A model generated the notes under the pieces. The model did no database searches. It was given only the letters and a program-made list of their open reading frames with translations, and was not told the origin of the DNA. The position numbers and the translations under genes were made by a program. From Nitrospirota bacterium (GTDB lineage: Bacteria > Nitrospirota > Thermodesulfovibrionia > Thermodesulfovibrionales > UBA6898), in assembly GCA_021783515.1 (NCBI GenBank), contig JAJXTV010000010.1, positions 29,053 through 93,052 on the forward strand: a DNA stretch of 64,000 nucleotides, given 5' to 3'. Shown one piece after another: positions 1 through 64,000 of this stretch (within the stretch, counting starts at the first letter, position 1; each line of letters starts with the position of its first letter).

Positions 1-399
1 GGAGCCGAGCAGCCACCAGAAGATCATCATGGGGTTGGTGCCGGAGAGGGAGAGTCCGCCCAGAAAGGCCCACCGCTTCTTGACGAGATACTTCGACCCG
101 GAATCACGGGGGGTTGCGGCGTTCCGGATGGTAAGTACTCCGAGCACGACAAGGATCAGCGACCCTCCAAGCCAAAAGACCGCCATAACTATCCGCTCGC
201 GGAGAAAAGGCGCTATCCCGAAGAAGGCGATTGCTCCGTAAACAACATCGGAGACGAATGCGCCCAGGACAACCATGAGAGCTGCCTTGAGGTGGCCGTT
301 AAGCGACCTCCGCATCACCTCTATCTGTATCGGTCCCGCGGGAATGGCGGCGATAAAACCCAGAAGAAACGCCGATATGATAAACAGGAAATAATTCAT
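1..399 (-). CDS. LysE/RhtB-family exporter, partial (3' end runs off the window)
   Basis: It is not in the ORF track because it has no stop inside the window. The reverse-strand ATG at 399 opens MNYFLFIISAFLLGFIAAIPAGPIQIEVMRRSL..., which is uniformly hydrophobic and has the N-terminal PxGP motif typical of LysE translocators. Confidence 0.6.
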   Translation of the reverse strand, partial: MNYFLFIISAFLLGFIAAIPAGPIQIEVMRRSLNGHLKAALMVVLGAFVSDVVYGAIAFFGIAPFLRERIVMAVFWLGGSLILVVLGVLTIRNAATPRDSGSKYLVKKRWAFLGGLSLSGTNPMMIFWWLLGS

Positions 400-521
400 G
401 GTGTATCGTGAAAAAGATATTATACCCAAAAGGGCCGGCGATTTTGTTTCCCCTGGCCGCACAGGCCCTTTGCAATGCAGCAGGGGGAAGCATCTCCGTT
501 AAGGCGGAGAGAGAGAACTTT

Positions 522-1694
522 TCAGAGTCTTCTTCGAAACAGGGCAAAAAAATGCTCTTTTGCCTTTTCGCAGAAAGGCCGCTGCTGCCATGTTTTGAGT
601 TCCACCCGTTCGGAGTTCCTGAGGTCTTCACCGAAAAGGGTGCACATTTCTTTACCGAAGGCCTCGTCGACTATGCCGACGTTTCCCTCGTCGTTTCGTC
701 TCAGGGACTGGAAGTCGAGGTTTGCCGAGCCGATCACGCTCCAGAGGCCGTCGAAGACCGAGGTCTTCGCATGCAGGATCTCGCCGTTATAAGTATAGAT
801 CGCGACCCCGGCCTTCAGCAGCCGGCTGAAATAAGCCCTCGCCGAATAAAGGGCGGCCGAGACGTCCGACTTTCCCGGCAGCAGAAGAATTACCTCCACT
901 CCCCGCGCGACCGCGTCCTCGAGTATTTTCAGCATCCGTCTGCTAGGCGTGAAATAGGCGGTAGTGATAAAAATGCTCCGCTGCGCCCTGTTGATGCTGT
1001 AGTGCAGGAGCCTTCTCATCCGTCGCCGGCCCCGCGCCGAACTGGCGAAGATCGGGAGTACCGGGATGCCGCCCTCGATCGGTTCCGCCTTTCCGCCGAA
1101 GGCGATCTGTCCGCCTTTCCATATCTCCCACGCCTTCTTGAACTCGTCCAGAAGCCTCTCCGCTATGGGGCCCTCCAGAAATATCCCGGTGTCCCGCCAG
1201 CCGCGTTTTTTCCTTAATTTCTTCAGGATGCGAGTGTAACCCGAATATTCGTTTGCGATATTCAGCCCCCCGGTAAAGGCGTAGCGGCCGTCTACGATGA
1301 TGAGTTTCCTGTGGTCCCTGTGGAAATAACGGAACGGCGCGGACCATTTAAACGGGCGGGAGGCGCGTATCCTGATGCCCGACTCCCTGAGCTTTCTCCA
1401 GAACTTCAGCGGCGTGCCGAGCGAGCCGAAATGGTCGTAAAGGATATACACCGCAACCCCTTCGGAGGCCTTTTTCCGGAGGATATCCGCAAGCTCGAGC
1501 CCTGTTTCGTCATTTCTGAAGATATAGAACGCCAGGCAGATGAACTCGCGGGCGTTTCTGGCTGCGTCGAAGATGGCGCTGAAAGACTCCCTGTCCCTCA
1601 GGAGCGTTACCTTGTTGCCGCCGGTGAAGTGGGTGCCGTAGACACGCTGGATATTCCGCCTGGATAAATCAGGGTTTACGGCTTCCGGTCTCAT
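522..1694 (-). CDS. Phospholipase D-family cardiolipin synthase (ClsB-like)
   Basis: 390-aa ORF with two HKD motifs: HRKLIIVDG...GGLNI and LHAKTSVFDG...GSANLD. Confidence 0.85.
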   Translation of the reverse strand: MRPEAVNPDLSRRNIQRVYGTHFTGGNKVTLLRDRESFSAIFDAARNAREFICLAFYIFRNDETGLELADILRKKASEGVAVYILYDHFGSLGTPLKFWRKLRESGIRIRASRPFKWSAPFRYFHRDHRKLIIVDGRYAFTGGLNIANEYSGYTRILKKLRKKRGWRDTGIFLEGPIAERLLDEFKKAWEIWKGGQIAFGGKAEPIEGGIPVLPIFASSARGRRRMRRLLHYSINRAQRSIFITTAYFTPSRRMLKILEDAVARGVEVILLLPGKSDVSAALYSARAYFSRLLKAGVAIYTYNGEILHAKTSVFDGLWSVIGSANLDFQSLRRNDEGNVGIVDEAFGKEMCTLFGEDLRNSERVELKTWQQRPFCEKAKEHFFALFRRRL

Positions 1695-1814
1695 ACTACA
1701 TCATTGCCGAAATGATTCTCTCGCGTCAATCTTCCGGGTGCGGAGACCCTGGATATTTTTGGGGGAAATAGGCTAAAATTATAGAGTACGTATCGGACTA
1801 CGGTAAGACAATCC

Positions 1815-3269
1815 ATGGACATATCCATACAAGATCTCGGGGAAAAGGACTGCGTTTGTGATGTGCTCATTCTTCCCGTGACGGAGGGCGAACCCGGACG
1901 TTACCGCTTCCTCGGGAAGCCCGCGGCGGATGCGGTCAGGAAAGGCTTTTCCCGGAAATTTGCCGGCAGGAAGAATGAGCTTTTTGCGGTCCCCGCACCG
2001 GCGGGTTTCAGTGCGGAGTGGGTGCTTCTCGCCGGTCTCGGCAAGAAGCACGGAATATCGTCCGAGAGCCTGAGACAGGCGGGGGGAAAGGCGGTTTCCT
2101 ATCTGCGCTCCAACGGCGTAAAGAAAGCTGCCCTTTCGACTGCCGTCGTTTCTTCCCTCAAACTTTCTCCCGCTGCGTTTATCGAGGGCGCCCTTCTGGG
2201 GACCTATTCATACGAAAGATACCGGACCGAAAAAAACGGCGGCGCAGTCTCCCGGATGACGATACTCTCGAAGCCCTCCGCTGACCTGAAACGCGACGTC
2301 GCCTGGTCAAAGGCGGTCTCCTCTGCGGTCTCCTTTGCCAGGGACCTTGTCAATACCCCGGCGAACGACATGACTCCCTCACGGCTGGCGGCCGTCGCCC
2401 GCGGGCTGAAAGGCAGGAGGCTTTCGGTGAAGGTCCTCGATCGGCGCGATGCGGAGCGTCTCGGCATGGGGGCATACCTCTCCGTCGCGAAAGGCTCCCA
2501 CGAGCCGCCTAAGTTTATCGTGCTCGAGTACAGGGGCGGCACGGGGGCGCCGCTGGCGCTTGTCGGAAAATCGATCACCTTCGACAGCGGGGGCCTTTCC
2601 CTGAAACCTTCCGAGGGGATGGAAAAGATGAAATACGATATGGCCGGGGGGGCGGCGGTCCTCGGCGTGATGAAGGCCGTGTCGGAGGCCGGTCTGCCGG
2701 TGAATCTGATCGGCATATTGCCGGCAACGGAAAACCTCCCGGGAGGTTCCGCAACGAAGCCCGGCGACGTCGTCAGGGCGATGACCGGCCTTACGGTGGA
2801 GATCTCCAATACCGATGCCGAGGGCAGGCTCGTGCTTGCCGACGGGATCGGCTATGCAAAGCGCTTCAAGCCGGCCGCCATTATTGATATCGCCACCCTT
2901 ACCGGGGCCTGTTCGATCGCGCTCGGCGGTGAGGCGATCGCGATGATGGGCAACGACGGAAAAATGATGGGGAAGCTGAAGGCGTGCGGCGATACCGTAA
3001 ACGAGCGGGTGTGGGAAATGCCGCTTTTTGAGGAATATCGTGAGTATATAAAGAGCGATATCGCCGATATAAAGAACGCAGGAGGCCGTACAGGCTCGCT
3101 TGTCAGTTCGGCATATTTCTTGAAAGAGTTTGCCGGTGAGACGCCTTGGGTGCATCTGGATATAGCAGGCACCGCTTGGGCTGAAAAAGAGAAACCGTAT
3201 ATCCCGAAGGGGGCCTCCGGAGTAGGCGTAAGGCTCCTGGTGGAACTGGTGAGAGGAATAAAAAAATGA
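1815..3269 (+). CDS. pepA: Leucyl aminopeptidase (M17)
   Basis: 484-aa ORF with VGKSITFDSGG, DMAGGAAV and the M17 signature NTDAEGRLVLAD. Confidence 0.9.
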   Translation: MDISIQDLGEKDCVCDVLILPVTEGEPGRYRFLGKPAADAVRKGFSRKFAGRKNELFAVPAPAGFSAEWVLLAGLGKKHGISSESLRQAGGKAVSYLRSNGVKKAALSTAVVSSLKLSPAAFIEGALLGTYSYERYRTEKNGGAVSRMTILSKPSADLKRDVAWSKAVSSAVSFARDLVNTPANDMTPSRLAAVARGLKGRRLSVKVLDRRDAERLGMGAYLSVAKGSHEPPKFIVLEYRGGTGAPLALVGKSITFDSGGLSLKPSEGMEKMKYDMAGGAAVLGVMKAVSEAGLPVNLIGILPATENLPGGSATKPGDVVRAMTGLTVEISNTDAEGRLVLADGIGYAKRFKPAAIIDIATLTGACSIALGGEAIAMMGNDGKMMGKLKACGDTVNERVWEMPLFEEYREYIKSDIADIKNAGGRTGSLVSSAYFLKEFAGETPWVHLDIAGTAWAEKEKPYIPKGASGVGVRLLVELVRGIKK

Positions 3270-4033
3270 GATTCTTCAGGATACTGCTCGTCATCTCTTT
3301 CCTGCTTATTCCGGCTTCAGCCTTTGCCTGGGGACCGCTGACCCATATCTATCTCGGAAATGAGCTTTTTTCTCTGAGTCCGCTCCTGCCCGCCGGCCTG
3401 CTGGAGATGATCAGGCGGTTCCGGAAGGATTTTCTTTACGGCAACCTCATGGCCGACAGCATCATCGGCAAACAGTATCTTCCGGACCACAAGAGTTCCC
3501 ACAGCTGGGACGTCGCCTTCGACCTTTTCAGGGCGGCGAAGACGGACCAGCAGAAGGCCTTTGTCTACGGCTACATGAGTCACCTGGCCGCCGATACGGT
3601 TGCGCATAATGAGTATACCGTCGACAGACGGAACCTTGGGCATACGGTCATGGAGATGAAGGCGGACTGCATTATCGACAAGAAATACTGGTTCCAGGCG
3701 CTTGCGATCGACCGGCAGATCCAGAGGCGCAACGACGTCTTTCTCGAACATTCCCTCGACCGCTTTGTGTTTTCATTCAAGACGAATAGGAGGATATTCA
3801 AGGGGGCCGTCCTCCTTTCGGTCCTGAACCGCGAGAGGATCGGTGACTTCATCGACAGGAACCTCGTGACGTCCTTCCCGGACAGGGAGGTGATCGAGCG
3901 GCTGCATCAGGAGTCTCTCGACAAGATGATCGACCTCTTCCAGAACTGGAAACAGTCCGAGGTGCTCGGCGTGAGCCCCAGCGGGGTGCACGAAAAGGAA
4001 ACGCGCCTCAGGACTTTCCTCAGGGCCGGCTAA
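3266..4033 (+). CDS. Secreted zinc-dependent phospholipase C-like protein
   Basis: Signal peptide MRFFRILLVISFLLIPASAFA. The mature N-terminus is WGPLTH, followed by the histidine motif HLAADTVAHN. Its start overlaps the pepA stop in ATGA. Confidence 0.6.
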   Translation: MRFFRILLVISFLLIPASAFAWGPLTHIYLGNELFSLSPLLPAGLLEMIRRFRKDFLYGNLMADSIIGKQYLPDHKSSHSWDVAFDLFRAAKTDQQKAFVYGYMSHLAADTVAHNEYTVDRRNLGHTVMEMKADCIIDKKYWFQALAIDRQIQRRNDVFLEHSLDRFVFSFKTNRRIFKGAVLLSVLNRERIGDFIDRNLVTSFPDREVIERLHQESLDKMIDLFQNWKQSEVLGVSPSGVHEKETRLRTFLRAG

Positions 4034-4236
4034 CGCCTGCCTCCGCCTGCCGGCTTATCCGTTCGTATCGCCGCCTCCGCGTTTTTCTTTTTCGGGCGGG
4101 AGTCTCTGCGCCCTTTTCCCGCTGCCGTCAGGTGAAGTGCCTCCTCTTCAGTGGCTCTCCCTGCCCCTGCGCGTGATATACTAAATTACCCGGAATCATT
4201 ACTGCCAATGATCAGATCGGAGGGCGACGCCGCAGG

Positions 4237-4650
4237 ATGCAAGTAAAGTGGACACAGGACCTGTCTGTCGATGTGAAAGAGATCGATGCGCAGCACAAGG
4301 AGCTGTTAAGGAGGATAAGCGGCCTGGACTCGGCCATGAAGCAGGGCAGGGCACGGGAGGAAATCTTCCCGCTCCTGGAGTTTCTCGAGGAGTACGCCGT
4401 TATCCATTTCCGGACGGAAGAAGTATACATGATAAAGTACCGATATCCGAGGTATCAACTTCACAAGGCAAAACACGAATGGTTCGCGGAGGAGTTTGCC
4501 GCGATCAGGAAGGGGCTCGAAAAGGAAGGCGCCACTCCGGAAGTGATCGTCCGAAGCAACAACCTTCTCATCACCTGGTTCTGCAGCCATATCAGGACGA
4601 CAGACGCCGCCCTCGGCGCCTTCCTGAAGCCGAAGATCGTGAAACTGTGA
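4237..4650 (+). CDS. Bacteriohemerythrin
   Basis: 137 aa. W-x3-LSV-x-V-x-EIDAQHKEL at the N-terminus, and H/E iron ligands in HFRTEE and HKAKHEWF. Confidence 0.85.
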   Translation: MQVKWTQDLSVDVKEIDAQHKELLRRISGLDSAMKQGRAREEIFPLLEFLEEYAVIHFRTEEVYMIKYRYPRYQLHKAKHEWFAEEFAAIRKGLEKEGATPEVIVRSNNLLITWFCSHIRTTDAALGAFLKPKIVKL

Positions 4651-4705
4651 AGCTGCATCGCGACAGGGCGGAGTTTCGCAGGATGCCGGGGGAGCGCTCA
4701 GGAGC

Positions 4706-5293
4706 GTGAAAGAGCGGGTGCGTATGACGGGAAGAGCCAGACGGTTCGCCGCGGCCCTCCTCATGCTCCTAGTCCTGGCGGTGGGGGGCTACCTGTTTGT
4801 GGAGGAGCAGGGGAATTTCCATCCGATTACCGAAGGCGAGGCATACCGCTCCGCCCAGCTCGACAGGGACGAGTTGATCTATTACCTGGGGAAGTATCAT
4901 ATCAGAACTGTTTTGAATTTGCGGGGAAGCAATCCTGACGCGTCGTGGTACCGTCAGGAGATAAAGACCAGCGCCGAGCAGAAGGTGGCGCATTACGACA
5001 TCTCCCTTTCGGCTTCGGCCGCTCCCCCAAAAGAAGATATTGATGAGATGATACAGATATTCAGGACCGCACCCCGTCCCGTACTGATACACTGCCAGGC
5101 CGGCGCCGACAGGTCGGGGCTGGCCGCGGCGATCTGGAAGGTGGTAATCGACGGGATGCCCAAAAAAGAGGCCGCCGGCCAGCTTTCCCTCCTCTACGGC
5201 CACATGCCGATAGGGCCGACGACGGCGATGGACCGCTTCTTCGAGGGCTGGGCCCCGCCGTCTCGAGGGTCGGCGCAGAAGGCATCGCATTAA
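4706..5293 (+). CDS. Membrane-anchored protein-tyrosine/dual-specificity phosphatase-like protein
   Basis: N-terminal TM helix AAALLMLLVLAVGGYLF and the CX5R(S/T) active-site loop HCQAGADRSG. Confidence 0.7.
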   Translation: MKERVRMTGRARRFAAALLMLLVLAVGGYLFVEEQGNFHPITEGEAYRSAQLDRDELIYYLGKYHIRTVLNLRGSNPDASWYRQEIKTSAEQKVAHYDISLSASAAPPKEDIDEMIQIFRTAPRPVLIHCQAGADRSGLAAAIWKVVIDGMPKKEAAGQLSLLYGHMPIGPTTAMDRFFEGWAPPSRGSAQKASH

Positions 5294-5317
5294 ACAGAGA
5301 GCAACAAAGGGGTAATC

Positions 5318-6001
5318 ATGGCGCTTCAAGCGGGAGATTTGGGAAAGTACAAGTATTTTTCGGAACTTTCACAGGCTTCACTCGAAATGCTCGCCGGAAG
5401 GATCAGGACGGTGGAGTTTCCTGCAGGCGCCGAGATCCTCAAAGAAGGCGCCACGGGGGATTCCTTTTACTTTGTGAGCGAAGGGAAGCTTGAGGTTACG
5501 AAGAAGACCAGGTCCGGCCAGACTTCAAAGCTTTCGGTGATCGGAAGCGGCCAGGCCTTCGGGGAGATGGCGCTTCTCACCTGCACCGTGAGGTCGAGTT
5601 CCGTCACGGCGGTCACGGATGTCGTTCTCTACGAGCTGGCGAAGTCGGATTTCGAAGAAGTGATCCTGAGGGAGTCGGAATTCAGGGGCATGCTCTATCA
5701 GACGGTGAAGGACCGCGCGCAGAGCAACAAATTGCGGACACTCAAGCCCTTTGAACTCCTTCCGCCTGAGAAGATGTACATGGTGATTGAGAAGCTTGCG
5801 GAAAAGCCATATCCCGCCGGCTGCGACATCATCGTCCAGGGTGAAAAAGGGGACTGCATTAATTGCAGCCCCGGCGGAGACCGGGGGGGTGCGTGGGATG
5901 AGAAAAACGGGGGAGGCTCCACCAGTCAAGGTTACGAGGCCGAAGGTCTTGGGCGTGACACCGAGGCAGAGGCTCTTTCGTCTGTTCGACGCCGCTGCTA
6001 A
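5318..6001 (+). CDS. Cyclic-nucleotide-binding domain protein; the second cNMP domain appears truncated
   Basis: One complete cNMP domain (FPAGAEILKEGATGDSFYFVSEGKLEV...FGEMALL). A second starts at YPAGCDIIVQGEKGDC and then degenerates into Gly/Arg-rich sequence. The 3' part overlaps the next gene in another frame. Confidence 0.55.
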   Translation: MALQAGDLGKYKYFSELSQASLEMLAGRIRTVEFPAGAEILKEGATGDSFYFVSEGKLEVTKKTRSGQTSKLSVIGSGQAFGEMALLTCTVRSSSVTAVTDVVLYELAKSDFEEVILRESEFRGMLYQTVKDRAQSNKLRTLKPFELLPPEKMYMVIEKLAEKPYPAGCDIIVQGEKGDCINCSPGGDRGGAWDEKNGGGSTSQGYEAEGLGRDTEAEALSSVRRRC

Positions 6002-6731
6002 AAAGAGACCGGTTATATGGATTGCAGGCCCCGCCGGTGCGGGGAAAACAACAGTAGCAGCCAGCTGGCTTGAAGCACGAAAGCTCCCGTGCCTATGGTA
6101 CCAGGTAGACGAAGGGGACGGCGACATAGCCTCTTTCTTTTACTACCTGGGGTTGGCGGCGAAGAAGGCTGCGCCACGCCACAGGAAGCCCCTTCCCCTT
6201 CTGACCCCCGAATACCTGCAGGGAATTCCTACCTTTACCAGACGGTATTTCGAAGAACTCTGCCGGCGGCTGAAGCCGCCCTTCGTCATCGTCCTTGACA
6301 ATTTCCAGGATGCGCCCTCCCAGGCCTTCCCCGGGATGATCAGCCATGCCTTTGAGGCGGTCCCGGAGGGGATCAATTTTTTGGTGCTGAGCCGCTCGGA
6401 GCCGCCCGGACAGCTTGCGCGGCTGAGGGCAAACGAGAGGATCGCCTTCATCGGTTGGAATGACCTGCGCTTTACCCTGCAGGAATGTCGCGCCTTCATA
6501 GTGTCGAAAGGCGGCGGGCGGATGCCGAACGGGGCGGTAATGCAACTGCACGAAAAGACGGATGGCTGGGCAGCCGGGCTCGTGCTGATGACCGAGATGA
6601 CAAAGACGGCGGAGGTGCCGTATCCCTTGATCAGCGAGTTGTCCCGCGCAGCGGTCTTCGATTACTTTGCCAGCGAGATATTCAAGAAGGCCGACGCCGA
6701 GACCCGGGAACCGGCGGCGGCCCCCTGTTGA
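5898..6731 (+). CDS. MalT-like (LuxR-family STAND) ATPase, N-terminal module only; probably a truncated relic
   Basis: Internal ATG of ORF 5787..6731. Sequence TRPKVLGVTPRQRLFRLFD, Walker A GPAGAGKTT, Walker B FVIVLDNF, then GWAAGL. The ORF stops after about 277 aa without the usual TPR-like and LuxR HTH regions. Confidence 0.5.
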   Translation: MRKTGEAPPVKVTRPKVLGVTPRQRLFRLFDAAAKKRPVIWIAGPAGAGKTTVAASWLEARKLPCLWYQVDEGDGDIASFFYYLGLAAKKAAPRHRKPLPLLTPEYLQGIPTFTRRYFEELCRRLKPPFVIVLDNFQDAPSQAFPGMISHAFEAVPEGINFLVLSRSEPPGQLARLRANERIAFIGWNDLRFTLQECRAFIVSKGGGRMPNGAVMQLHEKTDGWAAGLVLMTEMTKTAEVPYPLISELSRAAVFDYFASEIFKKADAETREPAAAPC

Positions 6732-6867
6732 ACGGCGGCGGCAACCTATGCGACAGCGGCGCCTCACTCTTTACGGTCCGCGAATCCGTAGGCAATTTGT
6801 AGGTGGACGCAGTATATAATCGCTTCGTGAGAGCATAAAAGAAATCAGCGACTAAAAAAGGAGAGGC

Positions 6868-8061
6868 ATGAGAAAGAAAAGCATTTCCATCGGTTTGTTT
6901 TTGGCCGGCAGTCTTGTTCTTGCCGGCGTCGGTCGTGCAGCCGCGGCCACGATCACGGTAAGTAACCTTAACGACAGCGGGGCGGGCTCGCTCAGGCAGG
7001 CGATTGCCAGCGCATCGCCGGGAGATACGATTGGTTTTGGCGTCACGGGCGACATCACACTTACAAGCGGCGAGCTTCTTATCGATAAGGATATCACGAT
7101 TTCAGGGCCCGGGAGCGCGAGCCTCTTCCTTAACGGCACCGCAAGCAGCCGGGTGCTTGAGATTGCCGCCGGCAGCACGGCGACGATCTCGGGACTGACC
7201 ATCCAAAACGGCCATGCCCCACTTGGTGAAGATGCCGGAGGCATCTGGAATAACGGCACCTGCTTCCTCAGCAATGTCGTAGTGAGAAACAACCACACGA
7301 GCGGGCAAAACTATGATGTCGGCGGCGGAATATTGAATCAGCAGGGTGCGATGACTCTCGATAAAGTGACTGTTTCCGGCAACAGCGCCTATGCGGGCGG
7401 CGGCATCTTCAATGCCGGAGAAAGCATCATCACTATTACCAACAGTGCGATAAGCGGCAATGGGGCATTCGGCGCCGGCGGCGGGCTCGATAACTACGGC
7501 ACCGCTTCGGTCAGCAATACTACCATCAGCTCGAATTCTTCGGGCTGGAGCGGGGCGGTGAGTTTATCCGGCCCGGGTGAGACAACGCAGTTGTTAAACG
7601 TGACGATCAACGGCAACACGGGAATAGGGCTGGATAAACTCGGCACTGCAAATCTCTCAATCAGAAACAGCATCGTATCGAACAATTCGGACGGTGACTG
7701 TTGGGATGCAGTGCCGTCCGACGGATACAATATTAGCAGCGACGACAGCTGCGGTTTTGCTTCCATAGGCGATCTCCCTAATACCGATCCTCGCCTGGGC
7801 CCCCTTGCTGATAACGGCGGACCGACGATGACCCATGCGCTTCTGACCGGCAGTCCCGCAATCGACAAAGCGGACCCGAGACTGGTCCTCCCAACTGATC
7901 AGAGGGGCGTTGCCAGGCCGCAGGGGCCCAGGGGTGACATAGGCGCATACGAATATCTGCCGGTGTCCGCAGTGCCTGCCATGAACACGTGGGGTTTGAT
8001 ACTGTTTGTGCTTTCCGCCGGAGCGGTGTCCGTGTATTATATGAGGAAGCGGCTGGGCTGA
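6868..8061 (+). CDS. Secreted right-handed beta-helix protein (choice-of-anchor Q type) with IPTL-CTERM-like tail
   Basis: Signal peptide followed by repeated G-rich beta-helix turns. It has the hallmark TDQRGVARPQGPRGDIGAYEY and the C-terminal VPAMNTWGLILFVLSAGAVSVYYMRKR (sorting motif, TM helix, basic tail). Confidence 0.7.
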   Translation: MRKKSISIGLFLAGSLVLAGVGRAAAATITVSNLNDSGAGSLRQAIASASPGDTIGFGVTGDITLTSGELLIDKDITISGPGSASLFLNGTASSRVLEIAAGSTATISGLTIQNGHAPLGEDAGGIWNNGTCFLSNVVVRNNHTSGQNYDVGGGILNQQGAMTLDKVTVSGNSAYAGGGIFNAGESIITITNSAISGNGAFGAGGGLDNYGTASVSNTTISSNSSGWSGAVSLSGPGETTQLLNVTINGNTGIGLDKLGTANLSIRNSIVSNNSDGDCWDAVPSDGYNISSDDSCGFASIGDLPNTDPRLGPLADNGGPTMTHALLTGSPAIDKADPRLVLPTDQRGVARPQGPRGDIGAYEYLPVSAVPAMNTWGLILFVLSAGAVSVYYMRKRLG

Positions 8062-8121
8062 AAGAAAGCAGATCGCAAAATATAAATATTCAACCTCGGT
8101 GAGGTAAGGGGGAACTATTCC

Positions 8122-8718
8122 ATGGCAAACTTTCGTTTTGTTTCATCTAGGACCGTGATGTATGCGGTTGTCAGCGCCTGTCTTTGTCTTTTTCTTTCCG
8201 GCGTGTGGAGCGGCCCGCGGACCTGCGGGGCGGCCGGACCGGTTGATGCCAAAACCGCCTATAACCTGGCCGCTGCGCTGGCGGTAAAATGGCAGCCCGA
8301 CGCCAAGCTCTGCAATTTTACCTCGCTCGCCACAGGGCCGGTCGACGGCGAGGGCAGGTCCTCCCAATGGTCCATCCACTTTTCCTCGAAAAAGGCCGGC
8401 AAGCTCATGATGGTCACGGTCTCAAACGGCGCGGCGAGCACCTTCATCGTCCCGGGACCGGGCGCCAGGGTCATCGCCATATCTGCCAGGACCAATCTTG
8501 ACTCGAAGCAACTGCTTGCGAGGGCGGACGCGGCGGGCGGCGCTGCGCACCGGAAGAAGGGAGCTCTGGTTACAATCGGGCTGGTAGAGAGCCCCGTTGC
8601 GGGGGTAGGGCCGCTTTGGCATATCAGTTATAGCGCGAAGGGCCCCGACGGAATGCCGGGCAGGGAATTGTTTCATGTGGCGATAGAGGGCAATACCGGA
8701 AAGCTTTCCGTGCTTTGA
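8122..8718 (+). CDS. Hypothetical secreted protein
   Basis: 198-aa ORF with an N-terminal hydrophobic segment (VVSACLCLFLSGVWSG). I recognise no motif. Confidence 0.45.
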   Translation: MANFRFVSSRTVMYAVVSACLCLFLSGVWSGPRTCGAAGPVDAKTAYNLAAALAVKWQPDAKLCNFTSLATGPVDGEGRSSQWSIHFSSKKAGKLMMVTVSNGAASTFIVPGPGARVIAISARTNLDSKQLLARADAAGGAAHRKKGALVTIGLVESPVAGVGPLWHISYSAKGPDGMPGRELFHVAIEGNTGKLSVL

Positions 8719-8735
8719 GCCGAGTAGCGAAGGAA

Positions 8736-9557
8736 ATGTGCGTGAAACGGGATAAGCGGCGCAGGGTGATCATCGGTTGCGTAGCAGTTCTGTTCCTTTC
8801 TTCCTTTATGCCGTTTGGCAATGAGGCATCCGCCGCAAGCTTCGACTGCGGCAAGGCGCAGTCGAAGCTTGAACGCCGGATATGCGCGGACCCGAAACTC
8901 TCCTCGCTCGACGATGAGCTGACACGAGTGTATAAAGAGGCGCTGGGGCTTGTCTCCGACGCGGCGGCGCTCAGGAAAGCCCAGCAGGCCTGGCTCAGAA
9001 AGGTCCGCGCAGCGGCGGAAACTCCGGAGGGGATTAGGGCGGCGTATCTGGCAAGGATCGAGGAGATCCGGCTTGGTCCCGGGCTCAAGAGGCCGATGTT
9101 TGCGGCTACTGCTCCTCCGGCATCGGTTTACGGCAGATACAGCAAGACCGAGCCGCTCTGCTTCAGCCCGAAGGACGGAGAAGACGAGTATGATTGTTCA
9201 GGCGGTGAGGTCGAGAGCTATATCGATATCAGGCCCGGGCCGGGCAATGCAGCTACCGTCAGGGGCGAGCTCTGGTTTTTCAACGGCCACGCCTGCGGCC
9301 CCTTCGAGGGAAAGGCCGAATGGGTGAATGGCGCGCTGCGCATGCCGAACCTGGAAGATGAGGAAGACAGATGCGTGCTTGTGATGACATTCAAAGACGG
9401 CAAGGTCTCCACGGTAGACCCGGGGGGATTTTGCAAGGAGGCGATGCTATGCGGGGCGAATGCCGGATTCCACGGGATAGAGCTCCCGAAGACGAAGGAG
9501 AAGGGAGGCGGAGCGGGCGAAGGCAGGAAACGCCAGCCGGAGGGTGTGAAGAAATGA
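8736..9557 (+). CDS. Secreted protein with an LprI/DUF1311-like N-terminal motif and an unknown Cys-rich C-terminal domain
   Basis: Internal ATG of ORF 8715..9557 gives the signal peptide [23 protein letters not shown]. This is followed by [35 protein letters not shown]...AQQAWL. Confidence 0.55.
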
Positions 9558-11497
9558 GGAATGATGCGAAGAGATGGGGCCTTTCCCTCCTCCTGTCCGC
9601 CCTGCTGTTGCTCTTTTTTGCAGGCGCTGCATCTTCTGCGCAGGAAGTCGAAGAGCGCATCCTCTCCTTCGACAGCGTCATCACCGTTCATCGGGACTCC
9701 ACGATGACGGTCCAGGAGACGATCAGAGTGCTCGCGGACGGCCGGGATATCAGGCACGGCATCTACCGCGACTTCCCCACCATCTACAGAGATAAGTTCT
9801 GGAACAGGTCCACGCGGGGTTTCAGGGTCGAAAAGGTCCTTATGGACGGCAGGGGCGAGAATTTCACGGCCGGGCCGATAGACAACGGCATCAGGGTAAA
9901 GATCGGAGATGCGAATGTCCTTGTCAGCCCCGGGGAGCATACATATACGCTCAGATACAGGACGGACCGCCAGCTCGGATATTTCCCGGACCATGACGAG
10001 CTCTATTGGAACGTGACCGGAAACGGCTGGCAGTTCCCGATCGACAAGGCCACCGCGACGGTCGAACTCCCCGAGGCCGTCCGGGGAAAGGTCCTCTCGG
10101 TCGATGGGTACACGGGGCCGGAGGGGGCAAAGGGCAGGAATTTCACCGCGGCGACCGATTCCTCGGGCAGGCGGACTTTTTCGACAGTTTCCCCTCTGGG
10201 GCAATTCGAGGGCCTGACGATCGTCGTCTCCTGGCCGAAGGGGTTTGTGAAGGCCCCCACGCAGAAGGATAAACTGGGGTTTTTCCTTCGGGACAATGCC
10301 GACCTGCTCTGGGGCGTCATCGGGCTTCTCGCGGTCCTCGCATATTATCTCGCTGCATGGCTTCTGGTCGGCAGGGACCCCGCGGGGCGGTCGATCGTGG
10401 TCGAATATACCCCACCGGAGGGCATCTCCCCGGCTGCCATGAGGTTCATCTCGAAGATGCGCTACGACGACAGGGTATTTGCTTCGGCAGTAATAAATAT
10501 GGCGGTCAAAGGTCTCCTTAAGATTAAACGGTCCGGCGCATCCTATACCCTGAGCAGGGTCGCGGAAGCCCCGGAGGGGCTTTCTGAAGAGGAGCATACG
10601 GTCTGGGCGAACCTGCTTTCAACCCGCAAAAGCCTGGTCCTCTCGGATGAAAATTACAGGACGATTTCGAAGTCAATCGACGACCTCAAGGCGCTGCTTA
10701 AATCGAGGGTCCAGAAGGATCTCTTTTCGACCAACAGACCGTATCTTATCGGCGGCCTGGTCTTGTCGCTGTTTTTTATGTTCTACAGCTTTACCAGGGC
10801 GGATGTGATGAACTGCATGTTTGTCTTCATGATACTTTTTTTCTCGGCCCTCTTTACCGGCACTGCGCTTATGGGGATCAGGAAGGCCAGACAGGGCCGA
10901 AGGGAAGAGGCGGGAAGGCACGGCGTCATGTCGTCGGTGAGGAAGGCCGAAGGCGGCGCATCGGCTGTCCTGTACGGCCTGCTCCTGACGGCGGCCGTCA
11001 TCGGCGGGCTTTTCGGGCTTTCCTATAACACGTCGCCCCTCTACGCGCTTACGTTCCTGGGGTTCCCTGTCGCAGGGCTTGTCTTCCAACGCCTTCTGAA
11101 GGCGCCGACGAAAGAGGGCGGCATCCTGCGCGGCAGGATCGAGGGTTTCAGGACCTTCCTCGCGGCAACTGAAGAGGATCGTCTGAACCGAATGAACCCT
11201 CCGGAGATGACCCCCGGGCTGTTTGAGAAGTACCTCCCCTATGCCCTCGCCCTGGATGTCGAGCAGCAATGGGCAGAGCAGTTCAGCGGCATCCTCTCCG
11301 AGGCGCAGTACAAGCCGGAATGGTGCAGCGGAACGATATGGGATTCTGCCGATATCACCCGCTTTTCGTCCTCGCTCGGCAGCTCGCTGTCCGAATCCAT
11401 ATCCTCGTCGTCAACCCCTCCAGGGTCGACCTCCGGCAGCGGCGGTGGCGGCTCCTCGGGCGGAGGCGGGGGCGGAGGCGGAGGGGGAGGCTGGTAA
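9554..11497 (+). CDS. DUF2207-family membrane protein with a poly-Gly C-terminus
   Basis: The start at [30 protein letters not shown] shares ATGA with the upstream stop. It has a large extracytoplasmic domain, several TM helices and a C-terminal [20 protein letters not shown], as is typical for DUF2207. Confidence 0.7.
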
Positions 11498-11502
11498 CCG
11501 GC

Positions 11503-11748
11503 GTGAGGAAAAATATCGGCGGAAGTCATGGGACGGCTTTTCTGTTGTGCTGCCTGTTGTTTGTCAGTGTCGTATATGCGGAGGCCGATTCGGGAACGCC
11601 GCTTTCCGAGGCGCGGGCGCTGCATCTGCTCGAGGCGCAAATTCAGCGGGACGGGCTTTATCAGATGGATAAGACTCCCGCGGGATGGAGGATAGCGGAT
11701 ATCCGCTACCAGAAAGGCCTGCCGTTGTCGGAACTGCTGAAGCAATAA
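11503..11748 (+). CDS. Small hypothetical secreted protein (GTG start)
   Basis: Tail of ORF 11269..11748. VRKNIGGSHGTAFLLCCLLFVSVVYAEA looks like a signal peptide, and a purine-rich stretch (GGGGGAGG) lies upstream. Confidence 0.35.
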   Translation: MRKNIGGSHGTAFLLCCLLFVSVVYAEADSGTPLSEARALHLLEAQIQRDGLYQMDKTPAGWRIADIRYQKGLPLSELLKQ

Positions 11749-11819
11749 CCCACTGTCGAGTAAGGCGGTGGCAACTGAAAAGATCGCTGGCTGATGCCGG
11801 GATCATGGAAGAGGGAAAG

Positions 11820-12287
11820 ATGAAGTCAATAAATCTGCGGGCTGCCGCAATGGCGATGGCGCTCCTCTTCTTATGTCGCGGGGCCGCAGGTGCGGAAACG
11901 ATCTCCTGCAAGTATGAAAAAAGTTTCACATAAGGCGGGCGTGAGGAGCACGAGTTGAGCCTTGGCATAACTCTTGGCAAGATCACGGGCCTGACATACT
12001 CAAATGTCATGTCCAACGGAGAGGAGGGAGGCGCCTATTTCTGTGATCTTGACCTCGCCGCCGGCTCGCCTCATTTGGAGTGGATCAGGGCGGACGGGAA
12101 GATACGGGTCATCGACAAAGATCCTGAGGAGGAGTCCTTTGCCGAGATAGAGACGCTACCCGGGGGCGGCTATAAAGTGAGCCTCGGCAATGTTTCATCT
12201 TATCATTGCGGGTTCGGCTCGGAATTCCCTGCCTATATCATCCTGAAGAAATCCGATAAGGCCTGCGTCGTAAAGGGGAGGGAGTAG
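11820..12287 (+). pseudogene. Secreted hypothetical protein interrupted by a single in-frame TAA (11931-11933)
   Basis: ORFs 11685..11933 and 11955..12287 are in the same frame. Signal peptide MKSINLRAAAMAMALLFLCRGAAGA, then ...KYEKSFT*GGREEHELSLGITLG... Confidence 0.45.
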
Positions 12288-12443
12288 AGGGCATGGATAT
12301 GAATACCGGAGAGGCAAAGGCAGGGGAAAATACGGCTTCCGGGAAGGTGAAGACGGGGGCAACTTCCCGGCCGAATCCCTTTTCCCCCGATGAATATACC
12401 CTCCTGCTGCATAATAAGCGCCGCAACTCTTCGGGGTAAGAAG

Positions 12444-14189
12444 ATGAAGACGACAGCCCTGATCAGCCTGATGTTTGCATTGGCTCTGGCGTCATGCGCC
12501 ACAACGCAGAGAGGTCCGCAAGGCGCGCCAGCAGCCTTGCGGTCGGAAGTCCGGGAAGCTGACGCGGCCTATGAGAGAGGTGACTATGAAGCGGCCTTTG
12601 CACTGTATCTGGGGGCGGCGACGAAGGGGCATGTTGGCTCTCAGGTAATGGTGGCCCGGATGTATGAGGAAGGCCAAGGGGTAACCAAGGATTATCGGGA
12701 GGCGTTCAGATGGTACAAGATGGCAGCAGAAGAGGGCCAGGAAATCGCCCAGAATAACCTGGGCGTCATGTACGCCCTTGGGCAGGGAGTTCGGAAAGAT
12801 TACCAGGCGGCATTGAAATGGTACGTTCGCTCCGCCGAACAGGGCTACGTGATCGCGCAGAACAATGTCGGCGCGGCGTACGAGAACGCCCAGGGGATCG
12901 AAAGAGACTACCGCGAGGCTCTCCGGTGGTATAAACGTGCCGCCGACCAGGGCCATGGCGCATCGCAGAACAATCTCGGGAGCATGTATGAGCATGGGAG
13001 GGGCGTCCCGAAGGACTTCGACGAGGCGATGAGATGGTATCGGCTTGCGGCCGACCGGGGGAATGCCTTCGCGGAATTCAACATCGGCATGATGTACTAT
13101 GACGGCAAGGGAGTGGAGCAGAATTACGGCGAGGCATATCGATGGCTCCGGCTTGCCGCCGATCAGGGCTATAGCGACGCACAGACCAACATAGCTCATA
13201 TGCTCATGTACGGAGAGGGAGTAAAGAGGGACCCCAAGGAGGGGATGAGATGGTACAGGCTGGCCGCAGATCAGGGCAATGCGCATGCGCAGTTCTGCAT
13301 CGCCCAGTATTATCTCGAAGAATCGGCGGAGGAGGGCAGTCGTAAGCAGGGCGCAGAATGGATGAGGAAGGCCGCCGAAAACGGCTCGGCCCTTGCCAGA
13401 ACGAACCTCGGCTATCTCTATGCCGAAGGCATCGGCGTGGCGCGGGACCCCAAGGAGGCGGTAAGGTGGTATCGGCTTGCTGCCGAACAGGGGTTTGCCA
13501 TGGCCCAGTTCAATCTTGGTGTGAAATACGGCGAGGGACAGGGAGTAAATCAGAACTTAGGTGAGGCCATGAAATGGTATCTGAAGGCGGCGGAGCAGAA
13601 TTTCCCGAATGCCCAGTTCAACATAGGGTGGATGTACGCTGAGGGGTTGGGGGTGAGACAGGACTATGCCCTGGCGGCTAAGTGGTACCGGCTCGCCGCC
13701 GGGCAGGGCTATCCGGAGGCGCTCTTCAATCTCGGCATGTTGTATTCCGACGGGACCGGTGTCGGCAAAGACCCTCAGGAGGCCCTCCGGCTCTTCCGGG
13801 AGGCCGCCGCGCTCAAATTCGCCCCCGCCCAATATAACCTTGGAGTGAAGTACCGCGAAGGCGACGGCGTGCCGCAGGATTATAAGGAAGCGGTGAAATG
13901 GTTCCGGCTGGCGGCGGACCAGGGGTACAGGGATGCCCGGCATAACCTCGCCATGATGTATGTCGATGGCCTGGGCGTTCGCCGCGATTATGCCGAGGCG
14001 GTGCGGTGGTTTCTCCTTGCCGCCGCCCAGGGCGATGCGGAGGCGAAGTGTACGCTCGCGGAGATGTACGCACAGGGACTCGGCGTGAAGAAAGACCTTG
14101 GCCAGGCCAGGCGGCTCGTCCGGGAAGGATATGCCGCCGGAGGGACCAACTGCAGGACGGTGATGGATGAATATCAGCTCTCGAAGTAG
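12444..14189 (+). CDS. Sel1-repeat (SLR/TPR-like) lipoprotein
   Basis: Lipobox LALASC. It contains more than a dozen tandem Sel1 units of the form A-x-WYRLAA-x-QG-x-x-AQ-x-NLG-x-MY-x-x-G-x-GV-x-x-D. Confidence 0.85.
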   Translation: MKTTALISLMFALALASCATTQRGPQGAPAALRSEVREADAAYERGDYEAAFALYLGAATKGHVGSQVMVARMYEEGQGVTKDYREAFRWYKMAAEEGQEIAQNNLGVMYALGQGVRKDYQAALKWYVRSAEQGYVIAQNNVGAAYENAQGIERDYREALRWYKRAADQGHGASQNNLGSMYEHGRGVPKDFDEAMRWYRLAADRGNAFAEFNIGMMYYDGKGVEQNYGEAYRWLRLAADQGYSDAQTNIAHMLMYGEGVKRDPKEGMRWYRLAADQGNAHAQFCIAQYYLEESAEEGSRKQGAEWMRKAAENGSALARTNLGYLYAEGIGVARDPKEAVRWYRLAAEQGFAMAQFNLGVKYGEGQGVNQNLGEAMKWYLKAAEQNFPNAQFNIGWMYAEGLGVRQDYALAAKWYRLAAGQGYPEALFNLGMLYSDGTGVGKDPQEALRLFREAAALKFAPAQYNLGVKYREGDGVPQDYKEAVKWFRLAADQGYRDARHNLAMMYVDGLGVRRDYAEAVRWFLLAAAQGDAEAKCTLAEMYAQGLGVKKDLGQARRLVREGYAAGGTNCRTVMDEYQLSK

Positions 14190-14244
14190 CGGCCGGGCTG
14201 ATGGAAGTCCTCATCCCGGCGGTTCTTCGGATAAAGGTGGGGCG

Positions 14245-15591
14245 ATGAGAATGCGTGCGTTAATCTGCATGATGGTGGTGTGTGCGCTGGCGTCATGCGC
14301 CGGGCCTTCAAAGTACTACGACAGTGCCATGGCGTCCTATGGGAAAAAGGACTTTGAGACCGCCTACACCCTGTTTTTGAAGGCTGCGGAGCAGGACAAC
14401 GCGAGGGCATTTTATTACATAGGCGGTATGAATATGAAGGGGCAAGGGGTGAAGCAGGATTATCGGGAGGCCCTGAAGTGGCTCAAGAGGGCCGCCGACC
14501 GGGGCTATGCGCCGGCGCAGTATGATTACGGATATATGTATTACAGCGGAGAGGGCGTCTCTCAGGATTATAAAGAAGCCATGAAATGGTTCCGCCTTTC
14601 GGCTGAGCAGGGCAACAGTATTGCGCAGACCAAGATAGGGTATATGTATCACGAAGGCCAGGGAGTGCGGCAAGACTATAAAGAGGCCATAAAATGGTTC
14701 CGGCTCGCCGCAGAACAGGGTGATGCCCTCGGCCAGTTCGACCTCGGATATATGTATGAGAAAGGACAGGGCCTGCCGTCTGATCCGCAGGAGGCCCGGC
14801 GATGGTATCAGCGGGCGGCGGACAAGGGCAGCGAAACCGCCCGGAAGAACCTCGCCCGTCTGGATGACGGCGCCGTCGGCATTCTGGAAGGGATCTGGGT
14901 CCCGGAATCGACGGTCCGCACGCTGAAGGAGACCTTCTCTCCCATCTCCTGCCGTCCCGAGATGATCATCATTTCACGGAACGCCGATCGAAGATGGAAG
15001 TTTACGTGGGCCAACTTTCATGAGGGATCGTGGAGATACATATTGGGCTATGCGAGTCAAGCCGGTGACAGGAGCAAGGGAACCCTGCGCTTGAGCAAGT
15101 GGGAGAGCCCGATGGCCGATGATACGCCTGAAGGGCTGATTCAGGTCGATACCGGCCTCGGCAAATCGGGATCTGTTCTCTGGATGTCCTTCAACTCGCT
15201 TCTCGGGCTCGACCATAATAATGAGCGCTTTGTGAAGATACCGGTGGAGCTCGACAGGTATGCAAACGAACTGCTGATCGCCGGCAACTGGCACGACCGG
15301 GACAAGAGGTCCTATGTCTTCACTCCGGACGGCGCCGCCAGATGGCCGGATGGCTCGTTTCACTACGAGATATCCATGGATAAGATCGAGGCGGGGTGTG
15401 ATTATATCAAGGTAGCGGTAAAGGGAGAGCCCGGGGTCTATAAAAGATATGGCTTTAAGCGGACCAAAGACACTCTGTCCCTTTATACGATCGTGTATGA
15501 CCGGGACATGCCGATCAGCTGCGAAGATACACCCTTTGTCGTGTTGAAAAGGGACGATTCTATCATAGAAAAAAACCGTATCACAGATTGA
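14245..15591 (+). CDS. Sel1-repeat lipoprotein with an unknown C-terminal domain of about 230 aa
   Basis: Lipobox VCALASC, about five Sel1 units (KWFRLSAEQG...), then a non-repetitive C-terminal domain. Confidence 0.8.
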   Translation: MRMRALICMMVVCALASCAGPSKYYDSAMASYGKKDFETAYTLFLKAAEQDNARAFYYIGGMNMKGQGVKQDYREALKWLKRAADRGYAPAQYDYGYMYYSGEGVSQDYKEAMKWFRLSAEQGNSIAQTKIGYMYHEGQGVRQDYKEAIKWFRLAAEQGDALGQFDLGYMYEKGQGLPSDPQEARRWYQRAADKGSETARKNLARLDDGAVGILEGIWVPESTVRTLKETFSPISCRPEMIIISRNADRRWKFTWANFHEGSWRYILGYASQAGDRSKGTLRLSKWESPMADDTPEGLIQVDTGLGKSGSVLWMSFNSLLGLDHNNERFVKIPVELDRYANELLIAGNWHDRDKRSYVFTPDGAARWPDGSFHYEISMDKIEAGCDYIKVAVKGEPGVYKRYGFKRTKDTLSLYTIVYDRDMPISCEDTPFVVLKRDDSIIEKNRITD

Positions 15592-15604
15592 GAGGGGAGA
15601 ATCA

Positions 15605-16045
15605 ATGACATCAATTCGGTCGCACCATCTTGTCGTCGTAATAGTCTGCCTTATCTCTCTCTTCGGCTCGGGACCCGGGGCTGAAGCTGCATCTCCGGCC
15701 GGTCAGTCGGCGAAGGACCGCATCGATAAGGCGGAGGAGGCATGCATCGACAAGGACCCTTCGACTGCAGGGATGACCGAATGTGCGGAAAAGGCCTACG
15801 GCATGTGGGACAAGGAGTTGAACAGGAATTATGCCGCGTTGATGAAAGCGCTCTCCCCGAAAGACAGAGAGACCCTCAAGGCGGCCCAGAGGAAATGGAT
15901 TGAATATCGGGATCAGGAATTCAAATTGATCGATGCGATTTATGCACAGCTCGAAGGCAGCATGTATATCCCCATGCGTGTGGAAGCGCGCATCGACATC
16001 ATAAGGGAGCGTGCACTGAAAATGGCGGCGTACCTGGATCTGTAG
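15605..16045 (+). CDS. LprI/DUF1311-family periplasmic protein (lysozyme-inhibitor-like)
   Basis: Signal peptide, then C-x-D...MTECAEKAYGMWDKELNRNYAALMKAL...AQRKWIEYRD. Confidence 0.7.
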   Translation: MTSIRSHHLVVVIVCLISLFGSGPGAEAASPAGQSAKDRIDKAEEACIDKDPSTAGMTECAEKAYGMWDKELNRNYAALMKALSPKDRETLKAAQRKWIEYRDQEFKLIDAIYAQLEGSMYIPMRVEARIDIIRERALKMAAYLDL

Positions 16046-16348
16046 GACAAAGGCAGATAGGTTTTACGAAGGTATACCCTATCGTTGCAAACCGGATCAC
16101 GGAGACCTCCACGTTGAATATGATGAAATCCATCGGGGTACTCCAGTGAACATCTCCTGAGCAGTTGCGGGGCCGTTATACTCGGATAGAGGAGGACGCT
16201 TTCGCGATAAATCGTTCATGCCGGCGGATGCGGATATCCGGCGCGGGGCGGGACCTCCGCGCAACTGCTTGCTCATATATATACCGCCGGTGTTACAGTA
16301 GTCAATAGCAATTCGGTGCAGGGGCATAACCATCAAGGGAGGTCTATC

Positions 16349-17173
16349 ATGGGTCTGTTCGAGATCGACAGCGACAAGTGCAGGCGCGACGGCATATGCG
16401 TGGAGGAATGCCCGATGCGCATCCTCGAGATGAAGGACGCCTCTTCCGCACCCACGCCGGTGGAAGAGGCCGAGCAGAGGTGCATCAGATGCGGCCACTG
16501 CGTCGCGGTCTGCCCGCACGGGGCCTTTTCCCTTTCCGAAATGAGGACGGAGGACTGTCCGCCGGTGAGGAAGGGGCTGCTCCCAGGAGTCCAACAGGCC
16601 GAGCATTTCCTCAGGTCGCGCCGGTCTATCCGGACGTATCAGGAGAAGGAAGTAGAGCGCGAGAAATTGGCGCGGCTGATCGACATCGCGCGGTATGCGC
16701 CGACGGGCACCAACAGCCAGCAGGTGAAATGGCTTGTCGTGAATTCGAGAGAAGGTGTGCGTCAGATGGCCGGCCAGGTAGTGGACCTTATACGCCACAT
16801 GATTGCCGGGAAGCATCCGCTGTCAGAGAGATATCGAATGCCCGGCATGGTGGCGGCCTGGGAAGCGGGGACAGACCTCATCTGCCGGGGCGCACCGGGA
16901 CTGGTAATCGCCCACGCCCCGAAGGACTATATGATGGCGCAGACGGACAGCACGATTGCGCTCACCTTCCTCGATCTGGCCGCGCCGTGTCTCGGCCTTG
17001 GCACCTGCTGGGCGGGTTTCTTTATGGTGGCGGCGTCGCAGTGGCCGCCGCTTCAGCAGGCGCTCGCGCTGCCGGAAGGCAACGCCTGCTTCGGCGCGAT
17101 GATGATAGGCTACCCGAAATACCGGTATCAGAGGCTGCCGCTCAGGAAAGAGGCCGACGTTACCTGGCGTTAG
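16349..17173 (+). CDS. Nitroreductase-family protein with an N-terminal 4Fe-4S ferredoxin domain
   Basis: The ATG follows AAGGGAGG. It has two CxxCxxCxxxCP clusters (CRRDGICVEECP, CIRCGHCVAVCP), then RRSIRTYQEKEV...ARYAPTGTNSQ. Confidence 0.8.
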   Translation: MGLFEIDSDKCRRDGICVEECPMRILEMKDASSAPTPVEEAEQRCIRCGHCVAVCPHGAFSLSEMRTEDCPPVRKGLLPGVQQAEHFLRSRRSIRTYQEKEVEREKLARLIDIARYAPTGTNSQQVKWLVVNSREGVRQMAGQVVDLIRHMIAGKHPLSERYRMPGMVAAWEAGTDLICRGAPGLVIAHAPKDYMMAQTDSTIALTFLDLAAPCLGLGTCWAGFFMVAASQWPPLQQALALPEGNACFGAMMIGYPKYRYQRLPLRKEADVTWR

Positions 17174-17221
17174 CGGTCTTCCTCTCCTTTTGTCGCCGAT
17201 GCGACCGCCGATTGCTGGCAA

Positions 17222-18199
17222 TCAGAAGCGATTGTCGCGGATGAACGATCTCATATCTCCCGGCAGGGGCGCATCGAACACAAGCACTTCGCCTGATATC
17301 GGATGGTGTATGATGAGCCGCGAGGCATGAAGGAGGTGCCTCGGAGTTTCCAGCCAAGGGAGGGGACCGTAGTCTCCGGCCCTGACATTCCTTGCGAACG
17401 CGAGAAATTCATCGTCGCTTCTCCCATATAGCTTATCGCCCACCACCGGGTGCCCGGCATGTTCCAGATGGACCCTGATCTGGTTTGTTCTTCCGGTGAT
17501 GGGCCTGCACCTGACCACCGTGGACGATGCCTTCCGCTTTATGACGTCAAATGCCGTTTCGGAGGATTTGGCGCCGGCGCTGTCCTCGTAGACGACCTTC
17601 TTTCTTATCGAGATGCAGCTGTCTCGATCGGGCGCCAGGAACCCCCTGACCCCAAATGAATCTTCATGGATTATTCCACGGGCCACCGCAACATACTCCT
17701 TCTTTACCGTCCCGGTTTCAAACTGCCGCAGGAGAGACCGGTGTGCGACCGAGGTCTTGGCGGCGACGATGATGCCGCTTGTCTCCCGGTCTAGTCGATG
17801 CGCCAGATGAATGGTACCCTGAAATCCCCTGTCGGCCATTCGCTGGCGCAAAAGAAAGATAAAAGTGTTCCTGATATATCTGCCGACGGAATGCGAGGGC
17901 AGGTTGCCGGGTTTATTTGCCACAAGAAAGGTTTCTTCTTCGTGGAGGATTTGTATGTTTCTGTCGACAGGAGGCTCGCGGAGAACATCCCGATACGAGA
18001 CAATATCATCTTTCTTCAGGAGATGATCGGCCGCCGTCATCGCCCCGTTAACCGTCACCCTCCCGAATCCGATCATCTGCAGCCATTCCGCAGGGGGCCG
18101 GTATTTGAACCGTCCGGCAAGGAAATCGATAAGGCTCCTGTCCGCAAACTGGGTTGAGATCCTGTATGAAAACATGGTTTCTTCTGTCATGCAATCCAC
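17222..18199 (-). CDS. RluA-family 23S rRNA pseudouridine synthase (RluC/D-like, with S4 domain)
   Basis: 325 aa. It has the catalytic motif HRLDRETSGIIVAAK and the C-terminal NQIRVHL. Confidence 0.85.
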   Translation of the reverse strand: MDCMTEETMFSYRISTQFADRSLIDFLAGRFKYRPPAEWLQMIGFGRVTVNGAMTAADHLLKKDDIVSYRDVLREPPVDRNIQILHEEETFLVANKPGNLPSHSVGRYIRNTFIFLLRQRMADRGFQGTIHLAHRLDRETSGIIVAAKTSVAHRSLLRQFETGTVKKEYVAVARGIIHEDSFGVRGFLAPDRDSCISIRKKVVYEDSAGAKSSETAFDVIKRKASSTVVRCRPITGRTNQIRVHLEHAGHPVVGDKLYGRSDDEFLAFARNVRAGDYGPLPWLETPRHLLHASRLIIHHPISGEVLVFDAPLPGDMRSFIRDNRF

Positions 18200-18497
18200 G
18201 CCTCAGACATATGGCAGGCCCTATTATAACCTGCATGACTGACAGAGCGGAAAGTTCCGGATGTGAATCATCCCGGCTTTGCCTCGGGGCATCGGGAGCC
18301 GGGTATTGTCTGAAAGAAGTCGCCCGGCGTGGTGTATGACTGATACCCCGCACCTAAGACCCTCTTTCGGAACTCCCGATTTCCGCAAACCTGCGACACC
18401 GTGCCGAAGAAGGAGACGCAGCTTGCCTCATGTCAGGGCAGCCCTTCGTTATTCTCTGCTTTATTCTTTCCGAGAACATAATTTGATTCTATACCGC

Positions 18498-18526
18498 TTG
18501 ACATATTACGTTGTGCGTAATAGACT
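18498..18526 (+). promoter_or_regulatory. Predicted sigma-70 promoter of higBA with an overlapping palindromic operator
   Basis: TTGACA (18498-18503), a 17-nt spacer containing ATTACG-ttgtg-CGTAAT (18505-18521), then TAGACT (18521-18526). The higB ATG lies at 18534, so the mRNA would be nearly leaderless. Confidence 0.5.
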
Positions 18527-18533
18527 ATGAAAT

Positions 18534-18812
18534 ATGATCCGATCATTCCTTGACGCGAGAGCCCAGGCACTGTTTAATGATCTTGACGTGCCGCGGTTTC
18601 GTCCGATCGAACGGGTTGCAAGGCGAAGGTTGCTGTACCTTCATCAGGCCAGTCGCCTGGAAGACCTCCGGGTGCCTCCGGGCAACCGGCTCGAAGCCCT
18701 GAAGGGCGATCGGAAGGGACAACACAGTATCAGGATCAATGATCAGTGGCGGATCTGCTTTCGCTGGAAAGACGGAGACGCCTATGACGTCGAAATTACA
18801 GACTACCATTAG
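18534..18812 (+). CDS. higB: HigB toxin (plasmid-maintenance killer protein family, RelE/ParE superfamily)
   Basis: 92 aa. MIRSF...ALF...LEDLRVPPGNRLEALKGDRKGQHSIRINDQWRICFRW...V.ITDYH is the classical HigB pattern. Confidence 0.85.
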   Translation: MIRSFLDARAQALFNDLDVPRFRPIERVARRRLLYLHQASRLEDLRVPPGNRLEALKGDRKGQHSIRINDQWRICFRWKDGDAYDVEITDYH

Positions 18813-18821
18813 AGGTGTGGC

Positions 18822-19127
18822 ATGACTGAAAAACAGGGAGTTCTTGAACCCATTCATCCGGGAGAGATCCTCCTGGAGGAGTTTATGAAGCCTTTTGGGA
18901 TCAGTATCAACAAACTGGCCCGTGACATCGCTGTACCGCCTGGCCGCATCAGCGCGATCGTCAACGGCAAGCGGGCGATAACCGCCGACACGGCCATGAG
19001 GCTCGGCCGATACTTTGGCACGTCGCCGGAGGTCTGGATGGGCCTGCAGACGGACTACGAACTTCGTGTCGCCAAGCGAACAATCGGGCCTGAGATAGAG
19101 AAACGCGTTCATCGTCACGCAGCATAG
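18822..19127 (+). CDS. higA: HigA antitoxin (XRE HTH)
   Basis: 101 aa. IHPGEILLEEFMKP...SINKLARDIAVPPGRISAIVNGKRAITADTAMRLGRYFGTSPEVWMGLQTDYEL. Confidence 0.85.
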   Translation: MTEKQGVLEPIHPGEILLEEFMKPFGISINKLARDIAVPPGRISAIVNGKRAITADTAMRLGRYFGTSPEVWMGLQTDYELRVAKRTIGPEIEKRVHRHAA

Positions 19128-19231
19128 CCAGGGAAAATAGTGACGCATCAGGATGTGTCCCTGGGCGGCGCCACAATGTCTGCTCTGACTGATAACTGAT
19201 AGATATGTGAATGTGAAACTGTTGAGGTTTT

Positions 19232-19278
19232 CCGACAGAACCCTGCATGCGCCTGTCCCTTTTTCCTTCTTCTGTCGG
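19232..19278. repeat. 9-bp perfect inverted repeat (CCGACAGAA ... TTCTGTCGG) with a 29-nt loop
   Basis: Read directly at 19232-19240 and 19270-19278. It lies just downstream of cap3 and may be the 3' structure of the CBASS transcript. Confidence 0.45.
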
Positions 19279-19325
19279 TAATCACTATGCTTGATTCCGT
19301 GCGTTCCATAACTACTAAGAACCGG

Positions 19326-19814
19326 CTACTCAATGACAATAGTCTCCTCAATTGTTAAGGGTGTCATGCCCGTATGATTAATCAAGGCGGCATATACTCC
19401 TCGACAGCCTAGCTGAGTGCCTATGATTACCATTACAAATGCCCTAAGATTATGGCTCGATAATCGATAGCAGTCACTCATATCTGTGATATCAGTTCCA
19501 GATGGATGAGGGAGTTCCTCGGGATGAGTATGCCAGTCACCGATGAAGTGCAATCCATCTTTATGGCGCTGCCATATTTCTATTTGCTGAAGCCTTCGGT
19601 TTGGCTTAAATCCTTGGCGGCTTCTTTTATCGAGAATGCTTGGAGCCGTAGCCTCAAAAACAATCGTATCAGCCCCGACAAACCGTGCAAATAATTGCCC
19701 GCCTGCCTCCTTTGCTCGTGCAGAGAGTTGACGGTATCTATACATTGTGGATAGGGCCGTATCGGTCAGGACAATTGCCGGGCCTCCAGGTACCTCTACA
19801 AGACGCAGGCTCAT
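19326..19814 (-). CDS. cap3: CBASS Cap3 (JAB/JAMM isopeptidase)
   Basis: EAGGQL ... HTHPEELPHPSGTDITD (E, HxH, S, D of JAMM). The start at MSLRLVEV shares ATGA with the cap2 stop (19811-19814). Confidence 0.85.
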   Translation of the reverse strand: MSLRLVEVPGGPAIVLTDTALSTMYRYRQLSARAKEAGGQLFARFVGADTIVFEATAPSILDKRSRQGFKPNRRLQQIEIWQRHKDGLHFIGDWHTHPEELPHPSGTDITDMSDCYRLSSHNLRAFVMVIIGTQLGCRGVYAALINHTGMTPLTIEETIVIE

Positions 19815-21601
19815 GGGATGTGCTTTCCCGAGTGAGAGCATTCAGGACATTCTGCGTCAGGCGAAACAGGGATCTCCTTCGAGAGTCCGCCTTCTCCGGG
19901 GTCGCCATGGCTCTCCCCCCATGCCGGGTTCCACCTGCCGCCTGCACGCTCAATCATCTTCTTCGCTCCTATCCACACTCTGTGGGCAGAAACTGTGATG
20001 TTTCCGAGAAGAATATCAAGAGCTAGATCGGCTATGAGAGAATGAACGTGGGACACTTCGACGGCGCCGTAAGGTTGAAAGAAGCCTCCGCACGCGGGCA
20101 CTGCTTTGAGGGTTCCCTCTTCCGGCCATATTGTTATCGGTATTTTGGGCCTGCCCATATGATCTCTTATACAGTTCAAACAGCCCTGCTCCTTGTGAAA
20201 GACGACAGCATGGCCAGCCGTCGCGTGAGGCTCTGTCCAACCATACAAGATCGGGGACGAAATGAATGAGGAAACCGCCATCGCGTTCAGCCATCCCTCC
20301 GATCGCCAAGAGCCGATAGTTGAAATAAGGAGGTCGGGGTTGCCAATAGAAGGGAGTTCTTTTTCGCAAAAATCTTCACACGTCATATCATATCCTGCTA
20401 TGTCCAGATGGGGAAAACGAGCGGCCAGTCTTCTTGCCATAGTGGTAGCTTTATACATATGGAGAGAATTAAGTCCGAGTCTATGCCGTGCCGGATTTTC
20501 AGAAGCAAGCTGTTCGGGGTCTACCAGAAGGATGCGGCCTACTCCCGACATGGCAAGGAGCTCGGCAACGAAACTTCCAAGAGAGCCAACACCGAATATA
20601 ACAACAGTCGTTGTTGATAACTTTTGGATCTGCGGATTATGATCTCTGCCATGTATCCAGGACGCATCGAGACGTACAGCGCAAGATCCGGATATCTTAG
20701 ATCCCCGATAACGCATGAGGACGATGTCCTCTGGAGGCCGTTGATGATACCCCTTGTTTAATGTGATTGTAGGCTTGGAAATGCAAAGTCCTGCGAAAGC
20801 AACCCCGTTCCTTCCCGCAAAGCCAATCGCTACATCTTTGTATCGCAGGGCTTCATTCAGAAGAAGCTCTTTTACCATGGTATTGTCGACGGCCAAAATC
20901 TTCAGCACGGTATGAAGATGGTTGACTCTTGTCGGATACTCATCGGGCCGCAGCGGCCGAGGAAGCCACAGAAGGGGCATCTTCTGCACATTATTGGCTT
21001 TGAAGTCTTTATCCGACTTCCTGTTTCGTAGCCATTTCAGCAATGCCCCATCGTCTTCTGCAATGTAAACACCAGTCTGAGTGCGCCAGCTGCTGACCCA
21101 GCGGGAGGGGCCCTCCGGGCGGCAGAGCACATAGAAGAAATCCTTCCCTATAGAGTCCCATCTTACCCAGTACGACTGAAATTCATCCTCAAAGTCGATC
21201 GAATTGACCCCGGCGGCACTATCATTTACCAACTTAACCGCATCCGTCAGGAGGTCTCTGACTACGCCGGCGCAATCTCTCGTTGAAAACGCGGACGAAT
21301 CACTCAGCAGGCAAAGCATCCCCTTTGCCTCGAGATGTGGCCATTCTAGGAGGGAAGGGGCCGGCCAAGCAGCAACGCGTGGGCTGCTGAAGGGGACAGA
21401 AGCAGGAAGAAGCACCCTAAGGCTGTACTTGCCCGTGCCCATGCTCTGCCTGGGGATCTCCCACCCGTCGCTGAATTCGTTGCCATAGTAAGAAAGCTCC
21501 TTCTCGGTAAGGGGACGAGCCCCTGGTATAGCTTCGAGCAACTTTTGGACGCCCTGAAGAGATTGCCGATATCGGGTGTGATCAGGCAAATGTGCCACCA
21601 C
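19811..21601 (-). CDS. cap2: CBASS Cap2 (E2-like plus E1/ThiF-like fusion)
   Basis: N-terminal E2-like region with KGMLCLLSD. ThiF Rossmann loop VVIFGVGSLGSFVAELL...LVDPE, CxxC pairs CLNC and CPEC, and ACGGFFQPYG. The likely start is GTG at about 21601/21598, overlapping the CD-NTase stop. The 666-aa track ORF over-extends into the upstream gene. Confidence 0.8.
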   Translation of the reverse strand: MVAHLPDHTRYRQSLQGVQKLLEAIPGARPLTEKELSYYGNEFSDGWEIPRQSMGTGKYSLRVLLPASVPFSSPRVAAWPAPSLLEWPHLEAKGMLCLLSDSSAFSTRDCAGVVRDLLTDAVKLVNDSAAGVNSIDFEDEFQSYWVRWDSIGKDFFYVLCRPEGPSRWVSSWRTQTGVYIAEDDGALLKWLRNRKSDKDFKANNVQKMPLLWLPRPLRPDEYPTRVNHLHTVLKILAVDNTMVKELLLNEALRYKDVAIGFAGRNGVAFAGLCISKPTITLNKGYHQRPPEDIVLMRYRGSKISGSCAVRLDASWIHGRDHNPQIQKLSTTTVVIFGVGSLGSFVAELLAMSGVGRILLVDPEQLASENPARHRLGLNSLHMYKATTMARRLAARFPHLDIAGYDMTCEDFCEKELPSIGNPDLLISTIGSWRSEGWLNAMAVSSFISSPILYGWTEPHATAGHAVVFHKEQGCLNCIRDHMGRPKIPITIWPEEGTLKAVPACGGFFQPYGAVEVSHVHSLIADLALDILLGNITVSAHRVWIGAKKMIERAGGRWNPAWGESHGDPGEGGLSKEIPVSPDAECPECSHSGKHIP

Positions 21602-22610
21602 CTCTTTTGTCCACTGCTGGGGGATTGCTATTTGATGATAGGATGTTTGCAAAGACAGCAGAGGCCCCGTTGCTCTCGGATTTCTCCTGATAACGCGAAA
21701 AGAAGAAATCCGTATTAAAGACCTTGTCCCAGGCCTTAAGAGCATTCTTTCGTGAGCATGCGGGATCATCGAGGCATTTAAGATCGTCGAGGGCGATAGC
21801 GACCTTGTCACGCAAAAATGCGGTGCTTGAGTCGTCAGGGCCGCTTGTCAGCTTTGCTCCCGGCGTCACCGGGTGATTGACTTCGAGGTCGGAAAGAAGC
21901 CGCCGATGGATGGCGGCCATGGTGTCACGAAGGGCGACGTCTTCGCGGTCCTTGTTCGCCACGTAACATTCCTCGGAGAGCTTCGTTATGGTAAAACCGG
22001 TCGCGATGACGTCTTTCCACGCTGTCCGGCTTCGCGCGAACTTCTTAAGGAGACGAACAATTCTTCTGAACTGCCTTCCGTTGTCGATATCAGGGCTCTT
22101 AGTCATATTTACATCATTGAACCAGTCCTCCACATCTGCGGCACGGGAGATTGTCCACGAATCGCCTGTGGACAGTTCATATTCGGAGTCATCTGTGATC
22201 CGGTAAATCGGCATGTCCACATGATAGCCTTCCTCGTAATATATACGGACGCAACTCTTTCTTACCTGTGGCTGCTTATTGAAGCGGTCGTCTTGGAGAG
22301 CATCACAGACCATCTGACGGGCGTCTTTGGCAGCCATGTCTTTTCCGTCCTTTCCTTGAAGGGACTTCCTTGTGAAGTAAACGCCGTCGTCGATGTCATA
22401 GTCATTATCGGGGTCCTGCACCATAGTAAGCATGGCATAGGAGCCCTGCTTTATGAACTCCTGGGGCAGCGGCTTCCCCTTGTCCTTCAGGTTATTCTTC
22501 AGCCTCTCCCGGTTGGCGTTTCTCCTGTCCCTCATCGCAGTGCGGTCACTTTGGCTTAAGGTCACCCTTTCATCATGAAACCCAAGTACATCCTTTGCAC
22601 AGTCATACAT
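21582..22610 (-). CDS. CBASS cGAS/DncV-like nucleotidyltransferase (CD-NTase)
   Basis: 342 aa. It has the Pol-beta NTase motifs GSYAMLTMV...DNDYDIDDGVYF and YHVDMPIY. The start overlaps the capV stop (ATGTATGA). Confidence 0.85.
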   Translation of the reverse strand: MYDCAKDVLGFHDERVTLSQSDRTAMRDRRNANRERLKNNLKDKGKPLPQEFIKQGSYAMLTMVQDPDNDYDIDDGVYFTRKSLQGKDGKDMAAKDARQMVCDALQDDRFNKQPQVRKSCVRIYYEEGYHVDMPIYRITDDSEYELSTGDSWTISRAADVEDWFNDVNMTKSPDIDNGRQFRRIVRLLKKFARSRTAWKDVIATGFTITKLSEECYVANKDREDVALRDTMAAIHRRLLSDLEVNHPVTPGAKLTSGPDDSSTAFLRDKVAIALDDLKCLDDPACSRKNALKAWDKVFNTDFFFSRYQEKSESNGASAVFANILSSNSNPPAVDKRGGGTFA

Positions 22611-23694
22611 TACTGCTTCCTCCTTTTGCCGGACGTTCCGGCATGCTGTTAAAGAGATTATTTATGGCATTGCCATTTGGCGTACAGTTGCGGATTTCAC
22701 TATTGCAAGTACTCGCGTCTTGCCGGGCCTGACGGACTAAAGCGTCGAGCCCCTCAGGTCTGGTCTCATCAAGCTCGAGGTATTTCAACATTGCGCCCGG
22801 GATCTTATCCGCAGGGAAGCGTATAATATTGACCTTCTTTTTGAGGTAAGGAATCAGCTTGCTGCCGATCATGTCAAAGGCATATTCCTGAGCAGCGATA
22901 GAGACACCGGCGGCTATGCCGCCGAATTTCCACTCCTTGAGCCCCCGATGAACGCTATCCTTCTTAATCACTTCCCCTTCGGGTTTCCCGCAGCTTCCGA
23001 GGCTGAATATTTCGATCTCTTCATCATCGTCCTGGCTCATTTGTAAAGCCTCTACAAGAGCGACTATCACCGGGTTATTGGCCCAGAGGCCGCCGTCGGC
23101 AAAGACATCGTAGTTGCCGTTGTCGGGGTGGTCTACAGCAGCGAGAGATCTAAACAAGGGTGCGGCGCTGCTTGCTTGACAGACGTCGACAAGCGTGTAG
23201 TTATCATCCCGGTGATTAGTCCCATAGTCGTGGGGGGTCTTAAAAATATAGGAGCGAAAATTAGCCATATTCACCGCCGTAATAGCAAGGGCAATATGAC
23301 GTTCCTCCCAGATCTGACGGACGGTCGTGTTGCCGAAAACTTCACTCAGGGCCTTCCTCAGTGCCGCATCACCTTCTGCAAGCGCTGTTGGGCGCGTAAA
23401 CATCTGACACATGAGGTTGGGGCCTGCGGAGGACGGCATCTTTTTCCTAAATATTGAAGCCCCATTCTCTTTATAAAGAATTGCCATCTCGGAGGGACTT
23501 ACACCCTTGGCAAGGCCACAGCCTATGATGGCGCCGGTGCTTGTTCCCACGATAAGACTGAACGCCTTCCCAATATCGAGACCATGTTTAAACCCTCTTC
23601 TCTGAGCGAAGGACCTTTCAACCTCTGCAAGAAAAGTCGCCGTGTATATCCCCCGCATACCGCCCCCATCAATACTTAACACTCTGAATGCCAT
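22603..23694 (-). CDS. capV: CBASS effector CapV (patatin-like phospholipase)
   Basis: The start MAFRVLSIDGGGMRG is preceded by AAGGAGGG. It has the oxyanion GGGMRG, the nucleophile GTSTG and the catalytic Asp in ADGGLWANNP. Confidence 0.9.
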   Translation of the reverse strand: MAFRVLSIDGGGMRGIYTATFLAEVERSFAQRRGFKHGLDIGKAFSLIVGTSTGAIIGCGLAKGVSPSEMAILYKENGASIFRKKMPSSAGPNLMCQMFTRPTALAEGDAALRKALSEVFGNTTVRQIWEERHIALAITAVNMANFRSYIFKTPHDYGTNHRDDNYTLVDVCQASSAAPLFRSLAAVDHPDNGNYDVFADGGLWANNPVIVALVEALQMSQDDDEEIEIFSLGSCGKPEGEVIKKDSVHRGLKEWKFGGIAAGVSIAAQEYAFDMIGSKLIPYLKKKVNIIRFPADKIPGAMLKYLELDETRPEGLDALVRQARQDASTCNSEIRNCTPNGNAINNLFNSMPERPAKGGSSNV

Positions 23695-23738
23695 TCTGTG
23701 CCCTCCTTTTCTATCAGCGCACAACAACGCACAGCTTT

Positions 23739-23782
23739 TTACCTACAGGTTAAGTTTAACCTATAGGTAAAACAAAAGTCAA
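23739..23782 (-). promoter_or_regulatory. Predicted CBASS promoter with a near-perfect 15-bp inverted-repeat operator
   Basis: The minus strand reads TTGACT-tttgtt-TTACCTATAGGTTAA-ac-TTAACCTGTAGGTAA. The arms match at 14/15 positions, a TAAACT -10 candidate sits at the dyad centre, and the capV ATG is 45 nt downstream. Confidence 0.55.
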
Positions 23783-23829
23783 ATTTTTTCGTGGGGTGAT
23801 GGCATTAGGGCTTCGCTTAGGAAGATGGG

Positions 23830-23889
23830 GTTGAGAACAGCTTTGCCGCTCGCAAAAAAGTCCTGCGGCTACTGAGCCGCGTTCTCAAC
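23830..23889 (-). terminator. Structured element between the TAC and CBASS operons (probable TAC terminator/insulator)
   Basis: The outer 9-bp stem is GTTGAGAAC/GTTCTCAAC. Inside, on the minus strand, is GCGGCT-cagt-AGCCGC followed by aggacTTTTTT. An alternative GCCGC/GCGGC pairing is also possible. Confidence 0.4.
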
Positions 23890-23966
23890 TTGACCCGGCG
23901 TGCAAGGAAGTCAACTGACCAGCTTAGGCGGAAATATCAGATCGATCTTGTGCTTCAAGGGGTATT

Positions 23967-24455
23967 CTAATCGTTGACGCTTGCCTTCGCAGTACGGTTC
24001 TTCTTACTACTTTTCTTTGTTCCTTTTCTTGCTGTCTTGACGCCATCGTTTTTTGATAGATGCTCGTACACATTGATCGTTGGAAGAACAATTTTGTTAT
24101 ATGGTGAAAGACCTGAAAGTTGACCTAAGACTCCCCTAGCAATTCCGTAAAGATTTGTTATCCCTAGGGGGCCGATCATTTTTAACGCGTCAGCCTCTTG
24201 TATGCCGTTAGCAACATCAAACAGACCAAAGATGGACATCTCACACCTGTAAAGCCATTTTTTCTTGCTCTCTCTGTCGGCATTGATCTTTATATTCAAT
24301 GCAAGGAAAAATTCCTTATTATTATCCTTGTTCCGTCCTACATCAACACTCAACGCCACAACATCTTCATCGCGATTCTCAAAATCAACCGCTGGAATGG
24401 CTTCAAAATGAACTTTGTCGAGGAAGTAATCTTTAAGCTGCAACGGACTCGACAT
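23967..24455 (-). CDS. SecB-like chaperone of a TAC (toxin-antitoxin-chaperone) module
   Basis: 162 aa. It aligns by eye to SecB: LQLKDYFLDKVHFEAIP resembles FQIQRIYTKDISFEAPN, and YRCEMSIFGLFDV...NLYGIARGVLGQLSGLSPYNKIVLPTINV resembles the SecB core and C-terminal helix region. It has a Lys-rich tail. Confidence 0.75.
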   Translation of the reverse strand: MSSPLQLKDYFLDKVHFEAIPAVDFENRDEDVVALSVDVGRNKDNNKEFFLALNIKINADRESKKKWLYRCEMSIFGLFDVANGIQEADALKMIGPLGITNLYGIARGVLGQLSGLSPYNKIVLPTINVYEHLSKNDGVKTARKGTKKSSKKNRTAKASVND

Positions 24456-24840
24456 TCTGTGCCTCCAGCAGCTTGATGTCTAGGGTGCTACGATCAAAAA
24501 AAGGCGCTCTAGGCCTAGTTCTGTAATGCATTTTAGGCCACTTCAGCACGGTCGCCTTATCAGTGGCGGTCTTTTCAACAAGTGAAACGGACAAGTCACA
24601 CCCAATCACCGATGCAACTCGCAACATTTGCTTAATGGTCAGATTTGTCCCATAGAGCAACTTGGTCACGTATGCGGGCGTAACGCCAAGCTTCTCAGCA
24701 AATAATTTTCTGCTCCAGCCTTTTTCCTTTAGTTCTTTCGCTACGGTTTCGGTGAAATCATAGACGATCTCTTCATACTGATACTCCAGATGATCCTTAT
24801 ATTTTTCATGTAATTTATCCAGAATGCTGCTTTCTTTCAT
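24433..24840 (-). CDS. XRE-family HTH antitoxin with a C-terminal extension (candidate chaperone-addiction region)
   Basis: The HTH is WSRKLFAEKLGVTPAYVTKLLYGTNLTIKQMLRVASVIG, followed by an aromatic/basic tail of about 45 aa (LKWPKMHYRTRPRAPFFDRS). The stop overlaps the chaperone start by 23 nt. A GGAGGA SD lies upstream. Confidence 0.75.
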   Translation of the reverse strand: MKESSILDKLHEKYKDHLEYQYEEIVYDFTETVAKELKEKGWSRKLFAEKLGVTPAYVTKLLYGTNLTIKQMLRVASVIGCDLSVSLVEKTATDKATVLKWPKMHYRTRPRAPFFDRSTLDIKLLEAQNVESVAA

Positions 24841-24859
24841 GATTCCTCCATATCGTAAG

Positions 24860-25234
24860 TTAACCCTGGGAGTCTAAATACTCTTTAACCTCTTTAAGCA
24901 AGCAAAGACCCCGCCTTATTTCCGAGCGCGGAGTAGCCCTTGTTTCCTTCTTAAATCCATGCAGGAGAACAATATCATCATGTAATGGGTGTCCTTTGTG
25001 AGTTCTGTAACACGTAAATCGATAATGCCCCCGTTTAAGCTCATAAAGATCCCCTCTCAGTTTGCGAAATTTAGTCTCATCTGCCGGGGTTCCATTAGTT
25101 TCAATCTTTTTGAGAAATGCCACCCACTGTGACTGTATATGCTCCGGCAACCGAGTAAAATAATCATACGCTTCGGCGCAGCAAAATAATCGTGTACGAA
25201 CATCATTCCTACTCAGTTGAATAATATTAGCCAA
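24860..25234 (-). CDS. HigB/Gp49-like (RelE superfamily) toxin of the TAC module
   Basis: 124 aa. It has the pattern F...LPEHIQSQWVAFLKKIETNG...KFRKLRGDLYELKRGHYRFTCYR...IVLLHGFKK typical of phage Gp49-like HigB toxins. The track start is TTG and the true start is uncertain. Confidence 0.7.
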   Translation of the reverse strand: MANIIQLSRNDVRTRLFCCAEAYDYFTRLPEHIQSQWVAFLKKIETNGTPADETKFRKLRGDLYELKRGHYRFTCYRTHKGHPLHDDIVLLHGFKKETRATPRSEIRRGLCLLKEVKEYLDSQG

Positions 25235-25237
25235 TAT

Positions 25238-25293
25238 TTAACCTAAAAGTAAAGTATTGTCAAGAGGTTTTTTAAAAAGAGGTTTTTAAAAAG
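25238..25293 (-). promoter_or_regulatory. TAC upstream region: TTGACA, a CBASS-like 15-nt box, and two tandem A/T-palindrome repeats
   Basis: The minus strand reads CTTTTTAAAAACCT-CTTTTTAAAAAACCT-C-TTGACA-atact-TTACTTTTAGGTTAA-at-aTTG(start). The box is 13/15 identical to the CBASS operator arm. Confidence 0.45.
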
Positions 25294-25624
25294 ATTGTCT
25301 GCCATGTCCCACTTGGTTTAATCGATCCCTCGCTTAGCCTACTTGTCCCGCCGTAGGCTGCCGATATAATATGATACAAACAGGCATTAAATCAACACGT
25401 TCGATGTGCGGTGGTCTGTGAGGCAGAGAACTGACAATAGCTTTGGGGATGTTGTTTCTGCGTTGCCTAAAGGGTATTCAAGAAAGGGAGTCTGATGTCA
25501 TCGGCCTGCTGAATTCCATTTGCACTCCACTTCTTTCTGAGGATTGCTCTTCCTGCCTGTTCCTGTGAGGAACTGAAAGCCGGATGAACGATCTGCACTG
25601 CTCGATTTGCCCGACTTGATGCTG

Positions 25625-25663
25625 CAGTATACATCTTTATTTTTCAGTATACATCTTTATTTT
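25625..25663. repeat. Perfect tandem direct duplication (CAGTATACATCTTTATTTT, 20-nt period)
   Basis: Read directly. The copies lie at 25625-25643 and 25645-25663, 10 nt downstream of the trmJ stop at the right island edge. Confidence 0.85.
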
Positions 25664-25673
25664 CCCTGGACAT

Positions 25674-26453
25674 TTATGATCCTCGTCTGACCACCTTCTT
25701 CCTCACCTGGTGGCAGAGGCCGTAGAGCATCTTCAGCTCCCATTCGGTAAGGCCGGCCCTGCCGATGAAGTGCTTCAGGTTTACCGTGATCTTGTTCCTC
25801 AGGTCCCTATCGCCGCGCTTGATGTATTCGAGCAGTTCGAGCGCCTCGGAGATTTTTTCGTAGAGGTCCGCGATCTCGCCGTGACCCGCCAGTCGAGACG
25901 TGAGCCCGGGGCCGGGCGCGACGAGGAAGGGACCTTCTTCGCCTTCCGCCTCCCTGCCGCCGTATTCCGCAAGGAAGAGCTCGTAGGCGATGATCAGGAC
26001 GGCATGAGAGAGGTTAAGGGAGGGCTGCATCTTGCTTGAGGGGATGCTCAGCATAAACCCGCATTCCTCCACCTCCTCGTTGAACAGCCCGCGGGCCTCC
26101 CGGCCGAAGAGGATCGCGATCCTGTTGGCCGCCGCCAGCCTGAAGAGCTTTTCCGCCCCCTGGTCGGCCGGCGTGATGATGCCCCGTCTCTTACCCTTTC
26201 GTCTCGTGGTCCCTACGACTATCGCCTTGTCTTTTATCGCCTCGGCCACGCTGGGGTATACTGCGGCGGAGTCGAGGACGTCGTGGGCGTTTCGCGCGAA
26301 CCATCTTCCCTCTTCCGTGATCTCGGCAGGCGGGTTCACGACGCAGAGGTTGCGGAAGCCCATGTTTTTGATCGCCCGCGCGGAGGCCCCGACGTTGCCG
26401 GGCTCCTTCGGCTCGACGAGGACGAAATATACGTTGTCTTTCCAGTTGTGCAT
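25674..26453 (-). CDS. trmJ: SpoU/TrmH-family tRNA 2'-O-methyltransferase (TrmJ-like)
   Basis: 259 aa. VLVEPKEPGNVGASARAIKNMGF, and a C-terminal knot region LSIPS...SLNLSHAVLIIAYEL. Confidence 0.8.
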   Translation of the reverse strand: MHNWKDNVYFVLVEPKEPGNVGASARAIKNMGFRNLCVVNPPAEITEEGRWFARNAHDVLDSAAVYPSVAEAIKDKAIVVGTTRRKGKRRGIITPADQGAEKLFRLAAANRIAILFGREARGLFNEEVEECGFMLSIPSSKMQPSLNLSHAVLIIAYELFLAEYGGREAEGEEGPFLVAPGPGLTSRLAGHGEIADLYEKISEALELLEYIKRGDRDLRNKITVNLKHFIGRAGLTEWELKMLYGLCHQVRKKVVRRGS

Positions 26454-26594
26454 GACAATTCCCGTCCGATAATACTACCACACGGGCGCGCGATAAAAAA
26501 AAGTTCGCGGAACGGGGGAATCGTGAGATAATGAGGACAAGATGAGGGCAGCACAGATGGCGAATGCGGTGAAGATCGGGAAAGCGAGGATGAC

Positions 26595-26927
26595 ATGCAC
26601 CTCTACGGCGACAGGATATCGCAGTGCAGCATCTGTAAAGCCGAATATACCTCATTTCACTTCGAGGTCATGCCCGCCTGCAGGGTATATGTCTGCGGGG
26701 AATGCATGGAGTTGGCGAGGGACCACTTCATATGGATCTGCCTGAACTGCGGCCGTTCTTTTTGGAGGCCGAAGAACGTCGTCATGAACAGGATCCATGA
26801 TTACGGGCTGAAAGAGGCGGTATTTCTCTATGAGAACCGGATCATCCACGGGATCGCAGGCTGCATCCACTGTTCTCCGGACCTGATCCTGGAATACACC
26901 GACCGTCTCGGCAAATGCGCGTTGTAA
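26595..26927 (+). CDS. Hypothetical Cys-rich (multi-CxxC, zinc-ribbon-like) protein
   Basis: 110 aa with an SD (GAGGA) upstream. It contains CSIC, CGEC, CLNC and CIHC pairs. Confidence 0.45.
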   Translation: MHLYGDRISQCSICKAEYTSFHFEVMPACRVYVCGECMELARDHFIWICLNCGRSFWRPKNVVMNRIHDYGLKEAVFLYENRIIHGIAGCIHCSPDLILEYTDRLGKCAL

Positions 26928-27019
26928 CGATTCCCCGAAGGGGCCGGTCGATACACTATTAGGTTTACAAAACGGCGTCTTTTTTTTATCATTGTACGTA
27001 TGTCCGGAAGACACCGTAT

Positions 27020-28747
27020 ATGAATGCGCTGAGACTGGCCCTAGCCCAGATAAACCCGACGGTCGGCGATCTCGCGGGAAATTCCGCAAAGATCCTCGAA
27101 TATGTAAGAAAGGCGAAGCGGAGCAGGGCCGACATCGCGGTCTTCCCCGAACTCGCCCTTACAGGATATCCCCCCGAAGACCTGATCCTGAAGCCGCAGT
27201 TTATCGCAGACAACCTCGAGGCGATGAGGAAGATCAGCCTGAAGGTCTCCGGGATCGTAGTGATTGCCGGATTTGTCGACCGCGGGAAGCGAAACGAGAT
27301 ATATAACTCGGCAGCCGTGATCGCCGACGGCAGGATCGTGGACGTCTATCACAAGATCTTCCTTCCGAATTACGGCGTTTTCGACGAATTCCGCTATTTC
27401 ACTCCCGGCAGGAGGTTCCCGGTCTATCGTTTCGGGCCGGTGAAATTCGGCATCAATATCTGCGAGGATGTCTGGCACAGCGACGGCCCCGCCTGCATAC
27501 AGTCTCATGCGGGGGCGGAGTGCATCATCAATATAAACGCCTCCCCTTACGAGAGGGGCAAGCCTGAGGCGCGCGAGAAGATCCTCTCCGACCGGGCCAC
27601 GGAAAACGATGTCGTCATTGCCTATCTCAACACCGTAGGCGGGCAGGACGAGCTGGTATTCGACGGGATGAGCATGGTTGTCGACCACACAGGCCGCGTG
27701 ATCGCCAGGGGGAGTCAGTTCGAGGAGGAGATGGTGGTGGTCGACCTCGACCTCGGACCGGTGAGGCGGTACAGAAAAGAAAAGGGCTGTCGCGGAAAGT
27801 CATCCGCGACACCCGAGGGCCGGGCGCAAAAGATATCGCTGCCTTCCCCGGAAGACGTTTCGCGCAGGCAGGCCCCTCTCGCCGTTGCGCCCCGCCTGAA
27901 GAGCGCCGAAGAGGTCTACCGAGCCCTCTGCGCCGGCACGGCCGACTACGTGAAGAAGAACGGGTTCAGCGGGGTCGTGATCGGACTGAGCGGGGGGGTC
28001 GACTCTTCTCTCGTGGCGGCGGTCGCGGTCGATGCGATAGGAAAAGAGAACGTCCGCGGCATCTTCATGCCCTCCCGGTTCACCTCGGAGGAGAGCAGGG
28101 AAGACGCCTTCGGCCTTGCCGCAAACCTTGGGATGCGAATTACGGAGGTCGCGATCGATTCCGTCTTCGCAGAGTACCTGGAGGTGCTCAGCCCGCTCTT
28201 CAGGGGAAGGGAGCCGGACATTACGGAGGAGAACCTCCAGGCGAGGATAAGGGGGAACTACCTCATGGCGCTGTCGAACAAGTTCGGCTGGCTCGTGCTG
28301 ACCACCGGGAACAAATCCGAGATGAGCGTCGGATATGCTACGCTTTACGGCGACATGGCAGGCGGGTTCGCCGTGATCAAGGACGTGCCCAAGACGCTCG
28401 TCTACGAGCTCTGCAGATGGCGCAATTCCGCCGGAGAGGCGGTCGTCCCCGATCGGGTCCTCTGGAAGGAGCCTACCGCGGAGCTGAAATACGATCAGAA
28501 GGATACCGATTCGCTGCCGCCCTATCACCTGCTCGACCCGGTGCTCAAGGCATACATCGAAGACGAACTGGGTTTCGATGAGATCCTGAAGCTCGGCTGC
28601 GACGCGGAGACGGCGAGGAAGGTGATACGCATGGTGGACAAGTCAGAATACAAGCGAAGACAGGCCCCCCCCGGCGTGAAGATCACCGGCAGGGCGTTCG
28701 GCAGGGACAGGCGGTTCCCGATCACCAACAGGTACAGGAGCTATTGA
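27020..28747 (+). CDS. nadE: Glutamine-dependent NAD+ synthetase
   Basis: 575 aa. N-terminal CN-hydrolase domain (VFPELALTGY, ICED) and a C-terminal synthetase with the SGGVDSS P-loop. Confidence 0.9.
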   Translation: MNALRLALAQINPTVGDLAGNSAKILEYVRKAKRSRADIAVFPELALTGYPPEDLILKPQFIADNLEAMRKISLKVSGIVVIAGFVDRGKRNEIYNSAAVIADGRIVDVYHKIFLPNYGVFDEFRYFTPGRRFPVYRFGPVKFGINICEDVWHSDGPACIQSHAGAECIININASPYERGKPEAREKILSDRATENDVVIAYLNTVGGQDELVFDGMSMVVDHTGRVIARGSQFEEEMVVVDLDLGPVRRYRKEKGCRGKSSATPEGRAQKISLPSPEDVSRRQAPLAVAPRLKSAEEVYRALCAGTADYVKKNGFSGVVIGLSGGVDSSLVAAVAVDAIGKENVRGIFMPSRFTSEESREDAFGLAANLGMRITEVAIDSVFAEYLEVLSPLFRGREPDITEENLQARIRGNYLMALSNKFGWLVLTTGNKSEMSVGYATLYGDMAGGFAVIKDVPKTLVYELCRWRNSAGEAVVPDRVLWKEPTAELKYDQKDTDSLPPYHLLDPVLKAYIEDELGFDEILKLGCDAETARKVIRMVDKSEYKRRQAPPGVKITGRAFGRDRRFPITNRYRSY

Positions 28748-28998
28748 TGAGGCGGGGATTGTATGTCGCGGTGGCCGTGCTGCTTCTTTTCTTTGCCGCG
28801 CACTCCTTCAGCGCGGAAAAGGAGGGCTTGCAGTTCAAAAAGCAGCCGGAGCTCCAGCAGATCAAGCCGAAGAAGCCGGTGAAGATTAAATTAAAAAGAA
28901 CGGCGAAGGACGAATACAGCTGGGAGTTGAGCGGCGACGACGCCGGCGAGGTCGTCAAGACCGACCGGAAGCTCAAGAAGATGCTGAATATCAAGTAA
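28744..28998 (+). CDS. Small secreted Lys-rich hypothetical protein
   Basis: 84 aa. The start overlaps the nadE stop (ATGA). Signal peptide LYVAVAVLLLFFAAHSFSA. Confidence 0.4.
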   Translation: MMRRGLYVAVAVLLLFFAAHSFSAEKEGLQFKKQPELQQIKPKKPVKIKLKRTAKDEYSWELSGDDAGEVVKTDRKLKKMLNIK

Positions 28999-29013
28999 TA
29001 CCGGACGCCGCTG

Positions 29014-29841
29014 ATGAAAGGAACCCTCTATATCGTTTCGACGCCGATCGGCAACCTTGAGGACATCACCCTCAGGGCACTCCGCATTCTCAAGGAGGTC
29101 GACCTCATCGCCGCCGAGGACACGAGGCACAGCCTCAAGCTCCTGACCCACTACGGCATCTCGAAGCCGCTGATAAGCTACTGGGGCGAAAAAGAGAAGG
29201 TGAAGGCCGAGGTGGTGCTGCAACGCCTCGCTGCCGGCCAGGCGGTGGCCCTGATATCGGACGCGGGAACGCCCGGCATATCCGACCCCGGCAGCGTCGT
29301 GATCCGAAGGGCCCTCGAAGAAGGTATTGAGGTGGTGCCTGTCCCCGGACCGTCGGCATGCATCGCCGCGCTTACCCTCTCCGGTTTTCCGACGGAGGAG
29401 TTCGTCTTTTCGGGGTTTCTTCCGGCGAAGCCTGCGCACAGGAAAAAGGTGCTGAAGGACCTTGCCCTGGAAAAAAGGACGCTTGTCCTTTACGAATCCC
29501 CCCACAGGATCCTCGAGTCCCTGGCGGACATGGCGGACATCTTCGGCTCAAGAAGGGCGGCTGTCGTGAAAGAGATCACCAAGATATACGAGGAGGTGGT
29601 TCGGGGGACGGTGGCGGAGGTGTACGCCCGGCTTCTCGAAATGAAGATCGTCGGCGAATATGTCCTTGTCATCGAAGGCAGACGGGAGGAAGAGGGAGCC
29701 CTTCGCGAAGAAGACGCCTTGCGGGAAGTGGCGTCTCTCATGAGGAAGGGGCTCGGCAGGAAGGAGGCGGTCTCGCGCGTTGCGGGGCAGTACGGCCTCT
29801 CCAGGAAAGAGCTTTACGACCGCAGCCTGGAAGAAGGCTGA
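29014..29841 (+). CDS. rsmI: 16S rRNA (cytidine1402-2'-O)-methyltransferase
   Basis: MKGTLYIVSTPIGNLEDITLRALRILKEVDLIAAEDTRHS, the canonical RsmI N-terminus. Confidence 0.9.
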   Translation: MKGTLYIVSTPIGNLEDITLRALRILKEVDLIAAEDTRHSLKLLTHYGISKPLISYWGEKEKVKAEVVLQRLAAGQAVALISDAGTPGISDPGSVVIRRALEEGIEVVPVPGPSACIAALTLSGFPTEEFVFSGFLPAKPAHRKKVLKDLALEKRTLVLYESPHRILESLADMADIFGSRRAAVVKEITKIYEEVVRGTVAEVYARLLEMKIVGEYVLVIEGRREEEGALREEDALREVASLMRKGLGRKEAVSRVAGQYGLSRKELYDRSLEEG

Positions 29842-29855
29842 ATCAGCAGTTCGTG

Positions 29856-29884
29856 TTGACTTTGTCTTTTGCGGCCGGTATTCT
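29856..29884 (+). promoter_or_regulatory. Predicted sigma-70 promoter of the FadL-like gene
   Basis: TTGACT (29856-29861), a 17-nt spacer, then TATTCT (29879-29884). Confidence 0.4.
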
Positions 29885-29970
29885 AAGTTTACAAAAAAGA
29901 GCGACGGCCTTCGGGCCGCAGCGCCGGATGTGCTTCATCCTCTGATATATCATTCATGCAAGGGGGTAAC

Positions 29971-31344
29971 ATGAAAAGACTTTTCGTCACCGTATCGAGA
30001 GCATTGTTAGCCGGCATGGCCTTCGTGGCGCTGTCGGCGGGAGCGGCCTTCGGCTCCGGGTTTGCACTGATCGAGCAGGGGGTCGGCGGGCTCGGCAACG
30101 CCTTTGCGGGGGGAGCGGCCATTGCGGAAGACGCCACCACCATATTCTTCAATCCCGCCGGCATGACGCGCATGCCCGGCCAGCAGGCGATCGTCGGCGC
30201 CCATCTCATCCTGCCGACGGCCTCCTTCCACAACGAGGGGTCTTCCCACGTTCTCCAGGCAAAGACCGGCGTGCCCCTTCTCGGCGGGGACGGCGGCGAC
30301 GCCGGGGTCGCAAAGCTGGCCCCCAACTTTTACTATGTGAGGAAGATGGGCGACCGTTTCGCCGTCGGCCTTGGTCTGAATTCTCCCTTCGGCCTTGCGA
30401 CCGATTATAACAGCGGCTGGGTCGGGCGGTATCATGCCCTCGAATCGGACGTCGTTACGATCAATATCAATCCGTCCGTGGCCTATAAGGTGAACGACCG
30501 CCTGAGCATCGGGGGGGGACTCGACATACAGTACATCGACGCGACGCTTTCCAACGCGATCGACTTCGGCACACTTGACGCGGTCGGTGCATTCCAGGCG
30601 CTGGGGCTCGCGCCTGGCGCGCTCAAACTGGTACCGCAGGCCTCCGACGGCTATGTGAGGGTCGAAGGCGATGACTGGTCCTTCGGATATAACCTCGGCC
30701 TTCTCTACGAATTCAGCGACAATACGCGTATCGGCGCGGCCTACCGTTCGAGCGTGAAGCATACGCTTAAGGGGGATGCCGAATTCCAGGGCGTGCCTTC
30801 GGGACTCGCTCCTTTCCCGGTTTTCAAAAACGGCGGGGTCTCGGCCGAAATAAAGCTGCCCGATTCTTTTTCGCTCAGCGCCGTCCACCGGATCACCCCG
30901 GAGTGGACGGTCATGGCCGACGTGACCTGGACGAACTGGAGCGTCTTCAATGAATTGAGGGTGAAGTTCGACAACCCCCTGCAGTCGGATGCGGTTACCG
31001 CGACGGATTGGAAAGACAGCTACCGGTATTCGCTCGGTGTGACGTATTCCCCCGCCGGAAACTGGACCTACCGGGCGGGAGTGGCCTACGATGAGACGCC
31101 GATCCCCGACTCACAGCACCGGACCCCCCGCATACCCGACGGGGACCGCTTCTGGACGGCCGCAGGTGTCGGGTACAAGATATCGAAGCTGATGACCCTC
31201 GACGTAGGCTATGCGCATCTGTTCATCAAAGACCCGGTGATCAACAAGACCCCCACGGGAGAGGATGCGACCAGGGGCGGGTTGAACGGAACCTACGATG
31301 CCTACGTCAACATCGTGAGCGCCCAGGTGAAGCTGAACTTTTAG
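29971..31344 (+). CDS. fadL: FadL/TodX-family outer-membrane hydrophobic-compound channel
   Basis: Signal peptide. The mature N-terminus SGFALIEQGVGGLGNAFAGGAA, alternating beta-strand pattern and terminal aromatic ...VKLNF are all typical of FadL. Confidence 0.8.
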   Translation: MKRLFVTVSRALLAGMAFVALSAGAAFGSGFALIEQGVGGLGNAFAGGAAIAEDATTIFFNPAGMTRMPGQQAIVGAHLILPTASFHNEGSSHVLQAKTGVPLLGGDGGDAGVAKLAPNFYYVRKMGDRFAVGLGLNSPFGLATDYNSGWVGRYHALESDVVTININPSVAYKVNDRLSIGGGLDIQYIDATLSNAIDFGTLDAVGAFQALGLAPGALKLVPQASDGYVRVEGDDWSFGYNLGLLYEFSDNTRIGAAYRSSVKHTLKGDAEFQGVPSGLAPFPVFKNGGVSAEIKLPDSFSLSAVHRITPEWTVMADVTWTNWSVFNELRVKFDNPLQSDAVTATDWKDSYRYSLGVTYSPAGNWTYRAGVAYDETPIPDSQHRTPRIPDGDRFWTAAGVGYKISKLMTLDVGYAHLFIKDPVINKTPTGEDATRGGLNGTYDAYVNIVSAQVKLNF

Positions 31345-31444
31345 GACGGTTGCAAATAGGATATGCGTGGGGGGGCTCTCCCCGCCTGCGCAGCGACTTC
31401 TGTGTTGTGGCATTATAGGATGAACAGAAGAAAGATATAGACCA

Positions 31445-33010
31445 ATGCTTCTTCACCGGCATTTCATAAGGGTCGCAAAGAGATGCGGCAACAAGCCGGC
31501 CATTATCGACCGGATGGCCGACAAGCGGATCCCCTATTCAAAGGCGCTTATCGCCTCGCTTGTCTTTGCCGAGAAGTTCAAGACCTTCGGGAAGGGGTAT
31601 ATCGGGATCATGATCCCGACATCGGCAGGGTGTTGTCTCGCGGTCCTGGGCGCGCTGATGAGCGGCAGGACCCCCGTGATGATCAATTATTCGACAGGGG
31701 CGGCCCGAAACGCCGAATACGCCCAGAAGAAATGCGGGTTCCGTACGATCATCACCTCGAAGGCGCTCCTCGAAAAGATCGACTGTCCCGTCGTCGAGGG
31801 CATGGTCTTCATCGAGGACATCGCCGCGTCGATCTCGCCGGCTGAAAAGATCAAGGCGGCGATACTCTCGAAGTTTCCGCTGCCCTTTATCCTCCGAAGC
31901 GTGCATGGGGGAAAGGAGGACGACGATGCCGTGATCCTCTTTACGAGCGGAAGCGAAAAAGACCCGAAGGCGGTCCAGCTTACGCACCGGAATATCTCCT
32001 CAAACATAAAGAGCTTCAGCGAAGTCGTGACGATTTCGGGCAAAGACAGCATACTGGCCAATCTGCCCCTGTTTCATGTCTTCGGGTTGACTGTCAACAT
32101 GTGGACCCCTCTGTATCACGGAATGACCCTCGTCACCTATGCCAACCCGCTCGATTACCGGATGATATGCTCGATCGTGAAGGAGGAATCCCCGACGATC
32201 ATGGTCGGCACGCCGAGTTTCCTGTGGGGGTATCTGCGGAAGTCCGAACCGGGCGACTTCGGGAGCCTGCGTCTCGTCGTCTGCGGGGCGGACAAGTGCC
32301 CGGACGCGCTCAGAGAGGATTTTTCCCGGCAGCACGGCATCACCGTCTATGAGGGATATGGGACCACCGAGACGTCTCCCGTCATCTCGGTCAACGCTCC
32401 CGGTCTCAACCGGCCCGGGAGCATCGGCAGGGTACTCCCGGGGGTGCAGGTGAGGATCGAGAATTACGAAACCGGCGAGGACTGCCGGACGGGGGAGACC
32501 GGGAGGATCATGGTGAAGGGAGACCTCGTGATGAAGGGCTATTTCGACGACTTCGAGGAGACGTCGATGCGCATACGCCACGGGTGGTACGACAGCGGAG
32601 ATATGGGCTTTTTCGACGAGGAGGGGTTCCTCTGGCATGCGGGCCGGCTGAAACGGTTTGTGAAGATCGGCGGGGAGATGGTCTCGCTCGTGGGTGTGGA
32701 GAACGTGATGGAGCGGTTCCTTCCCGAAGGCGCCTCGTGTTGCGTTGTCGAGGTCCCGGATGCCCGTAAGGGAGCCCGGATTGTGGCGGCGGTGACGCAG
32801 AGGATAGACGAGAAGAAGATGCTGAAACAGATGGCTGCGCATCTCCCGAACATCGCGCTGCCGAAACAGATCGTGGTGATCGAGGAGCTCCCCAAGATGG
32901 GCAGCGGAAAGATCGATTTCAGGACGACGACCGAGATGGTGCACGATCTGCTGAGTAAGGAGAGCGGCGAGGCGGGCCACGGCAGGCGGGATGAAAAACA
33001 CCATGCGTAA
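31445..33010 (+). CDS. AMP-dependent acyl-CoA/acyl-ACP synthetase family (Aas C-terminal-like)
   Basis: AMP-binding motifs ILFTSGSEKDPKAV, YGTTE, GWYDSGD and the C-terminal SGKID. Confidence 0.8.
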   Translation: MLLHRHFIRVAKRCGNKPAIIDRMADKRIPYSKALIASLVFAEKFKTFGKGYIGIMIPTSAGCCLAVLGALMSGRTPVMINYSTGAARNAEYAQKKCGFRTIITSKALLEKIDCPVVEGMVFIEDIAASISPAEKIKAAILSKFPLPFILRSVHGGKEDDDAVILFTSGSEKDPKAVQLTHRNISSNIKSFSEVVTISGKDSILANLPLFHVFGLTVNMWTPLYHGMTLVTYANPLDYRMICSIVKEESPTIMVGTPSFLWGYLRKSEPGDFGSLRLVVCGADKCPDALREDFSRQHGITVYEGYGTTETSPVISVNAPGLNRPGSIGRVLPGVQVRIENYETGEDCRTGETGRIMVKGDLVMKGYFDDFEETSMRIRHGWYDSGDMGFFDEEGFLWHAGRLKRFVKIGGEMVSLVGVENVMERFLPEGASCCVVEVPDARKGARIVAAVTQRIDEKKMLKQMAAHLPNIALPKQIVVIEELPKMGSGKIDFRTTTEMVHDLLSKESGEAGHGRRDEKHHA

Positions 33011-33124
33011 ACTCTGGCGTTGTATGCCGCCGGGGTGAGCGTCCCTCACATCTTTTTTGACGCGGGCGGTTGGCGGAACCGTAAGGTGAACCGCAGAATA
33101 TATATGCCATAATAACGGAGGAAT

Positions 33125-33691
33125 ATGGCGGGACTGGTACTCATTGCGGCAATCGCTCTTTTCTTTCTCTGGATGGTATTCATCTATAATCGCTTGGTGA
33201 GGCTGCGTAACGACGTCAGGAGCGCATGGAGCCAGATCGACGTCCAGCTGAAGCGGCGCCACGACCTTATCCCCAACCTCGTTGCGGCGGTGAAGGGCTA
33301 TATGGCCTTCGAGCGTGAAACCCTCCAGAAGGTGGCCGAGGCGAGGGCGAGGGCGGTCGGGGCTGCGGGTTTGCGCGAAAAGGCGGCTACCGAGGACAGG
33401 CTGACCGACGCGGTCGGAAGCCTCTTCATGGTCATGGAGAATTATCCCGTCCTCAAGAGCAATGAAAACGTGATGCAGCTTCAGGAGGAGCTCGTCTCGA
33501 CCGAAAACCGCATCTCCTTCGCCCGTCAGTTCTATAACGACCTTGTGGCGAATCTCATGACGAAGCTCGGGGTCTTTCCTGACAATCTTATCGCATCCCT
33601 CTTTTCGTTCCAGGGCGCCGAATATTTTTCTGCCGGGGAGGAAGACCGGGCGCTGCCGTCCGCCGGCCTCGGCGCGGGGAAGAACGACTAG
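33125..33691 (+). CDS. lemA: LemA-family membrane protein
   Basis: N-terminal TM helix, then YNRLVRLRNDVRSAWSQIDVQLKRRHDLIPNLV and FARQFYND. Confidence 0.85.
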   Translation: MAGLVLIAAIALFFLWMVFIYNRLVRLRNDVRSAWSQIDVQLKRRHDLIPNLVAAVKGYMAFERETLQKVAEARARAVGAAGLREKAATEDRLTDAVGSLFMVMENYPVLKSNENVMQLQEELVSTENRISFARQFYNDLVANLMTKLGVFPDNLIASLFSFQGAEYFSAGEEDRALPSAGLGAGKND

Positions 33692-33703
33692 ACGGCGCAT
33701 GAG

Positions 33704-35362
33704 GTGCATCGGGGACTTTTTATGCCGCTGACGTTTATCGATATCGAAAGACAGAAGAGCTGGCGGATCAGCCTGCTCTTTCTGTTTCTCACCGCCCTCT
33801 ATTTCATCTTCGCCTTCATTGTGGCCCAGATGGTCGTCTGTTTCATCCCCGGCTTCTCGGTGGTGCACGGATCGCTTCTCGTGGTGAAAGACCTGAGGTA
33901 TCTTGCGGTTATCGGCTTCTCGGCGCTTTGCATCGCCTCGGCGCATTTTGTCGCCTCCGGACTGATCGCGGTCCGCCAGGTCGTCGAGCAGATAGGCGCG
34001 AAAGACCCGGACCCTGAGGACGGGATCCACAGGCAGCTCATGAACATCAACGAGGAGATACAGATCGCCTCGGGGAGGGCCAAGAGGATCAGGTGCATGG
34101 TCATCCCTACGCTTTCGGCCAATGCGCTTGCGGTGGCCGACCTAAGGGGCGGGGCGGTTATCGCGATAACCGAAGGGCTTCTCTCGCGTCTTACCAGGCC
34201 TCAGATCGAGGCGGTCATGGCGCATGAGGCGTACCATGTGCTTTCAGGCGATTGCCTCGAAACCTCTCTTGCGACCAGTTTCTTCGGGATGTACGCATCC
34301 GCGCTCGACGGCCTCAGGGCCGGGCTGGCGGAGGAGCCGCGGGCGCTGCCTGTGGCTGCGGTCTTCTGGCTGCTCGTGCAATTCGAAACGGTGGTCACCA
34401 TGTTTATCTCGAGGGAGCGGGAATACCGGGCGGACGCCGGGGCGGTGCGCATTACGCGCAATCCCCTTGCGCTTGCGGAGGCCCTAGACATCATCGCGAA
34501 ACGTTGGTCCGGGACCGGCCTGATCAGCGACGGCCTGGAGATGCTCTGCATCAGCAGCCCCCGGATCTCCGACCACGACGAAGCAGAAGGCTGGTGGGAC
34601 GACCTCATGTCGACCCATCCGCCGATCAGAAGACGGATCGGGCTTCTCCTCGGGATGGCGCACGTGAGCGCCTCTGTTCTGGCAAAAAAGGAGATGCCGA
34701 AGCCCCCGGCGCAGGCGGAGCGTCAGGAATCACTCCTCTACGCCCTCGATCCGGACAATGTCTGGCTCGGCCCCTTTTCCATCGCCGAGCTTGCCACGTT
34801 TCCATGGTTTTCCCCCAAGACGTGGATCAGCCGCGAAGCGGGCGGAAAGGCAGAGAGGGCCGCGGACCTTCCGGCGCTGAACGGCGCGTTCGCCTCCTCC
34901 TCCCCGGGGACCGCCGCGGAGCAGTCGGAGATGAGCTGCCCTGCATGCCGCAGGCCGCTCGCGAAGCTGCCTTATGAAAAGACGACGATCCACCGCTGTA
35001 TGTTCTGCGGCGGGACTCTCGTGGACAACGACAAGCTCCAGAGGATGCTTGCGAGGAACGACGGAGAATGCAGCGAAAGGGCACTCTCCCTCGTGAGGGC
35101 GGTGATCGCGGACAACCAGCGAAGCCTTGCGATCAGAAATCTGAGACAGCTCGACAGGAGGAAAGAGCAGCCGGTCCAATGTCCCAAATGCGGCAGGCCG
35201 ATGTTCAGGACCTTCTACAGTTATGCCTATCTCCTGGAGATCGACAAGTGCGGGATCTGCGGCGTGACCTGGTTCGACCCGGAGGAGCTGGAGATGCTCC
35301 GCTGCATTATTGAAAACAGGGTGACCGGGGCCGGCAGCCTATCAACAGACACTACTGCGTGA
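33704..35362 (+). CDS. M48-family (HtpX-like) membrane metalloprotease with two C-terminal zinc-ribbon domains
   Basis: Two N-terminal TM helices. HEAYHV (HExxH) with a downstream EYRAD. The C-terminus has CPACRRPL...CMFCGGTLVDNDKL and CPKCGRPM...CGICGVTWFDPEELE. The exact start is uncertain (33704 or ATG 33722). Confidence 0.75.
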   Translation: MHRGLFMPLTFIDIERQKSWRISLLFLFLTALYFIFAFIVAQMVVCFIPGFSVVHGSLLVVKDLRYLAVIGFSALCIASAHFVASGLIAVRQVVEQIGAKDPDPEDGIHRQLMNINEEIQIASGRAKRIRCMVIPTLSANALAVADLRGGAVIAITEGLLSRLTRPQIEAVMAHEAYHVLSGDCLETSLATSFFGMYASALDGLRAGLAEEPRALPVAAVFWLLVQFETVVTMFISREREYRADAGAVRITRNPLALAEALDIIAKRWSGTGLISDGLEMLCISSPRISDHDEAEGWWDDLMSTHPPIRRRIGLLLGMAHVSASVLAKKEMPKPPAQAERQESLLYALDPDNVWLGPFSIAELATFPWFSPKTWISREAGGKAERAADLPALNGAFASSSPGTAAEQSEMSCPACRRPLAKLPYEKTTIHRCMFCGGTLVDNDKLQRMLARNDGECSERALSLVRAVIADNQRSLAIRNLRQLDRRKEQPVQCPKCGRPMFRTFYSYAYLLEIDKCGICGVTWFDPEELEMLRCIIENRVTGAGSLSTDTTA

Positions 35363-36953
35363 GGCCGGCCGCGGGGTAAGAGCCCCCGTGGCCGGGCAGG
35401 ATGAGTGCGGCATTCCCCTTCTTCTTAAGCTCCGCATCCAGTGAAAGCATCAGTTCCTTCAAGGATGCGGTCTCCTCTTTGAAGACCTGGTCGTTTCCAT
35501 TGGGGCTGATGAGGAGATACTTGTAAAGGCCGAGGTGATTCTTGTCTTCAGCCGAGAGGCTCCGGATATTGATCAGGTAGTCCGAGCTGAAGAGGAGCCC
35601 GTGTTCCCTGCTGAGGAAGAAAACGTGGCCCGGCACATGGCCGCCGCGACTCCCGATCACATCGAACTCCGCGTCGCCTATGAGGAACGAATCCATCACA
35701 TCAAATCCCGCGATCGTGCCGAGGGGTTTCGTTTGAAACCATCTTATATGGTCGGGGAATCTGCAGTCCGTGAACCTGTTGACGAGCCTCGTATAATATT
35801 TGTTGAGCCCTGAGAGCGTTCCTGCCATCCCGTAGGCCCGGTTATCGTGTTCGATTACCGCCTCGCTTTCCGGATGCATGTACACCTCCGTGCCGAACTC
35901 GCCGGCGAAGTGTCCCGAGGCGCCGGCGTGGTCGGCATCCGGGTGAGTGACGAAGATCCTTCCGAGGCGGGCCGGATCCATAGACCGCTCTCTGAGCAGT
36001 TTCTTGATGTCGTCGTAATAGATGCCGAACCCGGAATCTATCATCGTCAGCTCTCCGGCATGGGTGAAGACGTAAATGTTTTCGGTCGTCGGCAGACGGA
36101 AGCCGAAGAGGGTCGTATCCCGGCCGAGTTGCACCGGCGGCATTTCCGAGACCGAAAATCGTGCGCCGGTCCGGGACCGAGACATCGAGGCGAGGGTGAG
36201 GACCTTCTCGAATACCTCGGCCGCCTCCAGGTGTTTTCCGGCCTCGGAGTAGAACTTTATGAGGTCTGCGTGAAGCTCCTGGGAAGAACCGACCAGATCT
36301 TTCACCTCTGCCGCGTCTCTTCCTTCAAGGAGCTTGCGGAGGCGGAGGAAGAACTTTTCGACGAGCTTGAGGCCGATGATATGCTCGACCTCTTCTTCGC
36401 CGGCGCCGCGGTATATCACACGGTAGTGATATCCGGCCTTATTGATCGCATCGAGAAGCCGGTCGATCTCCGCCGGGTCTTTCGTTGCCATCGCGACGTC
36501 GGCTGAATCAGGGTCGATCCCCTCGTCGTAGAGCATATAGAGCACGTTTGCGCGGTGTTTTCTCAGAAGGCCTGAAAAAAGGGAAAGGGTGCCGGGTCTG
36601 TTTTCGAGCTTCACCTTTATTTCGAGGATGCTCTCCGCTGTCGTGATGTCGACGCTGTCCGCGGCGGTCCTCTCTTTTTCGAAGGCGCAGCGTCCGGCTT
36701 CGAGACCGGCGAGCAGCGCATCGAGCTCCCTTGTCCCGGCCATCGTCACCTCGACGGCAACGCGGCTGCTGTCAAGCGAACGGTCATAGTGGAAGAAGCA
36801 GATGTTTCCGCCGAAGCGGGCGATCAGTGCGGAAAAAGAGGCGAGCGACCCCGGTCTGTCTTTCAGGAAGACACGGAACTTGGCGAGGATTTCTTCCCCG
36901 CTCCCGTAGGACTTCAGCTTCTTGTAGACCCTTACCGGCAGCTGTTTCTTCAT
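35352..36953 (-). CDS. ACT-domain pair fused to an MBL-fold metallo-hydrolase
   Basis: Two ACT-like modules (RPGSLASFSALIARFGGNI, RPGTLSLFSGLLRKHRANV), then the MBL motif THPDADHAG and GHVPGH. Confidence 0.7.
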   Translation of the reverse strand: MKKQLPVRVYKKLKSYGSGEEILAKFRVFLKDRPGSLASFSALIARFGGNICFFHYDRSLDSSRVAVEVTMAGTRELDALLAGLEAGRCAFEKERTAADSVDITTAESILEIKVKLENRPGTLSLFSGLLRKHRANVLYMLYDEGIDPDSADVAMATKDPAEIDRLLDAINKAGYHYRVIYRGAGEEEVEHIIGLKLVEKFFLRLRKLLEGRDAAEVKDLVGSSQELHADLIKFYSEAGKHLEAAEVFEKVLTLASMSRSRTGARFSVSEMPPVQLGRDTTLFGFRLPTTENIYVFTHAGELTMIDSGFGIYYDDIKKLLRERSMDPARLGRIFVTHPDADHAGASGHFAGEFGTEVYMHPESEAVIEHDNRAYGMAGTLSGLNKYYTRLVNRFTDCRFPDHIRWFQTKPLGTIAGFDVMDSFLIGDAEFDVIGSRGGHVPGHVFFLSREHGLLFSSDYLINIRSLSAEDKNHLGLYKYLLISPNGNDQVFKEETASLKELMLSLDAELKKKGNAALILPGHGGSYPAAGLTQ

Positions 36954-37101
36954 GCCCGATCCTTTTGTCTCTCTGTCTGTTTTAGGGTATTATAGCAAAG
37001 CGGGGTGCGAAACATTCTTGTGCGCAAACCCGAATGCCTCCGGTGATTTCCGGTGAAATTGTGGGGGCGTGTTTCAACGCGCCCTGGCAAGGAGAGCGAT
37101 T

Positions 37102-38223
37102 ATGTCAAAGGTCTATTTTGCGTCTGCACGGGTGAAAAAGTGGCGATACGAAGACAGCATGCCGGGCAAGCTGGAACGGCTCCTGGGAGAGCTGGGCGTG
37201 ATGAATTATTTCAGCCCGGAGGAATGGGTGGCGGTCAAGACCCATTTCGGCTCCGAAGGGGCCCACAGGATCGTGAGGCCGACCTTTCTGCGGAAGGTGG
37301 TCGATGCCCTCAGGAGGATAGGCGCGAAACCCTTCATTACCGACACGGTGAGGATAAAGGGGCTCGACTATCTCGATGTCGCCAACCAAAACGGGATAAA
37401 CCATCTCTCGGTCGGTGCGCCGGTGGTGATCGCCGACGGCCTCTACGGCAAGGACAATGTCATGGTGAAGGCCGGGGAGCTGCTTGGGGAGGTGGCGGTC
37501 GCCTCTTTGATCCACGATGTGCCCGCGATGGTGGTTTGTTCGCATGTGAAGGGCCATATCAACGCCGGATACGCAGGGGCGATAAAGAACCTTGCGATGG
37601 GAGGGGTGAGCGCCTATCACCGCACCTGCGGCTGGAAGTGCGGCAGGGGGGCGATGCATGCAATAGGCGAAGGCGAACTCGTCTGGAGCCAGGAGAAATG
37701 CGAACTCTGCTTTCAGTGCAGGGACATCTGCCCGAAGGACGCCATCAGCTTCAGCGGCGACGAGCTCATATGGGAGGGGGACAACTGCTGGAGGTGCGGC
37801 AGGTGCGAGAGGGTCTGCCAGTCGGAATCCCTCGCCATGCCCGGCGACAGCGAACGGTTCCTGAGGTCTCTCGCCGAGGCGGCTTCGGCTGTGATGAGCA
37901 CGTTTGGGCAAAAGAAGGTCATTTTTATCAATTTTCTCACCGAGATCCAGCCGGAATGCGACTGTATGCCTGCCGCCGACGTCCCGGTGATCCAGGATGC
38001 GGGGATACTGGTGTCGGATGATCTCGTATCGATCGAGCAGGCGAGCATCGATATGCTGGCCCGGGCCGAGGCTCTGCCGGGTTCCCTTGGCCGTGACAGT
38101 CAGGCCGATGCGGACGGGGATGTCCTCGGGAACATTCATAAAATCCCCTATCGGCTGCAGGTTGAAGAGGCCGCCCGGGTCGGACTTGGGGAGCTGAGGT
38201 ATGAGATTGTAGAGGTCGGCTAA
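37102..38223 (+). CDS. DUF362-family protein with an inserted 4Fe-4S dicluster domain
   Basis: The ATG follows AAGGAGAG. MSKVYFASARV...VAVKTHFGSEG, CELCFQCRDICP and CWRCGRCERVC. Confidence 0.7.
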   Translation: MSKVYFASARVKKWRYEDSMPGKLERLLGELGVMNYFSPEEWVAVKTHFGSEGAHRIVRPTFLRKVVDALRRIGAKPFITDTVRIKGLDYLDVANQNGINHLSVGAPVVIADGLYGKDNVMVKAGELLGEVAVASLIHDVPAMVVCSHVKGHINAGYAGAIKNLAMGGVSAYHRTCGWKCGRGAMHAIGEGELVWSQEKCELCFQCRDICPKDAISFSGDELIWEGDNCWRCGRCERVCQSESLAMPGDSERFLRSLAEAASAVMSTFGQKKVIFINFLTEIQPECDCMPAADVPVIQDAGILVSDDLVSIEQASIDMLARAEALPGSLGRDSQADADGDVLGNIHKIPYRLQVEEAARVGLGELRYEIVEVG

Positions 38224-38261
38224 AAAAAAGTGCTGCTGCCCGTGGGATGTTGGGCAGCAGC
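38222..38261 (-). terminator. Rho-independent terminator (minus strand)
   Basis: Perfect 10-bp stem GCTGCTGCCC/GGGCAGCAGC with a 10-nt loop, followed on the minus strand by a run of eight T. Confidence 0.7.
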
Positions 38262-38475
38262 TTAGGGGAGGTAACGAGGCGCTTAATGATTATATGAAAC
38301 CAGACTTTGGGGGCGTTGTCAAGTAAAAAAAATAGGTCACTTATAAATTCTAACTTTAGAAACTATGTGTATATTATATGCATCTCGGTTTTGCCATAGA
38401 GGAGCCTGCGCAGGGAAACAGGGTGGCCCGGAACTGACCTAAGCGAAGTCAGTTGGCTTCCGCCGCGTAATTTCC

Positions 38476-39366
38476 TTATTTTTCCTTATAAAAGTGGTAG
38501 TTATTCCTACCGTATTCCTTTGCCTGATACATGGCGACATCGGCTTTTTTTACCAGTGTGTCGATATCGTCGCCGTCCGTCGGAAAGACACTTACGCCGA
38601 TGCTGCAACTTACCGAGACGTTCTGTTGCCCAAAACAGAACGGGGCGGCAAAAATCCCGAGGATCCTTGAGGCGAAGACGCCGGCATCTTCCAACCCGCT
38701 GACTATGGTCAACACGATGAACTCATCTCCGGATATTCTCGCTACTGTATCAGCCTTGCGGAGACTTCCCGACAGGCGCGTGGCGACCTCTTTGAGGACC
38801 TGATCGCCGGCGTCGTGGCCGTACGTGTCGTTAATCGTCTTGAAGTTGTCGACGTCGAGAAACAGGAAGGCCAGCACATGATGGTACCTCTTGCCTTGCG
38901 CAAGCGCCTGCTGCGCCCTGTCGAGGAACATCTTGCGGTTGGGAAGACCCGTGAGGGCGTCGGCAAAAGCGAGGTTCTGGAGGTCGCGGAGCCGGCTTTT
39001 TTCCCGAATTAACCGCTGGAGTCGGGCCGAAAATTCAGCCAGGGTAAAGGGCTTCTTGATGAAGTCACTTGCCCCCGTGTTTATCGCGTCCTCTTCCGTA
39101 TACTCCGACGTGAACCCGGTCATTACCATTACAGTCGCATCCGGCCGCACCCGCAGGAGTTCACGGGTGAGGAAGATGCCGTCTATCTCGGGCATCTTGA
39201 TATCCGTGATCACGATGTCGAATTCCTGCCGGCGGGTCGCTTCGAGCGCTTCTTTGCCGTCGGAGGCGGTGGTGCATTCGTAGCCCTGTGATTTCAGGAA
39301 GAAATGGAGCAGCTTCGTGATCTGTTCGTCGTCGTCGACTACGAGTATCTTATTGTCCGGGGCCAT
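38476..39366 (-). CDS. Response-regulator diguanylate cyclase (REC-GGDEF)
   Basis: REC domain (ILVVDDDE...DIVITDIKMP) and GGDEF domain with an SGDEF active site (ARISGDEFIVL). Confidence 0.85.
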   Translation of the reverse strand: MAPDNKILVVDDDEQITKLLHFFLKSQGYECTTASDGKEALEATRRQEFDIVITDIKMPEIDGIFLTRELLRVRPDATVMVMTGFTSEYTEEDAINTGASDFIKKPFTLAEFSARLQRLIREKSRLRDLQNLAFADALTGLPNRKMFLDRAQQALAQGKRYHHVLAFLFLDVDNFKTINDTYGHDAGDQVLKEVATRLSGSLRKADTVARISGDEFIVLTIVSGLEDAGVFASRILGIFAAPFCFGQQNVSVSCSIGVSVFPTDGDDIDTLVKKADVAMYQAKEYGRNNYHFYKEK

Positions 39367-41167
39367 CGGCAGTCCGCTCCTTTCTGGAGCAGCCGTCTTT
39401 GAGCAGCTCTCTTATCTTGTCCTCAAGGAGGACACGGCGGTAAGGTTTCTGGATGAAGGCGTCCGGCCGGCAGGCGGACGCTTCGCCCAATGCGGTTTGG
39501 ATATCGTCTGTTCTTTCGGCCCCGTCGGCACGGGGGAAATAAAGGTGCAGCTGCGTGCCGCAGCCCGGCTCGCTCTCGACCGATACGCACCCGTCGTGTG
39601 ACTGGACGATGCCGGCTACCGCGGCGAGGCCGAGGCCGCGGCCGAAAAACTTCGTGGTAAAGAACGGCTCGAAGATCGTCTTGTGCATGTCCTTCGGTAT
39701 CCCCGGTCCGGTGTCCGAAATGCTGATACCGATGTAATCTCCGGCGGGATGCTCATGCCCCGAAAAGGGGCATTCCCATGTGTCTTTCCCTCGTATGTTG
39801 CGAGTCCGGAGGGTGATCCTGCCCCCCCCTTTTTCCATGGCCTCGAATGCGTTGGTTATGGTGTTGAGCAGGACCTGGCTGATCTGGGCAGGATCAGCTG
39901 TTATCGGCCAGAGGCCCTTCCCGAGGTCGAGGACGACTTCGATGTCGAGTGCCCTTCCCTTGTGCGCAAGGGCCAGCGCCTCGTGGATGAGATCGTTGAC
40001 CCCGACACGCTTCTTCTGCCCCATCGTGCTTTTTGCGTACGCCAGCAGCTGACGGGTAAGGTGTGCCATCCTCTCCGAGGATACGACGATGCTGTCGGCG
40101 AGCCCGTGTTCCTTGCTATGAACGGGGAGGAGCAACTTCAGCATCTCGGCGTTTCCCAGAACGCTCATGAGAATGTTGTTGAAGTCATGCGCGATTCCGC
40201 CCGCGAGGGTGGAGATCGAGCGTTCCTTTTGCTCCTGGTAGGTCCGCGCGCCGAGCCTCTTTTGGGTTTGTTCAAGCAGTCGCTTGCCGGTAATGTCGCG
40301 TGCGATTCCGGCTGTTCCGATCACCGTGTTCCCGTCGCCGTAAATAGGCGTCTTTATCGTTTCTATCAGGATGCTGTTGCCTTTGCTGTCGATGAGCGGT
40401 TCTTCGATGCCTTTTCGCTTTCCGCTTTCCATCACTTCCCTGTCGTCGTCCCGATACTTCACTGCCAGTTCGGAGGGCCAGATATCGAGATCGCTCTTGC
40501 CTATGACATCGGAGGCGTCACGGCCGCAGGCCTTCGCGAACGGTTCATTTACCGCGATGAATCTGCTTTCCCTGTCTTTCAGCCAGGCAATGTCCGGGAT
40601 GTTGTCCAGAATCGCCTTGAGCTGCCTTTCGCTTTTCCGGAGAGACTCCTCGGCACGCTTCCGTTGTGTGATATTTCGCGCGATATGGACGCCGCCGGTC
40701 TTCCCGTCAGGGTACTCGAAAGGGGCTACCGTCACGAGGTAGTGGCCTCCCAGGCGCTCGATATCCGTTTCCAGGGAGTATATCGTCCCTCCTGCCAGCA
40801 TAACGCTAAAGGGGCATCCTTCCGGAGGTTTTTCGTTCCCGCAGATCCTCGCGTAACAATGGGAACCCACGATTTCCTGCGAATTGAGGCCGAGCTTGCG
40901 GGCCATTGCCTTGTTTACCCTGACGATGCGGTAGTTGTCGTCGATTAGGGTGATAAGGTCCGGGACGGCGTCGAAGGTCTTTTCGATTTCATTCTTGGCG
41001 CGCCGGATCCTTTCTTCTTCTTCCCGGAGCCACGCGAAAGATTTCTCAAGTTCGGAAAGACGTAACCTGAGCTCCCAGACTTCCCGGGGCATACGATCTT
41101 CTGTCTTCGTTGCATGCGCCATAGCACACTCTATTCCCCCTTCATGTGTCGTACCCCCTGATTCCAT
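39350..41167 (-). CDS. PAS-domain sensor histidine kinase
   Basis: Two PAS modules, a HisKA H-box (IAHDFNNIL) and HATPase motifs (NAFEAM, DTGPGI, GLGLA). It overlaps the downstream REC-GGDEF gene by 17 nt. Confidence 0.8.
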   Translation of the reverse strand: MESGGTTHEGGIECAMAHATKTEDRMPREVWELRLRLSELEKSFAWLREEEERIRRAKNEIEKTFDAVPDLITLIDDNYRIVRVNKAMARKLGLNSQEIVGSHCYARICGNEKPPEGCPFSVMLAGGTIYSLETDIERLGGHYLVTVAPFEYPDGKTGGVHIARNITQRKRAEESLRKSERQLKAILDNIPDIAWLKDRESRFIAVNEPFAKACGRDASDVIGKSDLDIWPSELAVKYRDDDREVMESGKRKGIEEPLIDSKGNSILIETIKTPIYGDGNTVIGTAGIARDITGKRLLEQTQKRLGARTYQEQKERSISTLAGGIAHDFNNILMSVLGNAEMLKLLLPVHSKEHGLADSIVVSSERMAHLTRQLLAYAKSTMGQKKRVGVNDLIHEALALAHKGRALDIEVVLDLGKGLWPITADPAQISQVLLNTITNAFEAMEKGGGRITLRTRNIRGKDTWECPFSGHEHPAGDYIGISISDTGPGIPKDMHKTIFEPFFTTKFFGRGLGLAAVAGIVQSHDGCVSVESEPGCGTQLHLYFPRADGAERTDDIQTALGEASACRPDAFIQKPYRRVLLEDKIRELLKDGCSRKERTADGPGQ

Positions 41168-41215
41168 TGTAGTTTATCCATTGTATTTTGCAATGAGATT
41201 TATTAAGCTAGTGCT

Positions 41216-41884
41216 GTGTTCGACCTGAAACAGGTATCGATCTTCACTACTCTTTCTCCGGACGAGGCGAAGGAGATTTCCCCCTATTTTGTGGCCGGGA
41301 AATACCGCAAGAAAGAGGCGGTCTTTTCCGAGGGCGACCCTTCCGAGTGGCTCTATATCGTGAAGAATGGCAAGGTCAAGATCACGAAGCTCTCGCAGGA
41401 AGGCAAGGAGATCATTCTCGAGATCATTTCCCCCAACGAATTTTTCGGGGGCATCGCGGTCCTGAGGGGGTTCCCCTATCCCGCAAACGCCGTCGCGATG
41501 GAAGACACCGAGGTCATAAAGGTATCCCGCAGGAACCTGATGAGCATCGTCGACCGGTTTCCGAATTTGATGTACTGCATGGCGACGAATATCGGCGACC
41601 GCATCAAAGGGTCGCATGAGACCCTTAAGAGCATCGCGCTTGAAAAGGTCGAATCGAGGATCGCCTCGCTCCTCATTAAGCTGTCGGACAAGGCGGGAGA
41701 GAAGACGCCCGAGGGCATGGTGATCACTATGAAACTCACCAAGCAGGACATCGCCGAGATGGTCGGGACGACCGTCGAGACCTCGATCAGAACAATGAGC
41801 AAGTTTTCGAAGGCCGGTCTCATTGGTACGAAGGCCGGCAGGATTCTCATAAAGGATATCGATAGACTTAAGTCGCTGACGTAG
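41216..41884 (+). CDS. Crp/Fnr-family transcriptional regulator
   Basis: cNMP-binding fold (VFSEGDPSEWLYIVKNGKVKI...FFG) and a C-terminal HTH (TKQDIAEMVGTTVETSIRTMSKF). Confidence 0.85.
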   Translation: MFDLKQVSIFTTLSPDEAKEISPYFVAGKYRKKEAVFSEGDPSEWLYIVKNGKVKITKLSQEGKEIILEIISPNEFFGGIAVLRGFPYPANAVAMEDTEVIKVSRRNLMSIVDRFPNLMYCMATNIGDRIKGSHETLKSIALEKVESRIASLLIKLSDKAGEKTPEGMVITMKLTKQDIAEMVGTTVETSIRTMSKFSKAGLIGTKAGRILIKDIDRLKSLT

Positions 41885-41898
41885 TCCCTCGCAGACGT

Positions 41899-42306
41899 CT
41901 AATTGCCCGCCTTCGGCAGAAGTGTCGCCAGCATGTTGTAAAGAAACAATACGATCGAAAAGACCTCCAGACCTCCGAACGCTGCGGTGAGTGCCCTGAA
42001 AGCCTCCGAGGGATTGTAGATGCCCAGGGCATAAAAAAGGAGCATTCCCAGAAGGCCGGTATTGGCTGCCCAGAACTGGACCTCTCCCATTTTAGGGTAT
42101 CTCAGCGGCCTTCCCGAAAACCGGGGCAGCACATGATATCCCACTCCGTAGATCATCATTGACACCCACCCCAGCAGCATCAGGTGGGAGTGTACGAATT
42201 TCAGCGACAGAAGCGAATCGTCCCACAGCATGCCGACCCCCAGCAGGGACGCGGCGCCCAGGTAGATGATGCTGGCGATGATGAAATTTCTTACAAAGCT
42301 GTCCAT
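41899..42306 (-). CDS. Small four-helix integral membrane protein, function unknown
   Basis: 135 aa and almost entirely hydrophobic. Conserved-looking His residues occur in VHSHLMLLGW and GYHVLPRF. Confidence 0.45.
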   Translation of the reverse strand: MDSFVRNFIIASIIYLGAASLLGVGMLWDDSLLSLKFVHSHLMLLGWVSMMIYGVGYHVLPRFSGRPLRYPKMGEVQFWAANTGLLGMLLFYALGIYNPSEAFRALTAAFGGLEVFSIVLFLYNMLATLLPKAGN

Positions 42307-42428
42307 GGTTCCTCCTTGGGATCGAAATTCTTTTTCTTCCGAGTCAGGGCAGGCACGGGGGCCGGCCTCTGCGATAAAACGGTCTTCATTCCCTGATTAT
42401 GAGTATATCCCGGCCCCTCTGAAGTAAC

Positions 42429-42444
42429 TATGACCGGGGTCATA
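42429..42444. promoter_or_regulatory. Candidate Crp/Fnr-type binding site
   Basis: Perfect palindrome TATGAC-cggg-GTCATA (5-4-5 style half-sites, TGAC/GTCA) in the divergent intergenic region next to the Crp/Fnr gene. Confidence 0.35.
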
Positions 42445-42564
42445 ATGGCCCCGTAAGCCGGGAATTTGGATTTCCTGCAGGAAGCGGTAGAATTAAGCAA
42501 AGGGATGGCTTGACAAGGCGAATCCTGCCGGCCGGGGAAGGGTATCATAAGGAGCGATCGAACC

Positions 42565-43416
42565 ATGAAACAGCAAGGATGGCTTTTGTCCATCCCGATA
42601 TTCCTTGTTGTCCTCCTGTGCGGCTGGGGATCGGCGTCAGAGCCCGCGCCTGCGACCTACACATTCGGCGTTGTCCCTCAATTCGAACAGCGCAAGCTGT
42701 ATGCGATCTGGAAACCCGTTATCGACGAGCTGCAGAGGAAGACCGGGTTGGAGTTCAGGCTGGAGACTACGCTCAAGATCGGGGACTTCGAAAAAGAATA
42801 TACCAGAGGCAGCTTCGACTTTGTCTATATGAACCCCTACTACATCCTGAAAAGCACCCCCTCCAACGAATATATCCCGCTTGTTCGCGACAAGGCCCCG
42901 TTGCGGGGGGTCCTCGTCGTGTGCAAAGACAGCGCTCTGAGGAGCCCGGCCGGACTCGACGGCAAGGTCGTGGCCTTTCCCTCTCCGAACGCCCTCGGGG
43001 CCTCTCTCCTGATGAGAGCGGACCTTGACAGGGTCTTCCATGTTGCGGTGAAGCCGCTGTATGTCAAGACCCACTCCTCCGTCTATCTGCATGTGGCGAC
43101 TGGGCTTGCCGCGGCTGGCGGGGGGGTCGAAAAGTCTCTGCGGGAGCAGCCCCCTGAGATACGGGATTCTCTCCGGATACTGTACACGACCCGGGAGATG
43201 CCTTCTCATCCGGTGGCGGCCCATCCGAGGGTGGCGAAAGAAGTGAGGGAAAAAGTCCGGCAGGCTTTTCTTGAGATGGGAAAGAGTCCCGAGGGACGGG
43301 AGCTTCTATCGAAGATACCGGTCAGACAGATGATTCCGACATCGATCGAAGATTACCGACCGATGTTCGGCTGGGGCCTTGAGTCATATTGGGACGCCTC
43401 CTGGGAAGGTGAATAA
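42565..43416 (+). CDS. PhnD-like periplasmic substrate-binding protein
   Basis: Signal peptide, then YTFGVVPQFEQRKLYAIWKPV.DEL, typical of the phosphonate/phosphite SBP fold. It sits directly upstream of a sensor kinase. Confidence 0.7.
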   Translation: MKQQGWLLSIPIFLVVLLCGWGSASEPAPATYTFGVVPQFEQRKLYAIWKPVIDELQRKTGLEFRLETTLKIGDFEKEYTRGSFDFVYMNPYYILKSTPSNEYIPLVRDKAPLRGVLVVCKDSALRSPAGLDGKVVAFPSPNALGASLLMRADLDRVFHVAVKPLYVKTHSSVYLHVATGLAAAGGGVEKSLREQPPEIRDSLRILYTTREMPSHPVAAHPRVAKEVREKVRQAFLEMGKSPEGRELLSKIPVRQMIPTSIEDYRPMFGWGLESYWDASWEGE

Positions 43417-43421
43417 GAGGG

Positions 43422-45722
43422 ATGAGCCTGCGCGTAAAAATTCTGCTTCCTCTGCTGGCGCTGAGCGGACTGCTCGTCGTCTATCTGTACGGGTACTGGA
43501 TGCCTCGTTCACTGGAAAATATCGAAAGGAGGCATTTGGTCTCGGTCGAGCGGCATGTCGACAGCGTCGCCGAGGCGATCGTCCCTCTCCTGCTTGCGCG
43601 CGAACTCGACACCATCTATGAAAATCTGAACGCGCTGATGAATAGAAATTCCGACTGGGTGGGCATACAATTGACGGACTCGGGCGGCAGGAGGATATAT
43701 CCGCTTCAGGCGGCCGCGCCTGCGCCTCGGGGCAGCGCCCCGGACGATATCCATCGCATAGAGCGGCAGATCAGCTATCTCGGGATGCCGTTGGGGAAGC
43801 TATTCGTGATGGTCGACTTCGGGCCAAGGCTCCTGGCGATGAGGGAGCGGCAGCAGGAGCTCATGGGCATCTTGCTGCTTGTCGTCGTCAGCTATGCGGC
43901 GATTACCGGTCTTGTACTGGACCGGTCTGCCCGAAGACCGATCAATCTTCTCGCCCATGCGTCAAAAAGACTCGCCGAAGGGGATTTTTCGGCGGGCCTG
44001 CCAGCGCCGGGCGGGGACGAGGTGGGCGTCCTGGTGAACAGTTTCCGGAGCATGAGAGATGCGATCAGAAGCTACCAGGAGGAGTTGCGGGTAGCGAATT
44101 CATACAACCGCAGCCTCATTGAGGCGAGCCTCGATCCCCTGGTGACGATCGGGCCCGATGGGAAAATCACTGACGTGAATTCTTCGACGGAAGGTGTGAC
44201 GGGATGCGGCCGGGGCGAGCTGATTGGCACTGATTTTTCGGATTATTTTACCGAGCCTGAGAAGGCGAGGGAAGGGTATCGGCGGGTCTTCAGGGAGGGC
44301 GCAGTCCGCGACTACGCGCTTGAGATCAGGCAGAGGGAAGGCCCCGTTGTCCCTGTTCTGTATAATGCCTCGGTGTACCGCAATGAGACAGGGGACGTTA
44401 TCGGCGTGTTTGCCGCCGCCCGGGACATTACCGAGCTCAGGAAGTCGGAGGGGGAGCTGGAGAGGATCACCCAGAGGAACGAGATGATCCTTAATTCGGC
44501 CGGCGAGGGGATCTACGGGACCGATGTCGAAGGGAACCTGCTATTTATCAACCCATCCGCCGCGATGATGCTCGGGTATGGAGAGGAGGAGGTCATCGGA
44601 AAGAACAGTCATCTTCTCTTTCACCACTCAAAGGCGGACGGGACACGGTATCCTTTTGATGAATGTCCGCTCCACAAGTCCCTCAGTCATGGAGAGGTGA
44701 GCCGGGGACGGGAAGAAGTGTTCTGGACCAGGGGGGGGAAGAGATTCGACGTCGAGCATGTCAGCACTCCTCTTGTCGAGAGCGGCAATATTGTCGGGGC
44801 CGTAGTCGTCTTCAGGGATATTACCGACCGCAAGCGCATGGAGGCTGAGCTTCGCATGCTTAACGAGGAGCTGGAGGAGCGCGTGAAAGAGCGCACGGCT
44901 GATCTCCAAAAGAAGAGCGCGGAGCTTCAGGAGAGCCAGCGCGTCCTGGTGGATCTCGTCAAAGATCTCAACCTCAAGACAACGGAGCTGGAGCAGGCGA
45001 ACTCCAGACTCAAGGAGCTCGATACGCTCAAGTCGATGTTTATCGCGAGCATGAGCCATGAATTGAGGACGCCGCTTAATTCCATAATCGGTTTTTCGAG
45101 CATCCTTCTGGACGAATGGACAGGCACGGTGACCGCCGAGCAGAAGGAGAACCTTGCCACTATTTTGAGATCGGGCAGGCACCTTCTCGCCCTCATCAAC
45201 GACGTGATCGACGTATCGAAGGTGGAGGCGGGGATCGTCCAAAGGCAGGTTGAAGAGTTCGATTTGTACGTAGTAATAGAGGAGGCCGCTTCGACGCTGG
45301 CGAAGGAAATAAAGGACAAGGGGCTGTACCTGAAGGTGGAGGCGGTGCATCAGCAGATGAGCTCGGACAGGCGGAGGCTCCTCCAATGCGTCTTGAACCT
45401 GATCAGCAACGCCGTCAAATTCACCGAACAGGGCGGCATCACCGTCGTGGCGCGCATCGTCGGACCCGGGGGAGACGGACGGACCGTCGAAATCTCGGTA
45501 ATCGACAGCGGCGTCGGGATCAAAGAAGAGGACCTGTCGAAGCTGTTTCGGGCCTTCTCGCGGCTTGAGTCGCCGCTGAAGACGAGGGTGCCGGGGACCG
45601 GCTTGGGGCTATACCTTACCAAGAAACTGCTGGAAGAGGTCCTGGAAGGAGAGATACTATGTATGAGCGGGCAGAAGGAGGGCAGCTGCTTTGTGATGAG
45701 GGTGCCGGTGAGGATTGAATGA
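43422..45722 (+). CDS. Membrane sensor histidine kinase (HAMP, two PAS, HisKA, HATPase)
   Basis: N-terminal TM helix, HAMP (PINLLAHASKRLAEGDF), two PAS domains, the H-box SHELRTPLNSI and the G-boxes DSGVGI and GTGLGL. Confidence 0.85.
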   Translation: MSLRVKILLPLLALSGLLVVYLYGYWMPRSLENIERRHLVSVERHVDSVAEAIVPLLLARELDTIYENLNALMNRNSDWVGIQLTDSGGRRIYPLQAAAPAPRGSAPDDIHRIERQISYLGMPLGKLFVMVDFGPRLLAMRERQQELMGILLLVVVSYAAITGLVLDRSARRPINLLAHASKRLAEGDFSAGLPAPGGDEVGVLVNSFRSMRDAIRSYQEELRVANSYNRSLIEASLDPLVTIGPDGKITDVNSSTEGVTGCGRGELIGTDFSDYFTEPEKAREGYRRVFREGAVRDYALEIRQREGPVVPVLYNASVYRNETGDVIGVFAAARDITELRKSEGELERITQRNEMILNSAGEGIYGTDVEGNLLFINPSAAMMLGYGEEEVIGKNSHLLFHHSKADGTRYPFDECPLHKSLSHGEVSRGREEVFWTRGGKRFDVEHVSTPLVESGNIVGAVVVFRDITDRKRMEAELRMLNEELEERVKERTADLQKKSAELQESQRVLVDLVKDLNLKTTELEQANSRLKELDTLKSMFIASMSHELRTPLNSIIGFSSILLDEWTGTVTAEQKENLATILRSGRHLLALINDVIDVSKVEAGIVQRQVEEFDLYVVIEEAASTLAKEIKDKGLYLKVEAVHQQMSSDRRRLLQCVLNLISNAVKFTEQGGITVVARIVGPGGDGRTVEISVIDSGVGIKEEDLSKLFRAFSRLESPLKTRVPGTGLGLYLTKKLLEEVLEGEILCMSGQKEGSCFVMRVPVRIE

Positions 45723-46087
45723 ACAGGGTCCTTGTAGTCGAAGACAACAAAGATAATCTGCAGCTGCTCACCTATGCGCTGAGGAGAGGAGGGTATGAGG
45801 TGATCGCGGCGGAGACCGGCGAGAACGGCGTGGAGGCCGCCATCCGGGAGCGGCCTTTCTTCATCCTGATGGACATCGACCTTCCGGGGATCGACGGGCT
45901 CGAGGCGACAAGGCGGATAAGGAATTCCGAGACCGACGGCAGCATTCCCATCATCGCCATAACCTCCTACGCGATGCGGGGCGACATGGAGCGGGTGATT
46001 CAGGCAGGCTGTAACGGCTACTTCGAAAAACCGATAGACCCCCTTACGATCGTCGGCAGGATCCATGCGGTTCTGGGGATGACATGA
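45719..46087 (+). CDS. Single-domain response regulator (CheY-like)
   Basis: 122 aa. VLVVEDNKDN...FILMDIDLPGIDG...PIIAITSYAM...K. The start overlaps the upstream stop. Confidence 0.85.
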   Translation: MNRVLVVEDNKDNLQLLTYALRRGGYEVIAAETGENGVEAAIRERPFFILMDIDLPGIDGLEATRRIRNSETDGSIPIIAITSYAMRGDMERVIQAGCNGYFEKPIDPLTIVGRIHAVLGMT

Positions 46088-46088
46088 G

Positions 46089-48488
46089 ATGAGGGTATTG
46101 ATCGTAGATGACGGCAAAGACGTCAGGCGGCTCCTCCGGTATATTGTCGAGAAGAAGGGACATGATCCGGTCGAGGCCGAGGACGGGCTGGAAGGACTGA
46201 GGGCGGCTAAACTCCACATGCCGGACCTGATCATCTCGGACGCCCTTATGCCGGTGATGGACGGCTTTCAGTTCCTGAAGGCGGTCAAGGAGGACGAGCG
46301 GCTGAGACACATTCCCTTTATATTCTATTCGGCCGTATACAAGGAGGACAAAGACGTCGATCTTGCGCTGGCCCTCGGTGCCGAGGGATATATCATCAAG
46401 CCGAAGGAGCCCTCCGATCTGTGGGAGGAGGTGGAAATCATCCTCCAGGGACAAAAGCGCGAGAAGGTCATCACCCCCGAGCTCATTACCGAGGAGGGCG
46501 ATTACCTGAAACGGTACAGCCAGGTAGTCGCGGCGAAGCTCGAGGAAAAAATCGCCGAGCTCGAAAAGGAGATTTCCGAGCGCGGACGGGCCGAAGAGGA
46601 CCTGAAGAAATCGAACGAGCTGCTCGAGCGAATCTTCTCTACGACCCATATCTTGATCGCATATCTGGACAGGGAATTCAATTTCATCAGGGTGAACAGG
46701 GCGTATGCCGAGGCTGACGGCCGCGCCCCGGCGTTTTTTATAGGGAAGAACCACTTTGCCCTCTATCCGGATGAAGAGAATGAGGCAATCTTCCGGAGGG
46801 TCGTCGAAACCGGAGAGCCCTTCGCCGTCTCTGAGAAGCCCTTCTCGTACCCTGAACACCCTGAACGCGGCGTCACGTACTGGGACTGGAGCGTCGTGCC
46901 GGTGCGGGACGGCGCCGGGAATGTCGAATCCCTTATCTTTTCTCTCAAGGACGTTACCGAACGGAGAAGGGCCGAAGAAAAGAACCGCAGACTGGCGGCC
47001 ATCGTCCAGTCATCCGACGACGGCATCATCGGAAAGACCCTGGATGGCACCATCCTCAGCTGGAACAAAGGCGCCGAGAGGATTTACGGGTATACCGAGG
47101 AAGAGGTGAAGGGACGCCCCATTTCGATCCTCGTCCCCGACGATCATATGCACGATCTGTCGGATATCCTCGATAAAGTCAGTCGGGGAGAATCGGTAGA
47201 ACGGCTTGAGACGGTCCGCGCAAGAAAGGACGGAAGCAGGGTTTACGTCTCTTTGACCGTTTCTCCGGTACGGGACGCCGCCGGCAAGATCGTGGGCGCA
47301 TCGACCATCGCCCGGGATGTCACGGAGCGGAAGAAGCTGGAGGACCAGCTCCGGCATGCCCAGAAGATGGAGGCGGTGGGGACGCTGGCAAGCGGCATTG
47401 CGCATGACTTCAATAATATACTGTCCGCAGTGATCGGGTATGCGGACCTTCTTTTGTTGAAGATGGCAGAGGGAGACCCCATGAGACGGGATGCGGAGGA
47501 GATCCTTGCCGCCGCCGACCGGGCAACTCAATTGGCGCGCAGCCTTCTCGCCTTCAGCAGAAAACAGGAGATGCATCCGAGGCGTGTCGATCTGAACGGG
47601 CTTATCTGCGGGGTCGAGAAGTTTCTCGGGAGGGTGATAGGAGAGGATATCGAGCTGAAGACGGCACTGAGTGAAGAACCCCTGGACGTAAAAGCCGACA
47701 GCGGCCACATGGAGCAGGTGCTAATGAACATTGCCGTCAACGCCAGGGACGCGATGCCTGACGGCGGCAGGCTGGCGATCGAGACGAGACGGATCGATCT
47801 TGACGAGGACTTCGTCAAGCTGCACGGCTACGGCAGCCCGGGACCTTACGCTCTTCTATCCTTAACGGACTCGGGCTCGGGCATGGATGAAGAAACGGCG
47901 AAGCGGATATTCGAGCCTTTTTTCACCACGAAGGAGCCCGGCAAGGGCACCGGACTGGGTTTGGCGATCGCATACGGAATTATAAAGCAGCATGGCGGCT
48001 GCATTAATGTCTACAGCGAGCCGGGCGAGGGGACAACGTTCAGGATTTATCTGCCCCTTGTTTCTTCGGCGGAAGAGGCGGAGGCCGGGACGACGATTGC
48101 GCCTCCTCCCCGGTCCCTTGGGGCCGAGACGATACTCGTTGCCGAAGATGACGGCGCGGTGCGGAAGCTTGTCGGGACGGTGCTCTCGCAGTTCGGCTAT
48201 AACGTGATCGACGCCGAAGACGGGGAAGAAGCGATATCCAAATTCAGGGAGAACAGCGAGGCGGTCCGTCTCGTCATCCTGGACATGATCATGCCGAAGA
48301 AGAACGGTAAAGAGGCGTTCGAGGAGATCAGAAAGATCCGGCCGGGGATAAAGGTACTGTTTGCAAGCGGGTACACGGAAGAGAGGGCGCGCAGCGAGGC
48401 TCTCGCGGGGGAAGGATGCGACTTTATCGTGAAGCCGGCGGCACCGAGGGAGCTTCTCACGAAGATACGCGCGCTTCTCGACCGGTAG
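46089..48488 (+). CDS. Hybrid sensor kinase (REC, PAS, PAS, HisKA, HATPase, REC)
   Basis: N-terminal REC (LIVDDGKD...DLIISDALMPVMDG), two PAS domains, the H-box IAHDFNNIL, HATPase motifs and a C-terminal REC (ILVAEDDGAV...LVILDMIMPKKNG). Confidence 0.85.
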   Translation: MRVLIVDDGKDVRRLLRYIVEKKGHDPVEAEDGLEGLRAAKLHMPDLIISDALMPVMDGFQFLKAVKEDERLRHIPFIFYSAVYKEDKDVDLALALGAEGYIIKPKEPSDLWEEVEIILQGQKREKVITPELITEEGDYLKRYSQVVAAKLEEKIAELEKEISERGRAEEDLKKSNELLERIFSTTHILIAYLDREFNFIRVNRAYAEADGRAPAFFIGKNHFALYPDEENEAIFRRVVETGEPFAVSEKPFSYPEHPERGVTYWDWSVVPVRDGAGNVESLIFSLKDVTERRRAEEKNRRLAAIVQSSDDGIIGKTLDGTILSWNKGAERIYGYTEEEVKGRPISILVPDDHMHDLSDILDKVSRGESVERLETVRARKDGSRVYVSLTVSPVRDAAGKIVGASTIARDVTERKKLEDQLRHAQKMEAVGTLASGIAHDFNNILSAVIGYADLLLLKMAEGDPMRRDAEEILAAADRATQLARSLLAFSRKQEMHPRRVDLNGLICGVEKFLGRVIGEDIELKTALSEEPLDVKADSGHMEQVLMNIAVNARDAMPDGGRLAIETRRIDLDEDFVKLHGYGSPGPYALLSLTDSGSGMDEETAKRIFEPFFTTKEPGKGTGLGLAIAYGIIKQHGGCINVYSEPGEGTTFRIYLPLVSSAEEAEAGTTIAPPPRSLGAETILVAEDDGAVRKLVGTVLSQFGYNVIDAEDGEEAISKFRENSEAVRLVILDMIMPKKNGKEAFEEIRKIRPGIKVLFASGYTEERARSEALAGEGCDFIVKPAAPRELLTKIRALLDR

Positions 48489-48578
48489 GTGCCTGCCTTC
48501 TGCCGTATGACGCCCGTCATACCCCTTTGTACCGATTCCTCCTATACTGAATTCAAGAACAGACGTGAGGAGGATGAC

Positions 48579-48803
48579 ATGAACGCGACAAGAAAACCGG
48601 TTACGAAGGATTCGGTCATTGGGGACGTGATACGGGAGCACCCCGGGGCGAGGGACGTAATACAGAAGTATTTCGGAGGCGGATGTTTCACCTGTCCCGG
48701 CATCAACATGGAGTCGATCTCGTTCGGCTCGATGATGCATAACCTCGACCCCGAGAAGGTCGTCAAAGAGATCAACGGTCTACCGGATGCGCCTGACGTG
48801 TAG
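48579..48803 (+). CDS. DUF1858-like small redox/disulfide-domain protein
   Basis: Internal ATG after GAGGAGGA. 74 aa: ...VIGDVIREHPGARDVIQKYFGGGCFTCPG... Confidence 0.5.
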   Translation: MNATRKPVTKDSVIGDVIREHPGARDVIQKYFGGGCFTCPGINMESISFGSMMHNLDPEKVVKEINGLPDAPDV

Positions 48804-49091
48804 AGGCGCTGCACTTCCCGACGGCTATGAGGGAGCATTTACCCTAGCGGTGCATGCCGGAGGGAAGGGCGTCCCTCAAATCATTTTTGATGCGATAGGA
48901 TTTGGCGTAGCATGGCGTCAAGAATGCAGGAGATCACTGAAAGGTATGTCCCGAGTGTGAGCTGCGGAGGTGGCTTCCGATGCCGCAAGGAATCGCGGCA
49001 AAAGACTTTTTGGGCCACCCTCCCCGCCTCTGCGGCAATATTTGGACAAATGCAAACATTTACACTTGCAAATTAAAGAGGAGGATAGATC

Positions 49092-49220
49092 ATGACTGCG
49101 AAATGTTTTGTCTGCGGAGCTACCGATAAAGAAAGGGTGTGTCTGCAGTGTGTAACCGAGGGAGTTGAAAAGTTCGTCTGTGTGAGGTGTCTGCCTATGC
49201 TCATTCACGGCGGACAGTGA
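49092..49220 (+). CDS. Unlisted 42-aa Cys-rich (three CxxC) zinc-ribbon-like ORF
   Basis: ATG at 49092, 7 nt after AGAGGAGGA. It encodes MTAKCFVCGATDKERVCLQCVTEGVEKFVCVRCLPMLIHGGQ. It is below the length cut-off of the ORF track. Confidence 0.4.
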   Translation: MTAKCFVCGATDKERVCLQCVTEGVEKFVCVRCLPMLIHGGQ

Positions 49221-49346
49221 TTGGCGGACAGTGGCTACAGTCTTCGGGGGCCGCAGCAAAAGCATTTCGGGCTGCTATGACCTCCCGTAGCGGCGCTCCT
49301 CCTTCCTGACCGCATTAAACCGGGACGGAAATGTTACTATTTCCCG

Positions 49347-50249
49347 ATGCGGAGAATCGGCGTGCATACATCGATAGCCGGAGGGCTGCCGGCAAGCTTC
49401 GAAAGGGCGAGGGCGCTCGGCTGTTCGGCTTTTCAGATATTCTCCCATAATCCCCGCGGATGGGCACTCACGCGGCGTGCGGAGGGGGAGATAGCCGCCT
49501 TCCGGAAGATGGCAGGAGATTTCGACATAAGCCCGGTCGTTATCCATACGTCCTATCTGATCAATATGGCCTCCGGCGCCCCCGCTCTTTGGAGAAGGTC
49601 TGTCGACATGGTCGCCGAAGAGATGGAGATTGCAGATTCCATCGGCGCCCGGTATGTTGTTCTCCACACCGGCAGCGCCTCGGGCGACGAGCCTGCCGGG
49701 GCGAGAAAGAGGGCGGCAGCCGGCCTTGCCGAGGTTGCCGGCAGAGGTAAATGGCGCGCGGGTCTCTTGCTCGAAAATACGGCGGGTGAGCGGGGCGATA
49801 TTGCTTCGAAGATAGGGGAAATGGCGGACATAGTGGACCGCGTTCCTTCCGGTCTCATAGCAGGGATATGTCTTGACACGTGCCATGCCTTCGCCGCAGG
49901 GTACGATATTGCTTCCCGGGATGGCCTTGCAATTCTGGCCGGCGAGATCAGGAAACACCTGGGTAAACGCAGCCTCAGGCTTATCCATCTGAACGATTCG
50001 AAGGGGGTCCTTTCTTCCGGGCTCGACAGGCACGAGCACATAGGAGAGGGCAGGATAGGCATCGAAGGGTTCAAGCGGTTCCTCGGAGAGCCTTTTTTTT
50101 CCGGAGTCCCGCTGATTCTCGAAACACCGAAGAAGACAGAGGAGGACGACCCAAGGAACCTCCGGGTGGTGAGAGGCCTGCTGGAAGAGACGGCTTCTTC
50201 AGATGACAGCACTTCCGGCGTCGTGAAGAGCCGGCATGACGCTTTGTGA
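49347..50249 (+). CDS. nfo: Endonuclease IV (AP endonuclease, TIM barrel)
   Basis: MRRIGVHTSIAGG..., VIHTSYLINMAS, VVLHTGS, LLENTAG, GICLDTCHAFAAGYD and IHLNDSK. Confidence 0.85.
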   Translation: MRRIGVHTSIAGGLPASFERARALGCSAFQIFSHNPRGWALTRRAEGEIAAFRKMAGDFDISPVVIHTSYLINMASGAPALWRRSVDMVAEEMEIADSIGARYVVLHTGSASGDEPAGARKRAAAGLAEVAGRGKWRAGLLLENTAGERGDIASKIGEMADIVDRVPSGLIAGICLDTCHAFAAGYDIASRDGLAILAGEIRKHLGKRSLRLIHLNDSKGVLSSGLDRHEHIGEGRIGIEGFKRFLGEPFFSGVPLILETPKKTEEDDPRNLRVVRGLLEETASSDDSTSGVVKSRHDAL

Positions 50250-50678
50250 AATCCGGACCTTTCCCTATAGTTCCGGCGCTATAGCGGATCTGACGGCCGC
50301 AGGACCACAATCTTCTTCGGCCCCCGCCGGGCCTCGCTGTTAAAATACCCTTTTTATACAGGGCAATTTCATGGTAACGTTTACTGATAAGCCCTCCAGA
50401 GTTATCTCTCGCGCTGCATAAATATCGTCACGGAGGCTCTTTCCGGCTGTATGCAACGTTAGGGTTATCATCTGTGAATGATTGTTCAAGTTCTGGAACA
50501 GTTGTATCCTCAACCTATCTTATACTTCAATATATTAAGCTTATCCGTTTCTATTTCAGATTCCTTCGTAGCTATTTCACGCTTACTTGTTACAACATAA
50601 TGCCAGCTTCGTTTACCTGAAAAACAGAAATGTTATTAAAATGAATTTTGTTGTTGACAAAGTCAATTATTTTGTTGT

Positions 50679-51263
50679 ATGGTTATAAACATAATGTCAA
50701 AGCAGGCAAGAGATACACTAAAAAGTTTGTTCTCCTCGGCGATCAGGGCCGATCTGCTTGCCCTCCTCCTTAATAACCCTGACGAGAAATTCTATGTAAG
50801 AGAAATGGCTACCCTGCTGAGAAAGAACCCTTCCGGGGTGAAGAGGGAACTGGACAACCTCGAAAAAATGGGGATAGTAACGAGCAAGAAGGTAGCGAAT
50901 CTGAAATATTTCCAGGCCGAAAAGAAATCCCCTCTTTTTTCTGAGCTTAAGAGTCTGATTGCGAAGTCTCTCGGCGCTGGAGGGGCTCTCAAGGCCCTCC
51001 TAAAGACTTCGGGTGCGAAGATCGCGTTCATTTATGGCCCTTATGCCGAGAGCGAAGATGCGGAAACGGTCGACCTGTTGATTGTCGGCGTTTCAGCCGC
51101 TCTGAATATTGAGGGGCTTAAAGATATAGAGGAAAAGTTCGGGAAGAAGATCAATGCTACCATCATAGACGAGAGCGGCTTCAAGGCTAAAAAGGATGGA
51201 GCGGATCCCGAATTCGAGAAGCTCCTGTCAGGCAACAAGATTTTGCTGACAGGGAAGCTTTAA
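50679..51263 (+). CDS. Winged-helix (ArsR-like) regulator fused to a degenerate minimal nucleotidyltransferase-like domain
   Basis: wHTH: RADLLALLLNNPDEKFYVREMATLLRKNPSGVKRELDNLEKMGIV. The C-terminus has AFIYGPYAESEDAETVDLLIVG, which resembles the MNT motif FGSYARG...D.DLLVV. The ATG at 50694 is an alternative start. Confidence 0.55.
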   Translation: MVINIMSKQARDTLKSLFSSAIRADLLALLLNNPDEKFYVREMATLLRKNPSGVKRELDNLEKMGIVTSKKVANLKYFQAEKKSPLFSELKSLIAKSLGAGGALKALLKTSGAKIAFIYGPYAESEDAETVDLLIVGVSAALNIEGLKDIEEKFGKKINATIIDESGFKAKKDGADPEFEKLLSGNKILLTGKL

Positions 51264-51308
51264 CTTAAACTTCCCCGGCCTCCCGGGGATGGAAAGGTGG
51301 TGAAGAAG

Positions 51309-51392
51309 ATGGCAGTAAAGAAGGCAGCAGCTAAGAAGCCCGCAGCTAAGAAGGCAGCCCCGAAGAAGGCAGCAGCGAAGAAGAAGAAATAA
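51309..51392 (+). CDS. Unlisted 27-aa Lys/Ala-rich (histone H1-like) micro-ORF
   Basis: It encodes MAVKKAAAKKPAAKKAAPKKAAAKKKK, with a purine-rich stretch upstream, and is followed at once by a strong intrinsic terminator. Confidence 0.35.
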   Translation: MAVKKAAAKKPAAKKAAPKKAAAKKKK

Positions 51393-51414
51393 GTTAGGTT
51401 AAATAACTACTTAG

Positions 51415-51449
51415 GGCTGGAGAACCGTCATTCTCCAGCCTCTTTTTTT
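51415..51449 (+). terminator. Rho-independent terminator
   Basis: GGCTGGAGAA-ccgtca-TTCTCCAGCC (10-bp perfect stem), followed by CTCTTTTTTT. Confidence 0.8.
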
Positions 51450-51521
51450 GCGTTTATCTTAGCACAGATGACTGCAAATTGGGAAATTCTTTTCGGCTTT
51501 TTTTGTAACTAACTGATTTGT

Positions 51522-52418
51522 TTAAGCATTTATCTGCAGCAACGGACTGACCGATATCTTTTCTTCCACAATCAGGTCCCATGCCTCGGGGTAGGCGAGC
51601 AATTTTTTCAGGAATTTGATATTCGACGAATGCCCCGACTTGCTCGCTATGATATGACCATAGATCGGGAAGCCAAGTATCGCAAAATCGCCAATTAAGT
51701 CGAGAACTTTGTGGCGCACGAACTCGTCCTTGAAACGGAGACCCGAGGAATTCAGCACGCCGTTTTCGCCGAGTATCACGGCGTTATCGAGTGAGCCGCC
51801 CTTCGCGAGACCGTTTGTCCTGAGATACTCGATATCCTTGAGAAACCCGAAGGTCCTTGCCGGCGCAATTTCTCTGGCGAAGGCTTCTTCGTCGATTTCG
51901 AGGCTGAGTCTCTGCTCTCCAAAGCCGTAGTGATTGAAGAAGATGCTATAGGTGATTCGTCTGCCGTCATAGGGGAGCGCAGCGATCTTGGAATTGCCGT
52001 CGTCGAAAATGACCGGCCTCCTGATCCTCAGAAACGGTCTCTTCTTTCCCTGCTTGGCGATACCGGCCTGCAAGATGATGTTTATCAGTTCCGTCGAGCT
52101 TCCGTCGATTATCGGGATCTCGGGGCCGTTGACGTCGATGACGACATTGTCTATCCCCAGACCGGCGAGAGCAGCCATGATATGTTCTACTGTTCGTATC
52201 TTGGCGCCGTCCTGTCCTATCGTCGTGGCAAATGCCGTGTCGATGACGGAGCCGACGTGCGCCTTGATCACCGTGTTCTTGTCGCTCCGGATGAAAGTGA
52301 TGCCGGTGTCTCTCGAGGCAGGCTTCATCGTCACCTTCGCATGTCTTCCGGTGTGCAAGCCGATTCCCTCAAAGGATATCTCGTTCTTAATCGTTCTTTG
52401 TGAGCGCATAATAATCAA
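51522..52418 (-). CDS. lpxC: UDP-3-O-acyl-N-acetylglucosamine deacetylase
   Basis: QRTIKNEISFEGIGLHTG, TVEHIMAAL.GLGIDN and HKVLDLIGDF...H.SGH are LpxC hallmarks. Confidence 0.9.
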   Translation of the reverse strand: MIIMRSQRTIKNEISFEGIGLHTGRHAKVTMKPASRDTGITFIRSDKNTVIKAHVGSVIDTAFATTIGQDGAKIRTVEHIMAALAGLGIDNVVIDVNGPEIPIIDGSSTELINIILQAGIAKQGKKRPFLRIRRPVIFDDGNSKIAALPYDGRRITYSIFFNHYGFGEQRLSLEIDEEAFAREIAPARTFGFLKDIEYLRTNGLAKGGSLDNAVILGENGVLNSSGLRFKDEFVRHKVLDLIGDFAILGFPIYGHIIASKSGHSSNIKFLKKLLAYPEAWDLIVEEKISVSPLLQINA

Positions 52419-52562
52419 AATTTGATGAAAGCAATAATGGTGCCAGCTATTTATTTATATAATTTGAAGGGGTTTTCTCCTTGAGGTGTAGATAATTATC
52501 CTCAGCTGTACAAACCTCGACACAGTCGGAGGCCCGCATCGGTAAGACTCTGGGGGGGTCCG

Positions 52563-54002
52563 TCAGCGGTGCGCCCCTCCCACGACGATCTCGGGGATCC
52601 GCACTGTAGGCATCGCATCCGAGACGGGGACGCCCTGCGAGTCCTTCCCGCATGTGCCGATCGAAAAGCCGAGGTCATTGGCGACCATATCGATCGATTC
52701 CAGTACGCCGGGGCCGTTGCCGGTCAGCGTAGCGCCTCTTACCGGCTCCCCTTTCATCCCTTGTTCGATCAGATACCCCTCCTGGACGTCGAATACAAAG
52801 TCGCCCGTGACCGTGTTGACCTGTCCGCCGCCCATCTTTTCGACGAGGAGCCCCCTGTCGAGGGACCTCAGGACCTCTTCGGGCTGCATCCTGCCTTCCG
52901 CGATGAACGTGTTCGTCATCCTCGGGATCGGCCGGTGACGGTAGGATTCGCGCCTGCCGTTTCCGGTTGAGAGCACCCCGTCTTTCATGGAGGAGAGCTT
53001 GTCGTAAAGGTAGCACTGGAGGATGCCGTCCTGCACGAGGACGGTACGCCGGGAAGGCGTGCCCTCGTCGTCGAACCTGAATGAGCCCCTCTTCCCCGGC
53101 AGGGTCGAGTCGTCGACGACGGTGACAAGCGGCGAGGCCACACGTTTGCCGATCTTGTCCGAGAATACCGAGAGCTTCTGCCGGGCGAGGTCCGCTTCGA
53201 GACCGTGTCCGATCGCTTCGTGTATCATGGTGCCGCCGGCTGTCGATGAGATGACGACAGGCATCCTCCCTGCAGGGGCCTTTTGCGCCCCCAGCATCAT
53301 TAACGCGCGGGCGGCGGCCTTCAGCGCGATGCGGTCCAGTCCGCCCTCGTCAAAGAGCTCGAATCCGGCCATGCCGCCGAGGGTTTCATATCCGGTCTGG
53401 ATAACGTCATCCTGCGCGGCGATGACCTGAACGACGCCGGTTGTGTATACCCGTTCGTCGTCGGCGACAAACCCTTCTGAATTCGCGATCCGGACCTTCT
53501 GGACCGAATCCCGGTATATCGCAGTTACCTGCCTGATCCTGTCGTCAGACCTGCGTGCCGCCCTGTCGGCGTCCCTCACGAGCAGGATCTTCCTGCCGAT
53601 CGGCACGGACGGAGGCAGGAGCCGTACGTCGAACGCAAGGGCGGGTCTTCTGACGGTCAGGTCCCTCGCCGTCCCCGAAGCGCCGTCTGAGGCGGCCCTG
53701 CCCGCCTCGTGCGCTGCCTGCAGAAGCGCCTTCGCTGAAAGGTCATTGCTGTAAGCATAGGACGTTTTTCCCTTATGAATGAGGCGGATCCCGGCGCCGG
53801 ATTCACCTCCGGTGACGACCTTCTCGATCTTTCCGTCCTCCAGGACGATGGATGTCTGCATTCGGGACTCCACAAAGACGTCGGCGTATTCCCCGCCTTG
53901 CGCGAGTGCCTCCCGGATCAGGGCGAGCAGAAGTTCCGTATCGATCAATTTTGTCTCATGTGAAAGGAATAGGCAGATTCGCCGTCGAAATATCGACTGC
54001 AA
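52563..54002 (-). CDS. tldD: TldD-family metalloprotease
   Basis: 479 aa. HEAIGHGLEAD (HExxxH) and a C-terminal GxC region (IGTCGKDSQGVPV). The N-terminal start is uncertain. Confidence 0.85.
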   Translation of the reverse strand: MQSIFRRRICLFLSHETKLIDTELLLALIREALAQGGEYADVFVESRMQTSIVLEDGKIEKVVTGGESGAGIRLIHKGKTSYAYSNDLSAKALLQAAHEAGRAASDGASGTARDLTVRRPALAFDVRLLPPSVPIGRKILLVRDADRAARRSDDRIRQVTAIYRDSVQKVRIANSEGFVADDERVYTTGVVQVIAAQDDVIQTGYETLGGMAGFELFDEGGLDRIALKAAARALMMLGAQKAPAGRMPVVISSTAGGTMIHEAIGHGLEADLARQKLSVFSDKIGKRVASPLVTVVDDSTLPGKRGSFRFDDEGTPSRRTVLVQDGILQCYLYDKLSSMKDGVLSTGNGRRESYRHRPIPRMTNTFIAEGRMQPEEVLRSLDRGLLVEKMGGGQVNTVTGDFVFDVQEGYLIEQGMKGEPVRGATLTGNGPGVLESIDMVANDLGFSIGTCGKDSQGVPVSDAMPTVRIPEIVVGGAHR

Positions 54003-54059
54003 TTATTATACACTATTACCGGGGGCCGGACGCGGAGAACGATAAAGAGGAGGCACGCT

Positions 54060-54845
54060 ATGCCCTTGCTTGGTGTGATCGGCGGAAGCGGCTTGTACGA
54101 CATGCAGGACCTGGACATCAGCGATACGCTGAAGGTAGACACGCCCTATGGTCCCCCTTCGGGTTCTTACCGGATCGGACGGTTTGCCGGCATGGAGGCG
54201 GCTTTTCTCCCGCGCCACGGCGCCTCTCACCGGCTGCAGCCGCACAAAATTAATTATCGCGCGAACCTCTGGGGCTTTCGGGAACTCGGGGTCCGGAGGG
54301 TTGTTTCGGTCTGCGCGACGGGGGGGATCAATGCGGGGGTGCCCCCCGGTTCGATCGTGCTGCCCGACCAGATCATCGACTTGACGAGCGGCAGGATGTC
54401 CACTTTTTACGACGGGGACGAGGTGGTGCACGTCGACTTTACCGAACCCTTCTGCCCGGACCTGAGAGACCGCGTCCGGACGGCCTCGGAGGCGGCCGGA
54501 GTCCCGGTAATCCCCTCCGGCGTCTATATCTGCGTCAACGGTCCGCGTCTTGAAACAGCCGCCGAAATCAGGACCTTCGGCGCCTGGGGAGCCGATCTGG
54601 TCGGCATGACGCTCATGCCGGAGGCGGCCCTTGCGAGGGAGCTCGAAATGTGTTTTACTTGTATCGCGGTAGTTACCAACTTTGCCGCGGGGATCGCGGC
54701 CAGGAAGCTCACCGTACAGGAGGTGCTCGATACGATGAAAACGACGGAGGGGAAATTGCGGTCGCTCCTTGCGAAGCTGCTCTCCGCTGACCTTCGTTCC
54801 CCCCGCTGCGCCTGCAGACAATCGCTGAAAGAGGCAAGGCTGTAG
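54060..54845 (+). CDS. mtnP: S-methyl-5'-thioadenosine phosphorylase
   Basis: GVIGGSGLY, FLPRHG..H...PHKINYRAN and GMT..PEA.LARE. Confidence 0.85.
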   Translation: MPLLGVIGGSGLYDMQDLDISDTLKVDTPYGPPSGSYRIGRFAGMEAAFLPRHGASHRLQPHKINYRANLWGFRELGVRRVVSVCATGGINAGVPPGSIVLPDQIIDLTSGRMSTFYDGDEVVHVDFTEPFCPDLRDRVRTASEAAGVPVIPSGVYICVNGPRLETAAEIRTFGAWGADLVGMTLMPEAALARELEMCFTCIAVVTNFAAGIAARKLTVQEVLDTMKTTEGKLRSLLAKLLSADLRSPRCACRQSLKEARL

Positions 54846-54846
54846 G

Positions 54847-56217
54847 ATGCAGACGATCCTCCTCGTCGAAGATAAAGAATCGATGGCCGAGATGCTGAGG
54901 GAGACCCTCGAGGCCGAAGGGTATGCGGTCGTCATCGCCAGGGACGGTCAGGAAGGGATACGGCTGGTAAAGGAAGGCCGTTTCGACCTCGTCCTTTCGG
55001 ACCTTAAACTTCCCCGGAAAGACGGCATCGAGGTCCTCAAGGCGGCGAAGGGCGACAACCAGCTCGTCCCGGTTATCGTCATGACCGCGTTCGGCACGAT
55101 AGAGACGGCAGTGACCGCGATGAAAGAGGGGGCCTTCGACTTCATCACGAAACCCTTCGATACCGACCACCTCGTGCTGTTGATCCGCAGGGCGCTGGAA
55201 ACCCAGCGGCTGCTGACCGAAAACATTCTTCTCAAAGATGAACTCGCGGCGAGGGTCGGCGCGCCGAAGATCATCGGCAGAAGCGGCGGCATCATGGAAG
55301 TTGCGCAGAAGGTCCAGAAGGTGGCCCCGGGTAAGACGACGGTGCTCCTCCTCGGGGAGAGCGGCACCGGCAAGGAACTGTTCGCCCGCGCGATCCATGA
55401 CCTCAGCCCGAGAAGCGGCTACCCGTTCGTCCCGATAAACTGCGCCGCCATACCGAGGGAGCTTCTGGAGAGCGAGTTATTCGGCCATGAAAGGGGTTCC
55501 TTTACCGGGGCCGAAGCGAAGAAGATGGGGAAATTCGAGCTGGCCGACAGGGGCACGGTATTTCTGGACGAGATCGCCGAGATGGACCTTTCGCTTCAGA
55601 CGAAGCTGCTGAGGGCGATCCAGGAGGGCGAGATCGAGCGGGTCGGGGGCCTCAAGACGGTCTCCATCGATGTGAGGATTGTCGCCGCCAGCAACAGGAA
55701 CATCGAAAAGGCGGTGGAAGAGGGGTCGTTCAGGGAGGACCTCTATTACCGGCTGAACGTCTTCCCGATCGTAATCCCGCCTCTGCGCGAGCGGAGGGAC
55801 GATGTCCCGCTTCTTGCCGAATACTTCATCTCCAAATACGCGGCCGAGCTGAATACGACGAAAAAGGCGATCGCAAAAGACGCACTTGACCTGCTTGTGA
55901 ACTACCCGTGGAAGGGCAACGTCCGGGAACTCGAAAATTGCATGGAAAGGGCGATCATACTCTGTGACGGTGATACTATCCTGCCCGAGCATATCACCCT
56001 CGACAGGAAACGTTCCCTGGAGGGGGCGCTTCAGAACCTTTCGATGGAGGGTCCGCTCGAGGAAACGACCAGGGAGGCGGTGAGGTTCGCCGAGACCCGG
56101 AGGATCGTCCGTGCGCTGAAAGAGGTGAAGGGCAACAAGACCAGGGCGTCCGAACTGCTTCAGGTAAGCTATAAAACCCTTCTTACCAAGATCAAGGATT
56201 ACGGGATAGAATCGTAG
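54847..56217 (+). CDS. Sigma-54-dependent response regulator (NtrC family)
   Basis: REC domain, AAA+ module (GESGTGKE, GSFTGA, RVGG, FREDLYYRL) and a C-terminal Fis-type HTH. Confidence 0.9.
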   Translation: MQTILLVEDKESMAEMLRETLEAEGYAVVIARDGQEGIRLVKEGRFDLVLSDLKLPRKDGIEVLKAAKGDNQLVPVIVMTAFGTIETAVTAMKEGAFDFITKPFDTDHLVLLIRRALETQRLLTENILLKDELAARVGAPKIIGRSGGIMEVAQKVQKVAPGKTTVLLLGESGTGKELFARAIHDLSPRSGYPFVPINCAAIPRELLESELFGHERGSFTGAEAKKMGKFELADRGTVFLDEIAEMDLSLQTKLLRAIQEGEIERVGGLKTVSIDVRIVAASNRNIEKAVEEGSFREDLYYRLNVFPIVIPPLRERRDDVPLLAEYFISKYAAELNTTKKAIAKDALDLLVNYPWKGNVRELENCMERAIILCDGDTILPEHITLDRKRSLEGALQNLSMEGPLEETTREAVRFAETRRIVRALKEVKGNKTRASELLQVSYKTLLTKIKDYGIES

Positions 56218-56233
56218 AACGTCGCCTGTCTTC

Positions 56234-56263
56234 TTGACACTGCAAAGAGCTTGGAATTATCAT
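56234..56263 (+). promoter_or_regulatory. Predicted sigma-70 promoter of the TPR lipoprotein gene
   Basis: TTGACA (56234-56239), an 18-nt spacer, then TATCAT (56258-56263). The ATG lies at 56269, so the transcript would be nearly leaderless. Confidence 0.4.
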
Positions 56264-56268
56264 ACAAA

Positions 56269-56946
56269 ATGGGCAAAATCCGATATTTCTTGTTGTTTCT
56301 GCTGTTGCTTTATTCACTGGCGCTGATTTCCTGCCGCTCGGCGGCGACGAAGACCGAAGGGGAGGGCGAAAAGGGGACTACGGGGCTGAGCGCCGAGGAA
56401 CAGGACAAGGGGGCGCTGGTTCTCTTTCAGCAGGTCTTCGACCTCCTCCAGGATTCGGACAGAAAGGCCGCAGTTCCCAAAATGGAGGCCCTCTACCGGG
56501 AGATCATAACCCGGTATCCGAAGGCTGCGCTGACCCAGGAGTCATACTGGCGACTGGTGCTCATCTATCTGAAGGATTATGACCCGCCCGCATATGGCAA
56601 GGCAGAGGCGACCTACGAGGAGTTTATCTCCCGGTATCCGCAGTCGCAGTTTCGGCGGGAGGTCGAAAACGACATTACTAACGCCTATTACCGAAACGGG
56701 CAGTGGGAAAGCCTGATGAAATTCTGTACTCCCGCGGTGAAGCGCTATATCGAGAAGGGGAAGCTCGACCGGCCGCTCGACATGTTCTTGTACGCCGAGG
56801 CAAAGAAGAACCTGGGGGACACGGCGGAGGCGGTGAAAGGCTATAAGATTGTGATCGCGCTCTTCCCGAATTCGCGGGAAGGCTCGATGGCGAAGCTGAG
56901 GCTCGCCGCAATAGAGAAAGAGAATAAGGATAAAACGATAAAATAA
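56269..56946 (+). CDS. TPR-like lipoprotein (BamD/YfiO-like)
   Basis: The internal ATG gives [22 protein letters not shown] (lipobox). The remainder is helical repeats with [14 protein letters not shown] and [10 protein letters not shown]. Confidence 0.6.
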
Positions 56947-56963
56947 CGGTTCCGGAGGTTTTT

Positions 56964-57716
56964 GTGTCAGGACATTCGAAATGGTCACAGATCAAGCATA
57001 AGAAGGCGCATTCCGACGCCAAACGGGGGAAGATCTTTACCAAGATCGTAAAGGAGATCGCCATTGCGGCGAGACTCGGCGGCGGGGACCCGGACGGCAA
57101 CCCGAGGCTCAGAACGGCGATCGAGAAGGCCAAGGAAGTCAATATGCCTCATGACAACATCAAGAAGGCGATCATGAAAGGGACGGGAGAACTGCCCGGC
57201 GTGGCGTACGAGGAATTCGTCTACGAGGGATACGGGCCTGCAGGCGTGGCGGTGATGATCGAGGTGATGACGGACAACAAAAACCGGACCCTGCCCGAGA
57301 TCCGGCATATCCTTGCCAAGAGCGGCGGGAGCCTCGGCGAGACCGGCTGCGTTTCATGGATGTTCGACAAGCGGGGCTACATACTCGTGAACAAGTCGAA
57401 GGCGTCCGAGGATGCCCTGATGACTGCGGCGCTCGAGGCCGGCGCGGAAGACATGAAGAACGATCCCGATGAGGAAAACTACGAGATCGTAACGTCGCCC
57501 GAGGACTTCGAGACGGTGAAAGAGGCGCTCGAAAAGGCGCATATCGCCGTTGAATCAGCCGAGGTGACGATGCTGCCGAAGACATATGTGGTCCTTGACG
57601 AAAAGGCGGCCGAACAGACGATCCGGCTGATGGACGGGCTCGAGGAAAACGACGACGTCCAGAACGTCTATTCCAACTTCGACATCCCGGACGAAGTTGC
57701 CGAAAAGGTCGGCTGA
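56964..57716 (+). CDS. yebC: YebC/PmpR-family transcriptional regulator
   Basis: [25 protein letters not shown] is the canonical N-terminus. Confidence 0.9.
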
Positions 57717-57781
57717 CGCCGCCCTCATGAAGACGTTTTTCGTTGCATTGGCGACGTTGCCGGGATTATCATAAGCATACG

Positions 57782-58402
57782 ATGTCCATCTCTCTCGGGG
57801 CTGCCTTCAAAAGAAAATTCCTGACGGGACTGTTCGTCTCGATCCCGGCGGTCTTTACGATCTTCCTCATGGGGAAGTTCGTCGGTTTCGTCGACAGCCT
57901 CCTCGAACCCTTCTACTATGAGGTGCTGGGGTATCATACCAGGGGGCTGGGTTTCATCTCCGCCATCATCATTATTTTTCTCATCGGGGTCGTTTCGACA
58001 AACGTCTTCGGGAAGAAGATCATTACCCTGTTCGAGCAGGTCTTTCTGAAGATCCCGGTCTTCAAGGGGTTCTACACTGCGGTGAAGCAGCTTGTCGACG
58101 CCTTTTCGCCCGACAATAAGTCCGTCTCGTTCAAGAAGTTCGTCATCATCGAGTACCCGCGGTCCGGTGTGTTCGCCTTCGGCTTTCTGACGAAAGAATG
58201 CACGGTCAAAAAGGAGAGAAACGGCAAGGAGTCCTGCCTCCGGGCGGTCTACGTGCCGACGAACAACCTCTATCTCGGTGAGATCGTCCTTGTCAGCGAG
58301 AGCGACGTATTTTATACCAACATCCCGATCGATGAGGGGATCAAGATCATCCTCTCGGGCGGCATCGCCGCGCCGAACATGATCGGCGAGGCGTGCGAGT
58401 GA
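57782..58402 (+). CDS. DUF502-family membrane protein
   Basis: Internal ATG. FKRKFLTGLFVSIPAVFTIFL..., a second TM helix and a C-terminal GGI region. Confidence 0.65.
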   Translation: MSISLGAAFKRKFLTGLFVSIPAVFTIFLMGKFVGFVDSLLEPFYYEVLGYHTRGLGFISAIIIIFLIGVVSTNVFGKKIITLFEQVFLKIPVFKGFYTAVKQLVDAFSPDNKSVSFKKFVIIEYPRSGVFAFGFLTKECTVKKERNGKESCLRAVYVPTNNLYLGEIVLVSESDVFYTNIPIDEGIKIILSGGIAAPNMIGEACE

Positions 58403-59784
58403 AGACCGCCTGCGTCATCCTCGCCGGAGGTCTCGGGACAAGGATGCGATCGGACCTGCCGAAAGTGCTCCACCCGCTCTGCGGCCGCCCGATGATCGAA
58501 GGGGTCGTGGATGCGGCGAGGAAGTGCGGCGCGGCAAAAATCGTGGTGGTCGCCGGAAGACATCTTGATCAGATCAGGAAGGCAGTGGGGCGCGATGGCG
58601 TGGTGTTTGCGCTTCAGAAAGAGGCGAGGGGTACCGGGCATGCCCTGCGCTGCGCCAGAGCGGCGCTGAGAGGCTTCGACGGGACCGTCCTCGTATTGAA
58701 CGGAGACGCCCCTCTCATCGAAAGCGGGACGATCACTGCGCTGCTGCGACTGCACCGGAAGGAGCGAAACGGTATTTCGGTCCTCTCGTTTGAGGCGGCG
58801 GACCCCGCGGAGTACGGCAGGGTGGTGCGGGACTCTTCCGGGAGGATCGCGGCGATCATAGAAAACAGGGATGCCGGCCCGGAGGTGAAGGAGATACGGG
58901 AGGTAAACAGCGGGGTATATGCCATCGACAGCGGGTCTCTGTATCTCCTCGACAGGATCAGGAGGAACCGCGCAAAGGGTGAATACTACCTCACCGACAT
59001 TATCGGCGAGGCCTGCCGGACCGGTGTGAAGACCGCCGCCTATTGCATCGGGGCCGAAGAAGATCTTCTCGGCGTCAATACGAGGGAGGAGCTTTCCCGG
59101 GCGGCGATGCTCATGAGAAGGAGACTGGTGAAGAAGTGGGGTGAAAAGGGAGTGAGCTTTCTCGACGCGGACTCGGTCTTCCTTCATGCCGGCGTTTCGA
59201 TCGGACGGGACACGACGATCTACCCGAATGTCCACCTCGAAGGCAACACCATAATCGGAGGCGGGACGACGATTTATCCGAATGTGAGAATCGTCGACAG
59301 CAAGATCGGCAGAGGGGTGCTGGTCAAGGACTCTACGCTGATCGAAGGATCGAGGGTCGGCGACGGTGCTTCAGTCGGTCCCTTTGCGCACGTGCGGCCG
59401 GGCAGTGAAGTGGGGCGGGGGGCGAAGATCGGGAACTTCGTCGAGCTGAAGAAGGCGGTCATCGGGAGCGGGAGCAAGGCGTCCCATCTGAGCTATCTCG
59501 GGGACGCGACTGTCGGCAGCGGGGTCAACGTCGGCGCCGGTACGATCACCTGCAATTATGACGGGGAGCGGAAGCATGCCACGGTCCTTGGAGACGGGGT
59601 CTTTGTTGGGAGCGATACCCAACTGGTCGCGCCGGTGAGGGTCGGCAAGGGCGCCTATATCGGAGCCGGCTCCACGATTACGAAAGACGTCCCGGCCGGC
59701 GCGCTTGCGATCAGCCGGCAGGAGCAGAAGAACGTACCCGGCTGGGCGAACAGGAGAAAAAAATCGGGAAAGCGGCGGCAATAA
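58393..59784 (+). CDS. glmU: Bifunctional GlcNAc-1-P uridyltransferase / GlcN-1-P acetyltransferase
   Basis: VILAGGLGTRM, the LbH hexapeptide repeats and NYDG.KH.T. Confidence 0.9.
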   Translation: MRVKTACVILAGGLGTRMRSDLPKVLHPLCGRPMIEGVVDAARKCGAAKIVVVAGRHLDQIRKAVGRDGVVFALQKEARGTGHALRCARAALRGFDGTVLVLNGDAPLIESGTITALLRLHRKERNGISVLSFEAADPAEYGRVVRDSSGRIAAIIENRDAGPEVKEIREVNSGVYAIDSGSLYLLDRIRRNRAKGEYYLTDIIGEACRTGVKTAAYCIGAEEDLLGVNTREELSRAAMLMRRRLVKKWGEKGVSFLDADSVFLHAGVSIGRDTTIYPNVHLEGNTIIGGGTTIYPNVRIVDSKIGRGVLVKDSTLIEGSRVGDGASVGPFAHVRPGSEVGRGAKIGNFVELKKAVIGSGSKASHLSYLGDATVGSGVNVGAGTITCNYDGERKHATVLGDGVFVGSDTQLVAPVRVGKGAYIGAGSTITKDVPAGALAISRQEQKNVPGWANRRKKSGKRRQ

Positions 59785-59794
59785 CGAGGGTGCC

Positions 59795-61621
59795 ATGTGC
59801 GGAATAATAGGATATACGGGCAATAAGAATGCGGTTGCGGTCGTCCTCGAAGGGCTGAGAAGGCTCGAATACCGCGGATACGATTCGGCCGGAGTCGCGT
59901 TTTTTTCGGACAAGGGCGTGGAGGTGATACGCTGCAAAGGGAAGATCAGGGACCTCGCGGCCCTTGTTGAGAAGGAGCACCTTTCGAGTTCCACCGCGAT
60001 TGGCCATACGAGGTGGGCCACGCATGGAAGGCCGTCCGAGGAAAATGCGCACCCCCACCGGTCCGGCGGGATAGTTCTGGTCCATAACGGGATCGTCGAA
60101 AATTACCTCTCTCTGAAGAAGAAGCTCCTTGCGAAGGGCCATACGTTCATGTCGGACACCGATACCGAGGTGCTCTGCCACCTCATCCGGGATTGTGCCG
60201 GGACCCTGCCGCTGGAAGAGGCGGTCAGGGAGGCGCTGAAGGAAGTGAAAGGCGCCTACGCTCTTGCCGTCATGAATGAGAAGGAGCCGGGCAAGGTGGT
60301 CGGCGTCAGAAAGGACAGCCCGCTCGTCGTCGGTCTCGGAGACGGCGAATATTTCATCGCCTCGGATGTCCCTGCATTTTTGCCCTATTCGCGCGAAGTA
60401 ATCTATCTCGAGGAAGAGGAGATGGTGGTACTTACGAACGACGGCGCGCTGATCACGAAATTCGACGGCACCCCGGTCCAAAGGGATGTTCATTCCATAA
60501 CCATGAGTCCGGCGATGGCCGAAAAAGGCGGATACCGGCACTTTATGCTCAAGGAGATCTTCGAGCAGCCGCGGGCGGTGGGCGATACCCTGAGGGGAAG
60601 GTTCTCTGCAGACAGCGGGAAGATCAATCTCGAGGAGTTCGGGCTGTCGGAAGCTATGCTGAAGGAGATCAGCAAGATCTTTATCGTCGCCTGCGGCACG
60701 TCCTGGCACGCGGGGCTGATCGGCAAGTATATGTTCGAAGACGCGGCGAGGATACCTGTCGAAGTCGATATCGCATCGGAATTCCGCTACCGCAACCCTC
60801 TGATCGGTCCCGGACATCTCATGATTGTGATCACCCAGTCGGGAGAGACGGCCGACACGCTTGCCGCCCAGAGAGAGGCAAAGCGGCTCGGCGCAAGGGT
60901 GCTGAGCATCTGCAACGTGGTGGGCAGTTCTTCGGCGAGGGAGGCCGACGCGGTTTTCTATACCCATTCGGGGCCCGAGATCGGGGTGGCATCGACGAAG
61001 GCGTTTCTTACGCAGGTGACGGCGCTCTATCTGCTGGCGATCGCCTTCGGCATCTCCCGCGGGACCACGGGTCCGGAGCAGGTCAGAGAACTGCTGTCGG
61101 AACTCCTGCTGCTGCCGGGGAAGATAGAACGGGCGCTTGCGATGGAAGGCTCGATCAGGACGATCGCAAAGGAATTCTTCAAGGCGAGGGGCTTTATCTA
61201 TCTCGGCAGGGGGATCAACTATCCGATAGCGCTGGAAGGGGCGCTGAAACTCAAGGAGATTTCCTATATCCATGCAGAGGGATATCCTGCCGGGGAGATG
61301 AAGCACGGCCCGATCGCGCTGATCGACGAGGAACTCCCTGTCGTCATCCTGGTCTCGAAGGACGGACTGTTCGAAAAGATGATGTCGAGCGTCCAGGAGG
61401 TCAACAGCAGGGGCGGCAAAGTCGTGGCCATAGCGTCCGAGGACGTGAAGGACCTCTGTGAGATTTCGCAGAGCTGCCTGCTTGTGCCGGATACCAACCG
61501 TTACCTTACTCCGGCACTTTTTGCGGTGCCGCTGCAGCTGCTGGCGTATCACATCGGAGTGATGAGGGGGTGCGACGTCGACCAGCCGCGGAACCTGGCC
61601 AAGAGCGTGACTGTCGAGTGA
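59795..61621 (+). CDS. glmS: Glutamine--fructose-6-phosphate aminotransferase
   Basis: The MCGIIGY nucleophile start, two SIS domains and a C-terminal ...LAKSVTVE. Confidence 0.95.
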   Translation: MCGIIGYTGNKNAVAVVLEGLRRLEYRGYDSAGVAFFSDKGVEVIRCKGKIRDLAALVEKEHLSSSTAIGHTRWATHGRPSEENAHPHRSGGIVLVHNGIVENYLSLKKKLLAKGHTFMSDTDTEVLCHLIRDCAGTLPLEEAVREALKEVKGAYALAVMNEKEPGKVVGVRKDSPLVVGLGDGEYFIASDVPAFLPYSREVIYLEEEEMVVLTNDGALITKFDGTPVQRDVHSITMSPAMAEKGGYRHFMLKEIFEQPRAVGDTLRGRFSADSGKINLEEFGLSEAMLKEISKIFIVACGTSWHAGLIGKYMFEDAARIPVEVDIASEFRYRNPLIGPGHLMIVITQSGETADTLAAQREAKRLGARVLSICNVVGSSSAREADAVFYTHSGPEIGVASTKAFLTQVTALYLLAIAFGISRGTTGPEQVRELLSELLLLPGKIERALAMEGSIRTIAKEFFKARGFIYLGRGINYPIALEGALKLKEISYIHAEGYPAGEMKHGPIALIDEELPVVILVSKDGLFEKMMSSVQEVNSRGGKVVAIASEDVKDLCEISQSCLLVPDTNRYLTPALFAVPLQLLAYHIGVMRGCDVDQPRNLAKSVTVE

Positions 61622-61695
61622 GCGGGGGCGGCTCAGGCCGATCCGGTAGATTTTAAAGGGGAAAATCTGTTATTCTATAATGCCTGGGAAGCAAG

Positions 61696-63807
61696 ATGGC
61701 AAAAGAAAGCGTAATGCAAGACCTTAATCCACAGCAAAAAGAAGCACTCAAGCATACGGGGGGTCCGCTGCTGATACTGGCGGGCGCAGGCAGCGGCAAG
61801 ACGAAGGTAATCACCCACAAATATGCGTACTTCGTAAAGAACAACAAAACCCGCCCGGAGTCGATCCTTGCGGTTACGTTTACGAACAAGGCCGCCCGGG
61901 AGATGAAGGATCGGATACATGCGCTGCTCGGCAAGGAGCTCAAACAAAACTGGATAGGGACGCTGCACTCCCAGTGCGGCAGGATATTGCGCGCGGAGAT
62001 CAAATGCCTCGGCTATACTCCCCACTTTTCGATATACGACGAGGACGACCGCTGCAACCTCATCCGGCATATCCTGAAAGAATTCAAGATCTACGAGGCG
62101 CTCTATAAGGGCGTTTCGTCCCGTATCAATTTTCTGAAGTCTTCGCTCGTCGGGCCGGAGGACTTCCTGTCCTCGGGCGACGGCTTCGGCTTCGACGAAA
62201 AACTCGCGAAGGTCTATGTGAGGTACCAGGACGAACTGAAGCGGAGCAACGCGCTGGACTTCGACGACCTGATCATGCTGACGATCAAACTCTTCGAAAG
62301 CCGTCCGGACGTCCTGAAGAAGTACCAGACGATGTTCCCCCATATCCTCATAGACGAATTCCAGGACGTGAATTTCGCCCAGTATCAGTTCATCAGGCTG
62401 CTGGCGAAGGCGCACGGAAACATATGCGCTGTCGGAGACGACGACCAGAGCATTTACCGGTTCAAGGGGGCCGATATACGGCATATTCTCGACTTCGAAA
62501 AGGACTTCCCCGGGGCGAAGATCGTCAGGCTTGAGCGGAACTACCGGTCGACTCAGAATATCCTCGACGTCTCCAAAGCGGTGATTGAGCGGAACGCCGA
62601 CAGGCGTGAAAAGAAGCTCTGGACCGAAAAGGGCCGGGGGGAGAAGGTCCACTTCTGCTGGCTTAACAACGAAGAGGAAGAGGCTAAGCATATCGCCAAG
62701 ATCATCAAGGAGCTCTTCCTGAAGGGCGCGTTCGCCTACAGGGACATCGGCATCCTCTATCGGGTGAACCTGCAGTCGAGGGCGATTGAGGACGCGCTGC
62801 GTGAAATGGCTCTGCCCTATCGCATCGTCGGCGGCATCAGCTTTTATCAGCAGAAGGAGATCAAGGACGTCATCGCCTATGCCCGGCTGGTCCTGAATCA
62901 CGGTGATAATGTCAGCCTGAGGAGGGTCCTTAACTGCCCTCCCCGCGGCATTGGGGCAGCGACGCTTTCGAAGGTCGAAAACGAGGCCAGGAAGAAGTCG
63001 GCCTGCCTGTACGACACGTTGAAATCCTGCACGCGAAGCAACGGTATCGTTACTTCCACAAAGGACAAGATCGGCGGTTTTGTCGGCCTTATCGAGAAGC
63101 TCTCCTCCTCTTCATGTCATTCGGCGGCGGACCTGTTAAAGGCGGTGGTCGAAAAGACGGGATATGCGGACCTGCTCGACGACGAGAAACGGGAGAATAT
63201 CAACGAACTGATCGCGTCGGCGGAGGGAAAGAACATCCGGGATTTTATCGACAAGGTATCTCTTGTGACGAGCCTGGACGATGCCCAGGGGGCAACACAT
63301 ATCTCGCTTATGACTCTCCATAATGCAAAGGGCCTGGAGTTCCCGGTGGTCTTTGTGACCGGGCTCGAGGAGGGCATCCTTCCGTATTTCAAGGCCAACG
63401 GCAACGAAGACGAGGTCTCCGAGGAGCGGAGGCTTTTCTATGTCGGCATGACCCGCGCCAAAGATCTGCTCTTGCTGACGGGCGCGCGCAGGAGGAGGCT
63501 CTACTCCCGGATACAGGACCAGGAGCCGTCGAGGTTCCTCAGGGACATGCCCAAGAGTTACTGCCAATGGATCGAGAAGGTAGCGGAGCCCCATCCCTTC
63601 CGCCAGAAGAACGATCGGAAGAAGCCGGAGGCGAAGAAGGTGAAGCCCCTGTTTGCGTCCGGCTGCAGGGTGAAGCATCCGGTCTGGGGAATAGGCGTCA
63701 TACGCGACAGCTACGGTGACGGCGAAGATCAGAAGGTGATGGTCAACTTTCCCAATATCGGACTGAAGCGGCTTTCCCTGAAGCTGGCCAATCTCACGAA
63801 GATCTAG
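61696..63807 (+). CDS. pcrA: UvrD/PcrA/Rep-family ATP-dependent DNA helicase
   Basis: AGAGSGKT (Walker A), DEFQD (motif II), NYRS, and the helicase C-terminal motifs TLHNAKGLEF and VGMTRA. Confidence 0.9.
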   Translation: MAKESVMQDLNPQQKEALKHTGGPLLILAGAGSGKTKVITHKYAYFVKNNKTRPESILAVTFTNKAAREMKDRIHALLGKELKQNWIGTLHSQCGRILRAEIKCLGYTPHFSIYDEDDRCNLIRHILKEFKIYEALYKGVSSRINFLKSSLVGPEDFLSSGDGFGFDEKLAKVYVRYQDELKRSNALDFDDLIMLTIKLFESRPDVLKKYQTMFPHILIDEFQDVNFAQYQFIRLLAKAHGNICAVGDDDQSIYRFKGADIRHILDFEKDFPGAKIVRLERNYRSTQNILDVSKAVIERNADRREKKLWTEKGRGEKVHFCWLNNEEEEAKHIAKIIKELFLKGAFAYRDIGILYRVNLQSRAIEDALREMALPYRIVGGISFYQQKEIKDVIAYARLVLNHGDNVSLRRVLNCPPRGIGAATLSKVENEARKKSACLYDTLKSCTRSNGIVTSTKDKIGGFVGLIEKLSSSSCHSAADLLKAVVEKTGYADLLDDEKRENINELIASAEGKNIRDFIDKVSLVTSLDDAQGATHISLMTLHNAKGLEFPVVFVTGLEEGILPYFKANGNEDEVSEERRLFYVGMTRAKDLLLLTGARRRRLYSRIQDQEPSRFLRDMPKSYCQWIEKVAEPHPFRQKNDRKKPEAKKVKPLFASGCRVKHPVWGIGVIRDSYGDGEDQKVMVNFPNIGLKRLSLKLANLTKI

Positions 63808-63815
63808 GTCCCGCC

Positions 63816-64000
63816 ATGAAGATATCGATCGACCACATCGCGAGTCTTGCCCGATTGTCCGTCTCCGAAGAGGAAAAAAGCCTCTTCGGAGCCCAGCTCG
63901 AAAGCATCCTGAGCTACATGGACAAGCTGAACGAGCTCGATACTTCCGCCGTCGACCCCACCTCTCATGTGCTGGAGATCAGCAACGTGACGCGGGAAGA
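63816..64000 (+). CDS. gatC: Asp/Glu-tRNA amidotransferase subunit C, partial (runs off the window)
   Basis: MKISIDHIASLARLSVSEEEKSLFGAQLESILSYMDKLNELDT is the typical GatC N-terminus. Confidence 0.8.
   Translation, partial: MKISIDHIASLARLSVSEEEKSLFGAQLESILSYMDKLNELDTSAVDPTSHVLEISNVTRE

What the first reader, a model, noticed from the sequence alone, without database searches (positions are those of the whole stretch)
19326..23694. Complete four-gene type II CBASS operon (capV, CD-NTase, cap2, cap3)
Seen in sequence: four minus-strand genes are packed with overlapping stop and start codons. The capV stop and CD-NTase start share ATGTATGA at 22603-22610, and the cap2 stop and cap3 start share ATGA at 19811-19814. 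The motifs read directly are: patatin GGGMRG / GTSTG / DGG; nucleotidyltransferase GSYAM...DNDYDIDDG and HVDMPIY; E2-like KGMLCLL followed by a ThiF Rossmann loop FGVGSLGS and the CLNC/CPEC pairs; and JAMM EAGGQL...HTHPEELPHPSGTD. Established knowledge: this gene order and domain set is the type II CBASS anti-phage architecture. A cyclic-oligonucleotide synthase is primed by the E1/E2-like Cap2, Cap3 reverses that step, and a nucleotide-activated phospholipase kills the cell. The family is known, so this copy is not new, but it is the clearest accessory defence element in the window. The CD-NTase clade and its nucleotide product cannot be read from the sequence.
Basis: partly seen in the sequence, partly recalled or inferred. 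Interest (0 to 1): 0.7.

Follow-up and report, generated by a model that had tools for sequence, protein, structure and literature searches.

The report
Intact type II CBASS anti-phage operon
This is an ordinary, intact four-gene type II CBASS anti-phage operon (phospholipase, nucleotide cyclase, ubiquitin-like activating enzyme and its opposing peptidase) on a small low-GC island in an uncultured Nitrospiraceae genome.

Summary
Each protein matches the corresponding CBASS profile strongly: phospholipase 1.8e-94, cyclase 1.2e-136, E1-E2 3.7e-163, JAB 2e-50. All catalytic residues are intact and invariant among homologues. Two corrections: capV from ATG 23694 is 363 aa, not 374, and cap2 starts at TTG 21589 (592 aa), not at the 666-aa ORF start.

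New here: the cyclase ends in ...KRGGGTFA. This is the same tail type as E. cloacae CdnD (...KTGRFA), which Cap2 adenylates. In related genomes, 53 of 53 loci with a full-length Cap2 have a cyclase ending in Ala or Gly. The nearest solved cyclase is B. fragilis CdnB (clade B04), then DncV. The nucleotide product remains unknown.

The same cassette, with the same overlaps, occurs across many phyla and on conjugative plasmids. The exact protein is already in NCBI as a "hypothetical protein" from a Nitrospiraceae MAG.

The only unusual feature is a 36-bp palindrome over the capV promoter. Half of it recurs upstream of the adjacent toxin-antitoxin-SecB operon. The element is known biology and of low interest.

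The parts
22603..23694 (-). capV: patatin-like, cyclic-nucleotide-activated phospholipase effector (363 aa). Oxyanion loop G10GGMRG, nucleophile Ser52 (GTSTG), catalytic Asp200 (DGG).
   Evidence: PADLOC Phospholipase PDLC00758 1.8e-94. Pfam Patatin 3.5e-23. NCBIfam CBASS_lipase 203.6 bits against cut-off 200. Nearest solved structures are cGAMP-activated CapV 8ZR9/9KEJ at 7.5e-27. Motif positions.
21582..22610 (-). cdn: cGAS/DncV-like nucleotidyltransferase (342 aa). Catalytic G56 S57, D72 x D74, D132. Ubiquitin-like C-terminal tail ...VDKRGGGTFA.
   Evidence: PADLOC Cyclase PDLC00783 1.2e-136 over 1-342. Pfam DncV-like_NTFase 1.7e-24. Catalytic residues invariant in 28 homologues. Tail conserved in top homologues and in loci with Cap2. 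Nearest solved structure is BfCdnB 7LJO.
19811..21589 (-). cap2: E2-linker-E1 fusion (592 aa, TTG start). E2 Cys93, adenylation loop G333xG335xxG338, E1 loop Cys500, zinc-site CxxC pairs at 470/473 and 581/584.
   Evidence: PADLOC E1-E2 PDLC00836 3.7e-163, profile 10-601 of 602. Pfam Prok-E2_B plus ThiF. C93, C500 and the glycine loop are invariant in 21 homologues. A profile of these homologues hits E. cloacae Cap2 7TSQ/7TO3 best, at 6e-20. Start codon.
19326..19814 (-). cap3: JAB/JAMM metallopeptidase (162 aa). E36, H95xH97, S105, D108.
   Evidence: PADLOC JAB PDLC00891 2e-50. Pfam Prok-JAB. NCBIfam Cap3 isopeptidase model 1.9e-18, below its equivalog cut-off. Motif. ATGA overlap with cap2.
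23753..23782 (-). Promoter-like site for the operon: TTGACT, 18 nt, TAAACT.
   Evidence: Consensus scan, 9 of 12 matches. The scan found 11 sites against 8.2 expected, so this is a match to a consensus only.
23738..23773 (.). 36-bp near-perfect palindrome (TTTTACCTATAGGTTAA AC TTAACCTGTAGGTAAAA) overlapping the -10 hexamer. Candidate repressor operator.
   Evidence: Not conserved upstream of capV in the closest loci L081, L001, L002 and L005. The same palindrome class sits in front of HTH regulator genes in unrelated metagenome contigs.
23865..23880 (-). Terminator-like hairpin (GCGGCTCAGTAGCCGC followed by a T-run) between the upstream SecB-like gene and the capV promoter. It suggests CBASS is its own transcription unit.
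   Evidence: Consensus match only; the scan found 10 sites against 10.0 expected.

Best explanation
A functional type II CBASS abortive-infection operon, capV-cdn-cap2-cap3, acquired horizontally.

Shown here: four intact, overlapping genes, all catalytic residues, and a Cap2-type C-terminal tail on the cyclase.

Inferred from characterised homologues:
1. The operon is transcribed from its own promoter. A repressor may bind the palindrome over the -10 element. The 8/8/4-nt overlaps couple translation of the four genes.
2. Cap2 adenylates the C-terminal Ala342 of the CD-NTase at its ThiF-type site. It passes the tail as a thioester from E1 Cys500 to E2 Cys93 and ligates it to a target amine. 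This primes the cyclase.
3. Cap3, a zinc JAMM peptidase, cleaves these conjugates and restrains the system.
4. On phage infection the primed CD-NTase makes a cyclic di- or oligonucleotide. Its identity is unknown; a cGAMP-type dinucleotide is the leading guess.
5. CapV binds the nucleotide and its Ser52-Asp200 dyad degrades membrane phospholipids. The cell dies before phage release.
For: - System-specific profiles for all four genes, Pfam domains and the NCBIfam lipase equivalog.
- G56, S57, D72, D74 and D132 are invariant in the cyclase. C93, C500 and GxGxxG are invariant in Cap2. The JAMM and patatin motifs are complete.
- The cyclase tail KRGGGTFA matches the E. cloacae CdnD tail KTGRFA. 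That tail was seen AMP-conjugated in the Cap2 E1 site, and Cap3 cleaves it specifically (bioRxiv 10.1101/2022.03.31.486616). The mechanism is also described in PMC10097602.
- All 53 related loci with a full-length Cap2 match have cyclases ending in A or G, mostly GGGR[FYH]A. Four loci with no ThiF match have unrelated tails.
- Gene order and overlaps are conserved from 87% down to 50% identity, in L081 and in a Mesorhizobium conjugative plasmid.
- GC3 is 0.42-0.61 in the cassette against 0.65-0.82 in flanking housekeeping genes. Homologues sit in different contexts, next to a serine recombinase or a Tn3 transposase.
Against: - There is no functional data for this copy or for any close (>50% identical) relative.
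- The cyclase falls below NCBIfam's cGAS equivalog cut-off (121.8 against 150), and Cap3 falls below its equivalog cut-off (67 against 200). The sub-family is therefore distinct from the characterised V. cholerae system.
- By sequence, Cap2 aligns to solved Cap2 only over the adenylation core. Assignment of the E2 and E1 cysteines rests on invariance and position, not on a structural superposition.
- The promoter and terminator are consensus matches only.
Confidence: 0.93

Rival explanations
1. Compound module: the adjacent toxin-antitoxin-SecB chaperone (TAC) operon and CBASS are co-regulated. The TAC helix-turn-helix antitoxin would also bind the palindrome over the capV -10 element. CBASS would then be de-repressed when the antitoxin is lost during infection. 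This adds a regulatory layer and does not replace the CBASS reading.
For: - The 18-mer TTTACCTATAGGTTAAAC (up to 3 mismatches) occurs in the 64-kb window only within the capV palindrome and at 25236-25253. That second site is on the same strand, just upstream of the TAC toxin start. No match occurred in 100 shuffles.
- Both sites lie 7-8 nt downstream of a TTGAC(A/T) hexamer.
- The same palindrome class lies in front of HTH regulator genes elsewhere, which fits an operator role.
- The operons are adjacent, co-oriented and share low GC3.
Against: - The TAC site is only a half-site and overlaps that gene's likely ribosome-binding site.
- A terminator-like hairpin separates the two operons.
- None of 80 related CBASS loci has TAC genes nearby, and the closest CBASS relatives lack the palindrome.
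- No relatives of the antitoxin could be found for a comparative test.
- The palindrome class is associated with different HTH families (XRE, ArsR), so the binder cannot be inferred.
Confidence: 0.08
2. The cyclase is a functional equivalent of DncV: it makes 3'3'-cGAMP, which activates CapV. This is a sub-hypothesis about the signal molecule.
For: - CapV passes the NCBIfam 'cGAMP-activated phospholipase' equivalog cut-off.
- The nearest solved effectors are cGAMP-activated CapV.
- The gene order is the same as the V. cholerae capV-dncV-cap2-cap3 operon (own knowledge).
- DncV is detectable with the family profile at 3.9e-7.
Against: - The cyclase is 342 aa and falls below the cGAS equivalog cut-off (121.8 against 150).
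- Its nearest solved relative is BfCdnB of clade B04 (6e-26), far ahead of DncV (clade name from PMC10442399).
- Clade B enzymes include 2'3'-cGAMP makers (CdnB02; PMC10402079).
- A cUMP-AMP-activated patatin effector also exists (9IOM). Effector family does not fix the ligand.
Confidence: 0.4
3. The cassette is an inactive relic, or a ubiquitin-like conjugation and lipase system with a non-defence role.
For: No experiment exists for this copy. It comes from a metagenome-assembled genome.
Against: - All four ORFs are uninterrupted and every catalytic residue is retained.
- The overlaps are preserved exactly as in distant copies.
- All components match defence-system profiles over their full length.
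- The cassette lies between two toxin-antitoxin systems in a low-GC island.
Confidence: 0.03

Closest known systems
Vibrio cholerae VSP-1 CBASS (capV-dncV-cap2-cap3; clade A CD-NTase DncV)
   Same: Same four components in the same order. Patatin effector CapV, E1/E2 fusion Cap2 and JAB Cap3. Cap2 conjugates the cyclase C-terminus and Cap3 reverses this.
   Different: The cyclase here is about 100 aa shorter (342 aa). It is only weakly similar to DncV (1.8e-6 as a single sequence) and fails the cGAS equivalog cut-off. Its tail ends in ...TFA rather than in Gly (DncV G436). CapV aligns with solved cGAMP-activated CapV at 7.5e-27 over residues 3-336.
Enterobacter cloacae type II CBASS (CdnD with Cap2/Cap3; structures 7TO3, 7TSQ)
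   Same: The cyclase tail is of the same type: E. cloacae ...KTGRFA, here ...GGGTFA, family consensus ...GGGRFA. The terminal Ala is the residue adenylated by Cap2. E. cloacae Cap2 is the best solved match to the Cap2 family profile.
   Different: The cyclases belong to different clades. The family profile shows no detectable similarity to any other solved CD-NTase (clades C, D, E or G) at E<=1. The effector in E. cloacae is the endonuclease Cap4 (own knowledge), not a patatin lipase. Cap2 sequence similarity is confined to the adenylation core.
Bacteroides fragilis CdnB (clade B04, PDB 7LJO)
   Same: Nearest solved CD-NTase: 7.7e-19 as a single sequence and 6.2e-26 with the family profile. 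Similar length (341 aa). The GS, DxD and D motifs align (identity of 7LJO from PMC10442399 and PMC12804361).
   Different: The match is distant, in the E-value range above, so clade B membership is provisional. No tree was built.
Mesorhizobium sp. NZP2077 plasmid pMSNZP2077NSa cassette (WP_172235206/05/04/03)
   Same: About 50% identical cyclase. The same four genes with the same 8/8/4-nt overlaps.
   Different: It lies on a conjugative plasmid beside a Tn3 transposase. It has no TAC or HigBA neighbours. It is uncharacterised and carries only generic PGAP names.

Membership tests
Type II CBASS | CD-NTase with the GS ... [D/E]xD ... D catalytic signature | tested here: met
   G56-S57, D72-I-D74 and D132 are present and invariant in 28 homologues. 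PADLOC cyclase 1.2e-136 and Pfam PF21654. The motifs align to the same motifs in BfCdnB.
Type II CBASS | Adjacent cyclic-nucleotide-activated effector (here patatin-like CapV with GGGxRG, GxSxG and DGG) | tested here: met
   PADLOC effector 1.8e-94. NCBIfam CBASS_lipase above the curated cut-off. Motifs at residues 10-15, 50-54 and 200-202. Nucleotide binding itself was not tested.
Type II CBASS | Cap2: one polypeptide with an N-terminal E2 domain and a C-terminal E1/ThiF adenylation domain, each with a catalytic Cys | tested here: met
   Pfam Prok-E2_B (residues 115-217 of the 666-aa ORF) plus ThiF (394-554). PADLOC E1-E2 profile covered 10-601 of 602 at 3.7e-163. C93, C500 and GxGxxG are invariant. 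The structural equivalence of C93 and C500 to E. cloacae C109 and C548 is inferred, not superposed.
Type II CBASS | Cap3: JAB/JAMM peptidase with E ... HxH-x7-S-xx-D | tested here: met
   E36 and H95-T-H97-x7-S105-xx-D108. PADLOC JAB 2e-50 and Pfam Prok-JAB.
Type II CBASS | CD-NTase with an extended C-terminal tail ending in a conserved small residue (Gly or Ala), the substrate of Cap2 and Cap3 | tested here: met
   The tail is ...VDKRGGGTFA. 99 of the 120 top homologues end in (R/T/G/H)FA. All 53 loci with a full-length Cap2 end in A or G. The tail is of the same type as the E. cloacae CdnD ...GRFA tail.
Type II CBASS | The four genes form one operon | tested here: met
   Same strand, with overlaps of 8, 8 and 4 nt. 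The order is conserved in most of 80 loci. Transcription was not measured.
Type II CBASS | Protects against phage by nucleotide-triggered cell death | not testable with these tools
   Needs cloning and phage challenge.
CD-NTase clade B (CdnB) | Placement inside clade B of the published CD-NTase tree | tested here: inconclusive
   Only a proxy was available. The ranking of solved structures was CdnB 6e-26, then unnamed 8YS* nucleotidyltransferases 3e-20, then DncV 4e-7, with nothing for clades C-H. No tree was built, because the reference set and the papers (Whiteley 2019, Millman 2020) are not held.
DncV / cGAS equivalog (3'3'-cGAMP synthase) | Score above NCBIfam NF041078 curated cut-off | tested here: not met
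   121.8 bits against a cut-off of 150, and only residues 13-142 matched in the best stretch.

The most novel reading that the evidence does not exclude
The CBASS promoter carries a 36-bp double palindrome. Half of it recurs, uniquely within the 64-kb window, in front of the neighbouring toxin-antitoxin-SecB (TAC) operon. If the TAC antitoxin represses both promoters, CBASS expression would depend on antitoxin and chaperone status. That would be a previously undescribed toxin-antitoxin-gated control of CBASS. The 6.5-kb TAC+CBASS block, bracketed by an inverted CCAGGGAAAATA repeat, could then be one co-mobile defence unit.
Probability: 0.08. Interest if true: 0.5.

Novelty: new member of a known kind. 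Interest (0 to 1): 0.15.

Why it matters
It matters little beyond annotation. It shows that Nitrospiraceae carry a canonical, apparently functional type II CBASS. It names four proteins now deposited as "hypothetical", "ThiF family" and similar. It also documents a widespread CapV-linked cyclase sub-family of about 342 aa with a GGG(R/T)FA tail, nearest to CdnB, whose nucleotide product has not been determined. That sub-family would be a reasonable target for product identification. The possible shared operator with a TAC system is the only feature that could lead to something new.

Tried and rejected
I judged another whole-database search just to build an allowed alignment unjustified, so the E2 and E1 cysteines were not superposed on 7TO3.
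- For clade placement, Millman 2020 and Whiteley 2019 are not held. The identity of the second-best PDB family (8YSC/8YSD/8YSN) could not be found in the library. Only a ranking of solved structures is given.
- An empty-site test of the island was not possible. Contigs carrying the identical SpoU methylase all show the same arrangement.
- The inverted 12-mer that brackets the block was not found at informative places in other loci. Inverted seeds of 10-12 nt are expected by chance within 10 kb, so a terminal-inverted-repeat reading is not claimed.
- A comparative test of the shared promoter element failed. The TAC antitoxin has no relatives in viral contigs or in the protein database apart from itself.
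- The palindrome is not conserved upstream of capV in the closest relatives. It is therefore not a family-wide CBASS regulatory element such as a CapW or CapH site, and no CapW, CapH or CapP gene is present.
- The window has no tRNA and no Rfam family. No integrase lies in the island.
- The second low-GC stretch at 50-52 kb holds housekeeping genes, not another defence island.
Full report
**Observation.** The region 19326-23694 holds four minus-strand ORFs. ATGTATGA at 22610-22603 contains the cdn start and the capV stop. ATGA at 19814-19811 contains the cap3 start and the cap2 stop. Every quoted motif is present, and I placed each in protein coordinates.

Two details need correcting:
- From the ATG at 23694 (AGGAGG seven nt upstream) CapV is 363 aa. 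The 374-aa figure belongs to an upstream TTG.
- The longest cap2 ORF (666 aa, GTG 21811) overlaps cdn by 230 nt. The real start is TTG 21589 (MPDHTRY..., 592 aa). This start is supported by three results: a 592-aa gene call with an 8-nt overlap in the 87%-identical locus L081, 'MPD' N-termini in many homologues, and the PGAP annotation of a plasmid copy.

All three junctions therefore overlap, by 8, 8 and 4 nt.

**Identity of the four proteins.**

| Protein | PADLOC | Pfam |
|---|---|---|
| CapV | Phospholipase, 1.8e-94 | Patatin |
| CD-NTase | Cyclase, 1.2e-136 over the whole protein | DncV-like_NTFase |
| Cap2 | E1-E2, 3.7e-163, profile 10-601 of 602 | Prok-E2_B + ThiF |
| Cap3 | JAB, 2e-50 | Prok-JAB |

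All Pfam hits are above the gathering thresholds. NCBIfam puts CapV just above the curated 'CBASS cGAMP-activated phospholipase' cut-off (203.6 against 200). The cyclase stays below the cGAS equivalog cut-off (121.8 against 150), and Cap3 stays below its own.

Among solved structures:
- CapV is nearest to cGAMP-activated CapV (7.5e-27).
- The cyclase is nearest to 7LJO (7.7e-19). Two papers identify 7LJO as Bacteroides fragilis CdnB, clade B04.
- Cap3 is nearest to a 156-aa peptidase, 9ILD.
- As a single sequence, Cap2 matches only ThiF-type adenylation cores.

**Catalytic integrity.** In an alignment of 28 cyclase homologues (60-87% identity), G56, S57, D72, D74 and D132 are invariant. In 21 Cap2 homologues the invariant residues are C93 (GMLCLL, preceded by WPH), G333/G335/G338, C500 (PACGG) and H460. 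The two CxxC pairs (470/473 and 581/584) are nearly invariant, as expected for an E1 zinc site. A profile of this alignment finds E. cloacae Cap2 (7TSQ/7TSX/7TO3) as the best solved match, at 6e-20, but only over the adenylation core. Cap3 has the full JAMM signature E36 ... H95xH97-x7-S105-xx-D108. CapV has G10GGMRG, S52 and D200.

**The cyclase tail.** The cyclase ends in ...NPPAVDKRGGGTFA. Of the 120 best database homologues, 99 end in (R/T/G/H)FA after a GGG run. The E. cloacae CdnD peptide that was crystallised AMP-conjugated in the Cap2 E1 site is KPAEPQKTGRFA. The same paper reports that type II cyclases have a disordered tail with a conserved C-terminus, which Cap2 ligates to targets and Cap3 cleaves precisely (see also PMC10097602).

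Across 80 related genome loci, all 53 with a full-length Cap2 match have cyclases ending in Ala or Gly, mostly GGGR[FYH]A. Four loci with no ThiF-like match have unrelated tails. This link between tail and Cap2 within the family is the strongest new support for the priming step in this sub-family.

**Distribution and mobility.** The exact cyclase is already in NCBI as 'MAG: hypothetical protein M0Z60_07680 [Nitrospiraceae bacterium]'. A further 2323 proteins match it at E<=1e-10. Related loci come from Nitrospirota, Geobacteraceae, Acidobacteriota, many Alphaproteobacteria, Planctomycetota, Bacteroidota and others. Most keep the order capV-cdn-cap2-cap3.

The closest copy (L081) lies beside a large serine recombinase and RHS toxins. 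Copies about 50% identical lie on conjugative rhizobial plasmids. One Mesorhizobium copy sits next to a Tn3 transposase and has identical gene overlaps.

In the window, GC3 of the cassette is 0.42-0.61, against 0.65-0.82 in the flanking SpoU methylase, NadE, nitroreductase and RluA genes (GC profile). None of the 80 loci has the window's neighbours. The cassette is therefore an independently mobile unit that has landed in a small defence island.

**Clade and product.** The family profile ranks solved cyclases as CdnB (6e-26), then an unnamed 8YS* family (3e-20), then DncV (4e-7). Nothing from clades C-H appears at E<=1. I call it provisionally clade B-like, because I could not build the reference tree. 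Clade B is heterogeneous: CdnB02 enzymes make 2'3'-cGAMP. Patatin effectors respond to different dinucleotides, as shown by the cUMP-AMP-activated 9IOM. The product remains open, and I put 3'3'-cGAMP at about 0.4.

**Regulatory region and neighbours.** A terminator-like hairpin (23880-23865) follows the upstream SecB-like gene. It precedes a promoter-like TTGACT-18-TAAACT at 23782-23753. Both are consensus matches only.

A 36-bp near-perfect palindrome (23738-23773) overlaps the -10 hexamer. The closest CBASS relatives lack it. The same double-box pattern (TTAACCTnnAGGTTAA, twice) occurs in six metagenome contigs. In L086 it lies in front of an XRE-type HTH plus IrrE/M78 peptidase pair. In the four related actinobacterial-type contigs (ORFs and Pfam examined in L085) it lies in front of an ArsR-type regulator. 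That fits an operator, but its binder here is unknown.

Within the window, the half-site 18-mer recurs only at 25236-25253, just upstream of the adjacent toxin gene (0 of 100 shuffles gave any match). That neighbour is a toxin-antitoxin-chaperone operon:
- Gp49/HigB-like toxin, 25234-24860.
- HTH antitoxin with a long C-terminal tail, 24840-24433.
- SecB-like chaperone, 24455-23967.

A canonical HigB/HigA pair lies on the other side, at 18534-19127. Co-regulation of TAC and CBASS is possible but untested. I could not find any antitoxin relatives for a comparative test.

**Verdict.** This is a textbook, intact type II CBASS and a new member of a known kind. Interest is low (0.15). The only thread worth following is the shared promoter element with the TAC operon, and even that rests on a single half-site match.

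Noticed in passing
window 23967-25234 (minus strand): A tripartite toxin-antitoxin-chaperone (TAC-like) operon lies directly upstream of capV. It comprises a Gp49/HigB-like toxin (25234-24860, Pfam 4e-11), an XRE-type HTH antitoxin of 135 aa with a ~50-aa C-terminal extension (24840-24433), and a SecB-like chaperone (24455-23967, Pfam SecB 6.5e-7, above gathering). The antitoxin and chaperone genes overlap by 23 nt. GC3 is 0.38-0.50.
   Followed up: partly
window 18534-19127 (plus strand): A canonical HigB/HigA toxin-antitoxin pair (HigB-like_toxin 5.7e-16; NCBIfam antidote_HigA 5.8e-32) is convergent with cap3. Its GC3 (0.62-0.66) is closer to the host genes than that of the CBASS/TAC block.
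   Followed up: partly
window 25236-25253 and 23738-23773: An 18-nt element (TTTACnTnTAGGTTAAA) is shared between the capV promoter palindrome and the region just upstream of the TAC toxin start. Each copy lies 7-8 nt after a TTGAC(A/T) hexamer. It occurs nowhere else in the window, and no match occurred in 100 shuffles.
   Followed up: partly
window 19128-19148 and 25649-25669; 25625-25661: An inverted 21-nt repeat (81% complementary; exact 12-mer CCAGGGAAAATA, found only twice in the window) abuts the higA stop on one side and the spoU stop on the other. It brackets the 6.5-kb low-GC3 TAC+CBASS block. Next to the right arm is an exact tandem repeat of AATAAAGATGTATACTG. These could be insertion boundaries or chance. 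No transposase or integrase lies inside.
   Followed up: partly
L084-L089 (metagenome contigs), e.g. L086:6611-6638: The double palindrome TTAACCTnnAGGTTAA-nn-TTAACCTnnAGGT(T/A)AA recurs in unrelated contigs in promoter-like positions. In L086 it lies upstream of an XRE HTH plus IrrE/Peptidase_M78 pair in a phage-like context. In four related high-GC contigs (ORFs checked in L085) it lies upstream of an ArsR-family regulator.
   Followed up: partly
L005, L010, L016-L020, L025, L034, L035, L051, L052, L055, L056, L059, L067 (and L027, L029, L030, L039, L061): A sister sub-family of capV-cdn loci has cyclases ending in ...DDKPRGF(G/A). Downstream there is only a short ThiF-core match, or none, and no Cap3 match to the window proteins. 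Its ubiquitin-like accessory genes may be divergent or arranged differently.
   Followed up: no
L081:3648-4274 and L090:7511-8221: A 'plasmid pRiA4b ORF-3 family' protein (PF07929) lies near the CBASS cassette both in the closest metagenomic relative and on the Mesorhizobium plasmid. It is absent from the window.
   Followed up: no
window 26595-26927 (plus strand): A 110-aa Cys-rich ORF with several CxxC pairs and no Pfam match lies between spoU and nadE. It is also called as a gene in the independent contig L083.
   Followed up: no
window 50000-52000: A second GC dip (0.47-0.49) holds housekeeping genes: LpxC at 51522-52418, TldD/PmbA at 52563-54002, a xylose-isomerase-like TIM-barrel protein at 49347-50249, and a small winged-helix protein at 50679-51263. 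It is not a defence island.
   Followed up: yes

Follow-up and report, generated by a model that had tools for sequence, protein, structure and literature searches.

In this study, we analysed a 64-kb stretch of DNA (hereafter the window) from a Nitrospiraceae genome, in which a toxin-antitoxin-chaperone (TAC) module adjoins a type II CBASS operon, and found that a 16-bp palindromic box in front of the TAC toxin gene occurs twice more, as mirrored copies, in the CBASS promoter. Comparison with TAC loci of other organisms suggests that the TAC antitoxin probably represses both TAC and CBASS. That the box is the TAC operator, that the CBASS promoter is of the TAC type and that both operons would be derepressed together in a chaperone-linked manner are propositions that we judge, taken jointly, to be reasonably likely. 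Their component kinds are all known, namely the TAC module, the HigA-type operator, cross-regulation by antitoxins and repressor-controlled CBASS. What is new is the combination, an apparent duplication of a TAC antitoxin operator onto a CBASS promoter, which would imply chaperone-linked control of CBASS. A preliminary description of this DNA had considered a regulatory link between TAC and CBASS to be undescribed, and our full-text literature search likewise found no TAC antitoxin operator on a CBASS promoter.

The genes considered here form an island that, with the exception of a second toxin-antitoxin (TA) pair, is encoded on the minus strand:

19326-23694, minus strand: type II CBASS operon comprising CapV, CD-NTase, Cap2 and Cap3 (Pfam, PADLOC, NCBIfam)
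22603-23694, minus strand: CapV patatin phospholipase (Pfam, PADLOC and NCBIfam; CBASS_lipase 203.6 bits, cut-off 200)
21582-22610, minus strand: CD-NTase (cyclase E = 1e-136)
19811-21811, minus strand: Cap2 E1/E2 protein (E1-E2 E = 4e-163)
19326-19841, minus strand: Cap3 JAB protein (JAB E = 2e-50)
24860-25234, minus strand: Gp49/HigB-type TAC toxin, 124 aa, TTG start (Pfam Gp49 E = 4e-11)
24433-24840, minus strand: XRE-HTH TAC antitoxin, 135 aa, recognition helix TPAYVTKLL (Pfam HTH_3, family alignments)
23967-24455, minus strand: SecB-like TAC chaperone, 162 aa (Pfam SecB 29.8 bits, cut-off 26)
23865-23880, minus strand: hairpin resembling a terminator, with a subsequent T-run, in the TAC-CBASS interval
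18498-19127, plus strand: second TA module (TTGACA, palindrome, HigB and HigA), outside the shared-operator system
18498-18503, plus strand: TTGACA of the second TA module
18505-18521, plus strand: palindrome ATTACG-N5-CGTAAT in the promoter of the second TA module (HigBA2)
18534-18812, plus strand: HigB of the second TA pair
18822-19127, plus strand: HigA2 of the second TA pair, a homologue of Pseudomonas aeruginosa HigA (PDB 6JPI, E = 1e-20)

The CBASS operon encodes the complete type II gene set of a CD-NTase, an effector, Cap2 and Cap3, and is flanked by the TAC module on one side and by HigBA2 on the other. The TAC module lies directly upstream of the CBASS operon in the same orientation, and its genes are adjacent and co-oriented in the order toxin, antitoxin, SecB-like chaperone, an order common to eight homologous loci; the chaperone and antitoxin genes overlap by 23 nt. 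The toxin aligns over its full length, start included, with the toxins from eight foreign TAC loci. The antitoxin has a tail of ~45 residues past its HTH that is rich in aromatic residues (W, Y, FF) and terminates in ...SVAA. Many members of its family have AA or VA as their C-terminal end, and the ...SVAA end resembles the published Val-Ala and Ala-Ala degrons, which mark TAC antitoxins for ClpXP (bioRxiv 10.1101/2024.02.24.581848). The chaperone scores only 21-24 bits against the NCBIfam SecB equivalogs, whose cut-offs are 103-180, and therefore is a divergent SecB paralogue and not the housekeeping SecB. The G+C content is ~58% in the window and the genome, ~51% in CBASS and ~42% in the TAC region. 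No RNA families were found by Rfam between 17.0 and 27.5 kb. The preliminary description had taken the TAC antitoxin to be the only DNA-binding protein of the island, which is incorrect in view of the HigB/HigA pair at 18534-19127 on the plus strand. Two XRE-type open reading frames, those of the TAC antitoxin and HigA2, are the only ones detectable in the window.

The sequence elements in front of the TAC and CBASS operons are as follows:

25258-25263, minus strand: TTGACA hexamer 5' of the TAC operator-like site, either a -35 element or part of the regulatory site
25238-25253, minus strand: TAC operator-like 16-mer TTTACTTTTAGGTTAA, an exact match to TTWAC-N6-GTWAA (22.1 bits)
23777-23782, minus strand: CBASS -35 hexamer TTGACT (promoter scan TTGACT-18-TAAACT)
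23756-23771, minus strand: CBASS Op1 TTTACCTATAGGTTAA (23.8 bits, the top weight-matrix match of the window)
23738-23753, minus strand: CBASS Op2 TTAACCTGTAGGTAAA (19.2 bits), mirroring Op1 and lying over the predicted transcription start

On the minus strand, the TAC side reads TTGACA-atact-TTACTTTTAGGTTAA (25263-25238), a 13/15 match to the box in the CBASS promoter. With the full site delimited, the same DNA reads TTGACA (25263-25258), atac, TTTACTTTTAGGTTAA (25253-25238), ata and the TTG start of the toxin (25234). The CBASS side reads TTGACT (23782-23777), tttgt, TTTACCTATAGGTTAA (23771-23756), ac and TTAACCTGTAGGTAAA (23753-23738). The strings and spacings that were first described, 15-nt boxes with 13/15 identity that begin 5 and 6 nt after a TTGAC(A/T) hexamer, are exact, and the likeness of the two regions extends to 15/17. 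All three sites in the window have one half that reads TTTAC instead of TTAAC.

The assignment of -35 and -10 elements to the CBASS promoter is unproblematic, as it leaves a leader of ~50 nt with a strong Shine-Dalgarno sequence (AAGGAGG, 23708-23702); this sequence and the capV ATG at 23694 come ~45 nt past the two sites. Based on the promoter scan, Op1 lies on the -10 element, overlapping both the promoter spacer and TAAACT (23758-23753), and Op2 on the expected transcription start. The possibility that the CBASS palindrome is an RNA hairpin or terminator was rejected since no U-tract follows it and transcription from the predicted start would include only its second arm. At TAC the role of TTGACA as a -35 element is uncertain because the toxin start codon is 3 nt past the site, an uncertainty that the preliminary description had rightly raised. 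The same proximity is found throughout the family, in which the toxin start codon is 0-7 nt past the palindrome and the toxin N-termini align, so that transcription from a TTGACA-17-TAAnnn promoter would begin at the start codon itself or downstream of it. Possibly, TAC mRNAs are leaderless or their transcription starts unusually near the -10 element. The real TAC promoter may also be located further upstream, as in a phage Gp49 group for which our own reading of the sequences places TTGAAT-17-TATAAT before the site and TTGAC within the spacer. A third possibility is that TTGAC is a part of the operator at TAC loci.

The evidence that carries our interpretation of the box comes from TAC loci of other organisms. 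An exhaustive HMMER search of 1.84 billion cluster representatives had 43% identity as its best match to the window's antitoxin, a word-indexed homology search retrieved no protein other than the antitoxin itself, and tblastn against plasmid and phage collections gave no match. The antitoxin is thus without close relatives, yet it is a member of a large family in which the recognition helix, LGV[ST]xA[YF][VI]TKLL, is conserved. Nine members of that family were chosen through homology of the antitoxin protein alone, with no DNA motif involved in their selection, and all nine of the fetched loci proved to be TAC modules of the Gp49, XRE and SecB-like type. The palindrome TTAAC-N6-GTTAA immediately precedes the toxin start codon in every one of the eight foreign loci that have an intact toxin gene, and is absent from the ninth, L120, in which an IS21-type element is in the place of the toxin end. 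The eight loci contribute six distinct operator sequences, of the form T(T/A)AAC-(C/T)T(A/T)TA(G/A)-GTTAA. Five loci match the pattern exactly, and each has a single occurrence of it within 5-8 kb. In addition, TTGAC(A) precedes the palindrome by 3-5 nt in seven of the eight loci, the remaining one (L126) having TTGCCG at this position. The antitoxin of L126, P0377, has the helix TPAYVTKLL, which is identical to that of the window's antitoxin, and the locus has a perfect palindrome, TTAACCTATAGGTTAA, that is identical to CBASS Op1 at 15/16 positions.

This conservation indicates that the window's TAC box is a complete, slightly imperfect 16-bp site, and that the CBASS palindrome is composed of two such sites in mirrored arrangement; the original view that a single half-site is visible at TAC is thereby superseded. 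As in HigA-type operators, a palindrome stands beside a TA promoter and is conserved with the antitoxin family. Judged from these alignments, the 16-bp box is probably the autoregulatory operator of the TAC family with a Gp49/HigB toxin, an XRE antitoxin and a SecB-like chaperone. The comparative evidence also supports the central proposal of the preliminary description: a common operator cassette for both operons, probably bound by the TAC XRE antitoxin, with derepression of both operons if that antitoxin were lost. The arrangement of TAC and CBASS itself was found in seven contigs, which show 100% identity to one another throughout a compared stretch of 2.1 kb; these represent one lineage only and hence carry no information on covariation between antitoxin and operator.

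The box does not belong to CBASS operons as such. Across 84 related capV loci (527 kb) we found neither a TTWAC-N6-GTWAA site nor a homologue of a TAC protein. Conservation of the box in relatives was seen for TAC (8/8 foreign loci) and not for CBASS (0/84 loci, all of which lack TAC). The closest relatives of the window's CapV are encoded in L013 (89% identity) and L014 (77%), neither of which has an upstream TAC module or the box. Between L013 and the window, the CBASS regions cannot be aligned upstream of the ribosome-binding site, and the beginning of homology at that point identifies the window's CBASS promoter as a replacement. A scan for the exact long palindrome in 185,579 species genomes, a collection from which the source genome is absent, identified no CBASS or TAC locus; it matched five loci without relation to them, among which were a Vibrio/Photobacterium element and operators of the ArsR type with a spacing of 0 nt.

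Taken alone, the bare resemblance of the two intergenic regions is marginal. Shuffling had a divided outcome: recurrence of a CBASS palindrome arm in the AT-rich region upstream of TAC, with at least 13/15 identity, has P ~0.0014 in dinucleotide shuffles, but the unbiased question of whether any 15-mer is common to both intergenic regions at 13/15 or better gave P ~0.13 in shuffles. The best local alignment between the TAC and CBASS intergenic regions has P ~0.05, and the caution that had been expressed about AT-rich background was justified by these two values. Over the whole 64 kb, nothing comes within three mismatches of the 15-mer apart from the TAC box and both arms of the palindrome, with 0.26 matches expected from whole-window shuffles. 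Information from other organisms changes the assessment considerably. The pattern TTWAC-N6-GTWAA, whose source is the TAC loci of other organisms, occurs three times in the 64-kb window vs 0.06 expected, a number reached in none of 100 shuffles, and all three occurrences are within the TAC and CBASS promoters. A weight matrix constructed from the six foreign operators only, with no window sequence included, ranks the three window sites first to third (Op1 23.8, TAC 22.1 and Op2 19.2 bits, with the next site at 11.4), and no third-best site scored above 14.3 bits in any of 200 local-composition shuffles. With the comparative data included, the case for the likeness of the TAC and CBASS boxes is strong.

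An interpretation of the resemblance as coincidence between AT-rich promoters could draw on the shared 15-mer that arises in ~13% of shuffles and on the local alignment at P ~0.05. It is effectively refuted by the foreign-derived motif, with its three occurrences against 0.06 expected, its restriction to two promoters and its conservation in all eight foreign TAC loci, and we attach almost no probability to it. HigA2 (18822-19127) merited consideration as the binder because it matches PDB 6JPI with E = 1e-20 and P. aeruginosa HigA recognises TTAAC/GTTAA half-sites. Its own promoter has the palindrome ATTACG-N5-CGTAAT, which is different, and lacks a TTWAC-N6-GTWAA site; HigA2 was rejected on these grounds and is a highly improbable binder. 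Given the difference between the palindromes, parsimony favours the TAC antitoxin as the protein that binds all three sites.

Two further explanations accept the sites as real and differ in what would act on them. Because TTAAC/GTTAA half-sites are used by other XRE subfamilies, an unlinked XRE repressor could be the binder, and the CBASS double operator might be bound by one whose gene is not in the window, such as a CapH/ImmR-like protein paired with an M78 peptidase, its likeness to the TAC site reflecting nothing but a common half-site type. CapH/CapP is a known CBASS regulator, and the viral contig L157 has an XRE and Peptidase_M78 pair whose own promoter, TTGACA-5-TTAACCTCGAGGTTAA-aa-TTAACCTCAAGGTAAA, has the double-operator architecture of the window's CBASS promoter. 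Half-sites of the TTAAC/GTTAA type are also found in the phage cI-like repressor regions of L104, L107 and L112, as well as in the sites of P. aeruginosa HigA. Among the viral-contig matches to the promoter-plus-operator pattern, 8/14 precede Gp49-like toxin open reading frames and 3/14 are in cI-like switch regions; a loose double-operator pattern matched at least 119 viral-contig loci, 19 after filtering, with L157 alone convincing and the rest mostly due to chance. Against an outside repressor, the 64-kb window has no such gene beyond its two XRE reading frames and no regulator gene between TAC and CBASS, and the family-specific 6-nt spacing, together with the TTTAC deviation, ties the CBASS sites to the adjoining TAC site. 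We consider this explanation unlikely. The other explanation is that the CBASS promoter is a recombined copy of a TAC-type promoter that serves as a promoter only, its operators having little or no regulatory effect. A swapped-in promoter accords with the start of homology to the nearest CBASS at the ribosome-binding site, and with the low G+C content of the TAC region (42%) relative to CBASS and the genome. However, the two mirrored sites are well preserved and positioned exactly over the -10 element and the transcription start, Op1 outscores the TAC site, and an antitoxin that is bound at its own site should also bind those at CBASS. A function as promoter only therefore seems improbable to us.

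Regulation of both operons by the TAC antitoxin would proceed as follows. The CBASS operon would have lost the kind of promoter that its relatives have and be driven instead by a TAC-type promoter with two back-to-back operators. Antitoxin dimers would occupy one site at TAC, resulting in autorepression, and two at CBASS, resulting in tight repression. The operator positions over the -10 element and transcription start fit repression, and since the CBASS site is double and higher-scoring, repression may be tighter at CBASS than at TAC. Without their SecB-like chaperone, antitoxins of TAC systems neither remain soluble nor escape ClpXP, and because of that dependence, titration of the chaperone, e.g., by phage proteins, would lead to loss of the antitoxin. 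Such loss would simultaneously free the toxin and derepress CBASS. Antitoxin binding, repression and the trigger are what we infer for these sites from their sequence and placement. Co-release of a translation-blocking toxin would limit the benefit of inducing CBASS, unless the operators were vacated before the toxin is freed.

Parts of this scheme have counterparts in well-studied systems. In P. aeruginosa, HigA represses the higBA, mvfR and pel promoters through TTAAC GTTAA, to which it binds in each of them (PMC6987408). The window's TAC antitoxin, a distant relative of that protein, resembles it as an XRE antitoxin with putative sites on its own and unrelated promoters, in its TTAAC/GTTAA half-sites and in having a compound site of the kind that is bound by two dimers (PMC6987408). 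Differences are that P. aeruginosa HigBA consists of two genes without a chaperone, that its half-sites abut whereas those here are 6 nt apart, and that the HigA targets are virulence genes whereas the putative target in the window is an immune operon. The tripartite architecture is that of Escherichia coli HigBAC and CmdTAC and of the Mycobacterium tuberculosis TAC system (HigB1, HigA1 and a SecB-like chaperone), whose features include a chaperone-addiction tail on the antitoxin, a ClpXP-type degron and a chaperone that acts as phage sensor. In E. coli HigBAC, HigC senses phage lambda gpV, which competes with the ChAD element of the antitoxin (bioRxiv 10.1101/2024.02.24.581848). The HigBAC and CmdTAC studies used expression from foreign promoters, mention no operator or autoregulation, and do not describe a TAC antitoxin that controls a second defence system.

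CBASS operons under a dedicated repressor provide the other point of comparison. CapH/CapP, CapW and CapK/CapS resemble the proposed scheme in having a repressor, encoded beside CBASS, that binds the operon's promoter until a stress signal inactivates it; they differ in that the input is DNA damage or single-stranded DNA, received via a peptidase, WYL domain or kinase. The route proposed for the window, titration of a chaperone followed by proteolysis of the antitoxin, would be a different one, and the module concerned also bears a toxin. No gene for an M78 peptidase, WYL protein or kinase was present among the scanned neighbours of the window's CBASS. In particular, the pairing of an XRE protein with an M78/ImmA-type peptidase beside CBASS, which characterises CapH/CapP, was likewise not found there, and the WYL match expected of a CapW-type regulator was absent among the island proteins scanned.

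The transcriptional regulators of CBASS described so far (CapW, CapH/CapP and CapK/CapS) are all responsive to DNA damage, and the TAC systems known to date are self-contained abortive-infection modules in which the chaperone detects structural proteins of phages. If our interpretation is correct, TAC would sense phage and thereby switch the transcription of another immune system, which would make the island a concrete example of hierarchy among defence systems. The family-wide operator TTAAC-N6-GTTAA can also be used to seek other genes under the control of TAC.

In three of the related CBASS loci the region upstream of capV contains a different element. A perfect CIRCE, TTAGCACTC-N9-GAGTGCTAA (consensus from PMC7464140), is located there in L013, L017 and L090, whose CapV proteins have 89, 74 and 63% identity, respectively, to that of the window; a perfect CIRCE is expected ~1e-5 times in 527 kb. 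The 64-kb window has no match to CIRCE, even at three mismatches, and our literature search did not find CIRCE or HrcA together with CBASS. The activity of HrcA is dependent on GroEL. The HrcA/CIRCE system is thus similar to that proposed for the window in having a repressor whose activity depends on a chaperone, and differs from it in that the window has a SecB-like chaperone and a TA antitoxin in place of GroEL and HrcA. The presence of CIRCE on related CBASS operons points to a second way of coupling CBASS to chaperones, and suggests that chaperone-linked control of CBASS may be a recurring theme brought about through interchangeable promoter cassettes. A broader and distinctly tentative idea, which we think has less chance of being right than of being wrong, is that CBASS expression is tied to chaperone state throughout this clade, with the chaperone-client load imposed by phage morphogenesis as the shared arming signal, a transcriptional input distinct from those based on DNA damage. 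The repressor would then be a TAC antitoxin dependent on its SecB-like chaperone in the window, and HrcA at CIRCE in the three relatives.

Perfect CIRCE elements (TTAGCACTC-N9-GAGTGCTAA), the operator of the heat-shock repressor HrcA, were identified 54-167 nt 5' of capV in three relatives of the window's CBASS operon.
L013 4947-4973: perfect CIRCE (CapV identity 89%)
L017 1799-1825: perfect CIRCE (CapV identity 74%)
L090 1350-1376: perfect CIRCE (CapV identity 63%)
No chaperone gene was called in L013, and none is present on L017 and L090, both of which are short contigs. CIRCE is absent from the window, and among the papers listed by a literature search none connects CIRCE or HrcA with CBASS. 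The CBASS promoters of relatives also contain a second palindrome, (C/T)ACAAnATATTGTG, which follows TTGAC(T/A) and precedes the -10 region.
L013 4916-4927: (C/T)ACAAnATATTGTG palindrome
L014 4887-4898: (C/T)ACAAnATATTGTG palindrome
L016 4366-4377: (C/T)ACAAnATATTGTG palindrome
These three relatives have no adjoining regulator gene.

The window itself encodes a second toxin-antitoxin module, whose promoter reads TTGACA-t-ATTACG-N5-CGTAAT.
18498-19127 (+): HigB (PF05015) and HigA, the latter a homologue of P. aeruginosa HigA (6JPI)
This module is convergent with CBASS and, therefore, the CBASS operon has toxin-antitoxin modules on both sides.

Throughout the TAC family, based on the window (25232-25253) and the regions just 5' of the toxin genes in eight comparison loci (L097, L098, L100, L102, L118, L121, L123 and L126), the toxin start codon is only 0-7 nt 3' of the palindrome, and no consistent Shine-Dalgarno sequence precedes the toxin genes of this same set. 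The transcripts of the family may be leaderless or, alternatively, the right half-site of the TAC palindrome (TAGGT) may also act as a ribosome-binding site.

TAC modules of this family are often housed in defence-type gene clusters.
L098/L099 1375-7962: TAC module in defence-type cluster
L118 1-6756: the same
L123 1006-6756: the same
L126 1-7127: the same
Their neighbours in these clusters are Eco57I/MmeI-like methyltransferases, KwaA, GmrSD, a reverse transcriptase and helicases of the SNF2/PLD or SNF2/Mrr type. A PLD-SNF2 gene (1048 aa) of L098/L099 starts 2 nt past the chaperone stop and is therefore probably co-transcribed with TAC. Another family member, L120, retains the antitoxin and chaperone only; an IS21-type element (rve transposase and IstB, 1342-4390) occupies the expected place of the toxin gene and operator. 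In PADLOC, the window antitoxin (24433-24840, minus strand) weakly matches PDC-M64B/C, a family listed there as candidate defence (E = 9e-10 to 2e-6), and no match was returned for the window toxin and chaperone.

Two repeats were noted around the window TAC module.
25262-25293 (-): tandem direct repeat TTTAAAAA(A)CCTCTT, two copies
23835-23895 (-): 9-bp inverted repeat GTTGAGAAC ... GTTCTCAAC
The former is directly 5' of the TAC TTGACA, into which it extends, and could represent a UP-element-like A-tract or else an additional binding site. The latter flanks a terminator-like hairpin in the interval from the chaperone gene to the CBASS promoter.

Similar operators also occur outside the TAC family. 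The viral contig L157 has an XRE and Peptidase_M78 pair (1502-2391), ImmR/ImmA- or CapH/CapP-like, whose promoter (1421-1464), TTGACA-5-TTAACCTCGAGGTTAA-aa-TTAACCTCAAGGTAAA, shares its double-site architecture with the window CBASS promoter. Palindromes with 0-nt spacing lie immediately 5' of ArsR/SmtB-like ORFs in L001 and L005, which come from two MAGs, one of Deltaproteobacteria and one of Telluria; their words resemble those of the TAC-type operator, whereas family and spacing differ.
L001 7321-7346: ACCTATAGGTTAATTAACCT(T/G)AAGGT palindrome
L005 2975-3000: ACCTATAGGTTAATTAACCT(T/G)AAGGT palindrome
Three prophage-like contigs carry the following site.
L104 3121-3146: TTGACA-N4-TTAACCTATA(G/A)GTTAA
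L107 2197-2222: the same
L112 3221-3246: the same
Each has a degenerate mirrored copy of the site ~170 nt away and an adjoining gene for a cI-like XRE repressor, and these are apparently lysis/lysogeny switch regions that share the operator type of the TAC family.
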